A stretch of 59,145 bases of DNA from an uncultured Methanosarcinales archaeon (lineage in GTDB: Archaea; Nanobdellota; Nanobdellia; Woesearchaeales; DATGWN01): positions 1 through 59,145 of the forward strand of contig CAZUXP010000003.1 in assembly GCA_964624275.1 (NCBI GenBank), in the 5' to 3' direction. A program made the position numbers and the translations under genes. A model generated the notes under the pieces. The model made no database searches. It was not told where the DNA came from and saw nothing but the letters and a program-made list of their open reading frames with translations. Below are positions 1-59,145 of this stretch, one piece after another (the stretch's first letter is position 1; each line of letters starts with the position of its first letter).

Positions 1-86
1 AAAATTCCACGAAAGTGTGATATTATTACCAGGATTATTTGTACTAACTTCACCACCAGCAAATACACCAATAACAAGTAAAACTT
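1..86 (-). repeat. Left copy of an ~86-bp imperfect direct repeat. The minus strand encodes ...LLVIGVFAGGEVSTNNPGNNITLSWNF and runs off the window start, with no start codon in the window.
   Basis: Aligns without gaps to 1158-1243. Both ends are near-identical, e.g. ctaacttcaccaccagcaaa and acaagtaaaactt. Confidence 0.6.
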
Positions 87-133
87 AAATAATACAAAAC
101 CCTCTTTCGCAGAGTACTTTTTAAAAAAAATAT

Positions 134-550
134 TTACCAAGAATTATCAATAATATTTTGCATCTGAATAAAAATTTTCTTTGCATCTTCAATTGCAACT
201 TTTGCAGTCTCAAAATCCATTTTACTCCCATAATATGTTAAAGAATTTCGTTTATACCTTAAATCATCAAATATTAGAAATAAGTCGCTTCTTTGTAATT
301 CATCTCGTATATAAAAACCTAAACATTTATGATTCAAAACATTAAATCCTTCAATAAAGCATTTTGCTTGAATAAGTTCCATTATGGAAGAATAGTAGTC
401 TTCAAAAACAAAATTACAATTTTTTGGAGTGACATCAGTAATCACTTCAATCCTGTCTTTTGCTGTTTCATATAACGATTTTGCTCTACTTACATCTTTT
501 GATATGCTTCTTGCAATCGAATCTTTTATACACACATCCCAATTAGTCAT
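134..550 (-). CDS. HEPN-domain protein, partner of the adjacent nucleotidyltransferase (MNT/HEPN toxin-antitoxin type)
   Basis: 138-aa all-helical ORF with an LRYKRNSLTYYG signature resembling the HEPN R-x-x-RN-x3-[HY] region. Its start overlaps the upstream NTase stop by 4 nt. Confidence 0.65.
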   Translation of the reverse strand: MTNWDVCIKDSIARSISKDVSRAKSLYETAKDRIEVITDVTPKNCNFVFEDYYSSIMELIQAKCFIEGFNVLNHKCLGFYIRDELQRSDLFLIFDDLRYKRNSLTYYGSKMDFETAKVAIEDAKKIFIQMQNIIDNSW

Positions 551-1068
551 TTGAAAACCTCTATATGATTATTTAAAACAATCCCATTTAGTATATTATT
601 CTTTAGGTGCGAATTAGGTATTTCTTCGAGTGAAGAATGCTTAAAAACTTGAATGTTTCGTTGTAAGATTTCTTCAAAAGATTTTAGCGAAAGCGATTTA
701 TTTGAAGGCGTTTGTATATATAAGTCTATATCACTTGCTTCTGTATCTTCGCCTTTAGCAAATGAACCAAATAAAATAATAACTGGATTACTTAAATGTG
801 TTTTAAGATATTCTATAAGTTTAGATTCATAAAGAGATTCTATATTAAACAACTTTTTTTGTAATAAAAATGACTCGTTTTCAACATTTGCAGTATAATA
901 ACGAACGGTTCCAATCTCATAAGTAGTAAGAATATGTTCGTCTTCTAATTCTTTACAATATCGTATTATAGAAGGAAGTGATATGTTAAGATCTCTTTCT
1001 AATTCCCTTACTCGCTTTTTTGCAGTGGGATTTCTAAAAAAGAACTGCTTGATATTTATTTTATTCAT
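547..1068 (-). CDS. Minimal nucleotidyltransferase (MNT, Pol-beta superfamily) with an N-terminal winged-helix-like region
   Basis: LFGSFAKGEDTEASDIDLYI matches the G-S-x(n)-D-x-D NTase motif. N-terminal RELERDLNISLPSIIRYCKELE looks HTH-like. Coupled to the HEPN ORF. Confidence 0.75.
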   Translation of the reverse strand: MNKINIKQFFFRNPTAKKRVRELERDLNISLPSIIRYCKELEDEHILTTYEIGTVRYYTANVENESFLLQKKLFNIESLYESKLIEYLKTHLSNPVIILFGSFAKGEDTEASDIDLYIQTPSNKSLSLKSFEEILQRNIQVFKHSSLEEIPNSHLKNNILNGIVLNNHIEVFK

Positions 1069-1139
1069 TCGATAATCATAATTATCAAACGATATTTAAA
1101 GTTATCGTTTTTTCAACATATCATTCTACACCTAAATAT

Positions 1140-1325
1140 TCATAAATATCCCCCCGAGAAATTCCAAGAAAGAGTTATATTGTCTCCATTAAAAACTTCA
1201 CTAACTTCACCACCAGCAAACACACTAATCACAAGTAAAACTTTAGTAGCATAAAACATAGAAACATATGAAGCATTAACTCTGTTACCCATGCTAGAAC
1301 AACACGCACTTAAAAAAGCATGCAA
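1140..1325 (-). pseudogene. Short ORF, possibly a truncated paralog of the ORF at the window start. The likely real start is the internal MFYATKVLLVISVFAGGEVS..., giving 39 aa.
   Basis: Contains the right repeat copy. Hydrophobic signal-like N-terminus, then a premature stop relative to the left copy. Confidence 0.3.
1158..1243 (-). repeat. Right copy of the ~86-bp imperfect direct repeat bracketing the MNT/HEPN cassette
   Basis: Gap-free alignment to 1-86. Encodes KVLLVISVFAGGEVSEVFNGDNITLSWNF versus LLVIGVFAGGEVSTNNPGNNITLSWNF. Confidence 0.6.
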
Positions 1326-1326
1326 T

Positions 1327-1695
1327 CTACTCGATATTTTCTGACCAACCTAACCGTTCGAGATTTGACAAAGAATAGTATGACGATACACCTAAGATAT
1401 AATATTCCTTTTGACAGACAAAACATTCCGTACACACACGAGATTCACGCATCACCATAAACACATTTTCAAACAAAATATCATGTTCTTGACTATAATA
1501 CATCAACACACGATCTTGAATAGATAATGTTTGATAAAAAGTTTCATTCATATCATTTATCCAAACATCCCACGGGTCCTCAACACATTGAGTTGGAGAA
1601 AACTGTAATAAAACTGTTTGTGATTGAGTATTTTCAAAAGAACTGCAGCCTATCAAAAAAATACATATCACACAAATAAGCATTATGATTTTCAT
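1327..1695 (-). CDS. Small secreted or lipoprotein-like protein, function unknown
   Basis: N-terminal MKIIMLICVICIFLIGCSS is a hydrophobic signal with a lipobox-like LIGC. Cys-rich mature part. The start overlaps the upstream gene stop by 4 nt. Confidence 0.5.
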   Translation of the reverse strand: MKIIMLICVICIFLIGCSSFENTQSQTVLLQFSPTQCVEDPWDVWINDMNETFYQTLSIQDRVLMYYSQEHDILFENVFMVMRESRVCTECFVCQKEYYILGVSSYYSLSNLERLGWSENIE

Positions 1696-3089
1696 GTTCT
1701 TTGTTGTTGTTGTGCGTATTTATAAATTAATTGGACATGATGAATTGACCGACGACCAACTTGACTAAACCAATGAGAATTTTTGGCTTCATATGCTGCG
1801 CGTTCATAATCATGTCGATTAAATGCGTCAATCATATTTGTAAATGTTTGAAAGCTTGCCTCGCCCATATTATACATCATATCAATTAGAACCATCTGTA
1901 TTTCAAAGGGCAATTCATCAAATGTTTGAATATGTTTTCTAACAAGTTGCAGAGAATGTGTTAATTCAACAAATAATAAATATCGAGCCTGATCATGCGT
2001 AATACTCACCCTTTTTTGTAATAAATCATCCTTTGAAAGACTTAACTTTCTCAGTGAATCACGCAATGTTGTTTTATTATCAAGAAGTGTTCCATAGCCA
2101 ATAGCATAAAAATGACCTTTTTTCGTTCTATCTTTGTATGCATAAGATTTGAATCCTTCCCATTTTTTTACAAAATCAATAAGTTTCTCTAAATTATTCT
2201 CAGAAAAACCCTGTTGGCGTTGTACTTTTTCACGAGCATACAACACATCTCCATCTTTTGCAACAATATATCCAAATCCACGTTGATTATTCTGTGAAAT
2301 CACTATTTCATACCACACACGAGATCCTTGCGTATATGTACCTGTTACGGTTACATCTGTATGAGAAATACTAGTTAAAATGTGAGAATGTTCAAGAGAT
2401 GGAGATGACCGAACTCGTAAGTTTGACGCATAAACAACTGCAGCAAACGGCTTAATCTTCTGAATCATTTCATGTTGAACTCGTTGTTCGTATAATGGTT
2501 GACTCTGCGCCAAAGCATTGGTTGTTACAATACTCAATGCACACAAACAAATAGCACAAAAACGTGCAAAAGTTTGTCCGATACTAGTTTGAGTTAACAC
2601 CGCAATATATAATTTTTTTGGCGAGAATTTTTGAGCTTGCAAACTAATAGACTCAATGCAATTTTGAATATTTTGTATCAATAAAACTTCTTCTTTTCGA
2701 AATTTATAAAATGAATCTGAATCATTTTTTTGTAAACACCGAATTTGCTGAGCTCCAAATTGTTTATACGATTGAATATATTCATACACAGTTAGCAAAC
2801 ACTCATCAACATGAACTAAAAACAAAAACGGTGAAGATTCGTGTTTTTCATCTAAAGCTAAAATTTTTCGTTCTTTTTTTGCAATAATACGACGTATTTG
2901 TGGTATTTTTTTAAGAAGTATATCAATAAATGGAAATTCTTCCTGTGATATAAACGTAGCAAACTCAGAACTTTTTTTGGGTAAATCGGCAACATACTCT
3001 GATTTTTTTTGTAAAAGTGTTTGAGACTGTAAAAGTGTTTGCTCAAATTGTTTTTGCAAATTCTGTGGTGTAAATGAAAATAACTTCAT
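1692..3089 (-). CDS. Membrane-anchored protein with an SH3b-like domain and a C-terminal GH24 (T4/lambda-type) lysozyme-like domain
   Basis: KKWEGFKSYAYKDRTKKGHFYAIGYG matches the lysozyme E...D...[TA]-IGYG catalytic region. LRVRSSPS...GSRVWYEIV...GYIVAKD is SH3b-like. One TM segment (FARFCAICLCALSIVTTNALA) follows a ~170-aa N-terminal region. Confidence 0.7.
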   Translation of the reverse strand: MKLFSFTPQNLQKQFEQTLLQSQTLLQKKSEYVADLPKKSSEFATFISQEEFPFIDILLKKIPQIRRIIAKKERKILALDEKHESSPFLFLVHVDECLLTVYEYIQSYKQFGAQQIRCLQKNDSDSFYKFRKEEVLLIQNIQNCIESISLQAQKFSPKKLYIAVLTQTSIGQTFARFCAICLCALSIVTTNALAQSQPLYEQRVQHEMIQKIKPFAAVVYASNLRVRSSPSLEHSHILTSISHTDVTVTGTYTQGSRVWYEIVISQNNQRGFGYIVAKDGDVLYAREKVQRQQGFSENNLEKLIDFVKKWEGFKSYAYKDRTKKGHFYAIGYGTLLDNKTTLRDSLRKLSLSKDDLLQKRVSITHDQARYLLFVELTHSLQLVRKHIQTFDELPFEIQMVLIDMMYNMGEASFQTFTNMIDAFNRHDYERAAYEAKNSHWFSQVGRRSIHHVQLIYKYAQQQQRT

Positions 3090-3188
3090 AATTATAGTAA
3101 CTAATACTCCTCTATTAAAAATATTTTGAATTCAAACCTAAAAAAACAAGTCAAAACTTATATAAAGACTAACCATAACCCAAAATCT

Positions 3189-3416
3189 ATGAACAAATTA
3201 TACAAAAGTAACGATAATAATGTATTCTCAGGTGTCTGTGGAGGTATTGGCGAATATTTTGATATCGATCCTGTTATCATTCGAATCATTTTTATCCTAT
3301 TTGCAATTTTCACTGTATTTATTCCAACACTTTTGGTTTACATCATCTTAATTATTATAATTCCGAATAAACCAAAGGGACCGATTAATATCACACCAAA
3401 AAAATTAAAAAAATGA
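3189..3416 (+). CDS. PspC-domain membrane protein
   Basis: NKLYKSNDNNVFSGVCGGIGEYFDIDPVIIRIIFILF is the PspC signature. The ATG at 3189 is preferred over the TTG at 3126 used by the ORF track. Confidence 0.7.
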   Translation: MNKLYKSNDNNVFSGVCGGIGEYFDIDPVIIRIIFILFAIFTVFIPTLLVYIILIIIIPNKPKGPINITPKKLKK

Positions 3417-3997
3417 ATACAGTAAGACTTTTCATAGGTGTTTTTTTTGAAAAACAAACATTTCAAACAATTGCACTATTTCTATTCTCACTTGTTTTAT
3501 CAAATATCTATCTGTTACTTTTTATTATCGGACTTGGTATTGGAACTGGAACGCTCTTGTACGCCATCGGAATTTTTATTTTACTTGCAACATTTTTTCT
3601 CATATATCAAATTGGTAATTTTGAACGATTCATACATAAGATAAAACGCGAAAAAACAAAAAAGTTTACTTCAACAATTTCTTATATACAACAAGCATTT
3701 TTGACAAAACGCTACGCAAAAACATGGTTATTTCTCCTTACTAAAATTTTGCTCTATCACGCAATTGCAGGAATCGTTATACTTTGCATATATGTCGGAT
3801 CATACTATCTTGCCATACCATTTATTTATCTCACATTACAAGATGAAATTCTTCGAACAAGTTTATTTATCATAGATACACATATTAAAGCAATGTTATT
3901 TGGGATCATCGGATATGTATTATTTTTAGTAAGTATCTACCTCATAAAACTCGCAGTACATACAGAAAAACTTCTCACACAATTGTTACACAATTAA
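3413..3997 (+). CDS. Polytopic membrane protein coupled to the PspC-domain gene
   Basis: Several hydrophobic helices and an ATGA overlap with the upstream stop. Confidence 0.5.
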   Translation: MNTVRLFIGVFFEKQTFQTIALFLFSLVLSNIYLLLFIIGLGIGTGTLLYAIGIFILLATFFLIYQIGNFERFIHKIKREKTKKFTSTISYIQQAFLTKRYAKTWLFLLTKILLYHAIAGIVILCIYVGSYYLAIPFIYLTLQDEILRTSLFIIDTHIKAMLFGIIGYVLFLVSIYLIKLAVHTEKLLTQLLHN

Positions 3998-5929
3998 TAT
4001 TGGTGTATCACTCCGAATTCCATAAACATACACATAACTCCAAAATAATCTTTTTTGCACAACAACATTAACTTGAAATCCACATTCTGAAAATACATGT
4101 TTAATATTTTCTGGGGTTGTTAGCCAATGTTGATTTGGAATAAGGTGAAAAAAATTTTGAAAATCAAAAAAACAAACTCGACCACCAATTTTTATGACAT
4201 CACGTAACTTACTTAAAATTTGATATGGGTCTTCTAAAAAACTTAACGTATCAATTGAAACAACTGCATCAACCGTATCTGTAATTGATTCATGAAGCGT
4301 GTAATGGTATTCGTGGTGATGTAGTACAATTAACTCACCTTTTATTCGTTCTATTGAATCCCATTTTGGATTTTCAAGTCGTTTTTGTAAAATCTGTAAT
4401 TCAGTTTGTGAATTATTAATCGTGATAACTTTACCCGATGAGCCAACATTAACAATAAGATGTTGCGTCAGTGTTCCAACACTTCCCCCATATTCTAAAA
4501 CCGTTTTTGCAGTTATATCACCCAGATATGAAATAATTTCTTTTTGTATTTTTTTTGGGATAAAAACATTTTCAAATAATAACGTATAATATGCCGTAGC
4601 ATTTTTCATATTTTGACTAAATTGTGAATCATTATAGACTTTAACTAAAAAATAAACTGGGATGCCAATTGATAAAAATGAACCAGCTAATAATAACAGT
4701 TTTGGTGCATGTGGATCAGTAAATGACCAATATAACACCATTGTTAAAAATAATACAATTAAAATTATTGGTCCAATTTTTGCAAAAGGAACACGAAAAT
4801 GCCTTATAAGTTCAGGTTTACGTATCCGTAATAATACAACGGCAAACACAATAAAAGAATACAAAATTAATACTAATGGCACAAGCATATGCAACAATGT
4901 TTCATATGAACCTGCACCTGCAATAATAAATGTAATAATTAAAATCGTTTGAAATAAAATCGCATTTGATGGCGTTTTATATTTCGGCGAAATTTTTGCT
5001 AATTGACGTATAAATAATTTATCTTCAGCTAATGCAAGCAATAAACGCGGTGCACTTACAACCCAACCGGCAACTGAACCAATAATTGCTAAATATACTA
5101 ACAACGCAAACACTGTTGAAAATCCATCTCCATAATAAAACAATCCTAAATCAGAAAGTGGTGCAGCACTTAAACCAAACTCCTGCCAAGGTATTGCACC
5201 TAATGAAAACAACACAAAGCAAAAACAAATAATTGAAATAATAATTGTTGATATGAATAATGCCTTTGGAACAACTTTTTCACCATCAATAGTTTCTCCT
5301 GCTAAAAATGTCGCAGTTTCCCATCCAAAAAATGTTTCTGCAATTAAATAAATTGTTAATAAAATTCCACCCGTACCAACAACAAAAAATGGGCTTAAAT
5401 AGGATGATTCAAATGTAAATACACCTGGTATTGTGAGTGAAATTATAGTCGTCAGAGTTATAATTGAAAATGCAACAAGCATCGTAGAACTTGTTTCCAT
5501 ACCTCTGTATGTAATATAATTAAAAACTAAAATAAGAACTATCGAAAATCCGATAACAACCCATGCATCTATTGTTTGGGGTAATAAATACGAAATTGCG
5601 CCAATCATTAGCATCGCAATTGTAATATATCCAACAATCATAGAAGTCCAACCAATAAAAAAAGACACGGTTCTTCCATATACTTGTTTGGCAAATTCAT
5701 AGATTCCACCAGATTTTGGAAACATACTCGTTAATTCTGCAAAACACATAGAAGTATAAATTGCTATTGCAGACATAACAGCCCACGCAATAAGTGATGA
5801 TGGTCCACTAATACTTGCACCCACAGCAGGTAAAAAGAAAATACCAGTACCCATTATCGAATTAATTGTAATGAGAAGGATTGTTTTATATCCTAATACT
5901 TTTTGTAACTCCTCTTTTTTTTCAACCAT
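3986..5929 (-). CDS. APC-family amino-acid/polyamine permease fused to a C-terminal class I SAM-methyltransferase-like domain
   Basis: About 12 TM helices with an APC-like N-terminus (GTGIFFLPA). The C-terminal ~200 aa carry VLEYGGSVG (motif I-like), DAVVSIDTL and IKIGGRVCFFD. Confidence 0.75.
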   Translation of the reverse strand: MVEKKEELQKVLGYKTILLITINSIMGTGIFFLPAVGASISGPSSLIAWAVMSAIAIYTSMCFAELTSMFPKSGGIYEFAKQVYGRTVSFFIGWTSMIVGYITIAMLMIGAISYLLPQTIDAWVVIGFSIVLILVFNYITYRGMETSSTMLVAFSIITLTTIISLTIPGVFTFESSYLSPFFVVGTGGILLTIYLIAETFFGWETATFLAGETIDGEKVVPKALFISTIIISIICFCFVLFSLGAIPWQEFGLSAAPLSDLGLFYYGDGFSTVFALLVYLAIIGSVAGWVVSAPRLLLALAEDKLFIRQLAKISPKYKTPSNAILFQTILIITFIIAGAGSYETLLHMLVPLVLILYSFIVFAVVLLRIRKPELIRHFRVPFAKIGPIILIVLFLTMVLYWSFTDPHAPKLLLLAGSFLSIGIPVYFLVKVYNDSQFSQNMKNATAYYTLLFENVFIPKKIQKEIISYLGDITAKTVLEYGGSVGTLTQHLIVNVGSSGKVITINNSQTELQILQKRLENPKWDSIERIKGELIVLHHHEYHYTLHESITDTVDAVVSIDTLSFLEDPYQILSKLRDVIKIGGRVCFFDFQNFFHLIPNQHWLTTPENIKHVFSECGFQVNVVVQKRLFWSYVYVYGIRSDTPILIV

Positions 5930-5986
5930 ATAATAAACCTTATAGACATACGAAAACTTATAAATGTTTATGCTTTTATCTTTAAA

Positions 5987-6148
5987 ATGAACAAACTCAA
6001 AATCGCAGATATTAGTGTACTGAGTATTACTGTGATTAATTTTATTGGGTTTTTTACAACCATTATCCCACCTGTATACTTTTTAAGTATTTTAGCTGTT
6101 TGTGCACTGTATACGTATGGTATTCGAACAAAATTTGTAAAAAAATAA
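5987..6148 (+). CDS. Possible 53-aa two-TM membrane peptide, not in the ORF track
   Basis: ATG...TAA ORF encoding MNKLKIADISVLSITVINFIGFFTTIIPPVYFLSILAVCALYTYGIRTKFVKK in an otherwise empty 226-bp gap. Confidence 0.25.
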   Translation: MNKLKIADISVLSITVINFIGFFTTIIPPVYFLSILAVCALYTYGIRTKFVKK

Positions 6149-6155
6149 AAATCAC

Positions 6156-7130
6156 TTAAATCGTGATCTGAGTTTTTTGTTCTGGAATAAGTGAAATAGA
6201 TGAACCAATCCCTTTACCCATTTCATAAAAACTCTGTGATATCATTGAAAATACTGCTTCAAAAAATGTTGGTTGACGAGTATAACTTACAAGATTGACT
6301 GTTGCATTCAATTGTTTTTCTAAGTGTGTAATTGCGTCATTTTTTGAACCTATTTCATCAATTAATCCTATTTCTAGAGCTTGTACTCCTGAATAAAACA
6401 TTCCATCAGCCAAATCTAACACTTCTTGTTGCGACATATTTCGATTTTGCGAAACTTCCATAACAAACACATCATATAGTGAATCTAATACTGATTGAAA
6501 ATGTTGACGTTGTTCATCAGTTGGCGAAACAAATGGTGAACCAAAATCTTTATTCTCACCAGCAACAAAACGTTGATAGGAAATATTATATTGATCGATA
6601 AATTCTGAAAAGTCTAAAAATCCAGATAATACCCCAATTGATCCAACTGCTGATAATCGGTTTGCATAAATATAATCAGTTGATGATGCAATCCAATATG
6701 ATGCCGAAGTTCCCATCTCACGAATATATGAAACAGTCGGTTTATCTAATTGTGCGATTGCACGAGATATTTCATCAGCAGCCACTCCGCTTCCACCCGG
6801 TGAATTAATTTCAAAAATGATACCTTTTATTTTTTTATCATCACCAATACGTTCTAAAATACTCACAATTTGTTCTGAAGAAGTAGATTGTGTGCCTCCA
6901 AATAGAGATGATTGAGATTGCGTCAGAATTGTCCCATCAATTTTGATAAATGCAACATTTAATTGAGATGAACTAAATGAGCTTTCAGCACTTGCTGAAA
7001 ATGAAGATATAAATACTAACAAAACAACTGGTAGTATAACAAATAAACCAATAATACCAATAACTATTATTGTAATTAAACCCCATACAGGAATTTTTTT
7101 TTTTTGAGAAGATTCTTTTTGTGAAGTCAT
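6156..7130 (-). CDS. sppA: Signal peptide peptidase SppA (S49 family, 36K type)
   Basis: IIFEINSPGGSGVAADEI and GTSASYWIA motifs with an N-terminal TM anchor. Confidence 0.8.
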   Translation of the reverse strand: MTSQKESSQKKKIPVWGLITIIVIGIIGLFVILPVVLLVFISSFSASAESSFSSSQLNVAFIKIDGTILTQSQSSLFGGTQSTSSEQIVSILERIGDDKKIKGIIFEINSPGGSGVAADEISRAIAQLDKPTVSYIREMGTSASYWIASSTDYIYANRLSAVGSIGVLSGFLDFSEFIDQYNISYQRFVAGENKDFGSPFVSPTDEQRQHFQSVLDSLYDVFVMEVSQNRNMSQQEVLDLADGMFYSGVQALEIGLIDEIGSKNDAITHLEKQLNATVNLVSYTRQPTFFEAVFSMISQSFYEMGKGIGSSISLIPEQKTQITI

Positions 7131-7154
7131 ATGACACCTTTATTATACAATAAA

Positions 7155-7227
7155 TGAGCCCGCCCGGATTTGAACCGGGAACATCCGCCTTGTAAGGGCA
7201 GCGTTATAACCGTTAAACCACGGGCTC
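7155..7227 (-). tRNA. tRNA-Val (anticodon UAC)
   Basis: Cloverleaf on the minus strand: acceptor GAGCCCG/CGGGCTC, anticodon stem CTGCC/GGCGG with loop CTTACAA, T arm CCCGG-TTCAAAT-CCGGG. Confidence 0.9.
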
Positions 7228-7256
7228 GAATAAACTACTGGTTGAAAAAAGGCGAA

Positions 7257-7266
7257 TATTTATAAA
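7257..7266 (-). promoter_or_regulatory. TATA-like box upstream of tRNA-Val
   Basis: The minus strand reads TTTATAAATA, centred about 34 nt upstream of the tRNA 5' end. Confidence 0.3.
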
Positions 7267-7435
7267 TTTACTGTTTCTGTACATCTATAGTAGACCTTTT
7301 AGGAGTAGTAAAATATATGACAAAAAATAATAATAAAATAAAAACGTGGGATCCCATTAAAAACATAACTGTATCAGCTGCAGTTGGATATACACTTGGC
7401 GATATTCTCGCTAAACTGGGGTTAAAAAGAAAAAA

Positions 7436-7750
7436 ATGAAATTTTTTGAAAAACTACTTACTCAAATTGCAGATCTTGGAGTTTTACTATTTAAACAATC
7501 ACAACTAGAGCAAACAATTCAAGACACAACTAATCGTGTCCTCACTCATGCAAGAATACACACACAGAAAATATTGCGCCAAATCAAACTTCAAATAACA
7601 CAAGGAATACTTGTTCTTTTTGCAATAATTTGTTTGGTAACTGGTAGTATATTATTACTTGGTCGATGGTTTGCACACGACATTATTTTGATTATTTTCG
7701 GACTTGTTTTTGCATACTTAGCTACACTTGTATACATTATGCTAAAATAA
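7436..7750 (+). CDS. Small membrane protein with an N-terminal helix and two TM segments, function unknown
   Basis: 104-aa ORF with hydrophobic segments GILVLFAIICLVTGSILLLG and IILIIFGLVFAYLATLVYIML. Confidence 0.45.
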   Translation: MKFFEKLLTQIADLGVLLFKQSQLEQTIQDTTNRVLTHARIHTQKILRQIKLQITQGILVLFAIICLVTGSILLLGRWFAHDIILIIFGLVFAYLATLVYIMLK

Positions 7751-7799
7751 ATCTTTTCTTATAATAGTTTACGACAAAAAAAGGCACATACATAAAAGT

Positions 7800-7927
7800 G
7801 AGTGATTTTAAACATCTTCAAAACTTTGTATGGTTCTTATAAGTGCTACTGCCCAGCGAGGGATAATCCCCACTAACGCACTCAAAATTATTAGATGAGT
7901 TTTGACCTTGTGATGCAAAAATCACTC
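7800..7927. repeat. Inverted-repeat-bounded 128-bp intergenic element; candidate structured RNA or MITE
   Basis: GAGTGATTTT (7800-7809) is the exact complement of AAAATCACTC (7918-7927). Nested AGTGC/GCACT and GGGAT/ATCCC pairings lie inside. Confidence 0.3.
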
Positions 7928-8077
7928 AAAAATTGTATATGTCAAAAAAACATAACTTTTTGGCGTAAAATCTCAGAATACGCTGATTTATGCATTATTA
8001 CTATCGTAATTCATGATTAAGTTTTATACCATCTCTTATCAACAGCTTTAAAAAGAAACACTTCAATAAATTAATTT

Positions 8078-8533
8078 ATGAGAGCTTTTTTCAAAAAAAT
8101 TCAAGAAAAAACACATCAAACTCTTCTTACTACTGCAACCTCTAATCAAATTGCAGGGAGTTTTGCACTCGGAACCGCTTTAGCTATTCTCCCAACCCCG
8201 GGTTTAAGCATGCTATTTGGTTTATTTTTTTCATTTATCTTCAAAAAAATTCACACATTATCACTTGCGCTTGCATTTATTGTTTGGAATCCATTAATTA
8301 TTGCTCCACTTTACGTCTTAAGCTATCAAATAGGTGATCTTCTTTTTGCAACCAAACCAATATCACCAGTAAATATAGAAGTTGCAACATTTTTTCTTGC
8401 ATTTAGTAGACGATTTATTATTGGAAACATTTTTGTTTCGCTCACACTTGCAACTACTAGTTTTTTTATTCTCAAATATCTCGTTTTACATAAACGAAAA
8501 AAACATCTCAAACTACAAAAGATACAAACATAA
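8078..8533 (+). CDS. DUF2062-like membrane protein
   Basis: SNQIAGSFALGTALAILPTPGL...FIVWNPLIIAPLYVLSYQIGD resembles the DUF2062 pattern, recalled from memory. Confidence 0.5.
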   Translation: MRAFFKKIQEKTHQTLLTTATSNQIAGSFALGTALAILPTPGLSMLFGLFFSFIFKKIHTLSLALAFIVWNPLIIAPLYVLSYQIGDLLFATKPISPVNIEVATFFLAFSRRFIIGNIFVSLTLATTSFFILKYLVLHKRKKHLKLQKIQT

Positions 8534-8545
8534 AAAGATAAAAAA

Positions 8546-8562
8546 TCCATAGAATCTATGGA
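8546..8562. terminator. Palindromic hairpin between convergent genes; candidate bidirectional terminator
   Basis: TCCATAGA-A-TCTATGGA, flanked by a T-run on each transcribed strand. It overlaps the archaellin stop codon. Confidence 0.4.
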
Positions 8563-9146
8563 TATATTTTTTCACGTGTTCGCAACAACAAATCTGGAAC
8601 CGTTGTTTCAACTTGAAGTGGACTTCCAAATCTTGGGATAAAACTAAACCGAAGTGGTTTTCCTTCTGACACACCAAACGGTGTTTGTAAACAAATACGC
8701 GCAACATCACCACTGACTAAAAAACCTTCACGATGTTGTGTCCCTTGAATAGGATACGTTACTCCAAATCCACTCGTACTATTATATGATGTTGTATTTG
8801 AACAATTCAAATTTTCATTGTACTCATAATCAACTGTTTCATTTTGCAACGAAGCATATAAAAGTAAATCTTCAAATCGCATTGGATTTGATCCTGCTGT
8901 TAGTCGAACTGTTGGCGTAAAGTAATCAAGCGAACTATTCGTAGTTCCATCTTCACCAAAAATTTCAACTACTTGAATGCTTGTTCCAACTTCTTGTGTT
9001 GTTTGTCGACCAGTATCAAGCGCTTTGTTCTGTAAAGCTCCAGCCGTAGTAATCAACACTGATGCTGCAACAGCAGCAACTAAAATCATTGCGATGAATA
9101 TTATAAGGGTACTCATACCCGTTTCTGCATGTTTATTCTTATACAT
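8556..9146 (-). CDS. arlB: Archaellin (archaeal flagellin), copy 1
   Basis: Class III signal peptide plus hydrophobic N-terminus [44 protein letters not shown]. The ATG at 9146 is preceded by GGAGGT; the ORF track used an upstream TTG. Confidence 0.85.
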   Translation of the reverse strand: MYKNKHAETGMSTLIIFIAMILVAAVAASVLITTAGALQNKALDTGRQTTQEVGTSIQVVEIFGEDGTTNSSLDYFTPTVRLTAGSNPMRFEDLLLYASLQNETVDYEYNENLNCSNTTSYNSTSGFGVTYPIQGTQHREGFLVSGDVARICLQTPFGVSEGKPLRFSFIPRFGSPLQVETTVPDLLLRTREKIYP

Positions 9147-9211
9147 ATGTACCTCCAAACGAAATTAGTATACTAATTCGTATACTCATATATAAATGTT
9201 TGCATAATGGT

Positions 9212-9404
9212 CGCTCTGTCCCAAGTCTCAATGCTAAATGAAAAGCACGGCTGAGCTCACTTGCGCAATTACCATCCAGACGCTGCATTAATCGCGTCAT
9301 ATTGGTATCTCACGCCAAAATAAAACAGAGTTTTACAAGTTTTCAAAGAATATCTTTGAAACCAAGGAGCTTTTCATTCCAAAACAGACTCTTAGGACAG
9401 AGCC
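9212..9404. mobile_element. MITE-like element with terminal inverted repeats and a 9-bp flanking direct repeat
   Basis: CATAATGGT occurs at 9203-9211 and 9405-9413. The ends GCTCTGTCCCAAG (9213-9225) and CTTAGGACAGAGC (9391-9403) are 12/13 complementary. No credible ORF inside. Confidence 0.45.
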
Positions 9405-9450
9405 CATAATGGTTAATACTATATTTACTGTTTTGAATATAATATAAAAT

Positions 9451-9476
9451 AAAAAAAATCAAAGCAATTGCTTTGA
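9451..9476 (-). terminator. Hairpin plus U-tract after archaellin copy 2
   Basis: Perfect palindrome TCAAAGCAATTGCTTTGA (9459-9476) lies 2 nt after the stop and is followed on the minus strand by T8. Confidence 0.5.
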
Positions 9477-9478
9477 AA

Positions 9479-10063
9479 TTATGGATATAATATTTCTCGT
9501 GTTCGTAAAATTAAATCCGGTGTTGTCGTTGCAACCAATACTGGAGTTCCAACTCGTGGGATTAAATTTAATCGAAGGTTTTCTGACTCACCAACACTTC
9601 GCGGTGCACTAAAACATACTCGAGCAACATCTCCCCGTGTTAAATAACCTTCCAAATTTTCTGGACCAACAATTGCATAATCAATTCCGTACCCATCAGA
9701 AGTTAATGTTGAAGTATTCGAACAATTAATTGCAGCGTCATATTCATAATCCTGCGTCATATTTGAAAGACCTAATGTAAATAATAAGTCATCAAAACGC
9801 ATTGAATCTGAACCAGAACTTAATTTTAACGTTGTAGTAAAGTTATCAAGTAATGAATTATCCCCATTTTCTGCAAATATTTCAATTATTTGTAGACTTG
9901 TTCCAACTTCTTGCGTTGTCTGTCTTCCTGTGTCTAAAGCTTTATTTTGTAAAGCTCCAGTTGTGGTTATAAGTACTGCTGCTGCTACCGCTGCAACTAA
10001 AATCATTGCAATGAAGATAATCAGAGTACTCATACCCGTTTCAGCTTTTTTTATTCGTTTCAT
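9479..10063 (-). CDS. arlB: Archaellin, copy 2
   Basis: [45 protein letters not shown]-x-S/T sequons in the central region. Confidence 0.9.
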
Positions 10064-10150
10064 TTTTGTTTTCCCTGGCGTGAAAACTGTGCTAATAGTA
10101 AAATTATAGATAATGGTATTTATAAAGTTTTACTTAAAAATTAAAAAAAG

Positions 10151-10175
10151 AAAAAAATCAAAGCAATTGCTTTGA
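10151..10175 (-). terminator. Hairpin plus U-tract after archaellin copy 3; duplicate of 9451-9476
   Basis: Same palindrome TCAAAGCAATTGCTTTGA at 10158-10175, followed by T7 on the minus strand. Confidence 0.5.
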
Positions 10176-10177
10176 AA

Positions 10178-10753
10178 TTATGGATATAATATTTCTCGTG
10201 TTCGTAAAATTAAATCCGGTGTTGTCGTTGCAACCAATACTGGAGTTCCAACTCGCGGGATTAAATTTAATCGAAGGTTTTCTGACTCACCAACACTTCG
10301 CGGTGCGTTAAAACATACTCGAGCAACATCTCCTCGCGTCAAATATCCTGCACGGTTTTCCGGACCTTCAATTGCATACTCAATTGCATACTGAGTCGAA
10401 GTTATATTTGTACAATCAGCAGTTGATTCGTATTCATAATCCTGCGTCATATTTGAAAGACCTAATGTAAATAATAAGTCATCAAAACGCATTGAATCTG
10501 AACCAGAACTTAATTTTAACGTTGTAGTAAAGTTATCAAGTAATGAATTATCCCCATTTTCTGCAAATATTTCAATTATTTGTAGACTTGTTCCAACTTC
10601 TTGCGTTGTCTGTCTTCCTGTGTCTAAAGCCTTATTTTGCAAAGCCCCAGTCGTTGTAATTAATACTGCCGCAGCCACTGCAGCAACGAGTATCATAGCG
10701 ATAAATATAATTAACGTGCTCATACCCGTTTCAGCTTTTTTTATTCGTCTCAT
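10178..10753 (-). CDS. arlB: Archaellin, copy 3; tandem duplicate of copy 2
   Basis: First 108 aa are identical to copy 2 apart from K2R, and the C-terminal ~56 aa are nearly identical. AGGAGA precedes the ATG. Confidence 0.9.
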
Positions 10754-10962
10754 TGTTGTAATCTCCTTATTTTAGACATAAATTGTCTATTTGTAGTAGT
10801 TTTACATTCAATCTTATTTAAATCTTTATAACTACTTTTAAATAGAAACCTCTCTTGTTACGCATATATTCAGCAAAAAAATGAATAATTCTAAAAAACG
10901 ATTTTTCAAAACACTACTTTTGTGTATACTACTATAGTTTCAAAAGAAATAGTGAGAAAATT

Positions 10963-11547
10963 TTACGGATATAAATTCTCTTGTACCGAACTAAAATATC
11001 GCGGTGCAATAAGCGTAAGTCGACTTGGAATCCCAACACGCGGAACTAAACTCAATCGAAAACGTTCAGATTCAGTTATAAGACGTGGACTTTGTAAACA
11101 GAGCTCAACTATATCACCAGATTGAATATACCCATCACGCTGAGTTTGAGATTCAAGTGAATACATAACACCGAATTGTGTTTGTGATAATTGTGATGAG
11201 TTCTGGCAGTCTATTGATGCATTATATGAATAATCTGCCGAGTTATCGTCTAATGTAAGCACTGCCAAAACATCATCAAATCGAATTGTACTTGAACCTG
11301 CTGAAAGTCTTGTTGTAATAGAAAAATCATCTAATCCTCCAGCTGAACCGTTTTTTGCATTAATGTGCACTACAGTTAAGCCTGTACTAATTTCATCTTG
11401 CGTCATTTTTCCAACATCAAGAGCTTTATTTTGCAAAGCTCCAGTTGTGTTAATTAGCACTGTTGCAGCTGTTGCAGCAACTAAAATCATCGCAATAAAA
11501 ATAATAAGAGTACCCATTCCCATTTCGGCAGATTTTCTTCTAAACAC
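10963..11547 (-). CDS. arlB: Archaellin, copy 4, more divergent
   Basis: [45 protein letters not shown] start preceded by GAGGTG. Confidence 0.85.
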   Translation of the reverse strand: MFRRKSAEMGMGTLIIFIAMILVAATAATVLINTTGALQNKALDVGKMTQDEISTGLTVVHINAKNGSAGGLDDFSITTRLSAGSSTIRFDDVLAVLTLDDNSADYSYNASIDCQNSSQLSQTQFGVMYSLESQTQRDGYIQSGDIVELCLQSPRLITESERFRLSLVPRVGIPSRLTLIAPRYFSSVQENLYP

Positions 11548-11698
11548 TTACTTTAACACCTCGGCAGGTCTACTAATATACAAAATCGCACACTAATAGA
11601 TATAAAACCTATACCTTTGTTTATTTAAATATGACTCACTACTCAACAATAGTATAAATCGAAACATTTAAATTATAGTGTAACTTTACAGTAATAAA

Positions 11699-11971
11699 AT
11701 GAATTATGCGATTGTATCAATACTCTTTGTTGGAATCATCCTAAATTTTGCTATTCAACTTACAGATATTGCAAACGAAACATCACAAATGACACTCTCA
11801 TTTGCATCTAGTATGAATAATGATTTAGAATGCGTCTTAGATGGTGGACGACTAACAGAATGTCAACAAGATGTTCAAAGACATTCTCAAAAAGATTTCA
11901 TCAAAAAACTCAACCAAACACAAGAACTTGTGAATGAATTCGAAACAGATGTTGCACAACTCATGAGTTAA
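11699..11971 (+). CDS. Small protein with an N-terminal TM helix, function unknown; opposite strand to the archaellum genes
   Basis: 90-aa ORF starting MNYAIVSILFVGIILNFAIQL. Its stop overlaps the stop of the 848-aa gene. Confidence 0.35.
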   Translation: MNYAIVSILFVGIILNFAIQLTDIANETSQMTLSFASSMNNDLECVLDGGRLTECQQDVQRHSQKDFIKKLNQTQELVNEFETDVAQLMS

Positions 11972-14514
11972 TCATCTTTTTTCTCATCGTTTTTTTTATT
12001 TTCTAATCGTTTTGATTCGTCTTGAAGATGTTTTCGTAATTCATCTTCTAAAATATTTAAATCATCAAAAACTCTGAGTACTTCTTCATCTTCATATCCT
12101 GCTTCTAACAATTCGGTCATGATACGCTTATCATCTCGACCTAGTGAACGTTGAAGTTCAATAAATACTTCGACTGCACGACCAGCATGTTTGACATGAC
12201 TTTGTTCAACTGCCTCACTTGCAGTCTTTGGAATAACAACGTCTTCAGCCTCCATCTCTTTTGGTCGGCGCTTTTGATCAACAATATATTTTACAAGTAT
12301 GCTTATAATTGCAAGTGCAAGTAAACCAACTGATACCCAAATTGCAGTTGTAATCCACGTTGGTTCCGTAATTACAAGTTGTTCAATATCTTCATCCCGA
12401 TTCACAAATTCAACTACTTCTAAATCAATGTCAATAATCGCTTTATATCCTAATGACTCTGCTATAAATGATGAAGTCAAATTTTGAGAAATAAGCGAAT
12501 CATCAGTTTGTATAATTTTTATTGATGCAGTTGTTTGAGGCGATAATGTAAAATCATCTGGCAAGGAATAAGCAGGAAGAGAATCTTCCCAAAAAACTGA
12601 AATGGGTAAATCTGAAGATAATTGATTTTGAATCGTCACAACATACGGGCGACGTTCAGTTCCATGACCAGTAAGTGATATTGTAAAAGGAGGTTTTGAT
12701 TCTTTTGTAACAGAAATAGAAAACGAATCTTCAATAGGAATATATGTTCCATTACACATGTAAAAAACATCAACAATATATTCACCATTTTGTAAAATAG
12801 TATAATCTACAAATAGCGAATTATTCTGTGTTGAAAAGGTCGTATTTGAAAAAATTTGCGAAAACGTAATTGAACATTGCGTGAGAGAATCACTTGCGTT
12901 AAATGGCATTCGGACTGACTCGCGTTCTTGAATCAAATAGTATTGTTGAGGAATTTCAAATGAAATTTGAGGTATTTTTGAAAATAAGACTGGAATCTTC
13001 ATTCGTGAGCCAACCAAAAACGTATCTTCGTATAACCCATCCGAATCTTGTTCTAATAAGAAGACACCAATTGGTTCTTCGTCTGATTCAGTAAACGAAA
13101 TACCATTTTTATCTTGAAGCGATAAATTATAATTATGAAAAGTCAGATTATCAAATCGTATTTGAATACGAGAGTCTTGCGTATAAAACAGTAATGGTTC
13201 AAATCGAACAGGCGTCGTATTTTTATGAAACAACTCGAACATAATTATATCAGAATACGAATCTTTCCAACCACCATATTGATATTCACTCTCTAACCAA
13301 TTTGTTGCATCAATAATCCAATCATTATCATAATCAAGTATACGCAAAGCTTCTAGTGTAGTTAAACTGTTTTTGAAACTACCTATATTGTCTTGATTAT
13401 ACAAAATGCCCGTATATAAGTCTTCATTTTTTGTGATATTATACGCGTAAATATTCAAAAGCATATTTGTTCTATCAGCAGTTATACCAACTTGTTGTTG
13501 CGTAAAAACATAATCTTCAAAATATGAAAAACCAGCATCAAATGCTTGATTTGTTATTCCATTTAGTTGTAAGAATTTTGATGTTGAAAATGTATCACAC
13601 ATATGGCGCGTATCTAAAGTGTAAGGTAAACAGCCAGGCTTCATGTCAAATATAAAATAATGCACATCTTCATCTTCATTTTCTGAATCAAATTTTGAAT
13701 CACCCGATATTACATCTACATTGAATTCATCTTGAATTGAAATTTCAAACGCACTTGAGCAAGTTATATTTAGAGGCGACTCAGTTCTCATTACAAAATT
13801 AAATGAACGGATATTATCATCACCAAATAACACTGTTTGAAATTGATTATTTCCGTATTTTAATTGGCACGTTGTTGAAGAACTCGAACGTAATGTCATA
13901 AACCAATCTTGATATTCAACTTTATTTTGAATTGATTGTAACCACAATAATGCATCTTGGTAAATTCTATCTTCAGGCCCTGAACCAGCACGATGAAGAG
14001 TAAATAAAACGTCAGTTGTTTGTGATATTGAACAACCACTTTTCGGCCAACATTTGAATTGATCATTTCGTAAATTACGTAATTCTTCAATCGCACTATC
14101 GCGACGATTTGAATCTTGTAACGTATGTGCAACAAGCACTTGTGTTGCAATATCAGTTGCATACGTCTTATTATATTGTGTATAACGATATAATGGTAAA
14201 ACATATGAATTAAATGGAATTGGAATTTTATTTGAACCAATTTGTAAAAAAGGATCAGCACAAGTCACATTATTTGAATCAAATGCAATTAATGAACAAC
14301 TCTCATTATATGATATGTTCAAAACTGAACTTGAAAGACAACTCACATTAATATCTGGTTGAGATGAACAAACTTTCGCATGCACAATATCACCAATAAT
14401 ATATGAATCAGAAGAAAACTCAACTGTTTGCGCATACGCAAATGATAAACCTAATAGAATCAAACCCATAATACAAAAATATTTCAAAATATTCCAATTC
14501 ATCATATACTTCAT
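11968..14514 (-). CDS. Large secreted, C-terminally TM-anchored surface glycoprotein-like protein with prenyltransferase/terpene-cyclase-type alpha/alpha-toroid repeats
   Basis: N-terminal signal (ILLGLSFAYA). ALLWLQSIQ and ATNWLESEYQYGGWKD resemble the w-L-x-x-Q-x-x-dGgW repeats. More than 20 N-x-S/T sequons. TM helix WITTAIWVSVGLLALAIISILV followed by a charged tail. Confidence 0.6.
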   Translation of the reverse strand: MKYMMNWNILKYFCIMGLILLGLSFAYAQTVEFSSDSYIIGDIVHAKVCSSQPDINVSCLSSSVLNISYNESCSLIAFDSNNVTCADPFLQIGSNKIPIPFNSYVLPLYRYTQYNKTYATDIATQVLVAHTLQDSNRRDSAIEELRNLRNDQFKCWPKSGCSISQTTDVLFTLHRAGSGPEDRIYQDALLWLQSIQNKVEYQDWFMTLRSSSSTTCQLKYGNNQFQTVLFGDDNIRSFNFVMRTESPLNITCSSAFEISIQDEFNVDVISGDSKFDSENEDEDVHYFIFDMKPGCLPYTLDTRHMCDTFSTSKFLQLNGITNQAFDAGFSYFEDYVFTQQQVGITADRTNMLLNIYAYNITKNEDLYTGILYNQDNIGSFKNSLTTLEALRILDYDNDWIIDATNWLESEYQYGGWKDSYSDIIMFELFHKNTTPVRFEPLLFYTQDSRIQIRFDNLTFHNYNLSLQDKNGISFTESDEEPIGVFLLEQDSDGLYEDTFLVGSRMKIPVLFSKIPQISFEIPQQYYLIQERESVRMPFNASDSLTQCSITFSQIFSNTTFSTQNNSLFVDYTILQNGEYIVDVFYMCNGTYIPIEDSFSISVTKESKPPFTISLTGHGTERRPYVVTIQNQLSSDLPISVFWEDSLPAYSLPDDFTLSPQTTASIKIIQTDDSLISQNLTSSFIAESLGYKAIIDIDLEVVEFVNRDEDIEQLVITEPTWITTAIWVSVGLLALAIISILVKYIVDQKRRPKEMEAEDVVIPKTASEAVEQSHVKHAGRAVEVFIELQRSLGRDDKRIMTELLEAGYEDEEVLRVFDDLNILEDELRKHLQDESKRLENKKNDEKKDD

Positions 14515-14558
14515 TTGAATTTTCTCTTTTTAAGTATTGCGTCTCTCATGTTGGTGTT

Positions 14559-16232
14559 TTATCCTATCGGTTGAATTTCAGGAAGCATCATATCAGCAAG
14601 TGGAGGAAGTAATAATGCAAGAAGTGAACCAATTACCAACATATTAACAATATCAATTAAACAACCATAAATTGAACCACCATCGATTAATTTCATAATA
14701 ACGGCCGATGATACTGAGTGAATTAATACAAGTAATGCAATATACATATATACAACACTAAAATCAATTGTTGAAATTGTTGGCAAAATAGAACCTGCCA
14801 CATTTACAACCGAACCTTCTATTTCAGGAACAGATGAAAAAACTTCAACAAGTGTCTCGGAAATTTGTGCTGAAATATAAATTGTGCCGACAATACCAAT
14901 AAGAGCTCCATAAAGTGTCCCTCGAAGTGATTTTGAAGCCTGTACACGAAGTTTTCGCAAAGAGTTTAATCTACTTGTATTATTACTCACAATTTCCCCA
15001 ATTTTTTGCGCATTACCTCCCAAATATATCGATTCAATGTAAATTCTCGTAAAATTGTTAATTAAATCACTTCCCGATTCTTCTGCAAAATAATTCCACG
15101 ATTCAAATTTTTCCGCACCGACTCTTAATCGACGATACAAATGATGAGCCATATCATTTAATGCATCAAAATCATGAACTTGGGTGGAACGAAGTGCGGA
15201 TATGACACCACGATTTCCAACATCAATACTCGCCCCAACGATTCGAGTAAATACTGGAAACTGTGAATCTTTTTTAATAATTTTTTTTTCAATACCACTC
15301 GCCATTAAACCTGGAATAATAAGAGGAAAAGAAGCAAGCGCCAAAACTAACATTAACTCAAGTCTTCCTAGTAACAATAAAAAAAATAATCCCGTGATAA
15401 TTATAGAAATTAAAAATGTTTTTTGTAATTTTTTTAATTCCTTATTTTGATGTTTTCCCCGAATGATAAGTTTATCTTTTGGGATAACTGAAAAGGTAAT
15501 CACAATCATAATTACATCGACAAATAAAACACCTAGAACAGCAAATAAAACAATATTTTCAACTGCAATATCTAATAATAATGGCGCTAGTAATCCTAGA
15601 CCAACTAAAAAGGCGGTTGAAACTGTAACTGCTACGAAAATTTCTTTAAATAAATCTATTGAATTAATTGATTTTTTATATTCAATTGCATAATCATTTA
15701 GAATTTCAGATTGTTCTTGAACTAAAAACGAACTTAAATCCTGACCAAAATCCATTACAACTGCAAGACGATCTAAAAAATCAGCAAAAATTGGCGATGG
15801 TACTTGATATGCTACTTTTCGACAAGCACTTGCATATCCTAAATTCCATTTTTTTGCCAAATAATAAATCTTTCCGAATATAATACTGATTTCACCAAAA
15901 ACTGCCTTTTCAGAAATTCGTTTGAACAACACATTACGTGTTACATCCATTGTTGAAATTGTACCAGCATATGTAATAAAATAATGTAAATTATCATGAA
16001 TACTTTTTTTTTGTTTATTATATTCTATAAAGGGATATACCACAATAATTGCAAGAAGACTTAATACGGTTGGTAATAAAACTAACATTGGAACATACGG
16101 TATTTGTGAAAGGACAATTGCTAAAATTAAAATTCCAACAATTGATGGAAGAAAAAACATATATAAAAAATGTTTATAACTCTTAAAACCAGAAATAGTG
16201 CTTAATTTATCTAATTCTTTTACAAAACTCAT
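14559..16232 (-). CDS. arlJ: Archaellum membrane platform protein ArlJ (FlaJ; TadC/GspF family)
   Basis: 557-aa polytopic protein directly downstream of the arlI-type ATPase, with two cytoplasmic domains between TM bundles. Confidence 0.85.
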   Translation of the reverse strand: MSFVKELDKLSTISGFKSYKHFLYMFFLPSIVGILILAIVLSQIPYVPMLVLLPTVLSLLAIIVVYPFIEYNKQKKSIHDNLHYFITYAGTISTMDVTRNVLFKRISEKAVFGEISIIFGKIYYLAKKWNLGYASACRKVAYQVPSPIFADFLDRLAVVMDFGQDLSSFLVQEQSEILNDYAIEYKKSINSIDLFKEIFVAVTVSTAFLVGLGLLAPLLLDIAVENIVLFAVLGVLFVDVIMIVITFSVIPKDKLIIRGKHQNKELKKLQKTFLISIIITGLFFLLLLGRLELMLVLALASFPLIIPGLMASGIEKKIIKKDSQFPVFTRIVGASIDVGNRGVISALRSTQVHDFDALNDMAHHLYRRLRVGAEKFESWNYFAEESGSDLINNFTRIYIESIYLGGNAQKIGEIVSNNTSRLNSLRKLRVQASKSLRGTLYGALIGIVGTIYISAQISETLVEVFSSVPEIEGSVVNVAGSILPTISTIDFSVVYMYIALLVLIHSVSSAVIMKLIDGGSIYGCLIDIVNMLVIGSLLALLLPPLADMMLPEIQPIG

Positions 16233-16240
16233 CGTATATC

Positions 16241-17890
16241 CTATAATTTAAACGGTAATGTTTTTTCCCCACCATAAAAATAGTTCACTAAAACATCCCA
16301 TACATCAAAATAATTAAATATTTTTTCTTCAACCATCCTTACTAATATTCTTTTTCGAAGTTGAAGATCAGCATAAATTTTTCGTGGATCAGCATATCCT
16401 TTCATTTTCGCAATTTTTTGTTCAAGTATGTAACTATTAAAATTACCTCGAAATAAATGCGTATCTGTTACTGGATCCCATGTAAAAACTTCTCTTGTAA
16501 TAACTTTATTCATCGGTTCATAAAATCTCTCTAATTCAGAAATAGACATAACTCGACGCAAATGTTTCCCATTTTGTGAAACTGCTTGTTGAATTAAACA
16601 AATATTTAAATTATTCATAAACGATAATGGAACATTAATAGGATCACCATTGAGTCGCTGAATCATCGTTTTTACATTTCCAGCGTGAAATGTTGAAAGT
16701 ACAGGGTGACCAGTCTGCATTGCTTGAAAGGCGATACCTCCTTCAACTCCACGAATCTCACCAACGATAATATAATTTGGACGACTTCGAAGTGCAGCAA
16801 TTAAGAGATCTTGATATCCAACATCACTATCCTTACCAGACTCACGCGTCACTAAATGTTGCCATACATCGTGAGGCATCGTTACTTCCGGTGTATTTTC
16901 TACAGTGTAAATTTTTGCATCAGGTTTAATAAATGCACAACACGCATTTAATGTTGTTGTTTTTCCCGAAGCTGTTTCTCCACAAACAAACATATTCATA
17001 CCATTTTCTAATGCTAACCATATATATGCAGCTAAATCATAACTCATTGTTCCCCAATTTAAAATCTGTGTAACAGAAACTGGAACTGATGAGAATTTTC
17101 GAATTGTAAAACTTGTTCCTTCTTGACTAATATCTTTACCATAAATAAAGTTACTTCGTGAACCATCAGGCATAATTGCATCAACTACCGCATTTGCATC
17201 ACTTGCTGGTCGTTCAACTCGCTCAGTCAACTCAGCAACATATTTATCAACATCATTGTCATCATCAAAAATTAAATTTGTATGAACCATCCCAAATACT
17301 TTATGAATCGTTGTTAAATTACCTACACCCGTACAATGAATATCTTCTAAATTAGGATCATTTAATAGTGCTTCCAGTTTTCCGTATCCTGTTCTTTCAC
17401 GAATTAAATAATATTTTATGATTTCATACTGCACTTTTGTTATCGTTATTTTATTTTCAAAATAACTTGAAAAAACATTTTTTGGTTGACCTATTTGAAT
17501 AACCGAATCTAAGAGCTTTAATAAAATCGGATTCACATTTTGAATATCTGCTGGAACTTTTTCTCGATACGCAATATCGGTTATTCTTTGCACAATCTTA
17601 TTATACAAAATTCGAACTTCACTTGTCATTATCGGTTCAATAACATTATATTCAATTCTACCACCATCTATTTGAACAATGTGAATTAAAATAGGATCTT
17701 TAATCGGATAAATTAAATTCTTATCTTTTGATTGCCCCATATCACGACCAAGTTTTTCAAAAAATTCTGGTTGAGGCATTTTCAAATTAGAAAGATATGT
17801 ACGTAAATGTGGAAATTTTTTTTTTGCTTCTTCAAAATCAGTCGTGATTCCCGATCTATCTTCCGTTCTAGGTTTTTCTGTTTTAGGCAT
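16241..17890 (-). CDS. arlI: Archaellum assembly/motor ATPase ArlI (FlaI)
   Basis: Walker A GETASGKTTTLNA, Asp/His boxes (IIVGEIRG, HPVLSTFHAG) and a typical secretion-ATPase layout. Confidence 0.9.
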   Translation of the reverse strand: MPKTEKPRTEDRSGITTDFEEAKKKFPHLRTYLSNLKMPQPEFFEKLGRDMGQSKDKNLIYPIKDPILIHIVQIDGGRIEYNVIEPIMTSEVRILYNKIVQRITDIAYREKVPADIQNVNPILLKLLDSVIQIGQPKNVFSSYFENKITITKVQYEIIKYYLIRERTGYGKLEALLNDPNLEDIHCTGVGNLTTIHKVFGMVHTNLIFDDDNDVDKYVAELTERVERPASDANAVVDAIMPDGSRSNFIYGKDISQEGTSFTIRKFSSVPVSVTQILNWGTMSYDLAAYIWLALENGMNMFVCGETASGKTTTLNACCAFIKPDAKIYTVENTPEVTMPHDVWQHLVTRESGKDSDVGYQDLLIAALRSRPNYIIVGEIRGVEGGIAFQAMQTGHPVLSTFHAGNVKTMIQRLNGDPINVPLSFMNNLNICLIQQAVSQNGKHLRRVMSISELERFYEPMNKVITREVFTWDPVTDTHLFRGNFNSYILEQKIAKMKGYADPRKIYADLQLRKRILVRMVEEKIFNYFDVWDVLVNYFYGGEKTLPFKL

Positions 17891-17908
17891 TGTGTATTTT
17901 CATTCCAG

Positions 17909-18601
17909 CTAATTACTTATATCAATAATAATACCCATTCCAGCTCGAACTTTAAATGGTAATTCTTCAGGGTAATCATTTGTTGCACTTTGAAATCGTT
18001 GTATTTTCAATATTTTTACAACATTATCATATACTTCTTTTTCATATAATCGAAAATATACTTCAGACATACGTTGTAATCGTTGAAAAAATTCAGTGTT
18101 AATATTATCACTATCAACACAGAATAAAATTGTTTTTCCTAAAGTCGAGACTTTTCGTAAAAATGTTAATAACGCAAAAACTTTTGTTGAATCTTCATCA
18201 ACACGAAGCAATAAATCATTAAAAGAGTCAAACACGATTAAATCGGATTTGAATAACTCTTTTTTATGCATAATTTTTTCTAACACATCTTCTCCAAATG
18301 TTATATCATACATTGAAGAAAATAACGAAACATATTTGAATTTTTTATTTAAAATGTATTGACTTACATCAAAACCTAAAGATGCCATTTGCGGAATAAA
18401 GCTTGAAACCGTCATTTCCGTATTAATATATGTAACTGTTTGTTCATTTATCACCGCACTATATGCAAAACGTTGTGCAACAACAGATTTACCAAGACCT
18501 GCAGCACCTTCAACTAAGACAAAACTTTGTAATGGAAGATAACCGCCTATTTTTCGAGCAAGCTCATCTCCCTCTATCGTTATATTTAATCCTCCACTCA
18601 T
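17909..18601 (-). CDS. arlH: Archaellum RecA/KaiC-like protein ArlH (FlaH)
   Basis: VEGAAGLGKSVVAQRF Walker A and a ...YINTEMTVSSFIPQMASLGFDV pattern. Position is between arlF/G and arlI. Confidence 0.85.
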   Translation of the reverse strand: MSGGLNITIEGDELARKIGGYLPLQSFVLVEGAAGLGKSVVAQRFAYSAVINEQTVTYINTEMTVSSFIPQMASLGFDVSQYILNKKFKYVSLFSSMYDITFGEDVLEKIMHKKELFKSDLIVFDSFNDLLLRVDEDSTKVFALLTFLRKVSTLGKTILFCVDSDNINTEFFQRLQRMSEVYFRLYEKEVYDNVVKILKIQRFQSATNDYPEELPFKVRAGMGIIIDISN

Positions 18602-18661
18602 TTAAAACCCCTTTTTTAACATATACTAACAATCATACTTTTAACAAATATTATGGTGAAA

Positions 18662-19117
18662 TCATGGTGATATTATATCTTGATCACTTGCCTCATTATC
18701 GGCAACAATTCGAATAGTATGAATACTACTACTTAATGCTTGTGTTGTTTGAATCAAAACAATTTCAGATGGATCCCATATAAACTCATTACCTACACTT
18801 GTGTCTGATTCAACTTCAATAGTTCGCTGTGCACGAGCAATTCGAATACCATTTACAAAAATGTCAGTTGCGTTTAATTCTAAACGCGTTTTTCCTGAAT
18901 TTCGAACATATACACGCAACTCATCGTTTGAAGAATTATATGTTAAACTCATTATGGAAATATCACTAAGTAATTGTTCGGATAATCGTTCATTTTGCGT
19001 TCGCAATGATTGAGAATTTTGTTGCATTTGATCATTCATTCCAATTATAAATGCACTCGCAATCATAATAACTGCAATAAAAAATATGATTTGTGCAGCA
19101 ACTGTTCCAAAACCCAT
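18662..19117 (-). CDS. ArlF/ArlG-type archaellum stator/S-layer-binding protein; a single copy
   Basis: N-terminal TM MGFGTVAAQIIFFIAVIMIASAFIIG followed by a beta-rich domain (LRVYVRNSGKTRLELNATDIFVNGIRI). Confidence 0.7.
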   Translation of the reverse strand: MGFGTVAAQIIFFIAVIMIASAFIIGMNDQMQQNSQSLRTQNERLSEQLLSDISIMSLTYNSSNDELRVYVRNSGKTRLELNATDIFVNGIRIARAQRTIEVESDTSVGNEFIWDPSEIVLIQTTQALSSSIHTIRIVADNEASDQDIISP

Positions 19118-19222
19118 AATCCACCTCTACGTATTATTATGACGAGACGCTTATAAATGTTTTGGCAAAATCGTTGGCAACAGCAATAAGTGATAATACC
19201 TTGGAATAAATTAAGAAAAATA

Positions 19223-19324
19223 GATGATTCACAAGAAAATCAAAGATTTTCTGTGCACGAAAAACATTGTTTTTCTTTATATGTAACATATTTTTCATAG
19301 ATAAAGCAACTGCTGTGAATTATC
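19223..19324. repeat. Structured intergenic element, copy 1; candidate ncRNA or MITE inside the archaellum locus
   Basis: 11-bp terminal pairing GATGATTCACA / TGTGAATTATC. Internal perfect hairpin AGAAAATC-AAA-GATTTTCT (19234-19252). About 36/40 identity to 23821-23860. Confidence 0.4.
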
Positions 19325-19383
19325 AGTATTATCACAAACTTTTGTCGCAAACTAAAATGACTTTGTGCAAAATCACTCTTAAT

Positions 19384-20289
19384 CTATTCGCTCTCTAAGA
19401 TGTTACCAAGAAGTTTCACACATTCTTCTCGAGAAGAACATTCATATAATTCTTTTGCCAAATCATCTGCATGAAGTGAACCCTTAACCCAGGCCGCAAA
19501 ATCATGTTTATTTTCTGTAACATAATGAGAAAATTCCTCGTCACTCATATGATATAATTCTAAAAATAATTCAGTTAAAGAATATACTTTTGTTTGTGAT
19601 TGTAATGTAAATGCAGTATCTTTGGATGTTTGAATTTGCATATATTTCAAATACGAACTATAATTCAGTTTTGGCGTTTGGATTGATTCGTCCAAATCAT
19701 GTAATGCGGATTCAACAGTTGGATTTTGTTGTTTTTTTGAAACTGAATTATTTCCAATAATATGAGCATCTTTTGACTTTTGTGGCTCTTCAACTGGTTT
19801 TTTCACTTCTTGAGAAGAATCATTTATTGATTTATCTTTTGATTCAGACTCAGGTAATTCTTTTTTTTGAATAGATTCATTTTCAGATGATTGTTGAGGC
19901 GAATTTGATTGTGCGAAATGTGATTTTTGTGATTCTTCCTCGCTTAAAAACGGACTATACTGTGCAGTAACCATCTCATATATCTTTGAAAATTCACCCA
20001 AAGTACTCTCGACTTTTTGCAAACGTTCAGTTACTTCTTTATACTTTGTATCATCATCAGTTTTTGTTTCAATAGCTGTGATACGATTTTCAACTTGCAC
20101 AAAATGTTCTGAAACATCTTTATTAATAGAAGAAATACTCTCAAGAATTTTAGTTAAGAGTTCTTTATCTTCTGCCATCTTTTTCATGTTTTCAGCAGAA
20201 GACTCACTATTTGTCGTATCCTCTTTTTTCTCTTCCCCTTTTTTATGAAGCAACCCCTTTGCCCGCTCCAATATTGATTTCATACTCAT
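19384..20289 (-). CDS. ArlC (FlaC)-like coiled-coil protein with a Ser/Glu-rich linker and an extra C-terminal helical module
   Basis: The coiled coil ends in KIYEMVTAQYSPFL, resembling the FlaC lYE-x-V-x3-NPF end. Its position between an archaellin and arlF/G agrees. Confidence 0.5.
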   Translation of the reverse strand: MSMKSILERAKGLLHKKGEEKKEDTTNSESSAENMKKMAEDKELLTKILESISSINKDVSEHFVQVENRITAIETKTDDDTKYKEVTERLQKVESTLGEFSKIYEMVTAQYSPFLSEEESQKSHFAQSNSPQQSSENESIQKKELPESESKDKSINDSSQEVKKPVEEPQKSKDAHIIGNNSVSKKQQNPTVESALHDLDESIQTPKLNYSSYLKYMQIQTSKDTAFTLQSQTKVYSLTELFLELYHMSDEEFSHYVTENKHDFAAWVKGSLHADDLAKELYECSSREECVKLLGNILESE

Positions 20290-20314
20290 ACTAACTCTAA
20301 AAAATATTGTATTT

Positions 20315-20923
20315 TTAACGAAGTCTTATACGTTCTGTTAAAACTAATTCAGGTGTTCGCATTTGCAAAATTGTTAATGAACCTGTTCTTGGCTGAACAG
20401 TCACTTCAAAATCAGTTTCAACACCTAAGATGTTTGCATCAGGTAATAAAAACCGAAATACTAAAATCTCACCTTCTTCGATAATTGTATCTTCATTTCC
20501 AATCAAATTATCAATACAAAAATCAACACCAGGAGTTAAATTATCAACCGTACAACTACTTCTGCCCGTTAATGATTCATTTAAATCTACAGAAAAAATC
20601 GACTCACGAGATACAAACGAAATTCCTAAGTTTCGTAATTGAAGTGGTGGGGATCCTGCTCGAACTCGCGTTTGTAACTCAACACCATAAACTGTTTCAC
20701 TTGAAACATTTGCAAGACCTACAACACTAAATACTTCTACACCCGATATCAACCTATCTTGTGCAGCTTGACTTACCGCTATTGCACTTTCTTGTAAAAC
20801 ACCAGTTGTTTGAATTAAAACACCTGCAGCAATTGCAGATACAAGTATAGTTGCGACGAAAATCAGCAGCATACCAACTCCTACAACAGCTTTTTTTGAA
20901 CTTCCCAGTAATAATCTTTGCAT
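20315..20923 (-). CDS. Divergent archaellin-like protein at the head of the locus
   Basis: SSKKAVVG/VGMLLIFVATILVSAIAAGVLIQTTGVLQESA is an archaellin-type N-terminus. GAGGAA precedes the ATG. Confidence 0.75.
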   Translation of the reverse strand: MQRLLLGSSKKAVVGVGMLLIFVATILVSAIAAGVLIQTTGVLQESAIAVSQAAQDRLISGVEVFSVVGLANVSSETVYGVELQTRVRAGSPPLQLRNLGISFVSRESIFSVDLNESLTGRSSCTVDNLTPGVDFCIDNLIGNEDTIIEEGEILVFRFLLPDANILGVETDFEVTVQPRTGSLTILQMRTPELVLTERIRLR

Positions 20924-20941
20924 TATGTGCGATTCCTCTAT

Positions 20942-21124
20942 TTATTTATGAAGTGCAAGTCGTTCCCATATTCGTACAAGTACTAAAATTACTCCTAATA
21001 ATGCAATAAGCACCAATATAAGTAATAATAATACAATAACAAATACATCAACTATTCCTGTTGCAATGTGAGTTTGGACTGCTGAATAAAAAATATATCC
21101 TGCACAAACACCAAACAAAGCCAT
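20942..21124 (-). CDS. Possible 60-aa two-TM membrane peptide
   Basis: Strongly hydrophobic ORF. No other support. Confidence 0.3.
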   Translation of the reverse strand: MALFGVCAGYIFYSAVQTHIATGIVDVFVIVLLLLILVLIALLGVILVLVRIWERLALHK

Positions 21125-21277
21125 CAGAATTGATATTACGACTTCAACTACATGTGCACTTACGCGCGTTTTAACTAAAATTTTACATCACCTTTTTTAT
21201 AATAATACCATACTTTAGACTCTTGCCTTTTTAAATATTTTGATTAAATATCAGGTTTTCATACAAAAAAACACGTT

Positions 21278-23758
21278 TTATCCAAAAAATGACGTTAAAT
21301 CGTTTTGAATATCATTTGCAAGTAATTCATCTTTTGTTATTGCAAAAACCTCTAAAATACTTAATACTACTGGAAGTAATTGATTATGAATATAATAGTG
21401 GGAATCAATATCATTTATTGACACTTCATCAGGAATCCCAACTCGTTCATAAACTGCACCCGAACCATTTTGCACAACATATGAAATTCTTGAACCTTTT
21501 TTTACTTGTTCACCGCGTTGTAATAATTTTTTTGCTAAAATTACGTGAGGTAAATTCGTCGTATATTCTGAGACATCCCTTGATAATTTTGCACTTAAAA
21601 TTAATTCAGAAATAGATACGTCGCGATTTTCTAATCGTTTCATTTGACGTTTTACAAATAATACCGCTTTTTTCACATCTTTTTGCGCAAGTAAGATTTT
21701 TATAAGTTCAAATTGGGTTTGACGCGCATAATCACACCAATCAGTTCGAACATACTCTAAACCAGTTATTTTAAACGTATCATTTCCAGCATATAATGCA
21801 TACCGTTTTTTTGCGCCACCACCACCACTTTTAGCCTGAACAAAAATACCTGATTCAAAGAAATTTTCAAATTGCAACTCCATAATTCCAGGTAATGTCC
21901 TGTTTAATTGTGAAACAAATAAAACCGCATCATCTTTTGTTTTATCTTTTAATTCTAAAAATATTGAATCCGTATCACCATAAATAACTGAAAAACCTTG
22001 TTTTTTCGCCTCGTTAATTGTATATTTAATATAATGACGTGCATATGCAGTTGTTGCAGCTGCAGCTTCGTTACAATGCCAACGTGCATGTGCAAATGCT
22101 AAATACCCATACATTGAATTCGCCAAAATTTTCAAATTATATATTCGGGCTTTTAAGAATTGTTTTTTTGATTCATCGGTTGTTTTTTGTAACTCTTTTT
22201 TGATTTGAATACGGCGCGTAATAATATCAGTTATTACTTCTGCAATAAATGTCGGATGAGTTTTTGAGAAATATAATTGTTGATTCATTTCAGGAACAGC
22301 ATTTTCTGATTTTGTATCTCGATTAAAAGTATCTTTTTCTAAATGAAGTGATGAAATTATTGACGGATACAGTGATTGAAAATCAAACACTACAATATTT
22401 GAATATAATCCTGGATTCGGTTTATACACAAATGCACCTTCGTTTTTAGGTTCAGATAAACGATGCTCAAGTTCATTTCCCGAAGGTCTATTTGGAACAA
22501 CAATATCAAAATCCAATGAGCGAAATATCAAATACCATTCTACTAATTGCGAATACGACATTCTTACCAAATCTTGTAATGGAAGAGGAATTAGAGCAAT
22601 AAATTCAAACATATTTACAAATAATTTTTCAAATAAATCATAACATAGTTTACAATCTTGAATATTATAGAGCAAATATTCATCTAATTTTTTGGAATCT
22701 TTTGTATTCCATGCATCATATAATTTTGTAATATCAACCGAATCTTTTGTGTTATCTAATAGTTCTTTTGAAACCGCATCTAATGAATAACTTGTCGTTT
22801 GTAATTGATTTTTAAAATTGATTCGAATAAATTGAAATAAATCAATATGAGGCATCCCTTTTATATGAACATATCTTTGAGATCCACCGCTGAATTGCAA
22901 ACCCGTTTGAATTGGACTAAATGATGGCGTAATATTGAACTGATCACACCTATCTTGAATATATGACCAATCAAATGAATCTGAATTATATCCACAAACA
23001 AAATGAGGCTGGTTTTTTTGTAAATACGAAAAAAAAGATTCAATCATTTCTTGTTCAGTTTTACAATGCACAATCTGAGATAAGGATGATTTATGTGAAC
23101 TCCACGTAAATACTTTTTGTTCATCTTTTGTATAAATTGCAATTGAAAGAATCGGATTTTTGTGTGTGTCAATCCGATTTGATTCCGCATACGTTTCAAT
23201 ATCAAATGCTAAGACTTTAAGTTTTTTATACTCAACATTTTTATATTGGCAACATAATTTTAACGGATTTGTTGATTCGACCAAATGTTTTGAAAGTGGA
23301 ACAATTTTTCTTTGTAAAATATATTTTCGAATGATGGGTAAATCTGCTTCTAAAACTGCCTTTACAGTATCAAGTGATTCAAAATATGAAATGCACTCAT
23401 TTGAAACATAGAGTGTTGATAATTGCACGAATATACCATCGTATTCATCACCAAAATATTTTTTTCTTTTTATGTGAACGGATTGGAGTTTAAAATCACC
23501 TTTTTTGGATTGAATTTTTTCAACAGTCTCTTGGATTTTTTGTTGAGAAGTATTTTGATGCAAAAGCACATACGCATAATTATAAAAACTTTCATCCACA
23601 TATTCAACACGATTATACGCATCATCAAGTCCAAACATTTTTACGTGTAAGTTCGTGTCAGTTTGTGTTACAACAAAATCCAACGGATACACATATTTTT
23701 TTTCAATCATAACGTAGAGTGATGATTGTTTCGTATTTAAATGATTTCGTTTTTTCAT
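21278..23758 (-). CDS. polB: Family B DNA polymerase
   Basis: Exo I FDIET, Exo II GYNSDSFDWSY, Exo III YNIQDCKL, Pol A DFQSLYPSII, Pol B KILANSMYGY, Pol C YGDTDS. Confidence 0.93.
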   Translation of the reverse strand: MKKRNHLNTKQSSLYVMIEKKYVYPLDFVVTQTDTNLHVKMFGLDDAYNRVEYVDESFYNYAYVLLHQNTSQQKIQETVEKIQSKKGDFKLQSVHIKRKKYFGDEYDGIFVQLSTLYVSNECISYFESLDTVKAVLEADLPIIRKYILQRKIVPLSKHLVESTNPLKLCCQYKNVEYKKLKVLAFDIETYAESNRIDTHKNPILSIAIYTKDEQKVFTWSSHKSSLSQIVHCKTEQEMIESFFSYLQKNQPHFVCGYNSDSFDWSYIQDRCDQFNITPSFSPIQTGLQFSGGSQRYVHIKGMPHIDLFQFIRINFKNQLQTTSYSLDAVSKELLDNTKDSVDITKLYDAWNTKDSKKLDEYLLYNIQDCKLCYDLFEKLFVNMFEFIALIPLPLQDLVRMSYSQLVEWYLIFRSLDFDIVVPNRPSGNELEHRLSEPKNEGAFVYKPNPGLYSNIVVFDFQSLYPSIISSLHLEKDTFNRDTKSENAVPEMNQQLYFSKTHPTFIAEVITDIITRRIQIKKELQKTTDESKKQFLKARIYNLKILANSMYGYLAFAHARWHCNEAAAATTAYARHYIKYTINEAKKQGFSVIYGDTDSIFLELKDKTKDDAVLFVSQLNRTLPGIMELQFENFFESGIFVQAKSGGGGAKKRYALYAGNDTFKITGLEYVRTDWCDYARQTQFELIKILLAQKDVKKAVLFVKRQMKRLENRDVSISELILSAKLSRDVSEYTTNLPHVILAKKLLQRGEQVKKGSRISYVVQNGSGAVYERVGIPDEVSINDIDSHYYIHNQLLPVVLSILEVFAITKDELLANDIQNDLTSFFG

Positions 23759-23821
23759 GCTGTGTCCAATAAATATAAAATAAGTTGCATTATCTTGGCG
23801 TTTTATAAGATGAGAGTCTGA

Positions 23822-23897
23822 TTCACGAGAAAATCAAGGATTTTCTGTGCATGAAAAATGACATATTTTTCTTTGTATACAGGGCTCTCGTCGTGAA
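23822..23897. repeat. Structured intergenic element, copy 2; between the divergent polB and NTase genes
   Basis: Terminal pairing TTCACGA / TCGTGAA and internal hairpin AGAAAATC-AAG-GATTTTCT (23828-23846). Collinear with copy 1. Confidence 0.4.
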
Positions 23898-24085
23898 GTG
23901 AACAACTGTTTTAAAATCACCGTAATGTAACTTAACAAATGATTAATTATTCGACACAGCATTTTTTCAAATATATAAATCGGGAGAAAAAGCGTTTTGA
24001 ATCGCTAACTTTATAAAACTCCAAAAAAATAAATCACTTGTTCCATTTAAAAGATATACATAATATACAAAATGAGGGAAACTAA

Positions 24086-25882
24086 ATGAACCAATCTTCG
24101 AATCCTGAGACCGAAAAGAAAATGCAGAAAATGCAAACGACACTGACCGAATTTAAAGATAAAGTACTTGCAAAATTTGAAGGGTACATTACAGGAATTT
24201 CACTCCTTCCTCCAGGTAAAACCATTTTTAATAGTATTGATGAAGAAGAAAAAGAATTACCTAAGGAAAAAATGAGTGTTTTAGTTCTTGTTGATGATAC
24301 CGAATCAACAAAGATAGATAAACTTGAATTAAAAGCAAAACTTGATGAAAAAATACAAGAAATTGCAAAATCCGTTGATCCAAATATTCACGCTCAAACA
24401 CTTATTCATACTGAACTCTGGCAGTACTGTTTTGATTCAAAAACCGAAATACTTGGACTTCTGGCAACAACTGCAATTATTTATGATGCAGGTATGCTTG
24501 GTGCGATTAAAATTGCAGAAGTTCATAAACAAATGGTTTTAAAAAAGTTTGAAAAATATATTGTGAGTTACGTTTTAGCAGGAAGTTTAGTGCAAGGAAA
24601 AGCAACACCTCAAAGTGATGTTGATGTTTTTATTGTCATTGACGATACTGATGTCAAAAAAATGACTCGTGTTGAATTAAAAGATAAACTTCGTTCAATT
24701 ATAATTGGTATGAGTGCACAAGCAAGTGAAATGACTGGTATTAAAAAAGCGTTTAACATTCAAACATATATTTTAACTGATTTTTGGGATTCAATTAAAG
24801 AAGCAAATCCAGTAATCTTTACATTTTTACGAGACGGAGTTCCATTTTTTGATCGGGGAATTTTCATGCCTTGGAAACAACTCTTACAAATGGGTAAAGT
24901 TAAACCAAGCATGGAAGCAATTGATATGTACATGAATACGGGAGAGCAAATGCTTGAACGAACACAACTTAAGTTAAATGAAATTGGAATGGAAGATACT
25001 TTTTGGTCGATCCTGTATCCATCACAAGCAGCACTTATGTTATATGGTCTTGCACCACCAACACCAAAAGAAACTCCTGAGCTTCTTCGAAAAGTTTTTG
25101 TAAAAAAAGAAAAACTACTTGAAGATAAATACGTGAAAATATTAGAACACAATATTAAAGTTCGAAAAGATCTTGAACATGGACCAAAGAAGAAAACAAC
25201 TGGAAAAGAAATAGATACACTTATGAGTGATGCGCAAGATTTCTTAAAACGAATTCGAAAACTATTTGACGATATTCAAGAAAAACAAATGAAACAATCA
25301 CTCGTTCATACATACGACCATGTTGTAACAATAATACGTGATATATTCAAACTTATCGGATTAAAGAAAAAAATATCTGAAAACGATATACCTGTTGCAT
25401 TCAAAGAACACGTTGTTGACTCTGGAGAAATTCCAATGCGAACAATGCGAATGCTTGAATCACTTCTTAAAGCAAAAAATGAACATACGAATGGAACATT
25501 ACATAAATCCGAAATTGAAAAAATAAGTATTCAGGCTCAAGAACTCATTCGACTTTTAGTTGAATATATACAAAAAAAACGTGGTGTTGAACTTGAACGA
25601 ATGAAACTTCGAATCAAATCAGGTAAGAATTTTGGCGAAGTAATTTTATTAGATAAAATTGCATATATTATACATGATATAGATGCACCTCAACGCAAAT
25701 ATTCAAAAGCAACAATAACCGATAAAGGTGGACTAACACAAATACAAGAAAGTTCAATAGAAGAACTTGAAAAGGATCTCGTAAAAATTCAAATACCTCA
25801 ACGCGCATTTATCAAAGACCAAATATTCATGGATTTAAAAAAGATATTTGGTAAAGATGTTGAAGTGTTACTTAATTTATAA
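24086..25882 (+). CDS. Large nucleotidyltransferase-domain protein: degenerate NTase-like N-terminus, active-looking MNT domain and helical HEPN-like C-terminal regions
   Basis: LAGSLVQGKATPQSDVDVFIVIDD is the G-S...D-x-D motif. An upstream MSVLVLVDD segment lacks G-S. A long helical C-terminus follows. Confidence 0.6.
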   Translation: MNQSSNPETEKKMQKMQTTLTEFKDKVLAKFEGYITGISLLPPGKTIFNSIDEEEKELPKEKMSVLVLVDDTESTKIDKLELKAKLDEKIQEIAKSVDPNIHAQTLIHTELWQYCFDSKTEILGLLATTAIIYDAGMLGAIKIAEVHKQMVLKKFEKYIVSYVLAGSLVQGKATPQSDVDVFIVIDDTDVKKMTRVELKDKLRSIIIGMSAQASEMTGIKKAFNIQTYILTDFWDSIKEANPVIFTFLRDGVPFFDRGIFMPWKQLLQMGKVKPSMEAIDMYMNTGEQMLERTQLKLNEIGMEDTFWSILYPSQAALMLYGLAPPTPKETPELLRKVFVKKEKLLEDKYVKILEHNIKVRKDLEHGPKKKTTGKEIDTLMSDAQDFLKRIRKLFDDIQEKQMKQSLVHTYDHVVTIIRDIFKLIGLKKKISENDIPVAFKEHVVDSGEIPMRTMRMLESLLKAKNEHTNGTLHKSEIEKISIQAQELIRLLVEYIQKKRGVELERMKLRIKSGKNFGEVILLDKIAYIIHDIDAPQRKYSKATITDKGGLTQIQESSIEELEKDLVKIQIPQRAFIKDQIFMDLKKIFGKDVEVLLNL

Positions 25883-26055
25883 TTACATGAATTTTTGCAC
25901 TTTTGGCTCTAAACTCAGAGTCTGTTTCACATCATAATTATTATAGTGTAAAATACTACTATAATTAAATTGTTAAGACAGAGCTTAAAAAAACAAATAG
26001 TTTATATAATATTTCTACTTTCCATTTTTTGAAAGGGGATATATTAGGTGAAATA

Positions 26056-26559
26056 ATGGAAACGGGATATACAGTTTTAGATGCAATGACTCACATGCCC
26101 ATTACGGTTCTTCATACAGATTCCGTGTCGAAATGTGCACAAATAATGGCAAAACACCGATTGGGTAGTTTACTCATTTTACAAGACGATAAACTTTCAG
26201 GTATTGTAACCGAAGGAGATTTAATTCGAAAAGTACTCTCAAAAGGACTCGATCCGTTACAGACACCAGTACATAATGTTATGTCAAAAGACATTATAAG
26301 TGTCTCGCCACACATGGATATTCACGAAGCAATGCTTACTATGAATAATTTTGATATTCGACACGCTCCTGTATTACATGAAGAAAAACTTGCTGGTTTT
26401 TTAACGCTTAAAGATATTTTACGAATCCAACCAGAATTATTTGAAATTCTTGCTGAAAAAAACAAAATGCAACAACCCGCAAATGAATTAGATATTGATT
26501 TTGATACGGATAATGATTTGGATGATGATGAGCCTATCATAAAACCTTATCATGATTAA
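26056..26559 (+). CDS. CBS-domain pair protein with an acidic tail
   Basis: Two CBS repeats (VLDAMT...GIVTEGDLIRKV and VMSKDIISV...GFLTLKDILR). The ATG at 26056 is preceded by GGTGA; the track used a TTG at 26029. Confidence 0.8.
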   Translation: METGYTVLDAMTHMPITVLHTDSVSKCAQIMAKHRLGSLLILQDDKLSGIVTEGDLIRKVLSKGLDPLQTPVHNVMSKDIISVSPHMDIHEAMLTMNNFDIRHAPVLHEEKLAGFLTLKDILRIQPELFEILAEKNKMQQPANELDIDFDTDNDLDDDEPIIKPYHD

Positions 26560-26562
26560 AAA

Positions 26563-28185
26563 TTATTTTTTAGCATAATATAAAGCAGCTTGTACTAATC
26601 CATAAAAAAGAGGCGCAGGTTTTTCTAATTTTGATTTAAGTTCTGGGTGAGCTTGTGTTGCAACAAAATATGGGTGATTCGCCAACTCGCAAAACTCAAC
26701 CAATCGTTCATCAGGGGATAAACCGCTAAAAATCATACCGTTTTGAGTTAATACTTCGTGAAAATCTGGATTAACTTCATATCGATGACGATGTCGCTCA
26801 TATGCTTTTTCTCCTTGGTTTGTGATTTGTGCATACAAAGATGATATCTGCGTATTTGGGTTTAAAACTGCCTCATATAATCCTAACCGCATCGATGCAC
26901 CTTTTTGTGTAACCTTTTTTTGTTCTGGAAGTAAATCGACAACGGGATAGGGTGTTTTTGGATTTATTTCTACTGAATTTGCACCTTCTAATTGACATAT
27001 TGATCGTGCAAACTCAATAACAGCTAACTGTAGTCCATAACAAATTCCTAAAAAAGGAATATTATGTTCACGTACATATTTTATAGCTTGAATTTTTCCT
27101 TCCGTTCCGCGCGTTCCAAAACCACCTGGAATTATGACACCGTGAACTTCTGCAAAAATTTTTGAAACCTGAGATATATCGTTTTCAAAATCTGTCGTTT
27201 CAACCCAAACTACTTCTACACAAGTATTAAGGTGTGCACCTGCGTGTTTTAATGATTCAACAATACTAATATATGAGTCTTGTAGTTCAGTATATTTACC
27301 ACAAATTGCAATTTTTACTGTATGTTGAGGATTTAATAGTGCCTGAACAAGACGTTTAAATTCTGTTAAATTTTCACAAGGTTTGAGACCTAAAATTTGT
27401 GGTAAAAGAATATCTAATCCCTCTTTTTGAAAAATAATTGGTAATTCATATATTGTGTCACAATCAGGATTACTAATTATCGCATTTTTATCTATATTAT
27501 CAAGCCAATGAAGTTTGTTTTTTGAACGATCAGTCAATGTTGTTCTACTTCTTCCAACAACAATATTCGGAAAAATACCATGCTGACGAAGTAATGTGAT
27601 GCTTTGTTGAATCGGTTTTGTTTTTTGTTCACCATTTTGTTCTGGAATAAGCCCTACATGAATAAATACAATGTTTTCACGACCAACTTTTTGAATAAGC
27701 TCACGACTTGCTTCTAAGAACCATAAATTCTCAATATCACCGACTGTTCCCCCTATTTCTATAAGTAAAATATCAGCGTCTTCATCTTGGGCAATTTGTG
27801 CAAATCGTTCTCTTATTTCTCCTGTTACGTGAGGAATAACTTGTACTGTTTTTCCTAAAAAATCCCCACGCCGTTCTTTTTGCATAAGTGACTGAAATAT
27901 TTTACCACTTGTTAAATTCCAATCAATCTTACAAGAAACATCTAAAAAACGTTCATAATGACCAAAATCTAAATCAACTTCCCCGCCATCATCTAACACA
28001 AACACTTCACCATGTTCAACTGGATTCATTGTTCCAGGATCAACATTTAAGTACCCATCGCATTTTATCGGAACAACTTTATAACTGTTTGAAAGAAGTT
28101 TTCCAATACTTGCACTTGTTACTCCTTTACCTAAACCAGAGAGAACTCCCCCTGTAATAATAATGTATTTTGTGTTTTTTTTCAT
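26563..28185 (-). CDS. pyrG: CTP synthase
   Basis: N-terminal KYIIITGGVLSGLGKG and the glutaminase motif GICYGLQ. Typical length of 540 aa. Confidence 0.95.
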   Translation of the reverse strand: MKKNTKYIIITGGVLSGLGKGVTSASIGKLLSNSYKVVPIKCDGYLNVDPGTMNPVEHGEVFVLDDGGEVDLDFGHYERFLDVSCKIDWNLTSGKIFQSLMQKERRGDFLGKTVQVIPHVTGEIRERFAQIAQDEDADILLIEIGGTVGDIENLWFLEASRELIQKVGRENIVFIHVGLIPEQNGEQKTKPIQQSITLLRQHGIFPNIVVGRSRTTLTDRSKNKLHWLDNIDKNAIISNPDCDTIYELPIIFQKEGLDILLPQILGLKPCENLTEFKRLVQALLNPQHTVKIAICGKYTELQDSYISIVESLKHAGAHLNTCVEVVWVETTDFENDISQVSKIFAEVHGVIIPGGFGTRGTEGKIQAIKYVREHNIPFLGICYGLQLAVIEFARSICQLEGANSVEINPKTPYPVVDLLPEQKKVTQKGASMRLGLYEAVLNPNTQISSLYAQITNQGEKAYERHRHRYEVNPDFHEVLTQNGMIFSGLSPDERLVEFCELANHPYFVATQAHPELKSKLEKPAPLFYGLVQAALYYAKK

Positions 28186-28250
28186 AAAATATAAATGAAG
28201 TTGACATACTTTAAAAGTATTAATTCACTTCAAAATACATTATGCAATAG

Positions 28251-28880
28251 TTATATTCTACCACTACGCATATATTCATCTAGATCATTTTGCGAGAGCA
28301 TTGAAGATTTTTGAAATTTCTGTTGAAATTTTGTTTTTTTTTGACGTAAAAAATACCCGTAAACAAGACCAAAAACAAGTCCCCCTAAATGTGCCGCATG
28401 GCCGATACTAAGCATGGGTTTAAATAAACCTATTAGATCAAAGACACCTAAAAATATTACTAGTTGCCACAACTTCATAGGTATAAAAAAGAATAATAAT
28501 ATTTCGATTCTCGGATACGTAAATACAAGTGCTCCTAATATTGCAATAATTGCTCCACTAGCACCTAGTGACGCACCTGAACTCAAAAGAGAATATAAAA
28601 TTGAACCTGAAATACCACCCACTAAATAGAATAATATAAATTTTTTAACACCTAACATTCTTTCTAATAAAGGTCCAAAAAAAAATAAAACCATCATATT
28701 TAATATAATATGAAAAATTGTTTCAGTACTGTGTAAGAACATTGAACTCACAAGTCTCCAAGGCTCAGAAAAAGCAAATTCAGGTATTAATATAAATGCT
28801 TGCGTAAATCCCGGAATTACCCATTGTAAAAAATATATTAAAACATTTAAACCAATTATAATCTGTATACTTGATTTCAT
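28251..28880 (-). CDS. Rhomboid-family intramembrane serine protease
   Basis: GASGAIIAILGA (catalytic Ser) and HAAHLGGLVFG (His), with six TM helices. Confidence 0.85.
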   Translation of the reverse strand: MKSSIQIIIGLNVLIYFLQWVIPGFTQAFILIPEFAFSEPWRLVSSMFLHSTETIFHIILNMMVLFFFGPLLERMLGVKKFILFYLVGGISGSILYSLLSSGASLGASGAIIAILGALVFTYPRIEILLFFFIPMKLWQLVIFLGVFDLIGLFKPMLSIGHAAHLGGLVFGLVYGYFLRQKKTKFQQKFQKSSMLSQNDLDEYMRSGRI

Positions 28881-29458
28881 TTTGTATCACGGGAAATTTG
28901 AACTGATTGACCCTGGTCAAATCGGACTATTTTAGATGGCGTCCCCTCAATCTCCCCATCATACACAATAAAATCAATTCCTTTTTGAATGTCTTCATCT
29001 AAATTTTCTAAACTAATCATCCATCTTCGCCCTTTTTTATTTACACTTGTCGTAATAAGAGGATAACCCAGTTTTTGCACAAATGTCGAAATGTAATGAT
29101 CAGGAAGTCGGATCCCTATTGTATCTAGATTTGGAGAAACATCTTTTGAAAATAATGTGTCATTTTTTAACGGTAAAATAATCGTAATCGGACCAGGTAA
29201 TTGCTCAATAAAACTTTCAGCTTCAGGTGGAACTATACAGTTATCATAAATCCACTCTTTATTTGGAACGATAACCGAAAATGGATTTTGCGGATTATCT
29301 TTTAATTCACGAACTTTCTGCACACTTTTATTTAATAATGCATTACAACCCATACCATAAATAGTATCTGTTGGATAAATAATCACTGAACCAGATTTGA
29401 CCTGACTTATGTAACCATTCATGTGCTCAATGAATTCTTGACGAGTTACGACTTTCAT
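28877..29458 (-). CDS. tsaC: L-threonylcarbamoyladenylate synthase, YrdC/TsaC type (short Sua5)
   Basis: IIYPTDTIYGMGCNA and SVNKKG motifs. 193 aa. Confidence 0.85.
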   Translation of the reverse strand: MKVVTRQEFIEHMNGYISQVKSGSVIIYPTDTIYGMGCNALLNKSVQKVRELKDNPQNPFSVIVPNKEWIYDNCIVPPEAESFIEQLPGPITIILPLKNDTLFSKDVSPNLDTIGIRLPDHYISTFVQKLGYPLITTSVNKKGRRWMISLENLDEDIQKGIDFIVYDGEIEGTPSKIVRFDQGQSVQISRDTK

Positions 29459-29690
29459 ACTATTTGGAATTAAAAGACTCTTTAAAAAAGTAGTTATTTT
29501 TACACAACATTATTTAAAAATAAACGTATAAAACAGTTATTTTTCCCGTAATGTCTTTTTAGTAAAATTCGTCATTTGCGTAAAAAATAATTGTCTGATT
29601 GTCTGTGTATCCATTTGCATTTATATCACCTATACAAGAGGATAACAGACTTTGTTTATATATCGTTAGTGTACAGTTGTCTAGTGCGTC

Positions 29691-30773
29691 TTATGAGAAT
29701 TCTTCTAATGTTTTTGTTTGCGTATTATATGAAATAATCGATGTATTCCCCTTAATTCCACCTTCTAAACGATTCAAAGTGATAAATTTACCTTCTTGTA
29801 ATTTGGCAATTTTTCGAGTAAATGTTTTATAAGACATTTCTCCACGATATTGGTTATCATATAATTTATATAAATCACCAATTTTACTAGGAGAATTTTG
29901 TTTGATAAGAATTAAAATTTGTTGAGTTTCTTTTGCAAGATCAGTCGTACTTTTAATTTTAAAATCATGAAGTTTTGATAGTGCTTCTTTTGCCTGTGTT
30001 AGTGTTATTTGACGCAACGATTTTTCTTCAGTTAATAATCCTGTTTCTTTGAGTAAATAAAGACCAGAACGAATATCTTGTAAATCAAATGTTTTTTGTG
30101 CGATACAATCAAAAGCCTCAGTCTGCCAAACTTTTGGAACAAATGCTAATTCTACTCGCTGTTTTAAAATTCCTTTTGTTTCCTCTAACGAATACGGTTT
30201 AAATTCAAGAAGTTCAGGTGTTAATCGAGATCGAATTCTCGTGTCAATATCCATTATTGCATCTTTATAATTTGTTAATAATATAATTGATTTCTTTTTA
30301 ATCTTTTCAAGTATGAGATATAAAAAGTCTAAATCATCGGTTTTATCTATTTCATCAAACACAAATACAACAGAAAATTTATTTAAGAGTTTTGCGACAA
30401 TTTCAAATAACTCATCTGCCTTTTTATTATGTGTGAATTTATATTCAATTAAATGACAAAGTTCTAATATAACTTTATATGATGTGTTTTTTTTCCAACA
30501 ATTAACATAAAGCGGTATAATCTGATCAGTTTTTTCTTCAATTTCTTGCAAAATATGTTTTGTTGCAACCGTTTTTCCAACACCTGGAGGTCCAAATACG
30601 AGAATGTTTCTTCCCGTTCGTTCTGAAAATAATGGCGAAATACATGTTGCAATACGCTTTTGTTGTACTTCTCGATAGGGAAGGAGTTTTGGTACATATT
30701 CGTATGAAAGCGCGGTCTCATTTACAAACAAACTTTCATTTTCGGATAACATATCATCAAATATCGAACTCAT
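29691..30773 (-). CDS. cdc6: Orc1/Cdc6 replication initiator
   Basis: Walker A GPPGVGKT, Walker B VVFVFDEID and a C-terminal winged-helix region. Confidence 0.9.
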   Translation of the reverse strand: MSSIFDDMLSENESLFVNETALSYEYVPKLLPYREVQQKRIATCISPLFSERTGRNILVFGPPGVGKTVATKHILQEIEEKTDQIIPLYVNCWKKNTSYKVILELCHLIEYKFTHNKKADELFEIVAKLLNKFSVVFVFDEIDKTDDLDFLYLILEKIKKKSIILLTNYKDAIMDIDTRIRSRLTPELLEFKPYSLEETKGILKQRVELAFVPKVWQTEAFDCIAQKTFDLQDIRSGLYLLKETGLLTEEKSLRQITLTQAKEALSKLHDFKIKSTTDLAKETQQILILIKQNSPSKIGDLYKLYDNQYRGEMSYKTFTRKIAKLQEGKFITLNRLEGGIKGNTSIISYNTQTKTLEEFS

Positions 30774-30927
30774 AATATATCTAAATATTGTTTTTCTTAA
30801 AAAGGTTCTTATTTTATATCAAAATTATAATATGAATTATAATATAAATATACAATATCTATATTTGATACATAAAACCGAAACATTCTTAATAGATAAG
30901 TTGAGACAAAAATATAGAGGAGATATT

Positions 30928-31368
30928 ATGACAAATAAAGGAAAAAAAGTATCTGTAGAATACACGGGCACATTTGACGATGGCGTTGAGTTTGATAGCT
31001 CAAAAAAACACGGTAAACCGCTTGAATTTGTTGCGGGAGAAGGCCAAGTTGTTGCAGGATTTGATAATGCTGTTGTTGAAATGAAAGTTGGCGAAGAGAA
31101 AAAAATTCGTCTTGAAGCAACAGATGCATATGGTGAACGAAAAGAAGAATTAAGTAAAAAAGTTCCAAAAGATCAAGTTCCAGGAGATATTACGCCTGAA
31201 GTAGGTATGCAAATTGGTATCACACTTGGCGATGGACGACAATTTCCAGCTTTAATATCAGATGTGAGTGAAAGTGAAATTACGCTTGATTTAAATCACC
31301 CATTGGCAGGAAAATCACTTAATTTTGAATTAAAATTAGTTGATGTCCAAGATGCAAAAGCTGAATAA
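30928..31368 (+). CDS. FKBP-type peptidyl-prolyl isomerase with an insert-in-flap domain (SlyD-like short archaeal FKBP)
   Basis: VSVEYTGTFDDGVEFDSS...LEFVAGEGQVVAGFDNAV...NHPLAGKSLNFELKLVDV. The ATG at 30928 is preceded by GAGGAG. Confidence 0.85.
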   Translation: MTNKGKKVSVEYTGTFDDGVEFDSSKKHGKPLEFVAGEGQVVAGFDNAVVEMKVGEEKKIRLEATDAYGERKEELSKKVPKDQVPGDITPEVGMQIGITLGDGRQFPALISDVSESEITLDLNHPLAGKSLNFELKLVDVQDAKAE

Positions 31369-31563
31369 GTTAAAATGTATACAGTAAATGGTACAAACCA
31401 TTTCTTTTTCTTCTTTTTTTAATATGTGACAATAAACAACTTGTATAAACATAATCTTATCTCTTAATTCATACAAAATCATTGTTTTGTAATAAAATAC
31501 CACCCAATAGCATAACACCATAAAAAAAACACATTTAAATAGGAATAGTCTTAAAAAGACTCT

Positions 31564-32073
31564 ATGAGTACAAAAACCAATATCCCTGTTAATTTACCAT
31601 TACGATTTAGTGGAACATTTGATTATGAAGGATTTTATCGATTTATCATAAAATGGATGTCAGATCGAAAGATGAAATGTTTTGAGAGTCCATATAAAAA
31701 TAAAGAATCTGGACCTGGAATGATTGAAATTGAATCAAAGATAAAAGGAGAAGTAAAACTTGATGAATACCAGAAATTTACCTGTACAGTTAAATATAAA
31801 GCAATAGATATGAGGTATATTGACGTTGAAATAAATGGACAAAAACAAAAACGATCCTATGGACGGATTTGGATTGACTTTAGTGGCGAAATTGAAAGCG
31901 ATTATCAGAATATATTCGGAAAAACACCTCTAAGTACAAAACTAGGAATACTTTTAAATCAAATCTTAAAAAAAGATACAACGAAAAATCATGTTGAGCA
32001 TTTTCGCGTTGAACTGATTAATTTACATAATGACGCAAAACAGTTTTTTAGTTCGGAGACTCAAGTAGAATGA
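31564..32073 (+). CDS. Uncharacterised protein, paralog 1 of the three-paralog cassette
   Basis: 169 aa. RFSGTF...VEINGQKQKRSYGRIWIDFSGE...helical tail. Overlaps the next gene by 4 nt. Confidence 0.6.
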   Translation: MSTKTNIPVNLPLRFSGTFDYEGFYRFIIKWMSDRKMKCFESPYKNKESGPGMIEIESKIKGEVKLDEYQKFTCTVKYKAIDMRYIDVEINGQKQKRSYGRIWIDFSGEIESDYQNIFGKTPLSTKLGILLNQILKKDTTKNHVEHFRVELINLHNDAKQFFSSETQVE

Positions 32074-32606
32074 CTGAAAAAAAACTCTTATCTCAAGGAA
32101 TACAAATTAGCCATACGGGATTATTTAGACCAAAAATTATTGAAGAGCTTATGCAAAAGTCTGTTCAAAAACAAGGATATCATTTAGAAAATGTCTCACA
32201 CGATGTTTCAGTGCAAGAACAAACAAAAAATCATACCTCAACATTTACCTTTACAAAATCACTCACTGAATATGACAGTTCATCATTAGTTGTCAATTGT
32301 TCGTTTACAAATATGAAACCAACAAAAGTTGTACAAAATGATGTTGAATCACAAGCACAAAAAGGAACTGTCACGGTTAGTTTTACTGCACATAGGCTTT
32401 CAAAACGCGAAGGATTTTTTAAAAGTTCAATGAGCGGAACAACCTCATATATGAGGTATTTTTTCCACATACTTTTTTCAAAATTTATAAAACGATCAAA
32501 ATATGATAATGTTGGAAATGTTGTTGAGAATGAAATTCGGCAAATGCAAGATGATTTAGCGACATTTATCAAACATAAAAAATATCACGAGGTAGAAAAT
32601 GCCTGA
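32070..32606 (+). CDS. Uncharacterised protein, paralog 2, the most divergent
   Basis: 178 aa. ISHTGLF...KGTVTVSFTAH...helical tail. Overlaps both neighbours. Confidence 0.6.
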   Translation: MTEKKLLSQGIQISHTGLFRPKIIEELMQKSVQKQGYHLENVSHDVSVQEQTKNHTSTFTFTKSLTEYDSSSLVVNCSFTNMKPTKVVQNDVESQAQKGTVTVSFTAHRLSKREGFFKSSMSGTTSYMRYFFHILFSKFIKRSKYDNVGNVVENEIRQMQDDLATFIKHKKYHEVENA

Positions 32607-33105
32607 ACAAACACCGATCACAAAACCAAAAAAAATTTCTTATAATGGACTATTTTCATTTAAAGAAGTACACGAGATTATTTTAAAACACTGGGATGAT
32701 TTAGGATACGATAAAATTGATATCAAACATGAAATTAAAGTTTTAAAAACAAAAACGCAATATGACTTATGGAACTCTTTTGAATATGAATATACTGATC
32801 AAGAAGCAGTAAACATATTTCAAATTATAAATGGCGAATCACAAAAAAAAGTTGAAGTTAAAATAAACGGTGAAAAACGAACATTAGATCAAGGGACATT
32901 TTTTATTCAATTTACAGGCCGTTTGAGAACTGATATCGATGATATCTGGAGAAGTAAAGGGATATATCATATTTTAAGTTATTTTGCAAACACATACATA
33001 TTTAAAAAACATTTAACCCAAATCAAAAAAAAAGGAATGAATGATTGTGATGTACTTTACGAAAAATTACTGAGATATTTTAATACGTACCGAGACTATG
33101 ACTAA
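32599..33105 (+). CDS. Uncharacterised protein, paralog 3
   Basis: 168 aa. ISYNGLF...VEVKINGEKRTLDQGTFFIQFTGR...helical tail. Confidence 0.6.
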   Translation: MPEQTPITKPKKISYNGLFSFKEVHEIILKHWDDLGYDKIDIKHEIKVLKTKTQYDLWNSFEYEYTDQEAVNIFQIINGESQKKVEVKINGEKRTLDQGTFFIQFTGRLRTDIDDIWRSKGIYHILSYFANTYIFKKHLTQIKKKGMNDCDVLYEKLLRYFNTYRDYD

Positions 33106-33487
33106 AATGACAGAATCTATCTTTGAATTAAAAAAAACAAAAAATCCACTCTGGACTCACTATGATATTTTATATGGTGAATCTTTAGCAGAAAAAAACT
33201 GGCATACTGCACTTTTACTTACAGAATTTGCAACCGAAAATATTGATATACATTGTGCAATTGATTTTGCATTACACGATGGTTTAAAACCATTTGATAC
33301 TCACACATCGGAAGGACGGTTTGTATTAGAAGTACAAGCTCTCCAAACAATCTTACAAGCAATATCGTATGAGAAACAATACGAATTAGATTTAACTGAT
33401 GTTATTGTTGAGCAAGAAAAAATGATTACAAGTCCTCATTTAATTTCATATGTAGCAAAATTTTTAATTAAACGAACAAATACCTAG
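33098..33487 (+). CDS. Uncharacterised 129-aa protein, fourth gene of the cassette
   Basis: 8-nt overlap with the preceding gene. Mostly helical by composition, with no recognisable motif. Confidence 0.55.
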   Translation: MTKMTESIFELKKTKNPLWTHYDILYGESLAEKNWHTALLLTEFATENIDIHCAIDFALHDGLKPFDTHTSEGRFVLEVQALQTILQAISYEKQYELDLTDVIVEQEKMITSPHLISYVAKFLIKRTNT

Positions 33488-33574
33488 ATACTTCTGAGTT
33501 ATGCGGTATAGTAGATTAAAAATTTTATACACTCACTGGGAAAGTTTCGAAGTGAAAAAATTTTCAAAGAAAAA

Positions 33575-33645
33575 TGCACTCACCGGGAATCGAACCCGGG
33601 CCACAGCCTTGGCAAGGCCATATTGTACCATTCAACCATGAGTGC
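33575..33645 (-). tRNA. tRNA-Gly (anticodon GCC)
   Basis: Minus strand: acceptor GCACTCA/TGAGTGC, anticodon loop TTGCCAA, T arm CCGGG-TTCGATT-CCCGG. Confidence 0.88.
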
Positions 33646-33730
33646 GCACTATTTAGAAACGATAAATGCACCCCATTTAAAAATATTTTGTTTAACAACT
33701 TTTAAAAACACAGAATAAATCTCTTATACT

Positions 33731-34168
33731 ATGAACAACATGCAACAAATCGCAGACGAGTATGCACAAATCCTTACTGAATTGCCAACAAGATGGGATA
33801 TGCTTCAAACATTAATCGAAATTGGAAAAGATTTATCTAAATTTGATGAAAAACAAAAAATCCCAGAAAATCTTGCACCAAATTGTATATCGCAAGTTTA
33901 TATAACCGTTTCAATTCATAATAATCTCTTGCAACCCAATATTACTGCTGATGCACATATTGTCAAAGGGTTTGCAAAAATTATGCAAGATATGTTCACA
34001 GACGTGACTATTACAGAATTTGAAGAACACGCAAAAACAATTATTCAAGATTTTATTACAAAAACAAATATAGATTCAAGTTTTCTATCTTCACGTGCAA
34101 ATGCGTTTGGAAATATGTTTGAATTTTTACAACAAAAAGTTATGAAAATGAATGAGCATCAACCATAA
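33731..34168 (+). CDS. sufE: SufE-like sulfur-acceptor protein
   Basis: ENLAPNCISQVYITV corresponds to the G-C-x-S-x-V-W active-site Cys loop. ADAHIVKGFAKIM corresponds to SDA-x-IVKG. Confidence 0.6.
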   Translation: MNNMQQIADEYAQILTELPTRWDMLQTLIEIGKDLSKFDEKQKIPENLAPNCISQVYITVSIHNNLLQPNITADAHIVKGFAKIMQDMFTDVTITEFEEHAKTIIQDFITKTNIDSSFLSSRANAFGNMFEFLQQKVMKMNEHQP

Positions 34169-34937
34169 CTGGTTTTGTTTTTTGTGAAAACCGCCGTTGA
34201 ATTTCTTCAGTACATTTTTTCTTATGCTCATTAAACGGCGAATCAATGTTACCAATCTCGTATTGTTCGATATCAAAACCTTTTAAAAGAATTTCTCGAA
34301 CAAGAGACAATATATATTTGTAATGTTCTAAAATTTCTTCTTTTGTAAACGTATATTCTTTTGTAATCTTTAATTTTAAATATTCAAACACAATTTTTTT
34401 CGGAACAATACCATATTTTAAATACACTAATAAAGAATACATTTTTCCTTGTAATTCAAACGAATCATCTTGTTTAACTGAATTATTTGTTTTCCAATCA
34501 ACTAAAATTATTGAACCACCATCCTCAACAACTTTACAATCGATAAACCCTTTGATATTAATTTGTGCTTGAGGCGTATCCACGATACGAAACTGAATAA
34601 GTTCTTCATGGTGTGTCTCAGAATACTGATTCGATAATAATTCAACACCGTATAACATTGCATAATAATATATTTCTTTACTCAAAGGTTGACCATTTAA
34701 TCCTAATTGAGAATCTAAATCTTTTTCATCCCATTTTTGCATAAAAAGTTTTGTTGGATCAACTCGTCTGCATTGTTCAAGTGTTTCATGCACTACATTA
34801 CCTGCTTGTCCATAACAAGTTGGAACAAGGGAGTCTGGTTTTGCTTTTTGAATTTGTTGATAATAAAACACCAATTGAGATTCTAGATACTGATTTAGCG
34901 AACTTGCACTCATATTAAAGATTATTTTTTTACTCAT
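34140..34937 (-). CDS. PD-(D/E)XK nuclease, RecB/Cas4-like fold without the Cas4 Cys cluster
   Basis: GNVVHETLE, FIDCKV...ILVDWKT (D...D-x-K) and LQGKMYSLL (Q-x3-Y). Confidence 0.6.
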   Translation of the reverse strand: MSKKIIFNMSASSLNQYLESQLVFYYQQIQKAKPDSLVPTCYGQAGNVVHETLEQCRRVDPTKLFMQKWDEKDLDSQLGLNGQPLSKEIYYYAMLYGVELLSNQYSETHHEELIQFRIVDTPQAQINIKGFIDCKVVEDGGSIILVDWKTNNSVKQDDSFELQGKMYSLLVYLKYGIVPKKIVFEYLKLKITKEYTFTKEEILEHYKYILSLVREILLKGFDIEQYEIGNIDSPFNEHKKKCTEEIQRRFSQKTKPVMVDAHSFS

Positions 34938-35036
34938 TATATATTTATTATAAACTCATCATTTTAAAATGTACCTATTACATTTGTCTAGTGGAGCAAA
35001 AGACTTTTTAAATAAACACATATTTTTCATCATATT

Positions 35037-36194
35037 ATGGTTTTAATCAAAAATCACGCAATAAATCTGGATGAAAGAACTCTGCAACAAATGAAGAGTT
35101 GTGCTGATCAGCCTTTTGTTGTTGATGCAGCACTTATGCCTGATGCACATGCAGGATATGTTGCTCCAATCGGAGCAATCTTAGTTACAAAAGGAGTCGT
35201 TGTACCGTCTTGGGTTGGTTTTGATATTGGATGCGGGATGACCGCAGTTAAAATTACCACACCAGAGATATTTGAAAAAATACAACGAAAAAAACAATTA
35301 TTGTATGATACAGTAAAAACATTTGTTCCAATGGGTATGGGTAAACTTCGAAATGCACAGACTGTCACAGAAGAATCAATAAAAACATTTACCAAACTTG
35401 TAATGCAATTTGAACAAAAACCATATCAAAAAAATATTCTTAATCTCATAAAATCCGCTAGTTCAAATCACTTAGGAACATTGGGTGATGGAAATCATTT
35501 TATTGAATTATGTGTAAATGAGGATAATAATTCTGTGTGGATTGTTGTTCACTGTGGTTCACGAGGAATTGGATATAAGTTAGCCCAGCATTATATGAAA
35601 ATTGCTGCAAAAAACGAACAAAATTTTGAACAAACATTTGCTTTAGATGAAAATACACAAGACGCACAAGAATATTTGAATGTCTTAGAGTTCGGGCTAG
35701 AATTTGCATTATTAAACAGACTTGAAATTATTCGACAAACCATTACAGCTTTTGAATCTGTTTTGAATCAAAAAATTGAGTGGGAATTATGGACAAATAA
35801 AAATCATAATCATGTTATTTTCGAAAACGAATTATATATTCATCGCAAAGGTGCTACGCCAGCAAAAAAAGGTGAACGCGGAGTTATTCCAGGCACGATG
35901 AAAGATGGTTCTTTTTTAGTTGAAGGATTAGGTAACAATGATTTTATTCAAAGCTCATCTCATGGAGCTGGAAGACTTATGGGGCGAGTGCACGCAAAAA
36001 AAACACTGACACTTGATTCTTTTCAACAAGATATGAAAGATATTGTTGGAACAATTTCACAAGACACATTAGATGAAGCACCACAAGCATATAAAAACAT
36101 TTATGAAGTAATGGATTTACAAAAAGAAAGTGTGAAAATCATCCAACACCTCAAACCACTTATTAATTGGAAAGGAACAAATAAGCATGGATAA
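35037..36194 (+). CDS. rtcB: RtcB RNA ligase, short form of 385 aa
   Basis: MPDAHAGYVAPIGAI, GSRGIG, NKNHNHV and HGAGR motifs. Confidence 0.9.
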   Translation: MVLIKNHAINLDERTLQQMKSCADQPFVVDAALMPDAHAGYVAPIGAILVTKGVVVPSWVGFDIGCGMTAVKITTPEIFEKIQRKKQLLYDTVKTFVPMGMGKLRNAQTVTEESIKTFTKLVMQFEQKPYQKNILNLIKSASSNHLGTLGDGNHFIELCVNEDNNSVWIVVHCGSRGIGYKLAQHYMKIAAKNEQNFEQTFALDENTQDAQEYLNVLEFGLEFALLNRLEIIRQTITAFESVLNQKIEWELWTNKNHNHVIFENELYIHRKGATPAKKGERGVIPGTMKDGSFLVEGLGNNDFIQSSSHGAGRLMGRVHAKKTLTLDSFQQDMKDIVGTISQDTLDEAPQAYKNIYEVMDLQKESVKIIQHLKPLINWKGTNKHG

Positions 36195-37095
36195 GAAATA
36201 CAAAGAAGATTTTCTCAAAGCAGGAGAAATCGCTGGAAAAGTACGTTCATATGGATTAACACTGATAAAACCCGGTGCATCATACAATGATGTTATTACA
36301 AAAGTATTACTAAAAATTGCAGAACTCGGTGGCGAACCAGCATTTCCTCCACAAATTGCATTAAATGAATGTGCTGCGCATTTTTTACCTGAACCTGATG
36401 AAGATATTATCTTTAAAGATCAAGTTATATCTTTAGATGTAGGCGTCAGTGTTAATGGCGCAATTGGTGATTGTGAGACAACTATTGACTTATCAGGCAA
36501 ATATCAACATATTGTTGATGCAAGTCGTGAAGCACTTATTCAAGCCCTTCAAACAATAAAAGTCGGTGTGAAAATAAGTGAAATCGGCGCTGCAATCGAA
36601 AACATTGCAAAAAAACATGGTTTGGAACCTGTTCGAAATTTAAGTGGACATGGATTAGATAAATATGTTGTACATACCACTCCATCAATACCTAATTATA
36701 ATACACAATCAGATGAGATAATCCGACCAGGCATGACATTTGCCGTTGAGCCTTTTATTACAGATGGAAAAGGAATTATTTATGATGCAGGAAATCCAAA
36801 AATATTTTCATTTACGCAAAAACGAGCTATTCGCTCACCCATCACAAAAGAAATCTTAAAAAAAATTACTGCAAAACAAGGTCTTCCATTTTCAATTCAC
36901 GAATTAGTTAATCACAAAACACCGCTATTTAAAGTCAAATACGCACTCCAAGATTTATTACGAAATAATGTGATTCAAGGATACGCTCCACTTATTGATG
37001 AAAATAAAGGAATTGTTGCTCAAAGTGAAAATACCGTTTTAGTTGATGAGGATGGAACAGTTATTATCACAACTGAACCGGATTGTTTAAAATGA
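36187..37095 (+). CDS. map: Methionine aminopeptidase, type 2 (archaeal)
   Basis: AFPPQIALNECAAHFLP, DVGVSVNGAIGD and SGHGL motifs. Confidence 0.9.
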   Translation: MDKKYKEDFLKAGEIAGKVRSYGLTLIKPGASYNDVITKVLLKIAELGGEPAFPPQIALNECAAHFLPEPDEDIIFKDQVISLDVGVSVNGAIGDCETTIDLSGKYQHIVDASREALIQALQTIKVGVKISEIGAAIENIAKKHGLEPVRNLSGHGLDKYVVHTTPSIPNYNTQSDEIIRPGMTFAVEPFITDGKGIIYDAGNPKIFSFTQKRAIRSPITKEILKKITAKQGLPFSIHELVNHKTPLFKVKYALQDLLRNNVIQGYAPLIDENKGIVAQSENTVLVDEDGTVIITTEPDCLK

Positions 37096-38210
37096 AATTA
37101 TTCATTCTTGAAACATTTTTCACAAAAGTTTTGTATTTTGCACCAGTATTTTGGTTATTTTATTTTTTAGAGTTTTTGACATTTACTCAGATTGGAATCT
37201 TATTTAGTATCCATACAATTTTAATTGCAGTCTTAGAAATTCCAACCGGTTTATTTGCAGATACATACGGGCGGAAAAAAAGTATTTTTGTAAGTTACGC
37301 AATAGAAATTCCATCATTTTTTATACTCTTTTTCACACAAAGTTTTCTATTTTCACTTATTGCATTCATGCTTCTTTCCGTATCACATTCGTTTTATTCA
37401 GGAGCAAAAGAAGCATGGGTTGTTGATTTATTACCAGCTAAAAAACATTACCGATTTTTTCAAATCGATATGAGTTTTAAACATCTTGCTCTTTTTATCT
37501 CAGGAATTATTGGGTACTTTGCAATGAGTAGTTTTGAACTTAAATGGATTTGGATCTTTGGAGCGATTTCATCAATTCTTGCACTTATACCATTACTGTT
37601 TATCCCTGATGTAATAGAAAAAAAACAAAAAATTCAAATAAAAAAAATAACGACATATGTTTTACATAAAAAACATCTTCAAATGCTTTTAATATTACTT
37701 AGTGTAGGAATGATTGCATATGGGATGGCAGGCTCAATTCAATGGACAGCGTATATTCAAAGTATTGGTTTGGATATTGCGTCATTTGGGTTATTATGGT
37801 CAGTTATGAGTATTATCACAATCATATCTCAGTGGATTTTTACCGATTCAAAAAAACAGACAAAAAGAGTTATGAGTCTTTCATTTTTATTATGGGGTTT
37901 AAGTTGTATAAGTGTTTTATATATTTTTAATCCATTTATTGCAATAACTGTTCTTCTTGCAACCGTATTATTTGATTTTATGCGGTATCCAACAGAACGA
38001 AAACTTATTCAAAGCTTTTTTACTAAAAAAATGCGAGCTTCACTTGGTTCATTTGAATCATTAGTGTATGCAATCGCAGGTGGATTAGGTTTATTTATTT
38101 CAGGAATTATTATCGATTTCACATCACCGCAAACTTCGATTTTTATTTCAGGAATCATATTAGTTTTGATTAGTTTTTGTTTTATAATAATAAACATCAG
38201 TGAGAACTGA
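37092..38210 (+). CDS. MFS-type transporter
   Basis: About 12 TM helices and a GLFADTYGRKK loop (MFS motif A-like). The ATG at 37092 overlaps the map stop (ATGA); the track used a TTG at 37083. Confidence 0.7.
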   Translation: MKLFILETFFTKVLYFAPVFWLFYFLEFLTFTQIGILFSIHTILIAVLEIPTGLFADTYGRKKSIFVSYAIEIPSFFILFFTQSFLFSLIAFMLLSVSHSFYSGAKEAWVVDLLPAKKHYRFFQIDMSFKHLALFISGIIGYFAMSSFELKWIWIFGAISSILALIPLLFIPDVIEKKQKIQIKKITTYVLHKKHLQMLLILLSVGMIAYGMAGSIQWTAYIQSIGLDIASFGLLWSVMSIITIISQWIFTDSKKQTKRVMSLSFLLWGLSCISVLYIFNPFIAITVLLATVLFDFMRYPTERKLIQSFFTKKMRASLGSFESLVYAIAGGLGLFISGIIIDFTSPQTSIFISGIILVLISFCFIIINISEN

Positions 38211-38320
38211 TTTTTTGACAAAATAACTTTACCCTCGTGCTCCACCCAACATAGAGATGTTTTTATCAAAGAGTAGTTAATGGGGGAAGATTTATAAATA
38301 TAGTATCTTTCAATCAGTTT

Positions 38321-39517
38321 ATGTTCGACCTTAAACTTCAATCATTTTTTGAATTTTGGCGGGAACAGAAATTTATTCAAAGTCAGAATTCGCAGAATTC
38401 AAAAATATCTGGTGACTTATTATTAATTCCAAGAAGACTTGTCCAAGTTAAAAAAGAAAAAGCAAGTACCTTGATTTGGTATATTCAAAACGGTATGTCG
38501 CAAAAAGCATCCCAGTTAAAATTACCGACAAGTCTTACAAATGTTGCATTAAGATCAGGTTTGAGAGGTTGTATTATTAAAAATGATGATGGGAGTTATA
38601 CGAAATTAAAAGGTGTTTTTCCCCGTTTACGATATGATTTTAAAAGAAAATCTGAAAACGGACTTCTGACAAAAACAAGTGCTGTACGTGATTTTTCATT
38701 TTCATTTGGACATTATGTTGCACTAAAAAGAAATAATATGTCTGTTTTTTCCAAACCTATCTTTTTAGAAACAGATTTAGACAAGAATTTATCATATCAA
38801 CAACAACTTGATTTGTTATTATCAAAAGCTGTTGGTGTTCATATACCTCCCCTTAATGACATTGGGGATTATTCAAGTATTGAAAAAATAATTCTTGCTT
38901 ATAATAGTAATGAAATCACTGAAAATTTACCAGTTGTCATTGGTTTTCAAGTACAAGCAGATACAAGATTAGATGAATTCTTATATCACACTACGCATCG
39001 GAATCAAGAAATAGCACTTTCTGCATCATTTATAGGTGGTATAGGTTTTGGAAAATTTTTAGAGAGCGATTTGAGTTTAGGAATAAATGACCATATAGGA
39101 AATATTGTTTTAGGAGAAAAGAATGGGTTTATTTACTCACAGATGGTTGATTTTGATACCGCTTATTATGAACAAATTCAAGGTACTAATGGAGATCATC
39201 TTCTACCAACTTCTCAATCAACATTACATTTTTTTCGTGAACGAATTCAAAAAGCATTACCTTATTTACTTGGAAGTTTTCACACTCAAACGACTTATAG
39301 TGGTGCTAAAAGATTAAAGTATAAAAGTTTTACTCCAAAATTAAAAGAGCGTTGTACTAATGCATTTAAGACCGGTTTATATACATACATCTACGATTCT
39401 TACGGTCAAATATTTGCAAATTCTTGTATGAGTTTACAAAAAAAAAAAGCATTATTTCCAAAAATATTTCCATTAAGTAAAAGCCATATTGATGAAGCTC
39501 TCGCAAATACCAAATAA
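38321..39517 (+). CDS. Hypothetical protein, possibly a protein-kinase-like fold
   Basis: NDHIGNIVL then MVDFDTA loosely resemble a kinase catalytic loop (D-x-x-x-N) and a DFG-like metal-binding motif. Confidence 0.4.
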   Translation: MFDLKLQSFFEFWREQKFIQSQNSQNSKISGDLLLIPRRLVQVKKEKASTLIWYIQNGMSQKASQLKLPTSLTNVALRSGLRGCIIKNDDGSYTKLKGVFPRLRYDFKRKSENGLLTKTSAVRDFSFSFGHYVALKRNNMSVFSKPIFLETDLDKNLSYQQQLDLLLSKAVGVHIPPLNDIGDYSSIEKIILAYNSNEITENLPVVIGFQVQADTRLDEFLYHTTHRNQEIALSASFIGGIGFGKFLESDLSLGINDHIGNIVLGEKNGFIYSQMVDFDTAYYEQIQGTNGDHLLPTSQSTLHFFRERIQKALPYLLGSFHTQTTYSGAKRLKYKSFTPKLKERCTNAFKTGLYTYIYDSYGQIFANSCMSLQKKKALFPKIFPLSKSHIDEALANTK

Positions 39518-39536
39518 CTCTATTAAAATTATGACA

Positions 39537-40223
39537 TCACATATTTTTACAAAACATTAACTCAGTTTCAGTTTGCGTAATACACAAAAAACCATCTTCA
39601 GAAAATGTTGCAAGATCTGAAGCTTTTAAGTACTGATTCTCACACATAAAACGAATAAAACGACCCTTAATATGTTTTCCGAAATGTCCTGCAGGTTTTA
39701 AAAAGCCATTTTTTTTTATCTGAAAATTTATTCGTATTCCGTGTTCATAGTACACAGCTTTTCGCTGTTCTTCTGCTAACAAATCAATCACATAGAAATG
39801 TTGTAATTTTTTTGATAATATTGGTCTCCAATATGAATCTAATTTTAATTTACTTAATTTAATTTTGTATTCAGGAATACATTCATTTGGTTTTACCAGT
39901 CCAAACATCGCAGAAACTATTCGAAAATGTACATGAAAAAATGTTTGAGCTTTTTTTGATAAAGTATCATACTCAATTGCATTATACACAACTCCCGTAT
40001 ATCGCTTTATTGCAGGAAATGTTTGCGACTTTAATAAATTTGCATTTAGTGCATGTGCATCTTGTGCATTTTTTCCTTTCACTCCATACAATTTTTCAAC
40101 ATCATCTTGTTTCTGTATTAATTCTACAACTTTTCCAGTTTCACTTTTTATATTTTCAAGTGGTTTTTGATCGCCACCTTGAGATTTACCTTCACTTGGA
40201 GGTATTAAAACTAAGACATTCAT
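39537..40223 (-). CDS. yaaA: YaaA/DUF328 family protein
   Basis: MNVLVLIPPSEGKSQGG N-terminus and IKRYTGVVYNAI. Confidence 0.7.
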   Translation of the reverse strand: MNVLVLIPPSEGKSQGGDQKPLENIKSETGKVVELIQKQDDVEKLYGVKGKNAQDAHALNANLLKSQTFPAIKRYTGVVYNAIEYDTLSKKAQTFFHVHFRIVSAMFGLVKPNECIPEYKIKLSKLKLDSYWRPILSKKLQHFYVIDLLAEEQRKAVYYEHGIRINFQIKKNGFLKPAGHFGKHIKGRFIRFMCENQYLKASDLATFSEDGFLCITQTETELMFCKNM

Positions 40224-40486
40224 TCTTCTAAACTCCTTTTTGACTTTGTAAATGCATCTTTTAGCGAAATATTTCCACGTGTGACTGAATAACAGTAATT
40301 CCCAAATTTACTGCATCGAACCTCGAGCCACTCACCAGTTGATGTTTTTAAACTCGGATCATTACTACAATCTTTATGTTCTTTACACACGTTTAGTTTT
40401 AATGGATTTTTATGTAAAGCTTTTTTTCCACAATATGGACACCAATCAGTTTTATATTCACCATATTTTTTTGGAATTCGTTTCAT
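40220..40486 (-). CDS. Small zinc-ribbon protein
   Basis: CPYCGKK...CKEHKDC plus a later Cys pair. 4-nt overlap with yaaA. Confidence 0.5.
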   Translation of the reverse strand: MKRIPKKYGEYKTDWCPYCGKKALHKNPLKLNVCKEHKDCSNDPSLKTSTGEWLEVRCSKFGNYCYSVTRGNISLKDAFTKSKRSLEE

Positions 40487-40496
40487 AAATACACCT

Positions 40497-40892
40497 TTAT
40501 TTTTTCAAAAATCGCTTTAATGATATTTTTAAACTATACGGCAACGAAATATCTTTTGGTATCTCACGTATCCAGCGAAATTCATCATGTTCTTCATTTA
40601 GTACAACGTTACCACTAATATATTCACATAACACATATGTCACAACAATGGTAGATTTTGTATCATCACCGATAAAATGTTTTGTTCCGATTACTTTGAG
40701 AGGAGAAATAACTAAATCTACTTCTTCACGAACTTCTCGATGTAAAGCTTGGATTGCACTTTCATTTTGTTCAACTCCACCACCTGGTGTTGACCACCTT
40801 CCAGGACTATGCACATCATTTTTTGAACGTTTCACAAGTAAGATCTCGTCATCTTTTTGAATAAGTGCCTTTACAACATAATAAATATCCAT
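40497..40892 (-). CDS. NUDIX hydrolase
   Basis: Nudix box GGGVEQNESAIQALHREVREEVDL. Confidence 0.85.
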   Translation of the reverse strand: MDIYYVVKALIQKDDEILLVKRSKNDVHSPGRWSTPGGGVEQNESAIQALHREVREEVDLVISPLKVIGTKHFIGDDTKSTIVVTYVLCEYISGNVVLNEEHDEFRWIREIPKDISLPYSLKISLKRFLKK

Positions 40893-40975
40893 ACAATTAA
40901 AAAAACGAACAGAATATAAAAAGGTAATGGTTTTATATATGACTACCTATTTATACATTTAATGTATCAATATTC

Positions 40976-43087
40976 TCAATATACCACAATGTCAGTTTGT
41001 GACAACGGTTCTAATCGTAATCTTTTCAAATCTTCAAGCGTATTAATATCGTTTGCTCTGAGTAAATACGGAGATTTTGTATATAATACATCACCTATGT
41101 ACAAACTTCGCTCAACACCAAACTGCCAAATATTTTCGACACCTTGTGAATGTGAAACTAAACCTAACAATGAAACATCATCTTGCGTTATTTCAAAAAC
41201 AAGTGCACCAGCATAGTTTTGAGAAGAATCACGCCAATCTTGATTTTGAACTGGTATAACAAGTCGTTGACGATTTTTATCAAGTAAAAATGCTTTATGT
41301 TCAAATAATACGCTTGAATATGCTCGTGAATCATTACCAATATATGTTGCAATTTCACGAGGATTTTGAACATCTTCTACATCAAAAAGCGATATTTTCA
41401 AACCAACTGTTTGTCCGCGTTCATCTACTTCTTGACCAATACCAATTACGATTTCATCCGAATAAGGATGTAAATATCGGGAATAACCAGGTATTTTTAA
41501 TTCACCTTCAATTAGAATATTTTGAGGATCAGCTAAGTTAATTACAAAAAAAGGATCAATTTCTTCAAATGTAACCATATACAGAGTTTCACCAACATAA
41601 CGTGTTGCAAAAATACTTTCAGTTTCTGCAATACCACTAACCGAATCAAGTTTATTCATTTGTGAATCAAATGTAAATACTGAATTTGAAGATGGGACAG
41701 AAGAATCGCGTGATTGAGGAGGTATAGGTCTTGGCATAATACTATCTCCTACCTCTGAATTTTCAGCAACCTCTGGTAACCAACGTTGGGGAATCGTTGC
41801 TACAACTCGAAAAACACCATCATATTCATCCATTGCAAATTGATTATGAAGTCTTCCTGCTATGGTTGTGTTTGCAACTGGTGATATATCAGTTTTATCA
41901 TAAGAAAACTTCTGAATATGGGTAAAAACTGATGATTCTAACTCTTCAATATATGTTCGATATCGACTTTGCATTTCTTCTTCAATTTTTTTTTGTGTTT
42001 GTGTATCTAATTCAAGGCTTAATTCATGATACACTTGCATTATTTTTGCTTCTTTTTCATATTGTGATAAAATATCAGACTCAGTTTCTTGTATTCTTTG
42101 AATTAAATCACGTTCTTCTGAACCTACATAAGGTTTTAGTAATTCTTTTAAAATTTCTTGTTGGACTTCATATGACTGAATATGTTCTGTTGAAGCGAAA
42201 TATATTGCTGAATGTGACATATAAAAATGATTTACTCTATCAATAAAAAACACATCAACACTATGAGAATGTGTTTGAACATCAAAAGTATGAATCGATA
42301 CGGATTGGATATCTTCAGCTTGAGGATCATATTGAACATCATCAAGAGAAATACTCATTTCAACTGGATTTTCAACACCTCCAAACATGATTGGTAAAGG
42401 ATTTGCGACATCAGGACTCATCTGCGTTATAATATAGATGTGTTCATCAACAAGTCGCGCTTGAACATAGTTTCCTTGAGTTTTATATGAATCTATTTTT
42501 TGAGGTTTATCTTTTTGAGAAATATCAAGTATATCAATAGTTGTAAAACTTCGATAAGTTGGCATTATGTGAAAATTACGATCTGAAAAAAATGACTGTC
42601 CCAAGTGCTCAGAACCAATTACATACAATGAATCATCATGAATAAATAATGAAATAGGTTGTGAACTCATATTATATTGTGCAATCACTTTTGCGTCTTC
42701 AGCTGAATCTGATTGAATAATAAAAAGTGTTTTATCTGTAATTGTATAAATATACTCACCATCGGTTTTGATTATATCAGCTTCATCAATACCTTGAACT
42801 TGTACATTTGTTTGAGAAAAATCTTTTGATGATTGGGATGGCGCAGATGAATCAAGTGGCACACTCTCGGATACTTCCATCATATTACCTGAAAGAGCCC
42901 GTTGATTGGTATTTTGTGGAGTCTGAAATAAAAATTGTAGTTCTTCAACAGACTGAGGTTTTACAAAATCACCACCTTGCATTGTATTATCTATTTGTGT
43001 ACATGCACTAAATGTAAATAAACTTACAATAAGTAAAATGTAAATTTGTATTTTAAATGTATTTTTTTTCATAAATAATTTCACCAT
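40976..43087 (-). CDS. Secreted beta-propeller-domain protein (Pfam Beta_propel type)
   Basis: TNVQVQGIDEADIIKTDGEYIYTI is the family signature. Lipobox-like signal LFTFSAC. Confidence 0.8.
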   Translation of the reverse strand: MVKLFMKKNTFKIQIYILLIVSLFTFSACTQIDNTMQGGDFVKPQSVEELQFLFQTPQNTNQRALSGNMMEVSESVPLDSSAPSQSSKDFSQTNVQVQGIDEADIIKTDGEYIYTITDKTLFIIQSDSAEDAKVIAQYNMSSQPISLFIHDDSLYVIGSEHLGQSFFSDRNFHIMPTYRSFTTIDILDISQKDKPQKIDSYKTQGNYVQARLVDEHIYIITQMSPDVANPLPIMFGGVENPVEMSISLDDVQYDPQAEDIQSVSIHTFDVQTHSHSVDVFFIDRVNHFYMSHSAIYFASTEHIQSYEVQQEILKELLKPYVGSEERDLIQRIQETESDILSQYEKEAKIMQVYHELSLELDTQTQKKIEEEMQSRYRTYIEELESSVFTHIQKFSYDKTDISPVANTTIAGRLHNQFAMDEYDGVFRVVATIPQRWLPEVAENSEVGDSIMPRPIPPQSRDSSVPSSNSVFTFDSQMNKLDSVSGIAETESIFATRYVGETLYMVTFEEIDPFFVINLADPQNILIEGELKIPGYSRYLHPYSDEIVIGIGQEVDERGQTVGLKISLFDVEDVQNPREIATYIGNDSRAYSSVLFEHKAFLLDKNRQRLVIPVQNQDWRDSSQNYAGALVFEITQDDVSLLGLVSHSQGVENIWQFGVERSLYIGDVLYTKSPYLLRANDINTLEDLKRLRLEPLSQTDIVVY

Positions 43088-43187
43088 TCTGCATTTAACG
43101 TAAAGCTTATTTATATATTCTATGATAACTTTTATTAAAATGGAAGTTATTTAAGTCTACTTACTTAACTCTAATTAGCTATACAAC

Positions 43188-43775
43188 TTAATTCTGCTTA
43201 TCTTTTAGATATAAAACAAAATGAAGCAAACTTATTATCAATACTATTATTAAAAAAAAGAGACTAAATAAAAATAAAAAACTCGGTTCACTTGTCGTTG
43301 TCACTGCGACATCTTCAGCAGCCATCATCATTGAAGACTCCGATTCAACCATTGCTCGTTGAGCAGACAATGGAACTACAGAACTTTTTGAAGTAATATA
43401 GGAATATAAACTCAAACCCCCCATAAAAACAAGAATCGCTGGGATAATTTGCTGCAAAAATGATATAGAAAATGATGGTTTTGAAGAAATAATAATATGA
43501 TTATTACTTAACGCATAATAATTTATTTCTCGACCTTTCTTTGAATATGTGTATGCTTCATTTTTTACCAAACCTACTGCAACTAATTGTTTTATGTTAT
43601 AATGAATTGTGGGTAGAGGAATCTGAAGTTTTTTTGCTAATTCAGATTCAGTGAATGATTTTTCTTCTAATTGCGATAAAATTTTTTTCGCAGTTTTGTT
43701 TGAAAGAATTTGGGTTAATTGCGCAGTCTTTTCATTTGAAAGTTTAACCACTTGATACTCATTTTTTTTACTCAT
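43188..43775 (-). CDS. ArsR-family HTH regulator with C-terminal TM segments
   Basis: KKILSQLEEKSFTESELAKKLQIPLPTIHYNIKQLVAVGLV, then two hydrophobic helices. Confidence 0.75.
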   Translation of the reverse strand: MSKKNEYQVVKLSNEKTAQLTQILSNKTAKKILSQLEEKSFTESELAKKLQIPLPTIHYNIKQLVAVGLVKNEAYTYSKKGREINYYALSNNHIIISSKPSFSISFLQQIIPAILVFMGGLSLYSYITSKSSVVPLSAQRAMVESESSMMMAAEDVAVTTTSEPSFLFLFSLFFLIIVLIISLLHFVLYLKDKQN

Positions 43776-43867
43776 ACTAATAGTATAATGTGTTTGAATT
43801 TAAAAATGTAATTTTTTTAAAATAATTACTTTAGAAAAAATAAAATAGAAAATAGCCTTATCTAAGA

Positions 43868-43969
43868 CTATGCTCGTAATCGTCTTCGTTTTTCTTTCTT
43901 AATCTTTTTCCGTTGCCACTTCCAACGCATTTGACCTTTTTTCTTCCATCTACGTGAACTTCTTTTCAT
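43868..43969 (-). CDS. rpl41e: Ribosomal protein eL41 (L41e), 33 aa, absent from the ORF track
   Basis: The minus strand encodes MKRSSRRWKKKGQMRWKWQRKKIKKEKRRRLRA. This matches the archaeal L41e pattern KRSSRRWKKKG-x-MRWKW as I recall it. Confidence 0.7.
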   Translation of the reverse strand: MKRSSRRWKKKGQMRWKWQRKKIKKEKRRRLRA

Positions 43970-44158
43970 AAAAGTGCAGAAAAATACGCGATTTATAAAT
44001 GTTTGTTTTTAACGAAGGATTTCTACTGATAAATTTGCAAAACACCGTATTTTAGAAGATAAGTTGTTATATAAAATTACAATATATCTACAAGCTTCAT
44101 CCAAAAATAATTTTAGAGAAGATACACATTTTACAATAAAGTCAGAAAATTCAGTGAT

Positions 44159-44183
44159 TGTTGAACAATTATATTGTTCAACA
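44159..44183. terminator. Perfect 11-bp-arm palindrome downstream of the doxX/cyt-b5 pair
   Basis: TGTTGAACAAT-TAT-ATTGTTCAACA. It could be a terminator hairpin or a dimeric operator. Confidence 0.3.
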
Positions 44184-44276
44184 CCGTTGGAAGACGTAAC
44201 TTTTCAACGATTGTCTGCAACTGAATTTTTGTAATTGCTCATAGCGGGACTCTTGAGTGAAATTTGCGTGCGTATT

Positions 44277-44726
44277 TTATCTAATTACGTTATTTTTGGA
44301 TGAAGCCGAGAGCAACAATCGTTTCTGCCATTTTTTTGAAAAACGGTTTTTGATAGTTGAATCTAATGCCCACAGTTGGTCTTTTAAAAGTGCTAACGAA
44401 ATTAGTGCGATAGTCAGTCCGAAATCTCGCACACCGGTTGCAATGAATCCAACACTGAGTGTAATAGAACCCATATGTACTGCAAGAAGTATTGAAGTAA
44501 TTCGAGTGAATAAACCAAATACCAAAAATGTTGCAAGTATGATTTCTGAAATCCCATTAAAAAAACTGAGATTTTGAGCAGAAATTCCAACTAAATTTAC
44601 TACAAAATCTGGAACGTAATATGCAAACATTTGTGGATTAATAATTTGCATGATTCCAAACCAGTAAAAAACAAGTGCCATTCCAATTCGAAGTACAAAT
44701 CCTGCATATTTATTGGAGTCTTCCAA
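44277..44726 (-). CDS. DoxX-family membrane protein
   Basis: FVLRIGMALVFYWFGIMQI and four TM helices. Confidence 0.6.
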   Translation of the reverse strand: MEDSNKYAGFVLRIGMALVFYWFGIMQIINPQMFAYYVPDFVVNLVGISAQNLSFFNGISEIILATFLVFGLFTRITSILLAVHMGSITLSVGFIATGVRDFGLTIALISLALLKDQLWALDSTIKNRFSKKWQKRLLLSASSKNNVIR

Positions 44727-45084
44727 TTACTTCACCTTCTTGCTGTAATACACTTACTTGTCGTTGTCCGTGTTGACTTGAAAACGCAGCTTCAAATTGC
44801 TCAGCAGTTCCGCAATGACGAATAATTGCTTGTGCACCACCTGGATGATTTGCTAAAAAATTAGTCACATCATATACAATACCTTGATATGCAACCCAAC
44901 ATTCATTTGTAGAATTTTTTTTTTCTAATTCAATCCTTGAAACTGTCTTCAATTCAGTTTTATCTTGACCATCAATTAAAAAACCAACATCATCAGGATT
45001 CGTTACTTGAAAATTATTTTGTGTGCAAGCGTTTAGAATCACTAATGTGCAAACAATGAGTATGAATATGTAATAAAACTTCAT
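44710..45084 (-). CDS. Exported cytochrome b5-like heme-binding domain protein
   Basis: CWVAYQGIVYDVTNFLANHPGG. Signal with lipobox-like LNAC. Confidence 0.8.
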   Translation of the reverse strand: MKFYYIFILIVCTLVILNACTQNNFQVTNPDDVGFLIDGQDKTELKTVSRIELEKKNSTNECWVAYQGIVYDVTNFLANHPGGAQAIIRHCGTAEQFEAAFSSQHGQRQVSVLQQEGEVIGRLQ

Positions 45085-45145
45085 ACAATGTATTATTAGT
45101 ATTGAATTTAAAAAGATAGTGAAAAAAAAGTGTTATCAAACACAT

Positions 45146-46564
45146 TTATCGTGTTCGATTAGTATAATTTCGTTTCGGACGACCTTGAGATGAGTTTCTA
45201 CTTGAACTTCTATTTGCGCCTTGCGAAGATTCTCTTCTAAAACTTGATCGTTCTTTATCTCTTCTTGAACCTGAGTTTGCACCTTGTGAAGATCCTTTAC
45301 TAAAACCTGATCGTTCTCTATCTCTTCTTGAACCTCGGTTTGCACCTTGTGAAGATCCTCTACTAAAACGTGAACGCCCACCTTGTGGTGATGAATTTTT
45401 GATTTCAATATTTCGTTCATAAAACATCTTTTCTAGTTGTGGTACTTCTACACGAGTTATATTTTCAGAATAGACGCTTTCAAACGCTTCATGATCTCGA
45501 TGTGAGAGTATTGTTACAGCAACACCTTTTTCTCCGGCTCGTGCAGTTCGTCCAATTCTATGTAAATAATCTTGTTCGGATTTAGGTACATCATAATTAT
45601 AGACATATTGAACATTTTTAATATCTAGTCCACGCGCTGCAACATCAGTTGCAACAAGTATGTTTACTTGTTCTTTTTTTAAGAGTTCAATTGCTTTAAG
45701 TCGTTTATTTTGCGTTAAACCACCATGAATTGCGATTGCATTTATTTTTTGTTTGTTCAAGTTTGCAGCTAGGATATCAACTTCTCGTCTTGTCGCACAA
45801 AATATCAATGATAAACCATCAGGATTTTCTTTTAATGAATGTACTAAAAGTGAAAATTTCTGTCGTGCATCGACATCATAATAAATTTGTCGTAATTTAG
45901 ACTTATCAACTAAAATATCACTTGTAATTTCTTTAGGATCTTTGAGTGTTTTTTTGATTAGTCGTCGAATTGGTGCTGGCATTGTTGCACTAAATAATAG
46001 TGTTTGTTTTTTCTTTGGAAGTTTTGAGATGATTTTTTCAACATCGTCTAAAAATCCCATTTCAAGCATTTTATCTGCTTCGTCTAAGACACAGTATCGA
46101 ACATCATCTAAGTTAATAGATTTTTGTTGCATGTGATCTAATAATCGACCAGGTGTTGCGACAACCACTTGACTTTTTTTAAGTGCTCTAATTTGTGGTT
46201 CGTATCCGACTCCACCGTAAATACTTGTGACAGAGACATCGATGAATTTTGAAAAATCATTTATTGCATCAGCTACTTGAACACAGAGTTCTCGTGTAGG
46301 AGTTAAAATTAATGCTTGAATTTTTTTCGTATCATGAAGATGAATATCTTGTAAGATAGGTAATCCAAAAGCTGCTGTTTTACCAGAACCTGTTGCTGAA
46401 TGACCTAATACGTCATGTCCTTCTAATATAAGTGGAATCGTCTTTTCTTGAATTTGGGTAAATGTTGTAAAACCCATTTTTTGTACTGCTTCGGCAATAT
46501 CTTTGTGAAGTTGATCTATATTCATTGTATTTTTATACTCTCTCAATTCAGAAATTTTTACCAC
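45146..46564 (-). CDS. DEAD-box RNA helicase with a repetitive Arg/Ser/Gly-rich tail
   Basis: Q motif FTQIQ, ATGSGKT, DEAD, SAT and HRIGRTAR. Confidence 0.92.
   Translation of the reverse strand: MVKISELREYKNTMNIDQLHKDIAEAVQKMGFTTFTQIQEKTIPLILEGHDVLGHSATGSGKTAAFGLPILQDIHLHDTKKIQALILTPTRELCVQVADAINDFSKFIDVSVTSIYGGVGYEPQIRALKKSQVVVATPGRLLDHMQQKSINLDDVRYCVLDEADKMLEMGFLDDVEKIISKLPKKKQTLLFSATMPAPIRRLIKKTLKDPKEITSDILVDKSKLRQIYYDVDARQKFSLLVHSLKENPDGLSLIFCATRREVDILAANLNKQKINAIAIHGGLTQNKRLKAIELLKKEQVNILVATDVAARGLDIKNVQYVYNYDVPKSEQDYLHRIGRTARAGEKGVAVTILSHRDHEAFESVYSENITRVEVPQLEKMFYERNIEIKNSSPQGGRSRFSRGSSQGANRGSRRDRERSGFSKGSSQGANSGSRRDKERSSFRRESSQGANRSSSRNSSQGRPKRNYTNRTR
45160..45376 (-). repeat. About three tandem ~63-nt coding repeats in the helicase tail
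   Basis: Peptide units ..GSSQGANRGSRRDRERSG / ..GSSQGANSGSRRDKERSS / ..ESSQGANRSSSR. The repeat is visible in the DNA, e.g. gtttgcaccttgtgaagatcct occurring twice. Confidence 0.7.
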
Positions 46565-46682
46565 TGAAATGACTTTTTTATATCTGTAGAACTCTTGTTG
46601 TCTTTATAAAATCTCTTGTTTGGTTAAAAAAGACCTTTTTTGTGAGAAGTTTTTTAAATAACACTCGTTTTATACCCCTCAT

Positions 46683-47129
46683 ATGAGTAATGAGAAACCA
46701 AAACCAAAAAGTCCGCAACGCCCACCAGCAAAAAAAGGTGGAAGTAAATTTAAAAGTACAAAACCACCCTACAAAAAACCTGATGTTAAAAAACCCTTTA
46801 ACAAATTTAACAATTCAGATTCTGAAGAAAACCAGTTTTTTCGAGTGCGAATGCCTCGTAATAATGAAGTTATTGGTATAATTGATCAACGAGTTGGTGG
46901 TTCACGAATGAAAGTTAGGTGTATGGATGGAAAAGTTCGACTTTGTCGTATTCCTGGTCGATTAAAACGAAAACTTTGGACACGTGAAGGCGATATTTTA
47001 ATTATTGAACCGTGGGAATTCGGTGGAGACGAGAAAGGTGATGTTGTCTACAAATATAAACCAAATCACATTCCAATTCTAAAGAAAAAAGGTGTTTTAG
47101 ATTTAGATGAAGAATATGAAGAATTCTGA
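46683..47129 (+). CDS. eif1a: Translation initiation factor aIF-1A with a long basic N-terminal extension and an acidic C-terminus
   Basis: S1/OB core RVRMPRNNEVIGIIDQRVGGSRMKVRCMDGKVRLCRIPGRLKRKLWTREGDILIIEPW. Confidence 0.88.
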   Translation: MSNEKPKPKSPQRPPAKKGGSKFKSTKPPYKKPDVKKPFNKFNNSDSEENQFFRVRMPRNNEVIGIIDQRVGGSRMKVRCMDGKVRLCRIPGRLKRKLWTREGDILIIEPWEFGGDEKGDVVYKYKPNHIPILKKKGVLDLDEEYEEF

Positions 47130-47196
47130 TGTTTTTGTATCCATCGAGTGGTGACAAATAGAAACATTTATATATGATTTCGTACAACTTTTTTTT

Positions 47197-47589
47197 ATGA
47201 AACAAAATACGCATTTAGATGATCGATTCATGAGTAATTTTAGTCAAAGTAAAAACTCAATTCGGCGAACAACAATTGGTGCATTAGCACTCGGTATTGT
47301 AAGTCTAGGGTATGTGGGTCATCTTTTGCATTCTGTCAGTAAAGATTTTGATATTCGTCAGTCTGAAAGTCGAATAGAGATGTTATTAGAAAAAGATTCG
47401 TCACAAATTCAACCAGATGAATTAAAATTTTATGCAAATCGAATTGGAATTGGTGATGAATACCTTTTAGAATTAGATAATGCTCGTTCGCAAGTTCCAG
47501 TTGATGTTTTTAGAGAAAACGAAGGTGCATTTTCACAAGCAACCCTGCGTTTGGTGTTTGAAAAATACAAAAGTCCGTATAATAAATAA
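47197..47589 (+). CDS. Hypothetical membrane-anchored protein
   Basis: 130-aa ORF with a single TM helix, TTIGALALGIVSLGYVGHLL. Confidence 0.4.
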   Translation: MKQNTHLDDRFMSNFSQSKNSIRRTTIGALALGIVSLGYVGHLLHSVSKDFDIRQSESRIEMLLEKDSSQIQPDELKFYANRIGIGDEYLLELDNARSQVPVDVFRENEGAFSQATLRLVFEKYKSPYNK

Positions 47590-47642
47590 ATTATGGGATT
47601 TAATTTCGGAGTTTTTTTAAACATTAACATTTTTCTTTTTGT

Positions 47643-49571
47643 ATGGAAAAATTTGTATTACATACTGATTTTGATATGCAAGGTGATCAACCTAGTGCAG
47701 TTGAAAAATTAGTTACAGGATTTTTGAAAAATAAGAAGCGTCAAACACTTTTAGGAGTAACAGGAAGTGGAAAGACGCATGCAATGGCTCGAATTATAGA
47801 GGCATTACAAAAACCAACACTGATTTTATCTCATAATAAAACATTAACTGCGCAATTATATGCTGAATTCAAATCTTTTTTTCCACAAAACGCTGTTGAA
47901 TATTTTGTGTCGTATTTTGATTACTATCAACCAGAAAGTTATATTGCGGCAAGTGATACGTATATTGAAAAAGATAGTCAAGTAAATCAACAAATAGAAC
48001 AACTCAGACTCAAAGCAACAATGTCTTTGGCAACACGAAAAGATGTTATTATTGTTTCGTCAATATCTTGTATTTATGGTTTAGGCGATCCTGATGAATT
48101 CAAAGGTTTTTCAGTTTCGTTTTTGGTTGGTCAAAAATTTTCACGAAAAAATATAATTCATGATTTAGTCAAAATGCAATATGAACGAAATGACACAGAT
48201 TTACAACCTGGAAGATTTAGGGTACGCGGTGATGTGATTGATGTTATACCAGGATATGCAAAAAATATTATTCGCATAGAATTATTTGATGATGAAATTG
48301 AATCAATACATGAAGTGCATCCAGTAAATGGAACAAAAATAACTGCATATGAAAATTATCTTATTTTCCCTGCGCGACATTATGTTGTCTCAGATGAAAA
48401 AATACAACGCGCAATTCAATCAATTAAACAAGAGTTGAATGAAACTCTGCCAAATTTAGAACAATTAGAAGCACATCGATTAAAGCAACGAACAAATTAT
48501 GATTTAGAACTTATAAAAGAAATGGGTTTTTGTAATGGAATTGAAAATTATTCTAGACATTTTGATGGACGCAAACCTGGGAGTCCTCCATTTACCTTAA
48601 TTGATTTTTTCCCTGATGATTTTTTAATCATAATTGATGAGTCCCATGTGACAATTCCACAAACGCATGGTATGTATAAAGGAGATAAATCTCGAAAAAA
48701 AAGTTTAATAGATTATGGATTCCGACTTCCAAGTGCGTATGATAATCGTCCGTTGACATTTGAAGAATTTGATGCAAAAATTAATGATGTATTATATGTA
48801 AGTGCAACACCTGCAGATTATGAATTACAAGTAAGTTCACAAATTGCAGAAATGGTTGTGCGACCAACAGGATTAGTAGATCCACCAATAACTGTAAAAC
48901 CAAAAGAGGGTCAAATGGATGATTTGTATGCACAGATAACAAAAACAATTCAAAAAGGTTTTCGAACCTTTGTAACAACGCTTACAAAAAGAATGGCTGA
49001 AAATTTATCTGAATATCTTGCATTAAAAGGATTAAAAGTTCGATATTTACACTCAGAAATTGATACACTTGAGCGAACAGAAATAATTAGACAATTACGA
49101 ATAGGTCAATTTGATGTATTAGTTGGAATAAATTTATTACGAGAAGGTCTTGATGTTCCTGAAGTTGCACTTGTTGCAATACTTGATGCGGATAAAGAAG
49201 GTTTTTTACGAAACACAAAAAGTTTAATTCAAACATGTGGTCGTGCTGCACGTAACTCTGAAGGACGAGTTATTTTTTATGCTGATGAAATGACACAATC
49301 AATAAATCAAACAATTTCTGAAATCAATCGAAGACGCGAAAAACAGATTACGTATAACAAAAAAAATCATATAACGCCAAAAACAATTATAAAAGAAATT
49401 CCACAATCTCAGATAGTTCGAATCAAAGACACAAAGAGTATACCTAACGCACAAATACCTTCGTTGATAAAAGACCTTCAAAAACAAATGGATGAAGCTT
49501 CAGAGAATTTAGAGTTTGAAAAAGCAATTGAGATACGTGATCAAATTTTACAATTAGAAAAAAGATTATAA
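47643..49571 (+). CDS. uvrB: Excinuclease ABC subunit B
   Basis: GVTGSGKT, DESH box (IIDESHVT), YADEMT and a C-terminal UVR domain (FEKAIEIRDQILQLE). Confidence 0.95.
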   Translation: MEKFVLHTDFDMQGDQPSAVEKLVTGFLKNKKRQTLLGVTGSGKTHAMARIIEALQKPTLILSHNKTLTAQLYAEFKSFFPQNAVEYFVSYFDYYQPESYIAASDTYIEKDSQVNQQIEQLRLKATMSLATRKDVIIVSSISCIYGLGDPDEFKGFSVSFLVGQKFSRKNIIHDLVKMQYERNDTDLQPGRFRVRGDVIDVIPGYAKNIIRIELFDDEIESIHEVHPVNGTKITAYENYLIFPARHYVVSDEKIQRAIQSIKQELNETLPNLEQLEAHRLKQRTNYDLELIKEMGFCNGIENYSRHFDGRKPGSPPFTLIDFFPDDFLIIIDESHVTIPQTHGMYKGDKSRKKSLIDYGFRLPSAYDNRPLTFEEFDAKINDVLYVSATPADYELQVSSQIAEMVVRPTGLVDPPITVKPKEGQMDDLYAQITKTIQKGFRTFVTTLTKRMAENLSEYLALKGLKVRYLHSEIDTLERTEIIRQLRIGQFDVLVGINLLREGLDVPEVALVAILDADKEGFLRNTKSLIQTCGRAARNSEGRVIFYADEMTQSINQTISEINRRREKQITYNKKNHITPKTIIKEIPQSQIVRIKDTKSIPNAQIPSLIKDLQKQMDEASENLEFEKAIEIRDQILQLEKRL

Positions 49572-49578
49572 AAAACAT

Positions 49579-49762
49579 AAGTTGCTCGTTTTTATCTGTA
49601 TGTGAATTTATAAGAAATGCTTCCTTAGAATATTATCACAAAAAAAGGTGATCATTGCAGTCTTTTTTTGGTAAAACATCAGCAAGATAATCTCTGATAT
49701 GTTTTTTCCGAAGCACACATTTTATCAATAGGTATATTTTAATATAAAAAAACGAGCAACTT
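49579..49762. repeat. Intergenic element bounded by a perfect 15-bp inverted repeat
   Basis: AAGTTGCTCGTTTTT (49579-49593) and AAAAACGAGCAACTT (49748-49762), 154 nt apart, between convergent genes. Confidence 0.4.
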
Positions 49763-49794
49763 TAGAAATAAGAAAAAAAATAAAAGAAGGAAGA

Positions 49795-50040
49795 TTATTG
49801 TGTTTCTTCTTCTTTTTTTTGCATTTCTTCGTACGCTTTGAGTTGTTCTTCTTGAACTGTTTGTATTTTTTGCTCTAACGCTTCTTTAGAAATAATTTTT
49901 TCATCGATTAATAAAGAAATTAATGTATTAATCATAAAATGATTATTGTATGCAATTTCCTCAATTTGTGGTTGTTTATGGTCGTGATTACAGTTACCAC
50001 TTCCACAACATTGTTTTTCTTGTGTTTTTTCTTCTGTCAT
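49795..50040 (-). CDS. Small hypothetical protein with an N-terminal Cys/His cluster and an acidic coiled tail
   Basis: CCGSGNCNHDH. The ATG at 50040 is preceded by AGGTGA; the track used an upstream GTG. Confidence 0.4.
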   Translation of the reverse strand: MTEEKTQEKQCCGSGNCNHDHKQPQIEEIAYNNHFMINTLISLLIDEKIISKEALEQKIQTVQEEQLKAYEEMQKKEEETQ

Positions 50041-50097
50041 TATTTTCACCTTTTGTGTTGTAGCATAAAATGAAAAAAAGAGATGAACTCTTTTTTC

Positions 50098-52254
50098 TTA
50101 ATTCAAACCTTTTCGTTGTTTGATTTGTTGCACAACTTTTTGTTGAAGCTCTTCAGGTAGTTTTTCAAATGCTTGATCAACTAATGAACTTGTTCCACGT
50201 CCGCCCGTTGCACTTCGTAAATCATTTGATAATCCAAACATTTCGCCAACAGGCATTTTTGCTCGAACTTCAACTACAGCGTTTTTAGATTCCATATCAA
50301 GTAATTGACCTCGTTTGTTTGAAACAAGTTTTGAAATCTCTCCCATATATTCTTCAGGTGCTGTGAATAAAATAGTTTGTACTGGTTCATACAATACTGG
50401 ATTTGCAGTACTCATTGTTGCTCGAATACCGTCTCGAACTGCAGGATACATCTGCGCTGGTCCTCTGTGAATTGCATCTTCGTGTAATTTACAATCAACA
50501 AGTGTGATTTTTACTCCAATACATGGTTCGTTTGCTACGGGACCTTTTTTCATTACATCCTCAAACATATCTAAACAGAGTTCCATAATTTCATTGATTT
50601 GAACAATACCTCGTGTTCCATCAACAAACATATTTCCATTTATTACTGCTTTAATTTTTTCAGCTTCTTTTGTATCCATACCTGCATCAATAAATTTTTG
50701 TCTGAGTTCAAGATCTTTTTTCTTGTATCGTTCTTGTGGAATATGTCCTGTTTTAATTAAATCATTTAATTCTTGTGTTAATGGTTCACAGGTAAAGTAC
50801 AATTTATTGTGCTTATTTGGTGTTTTACCTTCAGCAACTTCTCCTGTTTTTGTAATCGCTTCACGATATACAACAATTGGTGGTGAAGTTCGAACCTTCA
50901 TATGTTTTTCTGTAACAATACGGTTTTCAATAATTTCTAGATGCAGTTCTCCCATACCTGAAAGTAAATGTTCACCTGTTTCTTCGTTGATTTGAATACT
51001 AATACTTGGATCTTCTTTATTTACTTGCTTTAAGACCTCAATAAGTTTAGGTAAATCTGCAGAGTTTTCGGCTTCAATTGCTTTTGTGATTACGGGATCA
51101 AAGATGTGTTTGAGTTCTTCAAATGGTTCAGTTTCAACTGACGAAATAGTATCCCCTGGAAATGATTTTAATCCTGCTACTCCAATGATATTTCCTGCAA
51201 CTGCTTGTTCGATAATTTCACGTTTTGCTCCGTTTCGAACAAAGATTTGCTGTACTCTTCCTTGTTGACCTGGTGTACTGCTTTGAAACATACTCATACC
51301 TTTTTTGATTGTTCCACCAAACATTCGACCTGTTGCAATTTCACCTGCTTGTGGATCAACTTCAATTTTTGTAACAACAAAAACAGTTGGTCCTTTTGGA
51401 TCGCATTCTAATAATGATTTTCCTACAGGTGATTCATGTTCACCATGCCAAAGTCTTGGGATACGATATTTTTGCGCATTTGTTGGTTTTGGTAAATGAT
51501 CAATTACGGCGTTTAACACACATTCATGAATTGGTGCTCGTTGTTGTAATTCTTTATATGCATCACCACCTTTGTCGTAGTAATCAATGACATCTTTAAA
51601 CGAAATACCTTTTTCTTTCATAAATGGTATTGATAACGCCCAATTATGATATGCAGAACCAAATAATACTGAACCATCAGCAACACTTACTTGAAATTTT
51701 TCAGCGTATTCTTTTTCAGCAATTTGTCTAATGAGTTTATTTACACTTGTAATAACTCCAACGAATCGTTCTTGCATTGCTTCTGGTGTTAATTTTAATT
51801 CTTTAATTAACCTATCAACCTTATTGATGAACAAAATTGGTTTCACTCGTTCTTTTAGTGCTTGGCGTAAAACTGTTTCAGTCTGTGGCATAATTCCCTC
51901 AACTGCACAACTTAATGTGATTGCTCCATCAACTGCTCTCATTGCTCGAGTTACGTCACCACCAAAATCAACGTGACCTGGTGTATCAATTAAATTAATT
52001 AAAAACTCACTTCCTCTATGTTTGTGCAACATCGAAACGGATGCGGCATCAATTGTAATTCCCCGTTCTTGCTCATCTGCGTGAAAATCTAATTGTCGCG
52101 CTTGACCTGCTAATTCTCCACTCATCATACCTGCTCCAAAAAGCAAGTTATCAGAAAATGTTGTTTTTCCGTGATCGATGTGCGCACAAATTGCAATATT
52201 TCGGATATTGTCTGGCTTATCCATAGCCTTCATAATTAAATCTGCTTTTCCCAT
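50098..52254 (-). CDS. fusA: Translation elongation factor aEF-2
   Basis: AHIDHGKTT and DTPGH motifs. Diphthamide-site region HEDAIHRGPAQ. Confidence 0.95.
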   Translation of the reverse strand: MGKADLIMKAMDKPDNIRNIAICAHIDHGKTTFSDNLLFGAGMMSGELAGQARQLDFHADEQERGITIDAASVSMLHKHRGSEFLINLIDTPGHVDFGGDVTRAMRAVDGAITLSCAVEGIMPQTETVLRQALKERVKPILFINKVDRLIKELKLTPEAMQERFVGVITSVNKLIRQIAEKEYAEKFQVSVADGSVLFGSAYHNWALSIPFMKEKGISFKDVIDYYDKGGDAYKELQQRAPIHECVLNAVIDHLPKPTNAQKYRIPRLWHGEHESPVGKSLLECDPKGPTVFVVTKIEVDPQAGEIATGRMFGGTIKKGMSMFQSSTPGQQGRVQQIFVRNGAKREIIEQAVAGNIIGVAGLKSFPGDTISSVETEPFEELKHIFDPVITKAIEAENSADLPKLIEVLKQVNKEDPSISIQINEETGEHLLSGMGELHLEIIENRIVTEKHMKVRTSPPIVVYREAITKTGEVAEGKTPNKHNKLYFTCEPLTQELNDLIKTGHIPQERYKKKDLELRQKFIDAGMDTKEAEKIKAVINGNMFVDGTRGIVQINEIMELCLDMFEDVMKKGPVANEPCIGVKITLVDCKLHEDAIHRGPAQMYPAVRDGIRATMSTANPVLYEPVQTILFTAPEEYMGEISKLVSNKRGQLLDMESKNAVVEVRAKMPVGEMFGLSNDLRSATGGRGTSSLVDQAFEKLPEELQQKVVQQIKQRKGLN

Positions 52255-52257
52255 TTT

Positions 52258-52827
52258 CTATCTCCCGTATAATAATTCTTCATCTATTCTTTTCCAGTCG
52301 TGTAAATCATTTTGTTCAAACCAAATTGCAATTTCTCTTTTTGCTTCAGAAAGTGAAGAAGAAGCGTGAATAAGATTTTGCAATGGACGCTTTTTCATAT
52401 CAGCTAATAGGTATGTATCAAACGAATAATCTCCGCGAATTGTTCCTGGAGGTGAATCTTGAGGACTTGTTTCACCGACAAGTTTTCGTACATGTAAGAT
52501 CGCATTATGACCAGTTATAACGAGTGCAATTATTGGACTTGACATTAAAAATGAAATAAGGTTTCCTCGAACAATTTCTCCAAGTTCTTTATTTGTTTTA
52601 TCAACACTTAAACCTTTTTTCTCATAACTTGTTCGTTGTTTTTCTCCAACTGAATTAAGCCATTCTTCATCATCAGCATAGTGATTACCAGCTATTTGTT
52701 CGTTTGGCATAACCATTTTGAGTCCTGTTATTTTAAGACCGCACTTTTCAAAACGCGTTATAATCTCACCAATAATTCCTCGTTGTACTGCATCAGGTTT
52801 TATTAAAACTAGCGTATCTTCCATCAT
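52258..52827 (-). CDS. ndk: Nucleoside diphosphate kinase, longer than typical
   Basis: [22 protein letters not shown] and NLIHAS (active-site His). An insertion brings it to 189 aa. Confidence 0.88.
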
Positions 52828-53015
52828 TTTTTCTGTTGTGACTTTTCCTCTTTAAAACTTTCAGTCCACTTTGTTGTTCGTGGTTTTCTATTTAACTCAA
52901 GCATGTTTTTTTCTGCTTTTCTATCTGCAAAATATAATACACGCCCATCTTTTTTCACATACATTATTCCTTTTCCAGGTGCGATTTCTTTTCCGCTAAA
53001 ACTACATTTTACCAT
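52824..53015 (-). CDS. rpl24e: Ribosomal protein eL24 (L24e)
   Basis: [26 protein letters not shown]. Confidence 0.9.
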
Positions 53016-53020
53016 TTTTT

Positions 53021-53275
53021 TTACCTTGAGAGAGGTCTTGCCTCAATTTCTGTTTCTCGAAGCATTAATGTATCGCCTAATTTTGTTGGACCTTTTACAT
53101 TTCTTCGAATAATTTTGTTTTTATCACGACCTTCTAAAACTTTCACGCGGACTTGTGTTGCTTCGCCCCGAGTTCCTGTTCGTCCGATAATTTCTTCAAC
53201 TGTTGCTGGAACTGCTGGTGAAAATGTAACTCCTCCTCCACTTTTCTGTTCCTTTTTTGAATCTTGTTTAGCCAT
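53021..53275 (-). CDS. rps28e: Ribosomal protein eS28 (S28e)
   Basis: [38 protein letters not shown]. Confidence 0.9.
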
Positions 53276-53283
53276 TTTTCCCT

Positions 53284-53628
53284 CTATTGAACACTATCCA
53301 AGAATTTTTTTAAATCGTCTTTTGCGTTTCCTTCATCAGTAATTGCAACTGCTGTTGTTCCAACAGATAAACCTGCTGCTGTACCTAATTCTTCTTTTGA
53401 TCCACCTGCAAAACATGCGATATTTTTTTCTTCACAAATAAGTGGAATGTGCATGACAATTTCAGCTGGGCTGACATCATTTGCAACAATGATAACTTTT
53501 GCACTTGCGCGTTCAGCTGCTTTTGTAACTTCATTCGTTCCTTTTTTGAGTTTACCGTTTTGTTTTACAACTTCGATAATTCGAAGTAATTCTTCAGTTT
53601 GTTCTGGTTGTAATTCTTTTTTAGCCAT
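53284..53628 (-). CDS. rpl7ae: Ribosomal protein eL8/L7Ae (K-turn-binding)
   Basis: [43 protein letters not shown]. Confidence 0.92.
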
Positions 53629-53684
53629 TTTCTTTGTATTTCACCGTTTTCTACTCGATGATGATTGTGAGAAGTGTTCTACCT

Positions 53685-53719
53685 CACTCAATTCAGCGTT
53701 TATACTGAATATCAATGTG
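53685..53719 (-). promoter_or_regulatory. K-turn-like hairpin in the L7Ae 5' leader
   Basis: Minus strand 5'-CAC AUU GA U AUUCAG-UAUAAACG-CUGAAU U GA GUG-3'. That is a 3-bp C-stem, a 3-nt bulge, tandem G.A/A.G, U.U and a 6-bp stem-loop. It ends 57 nt upstream of the ATG. Confidence 0.5.
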
Positions 53720-53746
53720 TCATCGGTATAGTTTTGAATAGGCGAG

Positions 53747-53760
53747 TTATTTATAAATAT
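53747..53760 (-). promoter_or_regulatory. TATA-like box for the L7Ae operon
   Basis: ATATTTATAAATAA on the minus strand, ending ~28 nt upstream of the K-turn hairpin start (centre ~35 nt). Confidence 0.3.
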
Positions 53761-53781
53761 ATTGGTTTCATTTTAGCAAGG

Positions 53782-53791
53782 TTTTTAAATA
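53782..53791 (+). promoter_or_regulatory. TATA-like box for tRNA-Ile
   Basis: TTTTTAAATA centred about 25 nt upstream of the tRNA 5' end. Confidence 0.4.
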
Positions 53792-53811
53792 ACCATCTTT
53801 TCAAACACTTT

Positions 53812-53916
53812 GAGCCATTAGCTTAGTCTGGTGGAGCGCTGGTCTTATATGACCGTGTTTCACGACACTTCTAGGACAGCCAGTGGTCCGGGGTTCAAAT
53901 CCCCGATGGCTCACCA
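53812..53916 (+). tRNA. Intron-containing tRNA-Ile (anticodon UAU), CCA encoded
   Basis: Acceptor GAGCCAT/ATGGCTC and T arm CGGGG-TTCAAAT-CCCCG. The anticodon stem CTGGT/GCCAG is split by a 28-nt intron with a canonical BHB fold. The spliced loop is CUUAUAA. Confidence 0.85.
53850..53877 (+). other. tRNA intron at the canonical 37/38 position
   Basis: Central 4-bp helix 53844-53847/53872-53875 is flanked by 3-nt bulges 53848-53850 and 53876-53878. Inner hairpin CGTG-TTT-CACG. Confidence 0.8.
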
Positions 53917-54028
53917 TTTTAGGGATTTGAACATTCTTTGACACAATCTGTATGTCGAAACTATATTGGAATGAGTTTTTCACAACTTTTATAATTAGGT
54001 ATATTTTCTTATTCATTTAGGTGATATA

Positions 54029-54457
54029 ATGTTATCAAAATCAATAGATGATAAAGTAAAATATACTGAAGGTTCAGTAGGTGTAGCGAGATTTTTAAAA
54101 CAAAGAGGCTATGAATTAGCAAATTCAAATGGTTATAAGCAAGATGAACCTAGCCAAGATGTAGTTGGTATTTTAAAACCACGAGAACCTATTTCGCATC
54201 AATTTTTAGGATTTAAATGGGATAGTGAACAAAGTGCATTATATATTGGCAGATTGTGGTTAGAAAATTTGCGTGAAGGTGCAACACTCGAAAATAAATG
54301 GGTGTTAGAAGTTTATGGGCGAGCTCATGTTTTAGAATTAAGTGAAGTTGCAAAAGATCTTGCAAAAGAATATGAAATAGGACTTGATATAAAACTTAGA
54401 CGAGAACTTCCATATGTTGAAAGTAAAAGAGATGATGACTTTTCGGGTGATTATTAG
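54029..54457 (+). CDS. Hypothetical protein
   Basis: 142-aa ORF preceded by AGGTGA. No recognisable motif. Confidence 0.45.
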   Translation: MLSKSIDDKVKYTEGSVGVARFLKQRGYELANSNGYKQDEPSQDVVGILKPREPISHQFLGFKWDSEQSALYIGRLWLENLREGATLENKWVLEVYGRAHVLELSEVAKDLAKEYEIGLDIKLRRELPYVESKRDDDFSGDY

Positions 54458-54610
54458 AAGGTTACACATTTAAATTTATTCTAGTTTCTTTTATCTTGTT
54501 TTTTGTATTGCTTATATGCTGAGTTATACGATAGAAAAAATATATTATTATTTTGATTATCTTCTAAATATTATATTTTAAATAAAAAAAGAAAAACACA
54601 AACTGTGTTT

Positions 54611-55318
54611 CTAATTAAAAATACTCGTAATAAAATCTAAATTTGCAACATACACTAGATTCTGTGTTAAAATTAATGCACCTAAGAGTATTAAAAAGAT
54701 TGCAACAGTTGCATTAAAATATTTATACCAAGGACCCATTTTTTTTAAAAGTGATATTGCTTGCGTGGAAAATGCTCCAACAAGTAAAAATGGGATTCCT
54801 AAGCCCAATGCATAGGCAAGCAACAAGATAAAACTTAAACCTGGTTGTGTTGCTGCTATTGTTAACACACTTGCTAAAATTATACCAACACAGGGACTCC
54901 AACCTAATGCAAATGCTGCGCCAAAAACAAAACTTGTTAGATAATTCGATTTATATCGCTTTTTTGGTGTTATCTTGTATTCTTTTTGCAAAAATTTCGG
55001 TCGATAATTGGAGAGTAAATACAAACCAAATAAAATAATTATTACGCCACCAATTCGTGCAAACCATGTTTGTGCATCATATGCAATAGTTGTTAAAAAA
55101 GCATTTAATAAAACACCGACTATTGCAAAAATAAAGGTAAATCCTAAAACATAAAATACAGTGTTTATAAATAAATATAATCGATCTGATTTTGTGTTTG
55201 AATTAGGACTAATCCCTGCTAAATACCCTAAAAATCCTGGTATGAGTGGTAAGATACATGGACTTACAAAAGAAAGAAGTCCTGCAAAAAACACTGCGAT
55301 TATTGTCACCTCACTCAT
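54611..55318 (-). CDS. ccdA: CcdA/DsbD-family thiol-disulfide electron transporter
   Basis: LLSFVSPCILPLIPGF and GWSPCVG (two conserved Cys). The start at 55318 (MSEV) abuts the thioredoxin stop; an alternative ATG lies at 55348. Confidence 0.85.
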   Translation of the reverse strand: MSEVTIIAVFFAGLLSFVSPCILPLIPGFLGYLAGISPNSNTKSDRLYLFINTVFYVLGFTFIFAIVGVLLNAFLTTIAYDAQTWFARIGGVIIILFGLYLLSNYRPKFLQKEYKITPKKRYKSNYLTSFVFGAAFALGWSPCVGIILASVLTIAATQPGLSFILLLAYALGLGIPFLLVGAFSTQAISLLKKMGPWYKYFNATVAIFLILLGALILTQNLVYVANLDFITSIFN

Positions 55319-55319
55319 C

Positions 55320-55778
55320 TTATTGACCGATTTCTTGGATTTTTGCATTCCATTGTTCTAATGACCAATGCCCAACAATTTTTTCAGGTTCTTGATTTGG
55401 TCTAAGGATGATTTTTGTTCCTTGGGAAGTTATACCAAACTCACGTGCTAAATCTTCTTCAAAACTTGTTGTGTCTGATGAACGATATGAAACTTCAAAT
55501 CCGTTTATTGCTGTTTCTTGTGTAAATGCTTGATTTACTGCAGGTCTTTCTTGAGCGCAATTTGGACACCAATCAGCATAGAAATTTAAAATCACTACTT
55601 CATCACTATCTAATACTTCTTGATAGAGCTCTTGTGTTATTCTTTGATAAGAAGAATCTTCAAAAGATGTTTCTTCAAAATTTTGTTGTGTTTTTGTGGT
55701 CTGGCTTTGGGGTACTGTACATGCTGTGAGAAAAACAGCAAAAATTATCAGTACTGCGATTAATATTTTTTGTTTCAT
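55320..55778 (-). CDS. Exported thioredoxin-like lipoprotein
   Basis: WCPNC active site. Signal with lipobox-like LTAC. Confidence 0.8.
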   Translation of the reverse strand: MKQKILIAVLIIFAVFLTACTVPQSQTTKTQQNFEETSFEDSSYQRITQELYQEVLDSDEVVILNFYADWCPNCAQERPAVNQAFTQETAINGFEVSYRSSDTTSFEEDLAREFGITSQGTKIILRPNQEPEKIVGHWSLEQWNAKIQEIGQ

Positions 55779-55908
55779 TGTATATAACCTCGTTTTAAGG
55801 ACATATTTGAATATTCATTTATATATATTGTAAAAAAACACTTAAAAACAGTTCAAAATTACTGTAAACAAAAAACTATATATATAACCGAATTCAAGTA
55901 TATATTTT

Positions 55909-56844
55909 ATGAGTCACAAACCTGTTCAAAACACATTATTCGGACGGGATATTATTTCTATTACAGAATTAGATAAATGTACTATACTCAAAATTTTAGA
56001 TAAGGCACAAGTTTGTGAAAAATCAACTCAGCCCGTGTTATCTGATAAACTCATTGCAACACTCTTTTTTGAACCTTCAACTCGAACTCGTTTGAGTTTT
56101 GAAAGTGCAGCTCAGCGTTTAGGTTCAAAAATATTAGGTTTTTCTGATTCAGTAAACACATCAACATCAAAAGGTGAATCTTTATCTGATACAATTCGAA
56201 TGGTGAGTTCGTATGCAGATGCAATCATACTCCGTCATAAATTAGAAGGTTCAGCTCGTCGAGCATCTGAAGTATCTTCTGTTCCCATTATCAATGCAGG
56301 AGATGGTTCAAACCAACATCCAACTCAAACTCTACTTGATTTATATGCGATAGTAAAGACACAAGGTTCTTTACACGGTAAAAAAATTGCTATAGTTGGC
56401 GATTTAAAGTATGGTCGAACAGCTCATTCTTTGGCATATGCGTTATCATTATTTGAGTGTTCATTGTATTTTATTGCACCAAAAGGATTGGAAATGCCTC
56501 AATATATTTGCGATGAATTAGCTGAGAATAAATGTTCGGTTACCGTTTGTGATTCGTTTGAAGAAATTTTACCTAAATTAGATATTTTATATATGACTCG
56601 AATTCAAAAAGAGCGTTTTGTTGATGAATATGAATATGATAAAATTAAATATTCGTTTCGATTAGAGAAAAAACACCTTGCTTCTGTAAAAGATTCGTTT
56701 AAAATTTTACATCCGCTTCCACGTGTTGATGAAATTCATACAAATGTTGATGATACCCAATATGCGCATTATTTTCAACAGGCAGCTGATGGAGTATATG
56801 TTCGTGAAGCGCTCTTAGGTTTACTATTAGGAGGGTTTGAATGA
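55909..56844 (+). CDS. pyrB: Aspartate carbamoyltransferase catalytic subunit
   Basis: STRTR, HPTQ and HPLPR motifs. Confidence 0.95.
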   Translation: MSHKPVQNTLFGRDIISITELDKCTILKILDKAQVCEKSTQPVLSDKLIATLFFEPSTRTRLSFESAAQRLGSKILGFSDSVNTSTSKGESLSDTIRMVSSYADAIILRHKLEGSARRASEVSSVPIINAGDGSNQHPTQTLLDLYAIVKTQGSLHGKKIAIVGDLKYGRTAHSLAYALSLFECSLYFIAPKGLEMPQYICDELAENKCSVTVCDSFEEILPKLDILYMTRIQKERFVDEYEYDKIKYSFRLEKKHLASVKDSFKILHPLPRVDEIHTNVDDTQYAHYFQQAADGVYVREALLGLLLGGFE

Positions 56845-57302
56845 TTCGTGTAACGCCAATTCAAAACGGAATTGTGATTGATCATTTACCGGCAAATACC
56901 GCGTTAAATGTTGTACAATTATTAGAACTTGAAAAATATTCTGAAGTGATGAGTTTGGGTTTAAATTTGCACAGTAAAAAATCCGGTCGAAAAGATATTA
57001 TTAAAATTGAAGGTCGCAGTGTTTCTGATTTTGAGTTGCAAAAAATTGCATTGTATGCACCAAATGCAACAGTTAGTATTATTGAAAATGAACATGTTGT
57101 ACAAAAGATAAAACCTCAATTACCAAAAGTTTTTGTGAATACTCTTGTTTGTCCAAATAAAAATTGTGTGACAAATCATGAATATATGAATTCTGAGTTT
57201 GAAGTTTTAAATTCGGCAATGGTTCGTTTGCGTTGTAAGTATTGCGAGCGGATATTTCCAATTTCGGGTATGAAGTTGGCTGTTTCGTCTCAGAAATTAT
57301 GA
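56841..57302 (+). CDS. pyrI: Aspartate carbamoyltransferase regulatory subunit
   Basis: IENGIVIDH-like N-terminus (IQNGIVIDHL) and zinc site CPNKNC...CKYCE. 4-nt overlap with pyrB. Confidence 0.92.
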   Translation: MIRVTPIQNGIVIDHLPANTALNVVQLLELEKYSEVMSLGLNLHSKKSGRKDIIKIEGRSVSDFELQKIALYAPNATVSIIENEHVVQKIKPQLPKVFVNTLVCPNKNCVTNHEYMNSEFEVLNSAMVRLRCKYCERIFPISGMKLAVSSQKL

Positions 57303-57355
57303 AAATATTTATAAAGAGGGTGTTTTTCTTTTGTGTATTAAGTTTGATTACAACT

Positions 57356-57430
57356 GCCCTTGTAGTGTAGTCCGGTCAATCATTCAGGACTTTCATTCCT
57401 GAGACTCGGGTTCGAATCCCGGCGAGGGCG
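57356..57430 (+). tRNA. tRNA-Glu (anticodon UUC)
   Basis: Acceptor GCCCTTG/CGAGGGC, GTAGTCCGGTCAATCAT D region, anticodon stem CAGGA/TCCTG with loop CTTTCAT, T arm TCGGG-TTCGAAT-CCCGG. Confidence 0.9.
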
Positions 57431-57790
57431 TTGCATTCACTTACGTCTTTTTTAGGGACGTAGTGATTTCTTTTGCTCTACGTTACCACAATTATGTGTC
57501 AGTTAATGAGACGCTCCCACGAGGTGTGGACGTAACTGACGTTTTTTTCTGGCATCGTAGGGCAGAATTTTAAGAAAAATTGAGAAAGCTGTCGCTAAGT
57601 GAGGCAGATTGTGGCACATTGTCGCTATTCGTAAGATATCTTTAACCAACTAGTCACTTGGGCGTCGTGATGTTGGAAAAATACCTAGAGCAACAAGCTC
57701 TTGTTTCTTTTCATAAGGAATTAATTCCCATGAGTGTAATAGTATTTCTTTAAACTTTGAAATCGGGAGTGTTATTTTTTGTTCCATTGT
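57431..57790. other. ORF-free, GC-enriched, repeat-rich segment directly 3' of tRNA-Glu; candidate att/regulatory region or ncRNA
   Basis: My hand count gives ~41% G+C over 57431-57710, against visibly AT-richer intergenic DNA elsewhere. ACGTA-containing motifs x3, TGTCGCTA x2, and a hairpin plus T7 at 57531-57548. Confidence 0.4.
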
Positions 57791-57791
57791 A

Positions 57792-57935
57792 TTATGCCTC
57801 TTGGATTTGGTTCATATCCATATCTTGAAATTTGATAATATCGGATGGATCTTCGATATTTCGAATTTCCAAAGCCTTATCATCAAAGAAGTACATTCGT
57901 TCTCTGTATTTGATTATTGGAAGTTGTTTTGCCAT
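57792..57935 (-). CDS. 47-aa ORF, paralog of the 65-aa ORF upstream; not in the ORF track
   Basis: MAKQLPIIKYRERMYFFDDKALEIRNIEDP... versus MVGRLPVIKYHGKYWYVDERLKEIRNINDF... Confidence 0.45.
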   Translation of the reverse strand: MAKQLPIIKYRERMYFFDDKALEIRNIEDPSDIIKFQDMDMNQIQEA

Positions 57936-58111
57936 GTTTCGTGTTCTTTGACTTTCTCCCAAGGAATGTCGTATTCCTCAATATCTTCTTTGTCTATTTG
58001 TTCAAATGGGACAGAATCCATGAAATCGTTAATATTTCTGATTTCCTTTAGTCGTTCATCAACATACCAATATTTTCCGTGGTATTTTATCACAGGGAGT
58101 CGTCCAACCAT
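57914..58111 (-). CDS. 65-aa hypothetical protein
   Basis: Shares the LP-[VI]-IKY...Y-x-x-D-x-x-L-x-EIRNI-x-D motif with the next ORF. Its start shares one base with the preceding stop (TAATG). Confidence 0.5.
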   Translation of the reverse strand: MVGRLPVIKYHGKYWYVDERLKEIRNINDFMDSVPFEQIDKEDIEEYDIPWEKVKEHETWQNNFQ

Positions 58112-58230
58112 TATTCTTCCTCCCTATCTTGAAAGCCATCGTGGTAGATATCATCAACTACTCGTTCCAAATCTTCGTCATTTTGAGAATCTTTGATTCT
58201 TTTGACATATTTTGCTTGATATTCGTCCAT
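58111..58230 (-). CDS. 39-aa acidic ORF, not in the ORF track
   Basis: MDEYQAKYVKRIKDSQNDEDLERVVDDIYHDGFQDREEE. Its stop overlaps the next start. Confidence 0.35.
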   Translation of the reverse strand: MDEYQAKYVKRIKDSQNDEDLERVVDDIYHDGFQDREEE

Positions 58231-58289
58231 TGTATAGACTATTAGAAAGATTTGATTTAAGGGGTAACGTTTAACAAAGGTGGACAGAA

Positions 58290-59145
58290 TTAAGCAGGTA
58301 CTGCGTCTGTTTCAATCACTCGAACATCAGTTTTACTATCAGTTTCTTTTTTAGCATAATATTCTTGAACTTTCTGGTTAACTTGTTTTAGTTTATCTAA
58401 ATCCTTCTTGTAAACATTTAGACGAACACTTACACCCATTCTAGAATGCAACTCTTTAAGCATAGACGGAGATAGCCATTTTGCTTCTAAGTGTAATTTA
58501 AATGTATATATGCCATTTTTTTTAGTTCCGTAACGTCCAAAAGTTAATGAAGCATAATCATTAATATTACCTTTTCGGTAAATTGTTTTTCCGTTAGGGT
58601 CTAGAGCAAGAACTAAAATCTTACTTATGTGTCTACAGGGATCAAAACCACTTTCATTATGTGAGTGAGAAATAAAGAAGTCAACACTTGAAACTTCGTC
58701 CGAAATCGGAATTGAAATTTCCAAACAAGGAATATTTGAAATCCCTTGATGTTTCGGAGCCATTACAGCAGGAACATTAAAATATTCAAAATCAAGATAA
58801 ATACCGTCATCATTCACCAAAGGATCAACAGTAGAATTTATGTGTAAATAACTAGATTTATCATTACCTTTTAAAATTGAACATCTACTTAATAAAATAG
58901 TTTTAAGCAATTCGGAAGTTTTTGCAATATGCCTATATTCAGATTCAATTCTAGCAAGTAGGTTACTAATTAAAGGGGCGGAGAAACTCGTACCTGCGTC
59001 TTTGACCAGATTATTTTCTTTGTCAATGACTAAAATCTTTGAATCGTCCCCAATATCACCTCCATTTACAAAAATGTCTGGCTTGTAGTTTTTTCTTTTA
59101 TCGTCATCTTTGTGTAAGAATAAATAGGACTTACCACTACGACTA
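58290..59145 (-). CDS. Subtilisin-like (S8) serine peptidase, 5'-partial, with a ~200-aa C-terminal domain of unknown type
   Basis: The frame stays open upstream of the track's TTG start to the window end. It reads ...KPDIFVNGGDI...DAGTSFSAPLISNLLARI, the S8 catalytic-Ser motif G-T-S-x-[AS]-x-P. Confidence 0.75.
   Translation of the reverse strand, partial: SRSGKSYLFLHKDDDKRKNYKPDIFVNGGDIGDDSKILVIDKENNLVKDAGTSFSAPLISNLLARIESEYRHIAKTSELLKTILLSRCSILKGNDKSSYLHINSTVDPLVNDDGIYLDFEYFNVPAVMAPKHQGISNIPCLEISIPISDEVSSVDFFISHSHNESGFDPCRHISKILVLALDPNGKTIYRKGNINDYASLTFGRYGTKKNGIYTFKLHLEAKWLSPSMLKELHSRMGVSVRLNVYKKDLDKLKQVNQKVQEYYAKKETDSKTDVRVIETDAVPA

Follow-up and report, generated by a model that had tools for sequence, protein, structure and literature searches.

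Sequence comparisons point to an undescribed, lineage-specific family of tandem paralogs in woesearchaeal and nanoarchaeal genomes

The locus and its four genes

The stretch of DNA analysed here (59,145 nt, hereafter the window) carries a cassette of four same-strand genes, P1 to P4, each of which begins within the end of the preceding one. The overlaps are ATGA for P1/P2 (4 nt), ATGCCTGA for P2/P3 (8 nt) and ATGACTAA for P3/P4 (8 nt), and, together with the sizes of the ORFs, they match exactly an earlier description of the four as translationally coupled, made from the letters of the sequence (the sequence-only reading). P1-P4 are real, tightly coupled genes, set off by a 195 bp gap from the end of an FKBP gene (at 31368) and followed, 87 bp past the P4 stop, by a tRNA gene on the other strand. 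The features discussed below are the following.

24086..25882, plus strand: 598-aa protein with an MNT/Pol-beta-type nucleotidyltransferase domain (Pfam NTP_transf_2, E=7e-7)
26029..26559, plus strand: CBS-domain protein (Pfam CBS, E=2.7e-26)
31534..31541, plus strand: TATA-box-like element TTTAAATA, 23-30 nt before the P1 ATG, as read from the sequence
31547..31561, plus strand: 5-bp inverted repeat AGTCT-TAAAA-AGACT, judged to be a chance, non-functional feature
31564-32073, plus strand: P1, 169 aa, ATG start
32070-32606, plus strand: P2, 178 aa, ATG start
32599-33105, plus strand: P3, 168 aa, ATG start
33098-33487, plus strand: P4, 129 aa, ATG start
33575-33645, minus strand: tRNA-Gly(GCC)

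GC content is uniform at ~30% between the cassette and its surroundings, so the genes look native, and they sit in a syntenic position among housekeeping genes. The nearby Cdc6 intergenic region was considered as a replication origin, an idea set aside since weak AT-rich repeats are all that it offers.

Upstream of P1, the TATA-like element has a counterpart (TTTTTAAA) at equivalent spacing, 24-31 nt before the ATG, in L001, the only close relative, which suggests a candidate archaeal promoter giving rise to a leaderless operon mRNA. The hairpin that the sequence-only reading had placed immediately before the first ATG does exist at 31547-31561, but its stability is at chance level (-4.8 kcal/mol, z=-0.97, with 31 of 200 shuffles folding equally), and the idea of a regulatory RNA element was dropped. 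It has no equivalent in L001 and, being located between the TATA-like box and the start codon, probably lies outside the mRNA altogether.

P1, P2 and P3 are members of one family

Pairwise comparisons of the first three proteins largely uphold the earlier proposal that they are divergent paralogs. Both P2-P3 (BLASTP E=4e-7 over 131 aa; Smith-Waterman z=11.1) and P1-P3 (E=2e-5 over 57 aa; z=7.3) beat shuffled controls, none of 500 shuffles scoring equally in either case, but P1 and P2 share no direct similarity (z=1.8) and are joined only indirectly, via P3 and the family HMM. That HMM, of whose seed P1-P3 are part, scores P1, P2 and P3 at 141, 121 and 144 bits, respectively, over their full length (~165 aa), while class HMMs (see below) built without them still give 107 (class B), 56 (class C) and 87 (class C) bits.

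Several features first picked out by eye prove to be properties of the family as a whole. The shared motifs are real and family-wide: in 120 family members, G and F in the N-terminal x-G-x-F motif are near-invariant, as is the G with which the last strand begins. The helical C-terminal tail appears in the predicted structure as helices 121-134 and 136-165. The proteins have no transmembrane segment (maximum Kyte-Doolittle 19-residue mean <=0.86), are hydrophilic and mildly basic (pI 8.4-9.3), and no signal sequence is found in them, in line with the original view that they lack transmembrane segments and signal peptides.

A large family outside the curated libraries

Single-sequence and word-indexed searches (with P3, the paralog alignment and P4) return the window proteins and one relative, and it took an exhaustive profile search to reveal the family. 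With a 5-row alignment as input and sequences clustered at 50% identity, this search yields 1165 cluster representatives at E<=1e-3 (445 at E<=1e-10), nearly all of them 160-185 aa long. Loci gathered from a genome collection and from metagenomes by means of a 4-sequence alignment bring the number with arrays to ~165. The paralog family is amply conserved outside this genome. Organisms named in the source records are, with few exceptions, MAGs of Woesearchaeota or Nanoarchaeota, and this holds for nearly all of the genome-collection loci.

This breadth contrasts with the silence of reference collections. P1-P3 have no match in Pfam, NCBIfam, PADLOC or PHROGs, and comparison of 120 or 12 family members with curated libraries produces scattered sub-threshold chance matches only (RsaA_NTD, CENP-T_C). 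Among PDB sequences, profiles of 6 and of 120 members find nothing below E ~0.6, no relevant description of such a family was found in the literature, and relatives are absent from a scan of viral contigs. The statement that P1-P3 belong to no known family has therefore held against Pfam, NCBIfam, PADLOC, PHROGs and PDB sequences alike, and by these comparisons the family is undescribed, lineage-specific and of a DPANN (Woesearchaeota/Nanoarchaeota) type.

Small overlapping genes of unassigned function might also be taken for a toxin-antitoxin, defence or mobile-element module, all the more so as HD and NUDIX domains, both of which reappear below, occur in defence systems. This is extremely improbable given the lack of PADLOC and PHROGs matches and of viral-contig relatives, the native composition, the housekeeping synteny and the single arrangement that is conserved lineage-wide.

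A fixed array built on a B-C pair

Members of the family rarely come alone. Among 85 sequences (the window and 84 loci), same-strand tandem copies number two in 50, three in 34 and one in a single case, and, among 80 metagenome loci, all 48 with enough upstream sequence have two or three copies. Across the ~165 loci, the order is fixed: an optional class A gene, then B, then C, all on the same strand. The first gene of two scores best as class B in 50/50 cases, class A is added upstream in about 40% of genomes, and the gap between the last two genes (B-C) has a median of 2 nt and is <=20 nt in 70 of 83 cases. Compact DPANN genomes often have short gaps between genes, and such spacing is therefore weaker evidence here than it would be elsewhere. 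Each class has a conservation pattern of its own, which demonstrates that the paralogs are under distinct selection.

The window departs from this scheme by an extra C-like gene that parts B from C, giving the order B (P1), C' (P2), C (P3), a triplet found only in a small clade that comprises the window, L001 and L088-L090. As judged from class HMMs, the assignments are as follows: (i) P1 (B 106.9, C 57.4, A 29.6 bits) is a class B subunit, the first gene of the B-C pair, which retains the B-specific residues GxFD, ExxYKxK, ExE, VEvxxGxKxK and R and is 56% identical to its L001 orthologue and 35% to gene 1 of L088; (ii) P2 (C 55.6, B 26.7 bits, no A match) is a divergent, small-clade-specific C-like duplicate (C') lodged between B and C, with orthologues only in L001 (48% identity), L088-L090 (38%) and L091; and (iii) P3 (C 86.7, B 30.1, A 18.2 bits) is a class C subunit, the last gene of the pair, and a fast-evolving copy that has exchanged many residues conserved in other class C proteins. 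The cassette proteins of the window are 38-67% identical to those of L001, as against 82-85% for Cdc6 and FKBP. Since they evolve faster than their neighbours and P3 has lost many class C invariant residues, the cassette copies in this lineage may be under relaxed constraint. The initial notion that the four genes form the unit has to be given up: what is conserved is the B-C pair with an optional upstream A, while P4 is confined to the window and L001.

Could the paralogs simply be tandem duplicates that never meet, each working by itself on related substrates as a monomer or homo-oligomer, with overlaps that merely reflect genome compaction? Small archaeal genomes often contain overlapping genes, no B-C fusion protein exists among the 150 representatives listed, copy number is either two or three and an extra duplicate is tolerated in this clade, all of which would fit. 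Nevertheless, this is fairly unlikely since simple tandem duplicates are rarely retained together so widely, whereas here the order never changes, every locus with enough sequence has both B and C, and old, class-specific conservation patterns are apparent. Taken together, fixed order, co-presence and class-specific conservation argue that B and C are non-redundant partners kept across a phylum-level lineage.

A high-confidence predicted fold without a close counterpart among solved structures

The AlphaFold2 model of P3 (pLDDT 95.3, pTM 0.86) has a β-β-α-β4-α-α topology, with two ~20-residue strands and a 30-residue C-terminal helix. The fold can be said to be confidently predicted, and this model has no close solved match in the PDB, where the best TM-score (Foldseek) is 0.38, for volvatoxin A2 (1pp0_B). 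In the Foldseek viral library, nothing exceeds TM 0.40. GINS, longin/roadblock and prefoldin, as well as tRNA-splicing endonuclease, PAC-type proteasome chaperones and tail-tube proteins, were all considered as candidates and are absent among the PDB matches of this pLDDT-95 model.

Two sets of weak structural matches deserve discussion. The lowest Foldseek PDB E-values belong to START/Bet v 1/PYL proteins (3put at 8e-4, then 3otl, 7mld and 5zyg), which have a similar order of elements (strand, helix, antiparallel sheet, long C-terminal helix) and a similar domain size. The family might be a highly diverged branch of the helix-grip domains (SRPBCC/START/Bet v 1-like, TBP-like), whose members carry or sense a hydrophobic ligand, for example a host-derived lipid, lipid being something that DPANN archaea are generally thought to scavenge. 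However, the geometry fails to superpose (TM-scores 0.15-0.21, RMSD ~14 Å), and none of 120 members, nor any of the window proteins, matches an SRPBCC-type Pfam family (Polyketide_cyc, START, Bet_v_1, AHSA1 and others of the kind) at E<=0.01. Moreover, class C conserves mainly charged or aromatic residues and not the sort that would line a cavity, and paired paralogs would be atypical for START domains, which leaves the helix-grip option as a minor possibility.

The best TM-scores and probabilities are instead those of proteins of the Cyt/volvatoxin group, that is, 1pp0 (TMq 0.38, probability 1.00) and Cyt1Aa (3ron and 6t1a; TMq 0.34-0.37, probability 0.97-0.98), with E-values of 2e-3 to 1e-2. 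Two strands of the model are 20 residues long, and the hairpin that they form accounts for short matches to outer-membrane barrels, so that one could picture membrane-active proteins whose helices peel off and whose β-hairpins insert, e.g. into a host membrane during episymbiosis. Such a role is very unlikely: a TM-score below 0.4 does not denote the same fold, these hydrophilic, mildly basic proteins come without a secretion signal, none of 120 family members has a Pfam Cyt-toxin match, and the housekeeping surroundings resemble those of a single-copy core module and not of a variable effector locus.

P4, a probable degenerate HD_3-type domain

P4, which had initially been considered unplaceable, can now be placed, as profile, PDB sequence and Foldseek matches all lead to the same family. 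Its score against Pfam HD_3 (PF13023) is 21.8 bits (E=1.9e-4) and that of its orthologue P0154 in L001 is 22.4 bits (E=1.2e-4), both just below the gathering threshold of 22.5, and the two are independent and consistent. The top 7 matches in a PDB profile search are all HD_3 proteins, and so are the top 13 Foldseek PDB matches (5yox with TMq 0.62 and probability 1.00; E of at least 0.18), although the all-helical model behind the latter, built from a 2-sequence alignment, has a pLDDT of 54 and was used in a supporting role only. These profile and model matches point to P4 being a truncated, degenerate HD_3-type (HDDC2/YfbR/YGK1-like) domain, a lineage-specific add-on to the array.

The domain has shrunk and its metal site is incomplete. 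P4 is 129 aa long, against ~165 residues for the full-length domain, and residues ~63-123 of HDDC2 correspond to only ~14 residues in P4. The equivalents of H49/H77-D78/D143 in HDDC2 (ligand numbering taken from the mutant names in PDB entry titles) are K, H60-D61 and Q in P4, and H, H-I and H in L001. From these substitutions, P4 is probably catalytically inactive.

Genes around the array and a possible nucleotide link

The genes that neighbour the array vary from locus to locus. Homologues of the nucleotidyltransferase at 24086..25882 adjoin it in 24 of 85 loci and in L088-L090 (62% identity there); this protein is a recurrent neighbour elsewhere, with a putative link to the array at most. 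In 22 other loci, a homologue of the CBS-domain gene immediately precedes the array in the same orientation (median distance 62 nt), and in the window a rearranged block of ~5 kb lies between the two. aCPSF1, the proteasome, HisRS and a YchF-related GTPase are other recurrent neighbours, and no neighbour gene is conserved beyond ~30% of loci.

This list of information-processing neighbours (aCPSF1, proteasome, HisRS, YchF-related GTPase, MNT-type nucleotidyltransferase, CBS), and the look of a lineage-wide core that the family has, could be reconciled with the B-C pair being a diverged version of a universal archaeal heteromeric complex, e.g. an RNA-processing or translation factor thought to be missing in reduced genomes. 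Yet the high-confidence model matches no solved subunit of an archaeal or eukaryotic complex in the PDB, and in small genomes neighbours are mostly information-processing genes anyway, with none here in more than ~30% of loci, which makes this decidedly unlikely. We infer that the array is a housekeeping module.

On the 3' side, the commonest gene, found in 26 loci, encodes a CxxCxxCC protein of no relation to the family. Fusions of class C with a NUDIX-like domain make up two protein clusters (Pfam matches below threshold, E=0.047 and 0.0022) and a bona fide NUDIX gene lies directly downstream of the array in two loci. A link to nucleotide or nucleoside-phosphate ligands may be envisaged solely from the nucleotide-hydrolase-fold domains (NUDIX or HD) found repeatedly 3' of C; the association concerns ~7 of ~167 loci, which are not phylogenetically independent.

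A putative hetero-oligomer

The explanation that we favour, to which we give about an even chance (0.5), is that P1-P3 are subunits of an obligate, soluble cytoplasmic hetero-oligomer, an undescribed lineage-specific housekeeping module that is possibly nucleotide-linked and to which P4 has been added as an HD_3 accessory. The hetero-oligomer idea has strong comparative support, being strengthened by the fixed gene order and near-zero spacing at ~165 loci, from which we infer physical association.

Under this hetero-oligomer scheme, the ancestral and universal core would be an ancient pair of paralogs, class B then C, lying back to back and expressed from one mRNA, probably at a fixed translation ratio. 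In the present lineage, duplication of the C gene would have produced the succession B (P1), C' (P2) and C (P3), and a shrunken HD_3 domain with an incomplete metal site (P4) would have become translationally coupled at the 3' end, most likely as a non-catalytic accessory or ligand-binding subunit. The operon would probably be transcribed from the TATA box 23-30 nt before the first ATG, without a leader, and the pairing surfaces would likely involve the two ~20-residue strands and the 30-residue C-terminal helix of the predicted fold.

A bolder version, which we regard as distinctly doubtful, would have the family adopt a previously unseen α+β fold and form a DPANN-specific heteromeric core machine that binds a scavenged metabolite (nucleotide-derived or lipid) and passes it on, different lineages having recruited NUDIX or degenerate HD domains as accessories. 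If true, it would amount to a new class of carrier/processing complex tied to a host-dependent lifestyle.

Few of the abundant Woesearchaeota and their DPANN relatives are in culture, and much of their small genomes is functionally unassigned. Against this background, a family with >1000 clusters at 50% identity, whose paired or tripled paralogs are found lineage-wide and which falls outside the curated libraries searched, is worthy of attention. It is also experimentally tractable, with small soluble proteins, co-expressible genes and >160 paired natural sequence sets. A solved structure, along with a ligand or partner, could (i) reveal a lineage-specific housekeeping function and (ii) extend the known folds, either by an entirely new one or by a further branch of the helix-grip or Cyt-like types. 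If all that emerges is a distant START-like binder in a mundane role, the benefit would be annotation for thousands of hypothetical proteins.

Comparison with known systems

The HD_3 family (PF13023), which is relevant to P4 only, comprises HDDC2, yeast YGK1/YGL101W, E. coli YfbR-type 5'-(deoxy)nucleotidases and AF1432. The N-terminal 'LKxxxxxxW...ESxxxH'-type helix of P4 and its later 'xxxLxxxExxLQAxxYE' helix align with these proteins. In contrast, P4 is 129 aa long and not about 165-200 aa, ~45 residues after the HD motif are gone, the H...HD...D metal-binding set is incomplete in both P4 and its L001 orthologue, and P4 stands in translational coupling with a paralog array to which it is not related.

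As for P1-P3, helix-grip proteins (START, Bet v 1, PYR/PYL) have in common with them their size, an N-terminal strand and helix, a long sheet and a long C-terminal helix. However, the element order of the family does not match the helix-grip fold (β-α-α-β6-α round a cavity), with one N-terminal helix instead of two, four to five main strands instead of seven and two C-terminal helices, in addition to the missing Pfam match and the arrangement as paralog pairs. Cyt δ-endotoxins and volvatoxin A2 are likewise α+β proteins with long antiparallel strands flanked by helices (TM 0.33-0.38), but they differ in the order of helices and strands and in length (190-245 aa for the matched chains, ~165 aa for the family), and the family shares no sequence similarity with them and is found in a cytoplasmic housekeeping context.

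A further parallel is offered by heteromers whose ancient paralogs are encoded in tandem, for instance DsrEFH/TusBCD, archaeal prefoldin α/β and the α/β tRNA-splicing endonuclease of Nanoarchaeum. These have no sequence or fold relation to the family and do not appear in the PDB fold search, and the analogy is one of genetic logic only: there too, equal-sized old paralogs lie adjacent in a fixed order, are co-translated and have acquired lineage-specific extra duplicates.

The gene cassette and its surroundings

The cassette comprises four overlapping genes on the forward strand, followed by a tRNA gene on the reverse strand:

31564-32073, +, P1 (169 aa, ATG start)
32070-32606, +, P2 (178 aa, ATG start)
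32599-33105, +, P3 (168 aa, ATG start)
33098-33487, +, P4 (129 aa, ATG start)
33575-33645, -, tRNA-Gly(GCC), 87 bp downstream of P4

The four coupled same-strand ORFs were correctly described in the sequence-only reading, including their sizes, their overlaps (ATGA for P1/P2, ATGCCTGA for P2/P3 and ATGACTAA for P3/P4), the 195-bp gap between the end of the FKBP gene (31368) and P1, and the distance to tRNA-Gly. P1-P3 are hydrophilic (pI 8.4-9.3) and, as also claimed, there is no TM segment, i.e. no hydrophobic stretch of membrane-span length in any of P1-P4. Since GC (~30%) is uniform over the cassette region, there is no sign of foreign DNA. The paralogy of P1-P3, first proposed from shared motifs, is statistically real: P2 and P3 match by BLASTP at E=4e-7 across 131 residues (Smith-Waterman z=11.1) and P1 and P3 at E=2e-5 (z=7.3), both well above shuffled controls (0/500 shuffles matched the observed score for either pair). 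Direct similarity of P1 and P2 was not found (BLASTP; shuffle z=1.8), their link running via P3 and the family profile, and the shuffle comparison found no kinship of P4 with P1, P2 or P3.

The 5-bp inverted repeat that had been noted before the first ATG exists at 31547-31561, but its fold is chance: the 46 nt around it reach -4.8 kcal/mol (z=-0.97), 31 of 200 shuffles fold equally well, and no equivalent was found in the one close relative, L001. Upstream of the repeat lies a promoter-like element, with TTTTTAAA at the matching distance before the ATG in L001:

31534-31541, +, TATA-box-like TTTAAATA, 23-30 nt upstream of the P1 ATG

Archaeal TATA boxes generally have their centre some 26-27 nt before the transcription start site. 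The position of the TATA-like box would thus imply a leaderless mRNA starting at or adjoining the P1 ATG, which would in turn leave the 31547-31561 repeat in untranscribed DNA.

The longest ORF of the FKBP gene (30832-31368) encodes 178 aa, with a 32-residue N-terminal extension. Since GAGGAG stands 6 nt ahead of an ATG at 30928 and the L001 orthologue (143 aa) has no such extension, the true FKBP start is probably 30928; the sequence suggests that Shine-Dalgarno-like sites are used for some genes in this organism. A GAGGT motif stands 5 nt ahead of the P3 ATG. The AT-rich stretch that separates Orc1/Cdc6 from the divergently oriented FKBP gene (30774-30927) contains several imperfect inverted and direct repeats (e.g. 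30810-30831/30836-30857); it was considered as a replication origin and rejected, clear ORB-like repeats not being found.

A large family organised in ordered arrays

The earlier statement that P1-P3 have no recognisable family held throughout: the window proteins found nothing meaningful in Pfam, NCBIfam, PADLOC or PHROGs, a 120-member family alignment (A4) matched no Pfam family and no PDB sequence, and 12 typical members matched no NCBIfam model. Word-indexed homology searches returned one relative only, L001, a contig of 6.9 kb from the Candidatus Woesearchaeota MAG GCA_047603085.1. It carries all four cassette genes, and its Sua5, Cdc6 and FKBP genes are syntenic with those of the window. 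Conservation outside this genome became evident in an exhaustive HMMER scan (profile of five sequences versus 1.84 billion cluster representatives), which yielded 1165 proteins at E≤1e-3 and 445 at E≤1e-10, nearly all of 160-185 aa and aligned end to end. In a pattern scan that covered each GTDB species with a single genome, 118 relatives were confirmed, of which the best 80 were retained as loci.

Almost all records of retained loci are labelled as Woesearchaeota, Nanoarchaeota or Nanoarchaeia MAGs or, for binned MAGs, as 'uncultured Methanosarcinales', a label that is a poor fit with an otherwise Woesearchaeota-type set. Many array contigs from binned TPA assemblies carry this label (including L005, L010, L013 and L026), and of L041 and L082 one is labelled Aminicenantes bacterium and the other Alphaproteobacteria bacterium; such odd labels seem to reflect placeholder taxonomy or mis-binned contigs, not a family that truly extends to further lineages.

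Scoring every ORF of the window and of 84 loci (n=85) with the family HMM showed same-strand adjacent copies, two in 50 sequences and three in 34, with a single copy in one; among a further 80 metagenome loci, all 48 in which 1.3 kb or more of sequence precedes the last copy carry two (17) or three (31). Save for that one single-copy sequence among 85, the family always forms a same-strand tandem array in fixed order, with three positional classes:

Class A, ~204 aa, first in array, optional
Class B, ~174 aa, before C
Class C, ~167 aa, last in array, best conserved

The class B model gives the best score for the first of two genes in 50/50 cases, the gap between the last two genes has a median of 2 nt (≤20 nt in 70/83), and each class conserves residues of its own, notably the run TDYExRWExKP...FxR...DKFxY...FLNL in class C. 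Because the pair is universal, the order fixed, the spacing near zero and the constraint class-specific, these proteins would be non-redundant subunits of one complex. Adjacent copies could also be tandem duplicates that do not interact, a rival that has to contend with the fixed order and class-specific constraint. We put the probability that the paralogs form a complex at roughly two in three.

The window genes as a recent elaboration

Class models built without the window and L001 sequences placed the window genes as follows (bits):

P1: class B 107, class C 57, class A 30; class B
P2: class B 27, class C 56, class A none; C-like duplicate (C')
P3: class B 30, class C 87, class A 18; class C

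No class A gene was found in the window (family HMM over all ORFs). Since P2-type proteins are confined to a small clade (the window, L001, L088-L090 and fragment L091) and a P4-type gene to the window and L001, the four-gene cassette has grown recently out of an ancient core of two genes. As a four-gene unit, the cassette that the sequence-only reading had put forward is conserved in L001 but not in other loci, which lack P4. L088-L090, marine or environmental contigs that are nearly identical to one another, have B-C'-C but no fourth gene, and beside the array lies a gene for a nucleotidyltransferase-domain protein (646 aa) 62% identical to the product of window 24086-25882; a convergent gene for a 548-aa MutS_V/KamC-like ATPase (MutS2-related) immediately follows their array (4590-6236, minus strand).

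The cassette proteins evolve faster than their neighbours, identity between the window and L001 (3191-5095) being 56% for P1, 48% for P2, 67% for P3 and 38% for P4, versus 82% for Cdc6 and 85% for FKBP. Many residues conserved in class C elsewhere are replaced in P3, which is 21% identical to its L088 counterpart while the nucleotidyltransferase neighbour is 62% identical; relaxed constraint or adaptation are candidate causes in this clade.

P4, said earlier to be unplaceable, does have a probable origin. Three individually weak but concordant lines point to HD_3: (i) against Pfam HD_3 (cut-off 22.5 bits), P4 scores 21.8 bits and its L001 orthologue 22.4, the match being split in two for either protein, (ii) the seven best PDB matches of a two-sequence P4 profile are all HD_3 (HDDC2, YGL101W, AF1432; E=0.02-0.18) and (iii) the top 13 Foldseek matches of a poor AlphaFold model (pLDDT 54) are all HD_3-type, with TMq up to 0.62 (5yox). 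P4 is shortened relative to HDDC2, ~60 residues of which correspond to ~14 of P4, and the equivalents of HDDC2 H49, H77-D78 and D143 (numbers taken from mutant names in PDB entry titles) are K, H-D and Q in the window and H, H-I and H in L001. We conclude that P4, with its shortened domain and incomplete metal ligands, probably descends from an HD_3 phosphohydrolase and is probably not catalytic.

Genomic context and possible role

In the window, the neighbours are housekeeping genes: CTP synthase, rhomboid, Sua5, Orc1/Cdc6 and FKBP upstream, and tRNA-Gly, SufE, PD-(D/E)XK nuclease, RtcB, MetAP and MFS transporter downstream. No neighbour was found in more than ~30% of the first 85 sequences, where the following recur:

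Divergent YchF-related GTPase, neighbour, 26 loci
~600-aa protein with MNT-type nucleotidyltransferase domain, neighbour, 24 loci
CBS-domain protein, directly upstream of array, same strand, 22 loci
HisRS, neighbour, 10 loci
In the window, 24086-26559, nucleotidyltransferase-CBS pair

In about a quarter of related genomes (e.g. L039, L057 and L088), the ~600-aa nucleotidyltransferase and CBS genes are found immediately upstream of the array. This pair is parted from the array in the window by a block of ~5 kb, which holds CTP synthase, rhomboid, Sua5 and Cdc6 as minus-strand genes and then FKBP as a plus-strand gene; the arrangement points to local rearrangement. The FKBP gene is inverted (plus in the window, minus in L001). 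The three-copy array of L004 (1-6872; GCA_040960315.1) has three large, consecutive same-strand Ser/Thr protein kinase genes directly upstream, one with a faint PKD-domain match.

In only 55 of 164 loci does an ORF of 80 aa or more begin on the same strand ≤150 nt downstream of the array, and the 54 scanned against Pfam include CxxCxxCC (26), bona fide NUDIX (2), PCMT (2), adenylate kinase (1) and the L001 HD_3 relic (1). In L085-L087, class C proteins (clusters P0099 and P0120) are fused to a C-terminal NUDIX-like domain (sub-threshold Pfam matches, E=0.047 and 0.0022), downstream of proteasome and aCPSF1 genes. Counting these fusions and neighbours together with the HD protein of the window's lineage, two nucleoside-phosphate-hydrolase folds recur 3' of C, the sole functional hint and a weak one (~7 of ~167 loci, not independent); we consider a role involving a nucleotide-derived ligand possible but less likely than not. 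Before the proteasome and aCPSF1 genes, L085 (1-2818) has a gene for a T2SSF-family membrane protein and then five small same-strand ORFs of 74-180 aa that match nothing in Pfam, together possibly an assembly locus of pilus or archaellum-like type.

A defence or toxin-antitoxin module, another way to read a compact cassette, is disfavoured by negative PADLOC and PHROGs searches, the native GC, L001 synteny, lineage-wide spread in MAGs and the viral contigs scanned, in which no family relative was found; defence-system membership failed every test. A diverged universal complex is a further rival. Most likely, we are dealing with a hetero-oligomer of ancient paralogs with a lineage-specific housekeeping role. 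This would be an obligate soluble assembly with a B:C core, turned in this clade into B:C':C with P4 as a non-catalytic HD-like accessory subunit, and the complex would act as a lineage-specific housekeeping module. As a large, strictly ordered and lineage-defining family that lends itself to experiment, P1-P3 and their relatives are relevant to archaeal and structural biologists alike.

Predicted structure and comparison with known systems

An AlphaFold2 model of P3, built with the 120-sequence alignment, has a mean pLDDT of 95.3 and a pTM of 0.86, with elements β3-6, β11-19, α21-35, β38-48, β53-64, β69-89, β92-111, α121-134 and α136-165. Against 350,542 PDB chains, Foldseek gave only one match at E≤1e-3, and nothing above TM 0.40 was found in a viral structure library. 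The fold is thus confidently predicted, with no close solved analogue in the libraries searched.

Two rivals draw on the distant matches. The first, a carrier of a ligand or lipid with a very remote helix-grip fold, would fit the lowest E-values, those of START/Bet v 1/PYL proteins, whose TM-scores, however, are 0.15-0.21 (RMSD ~14 Å); the second, a Cyt-like membrane-active protein, would fit the best TM-scores (0.33-0.38, Foldseek probability 0.97-1.0), which belong to volvatoxin A2, Cyt1Aa and the uncharacterised 3lyd. SRPBCC and Cyt-toxin membership of P1-P3 failed every test. In conclusion, of the four proteins only P4 goes with a known family, probably as a degenerate variant, while P1-P3 fit no known family or fold given the libraries searched; profile-profile or AFDB comparison might still attach them to a known superfamily.
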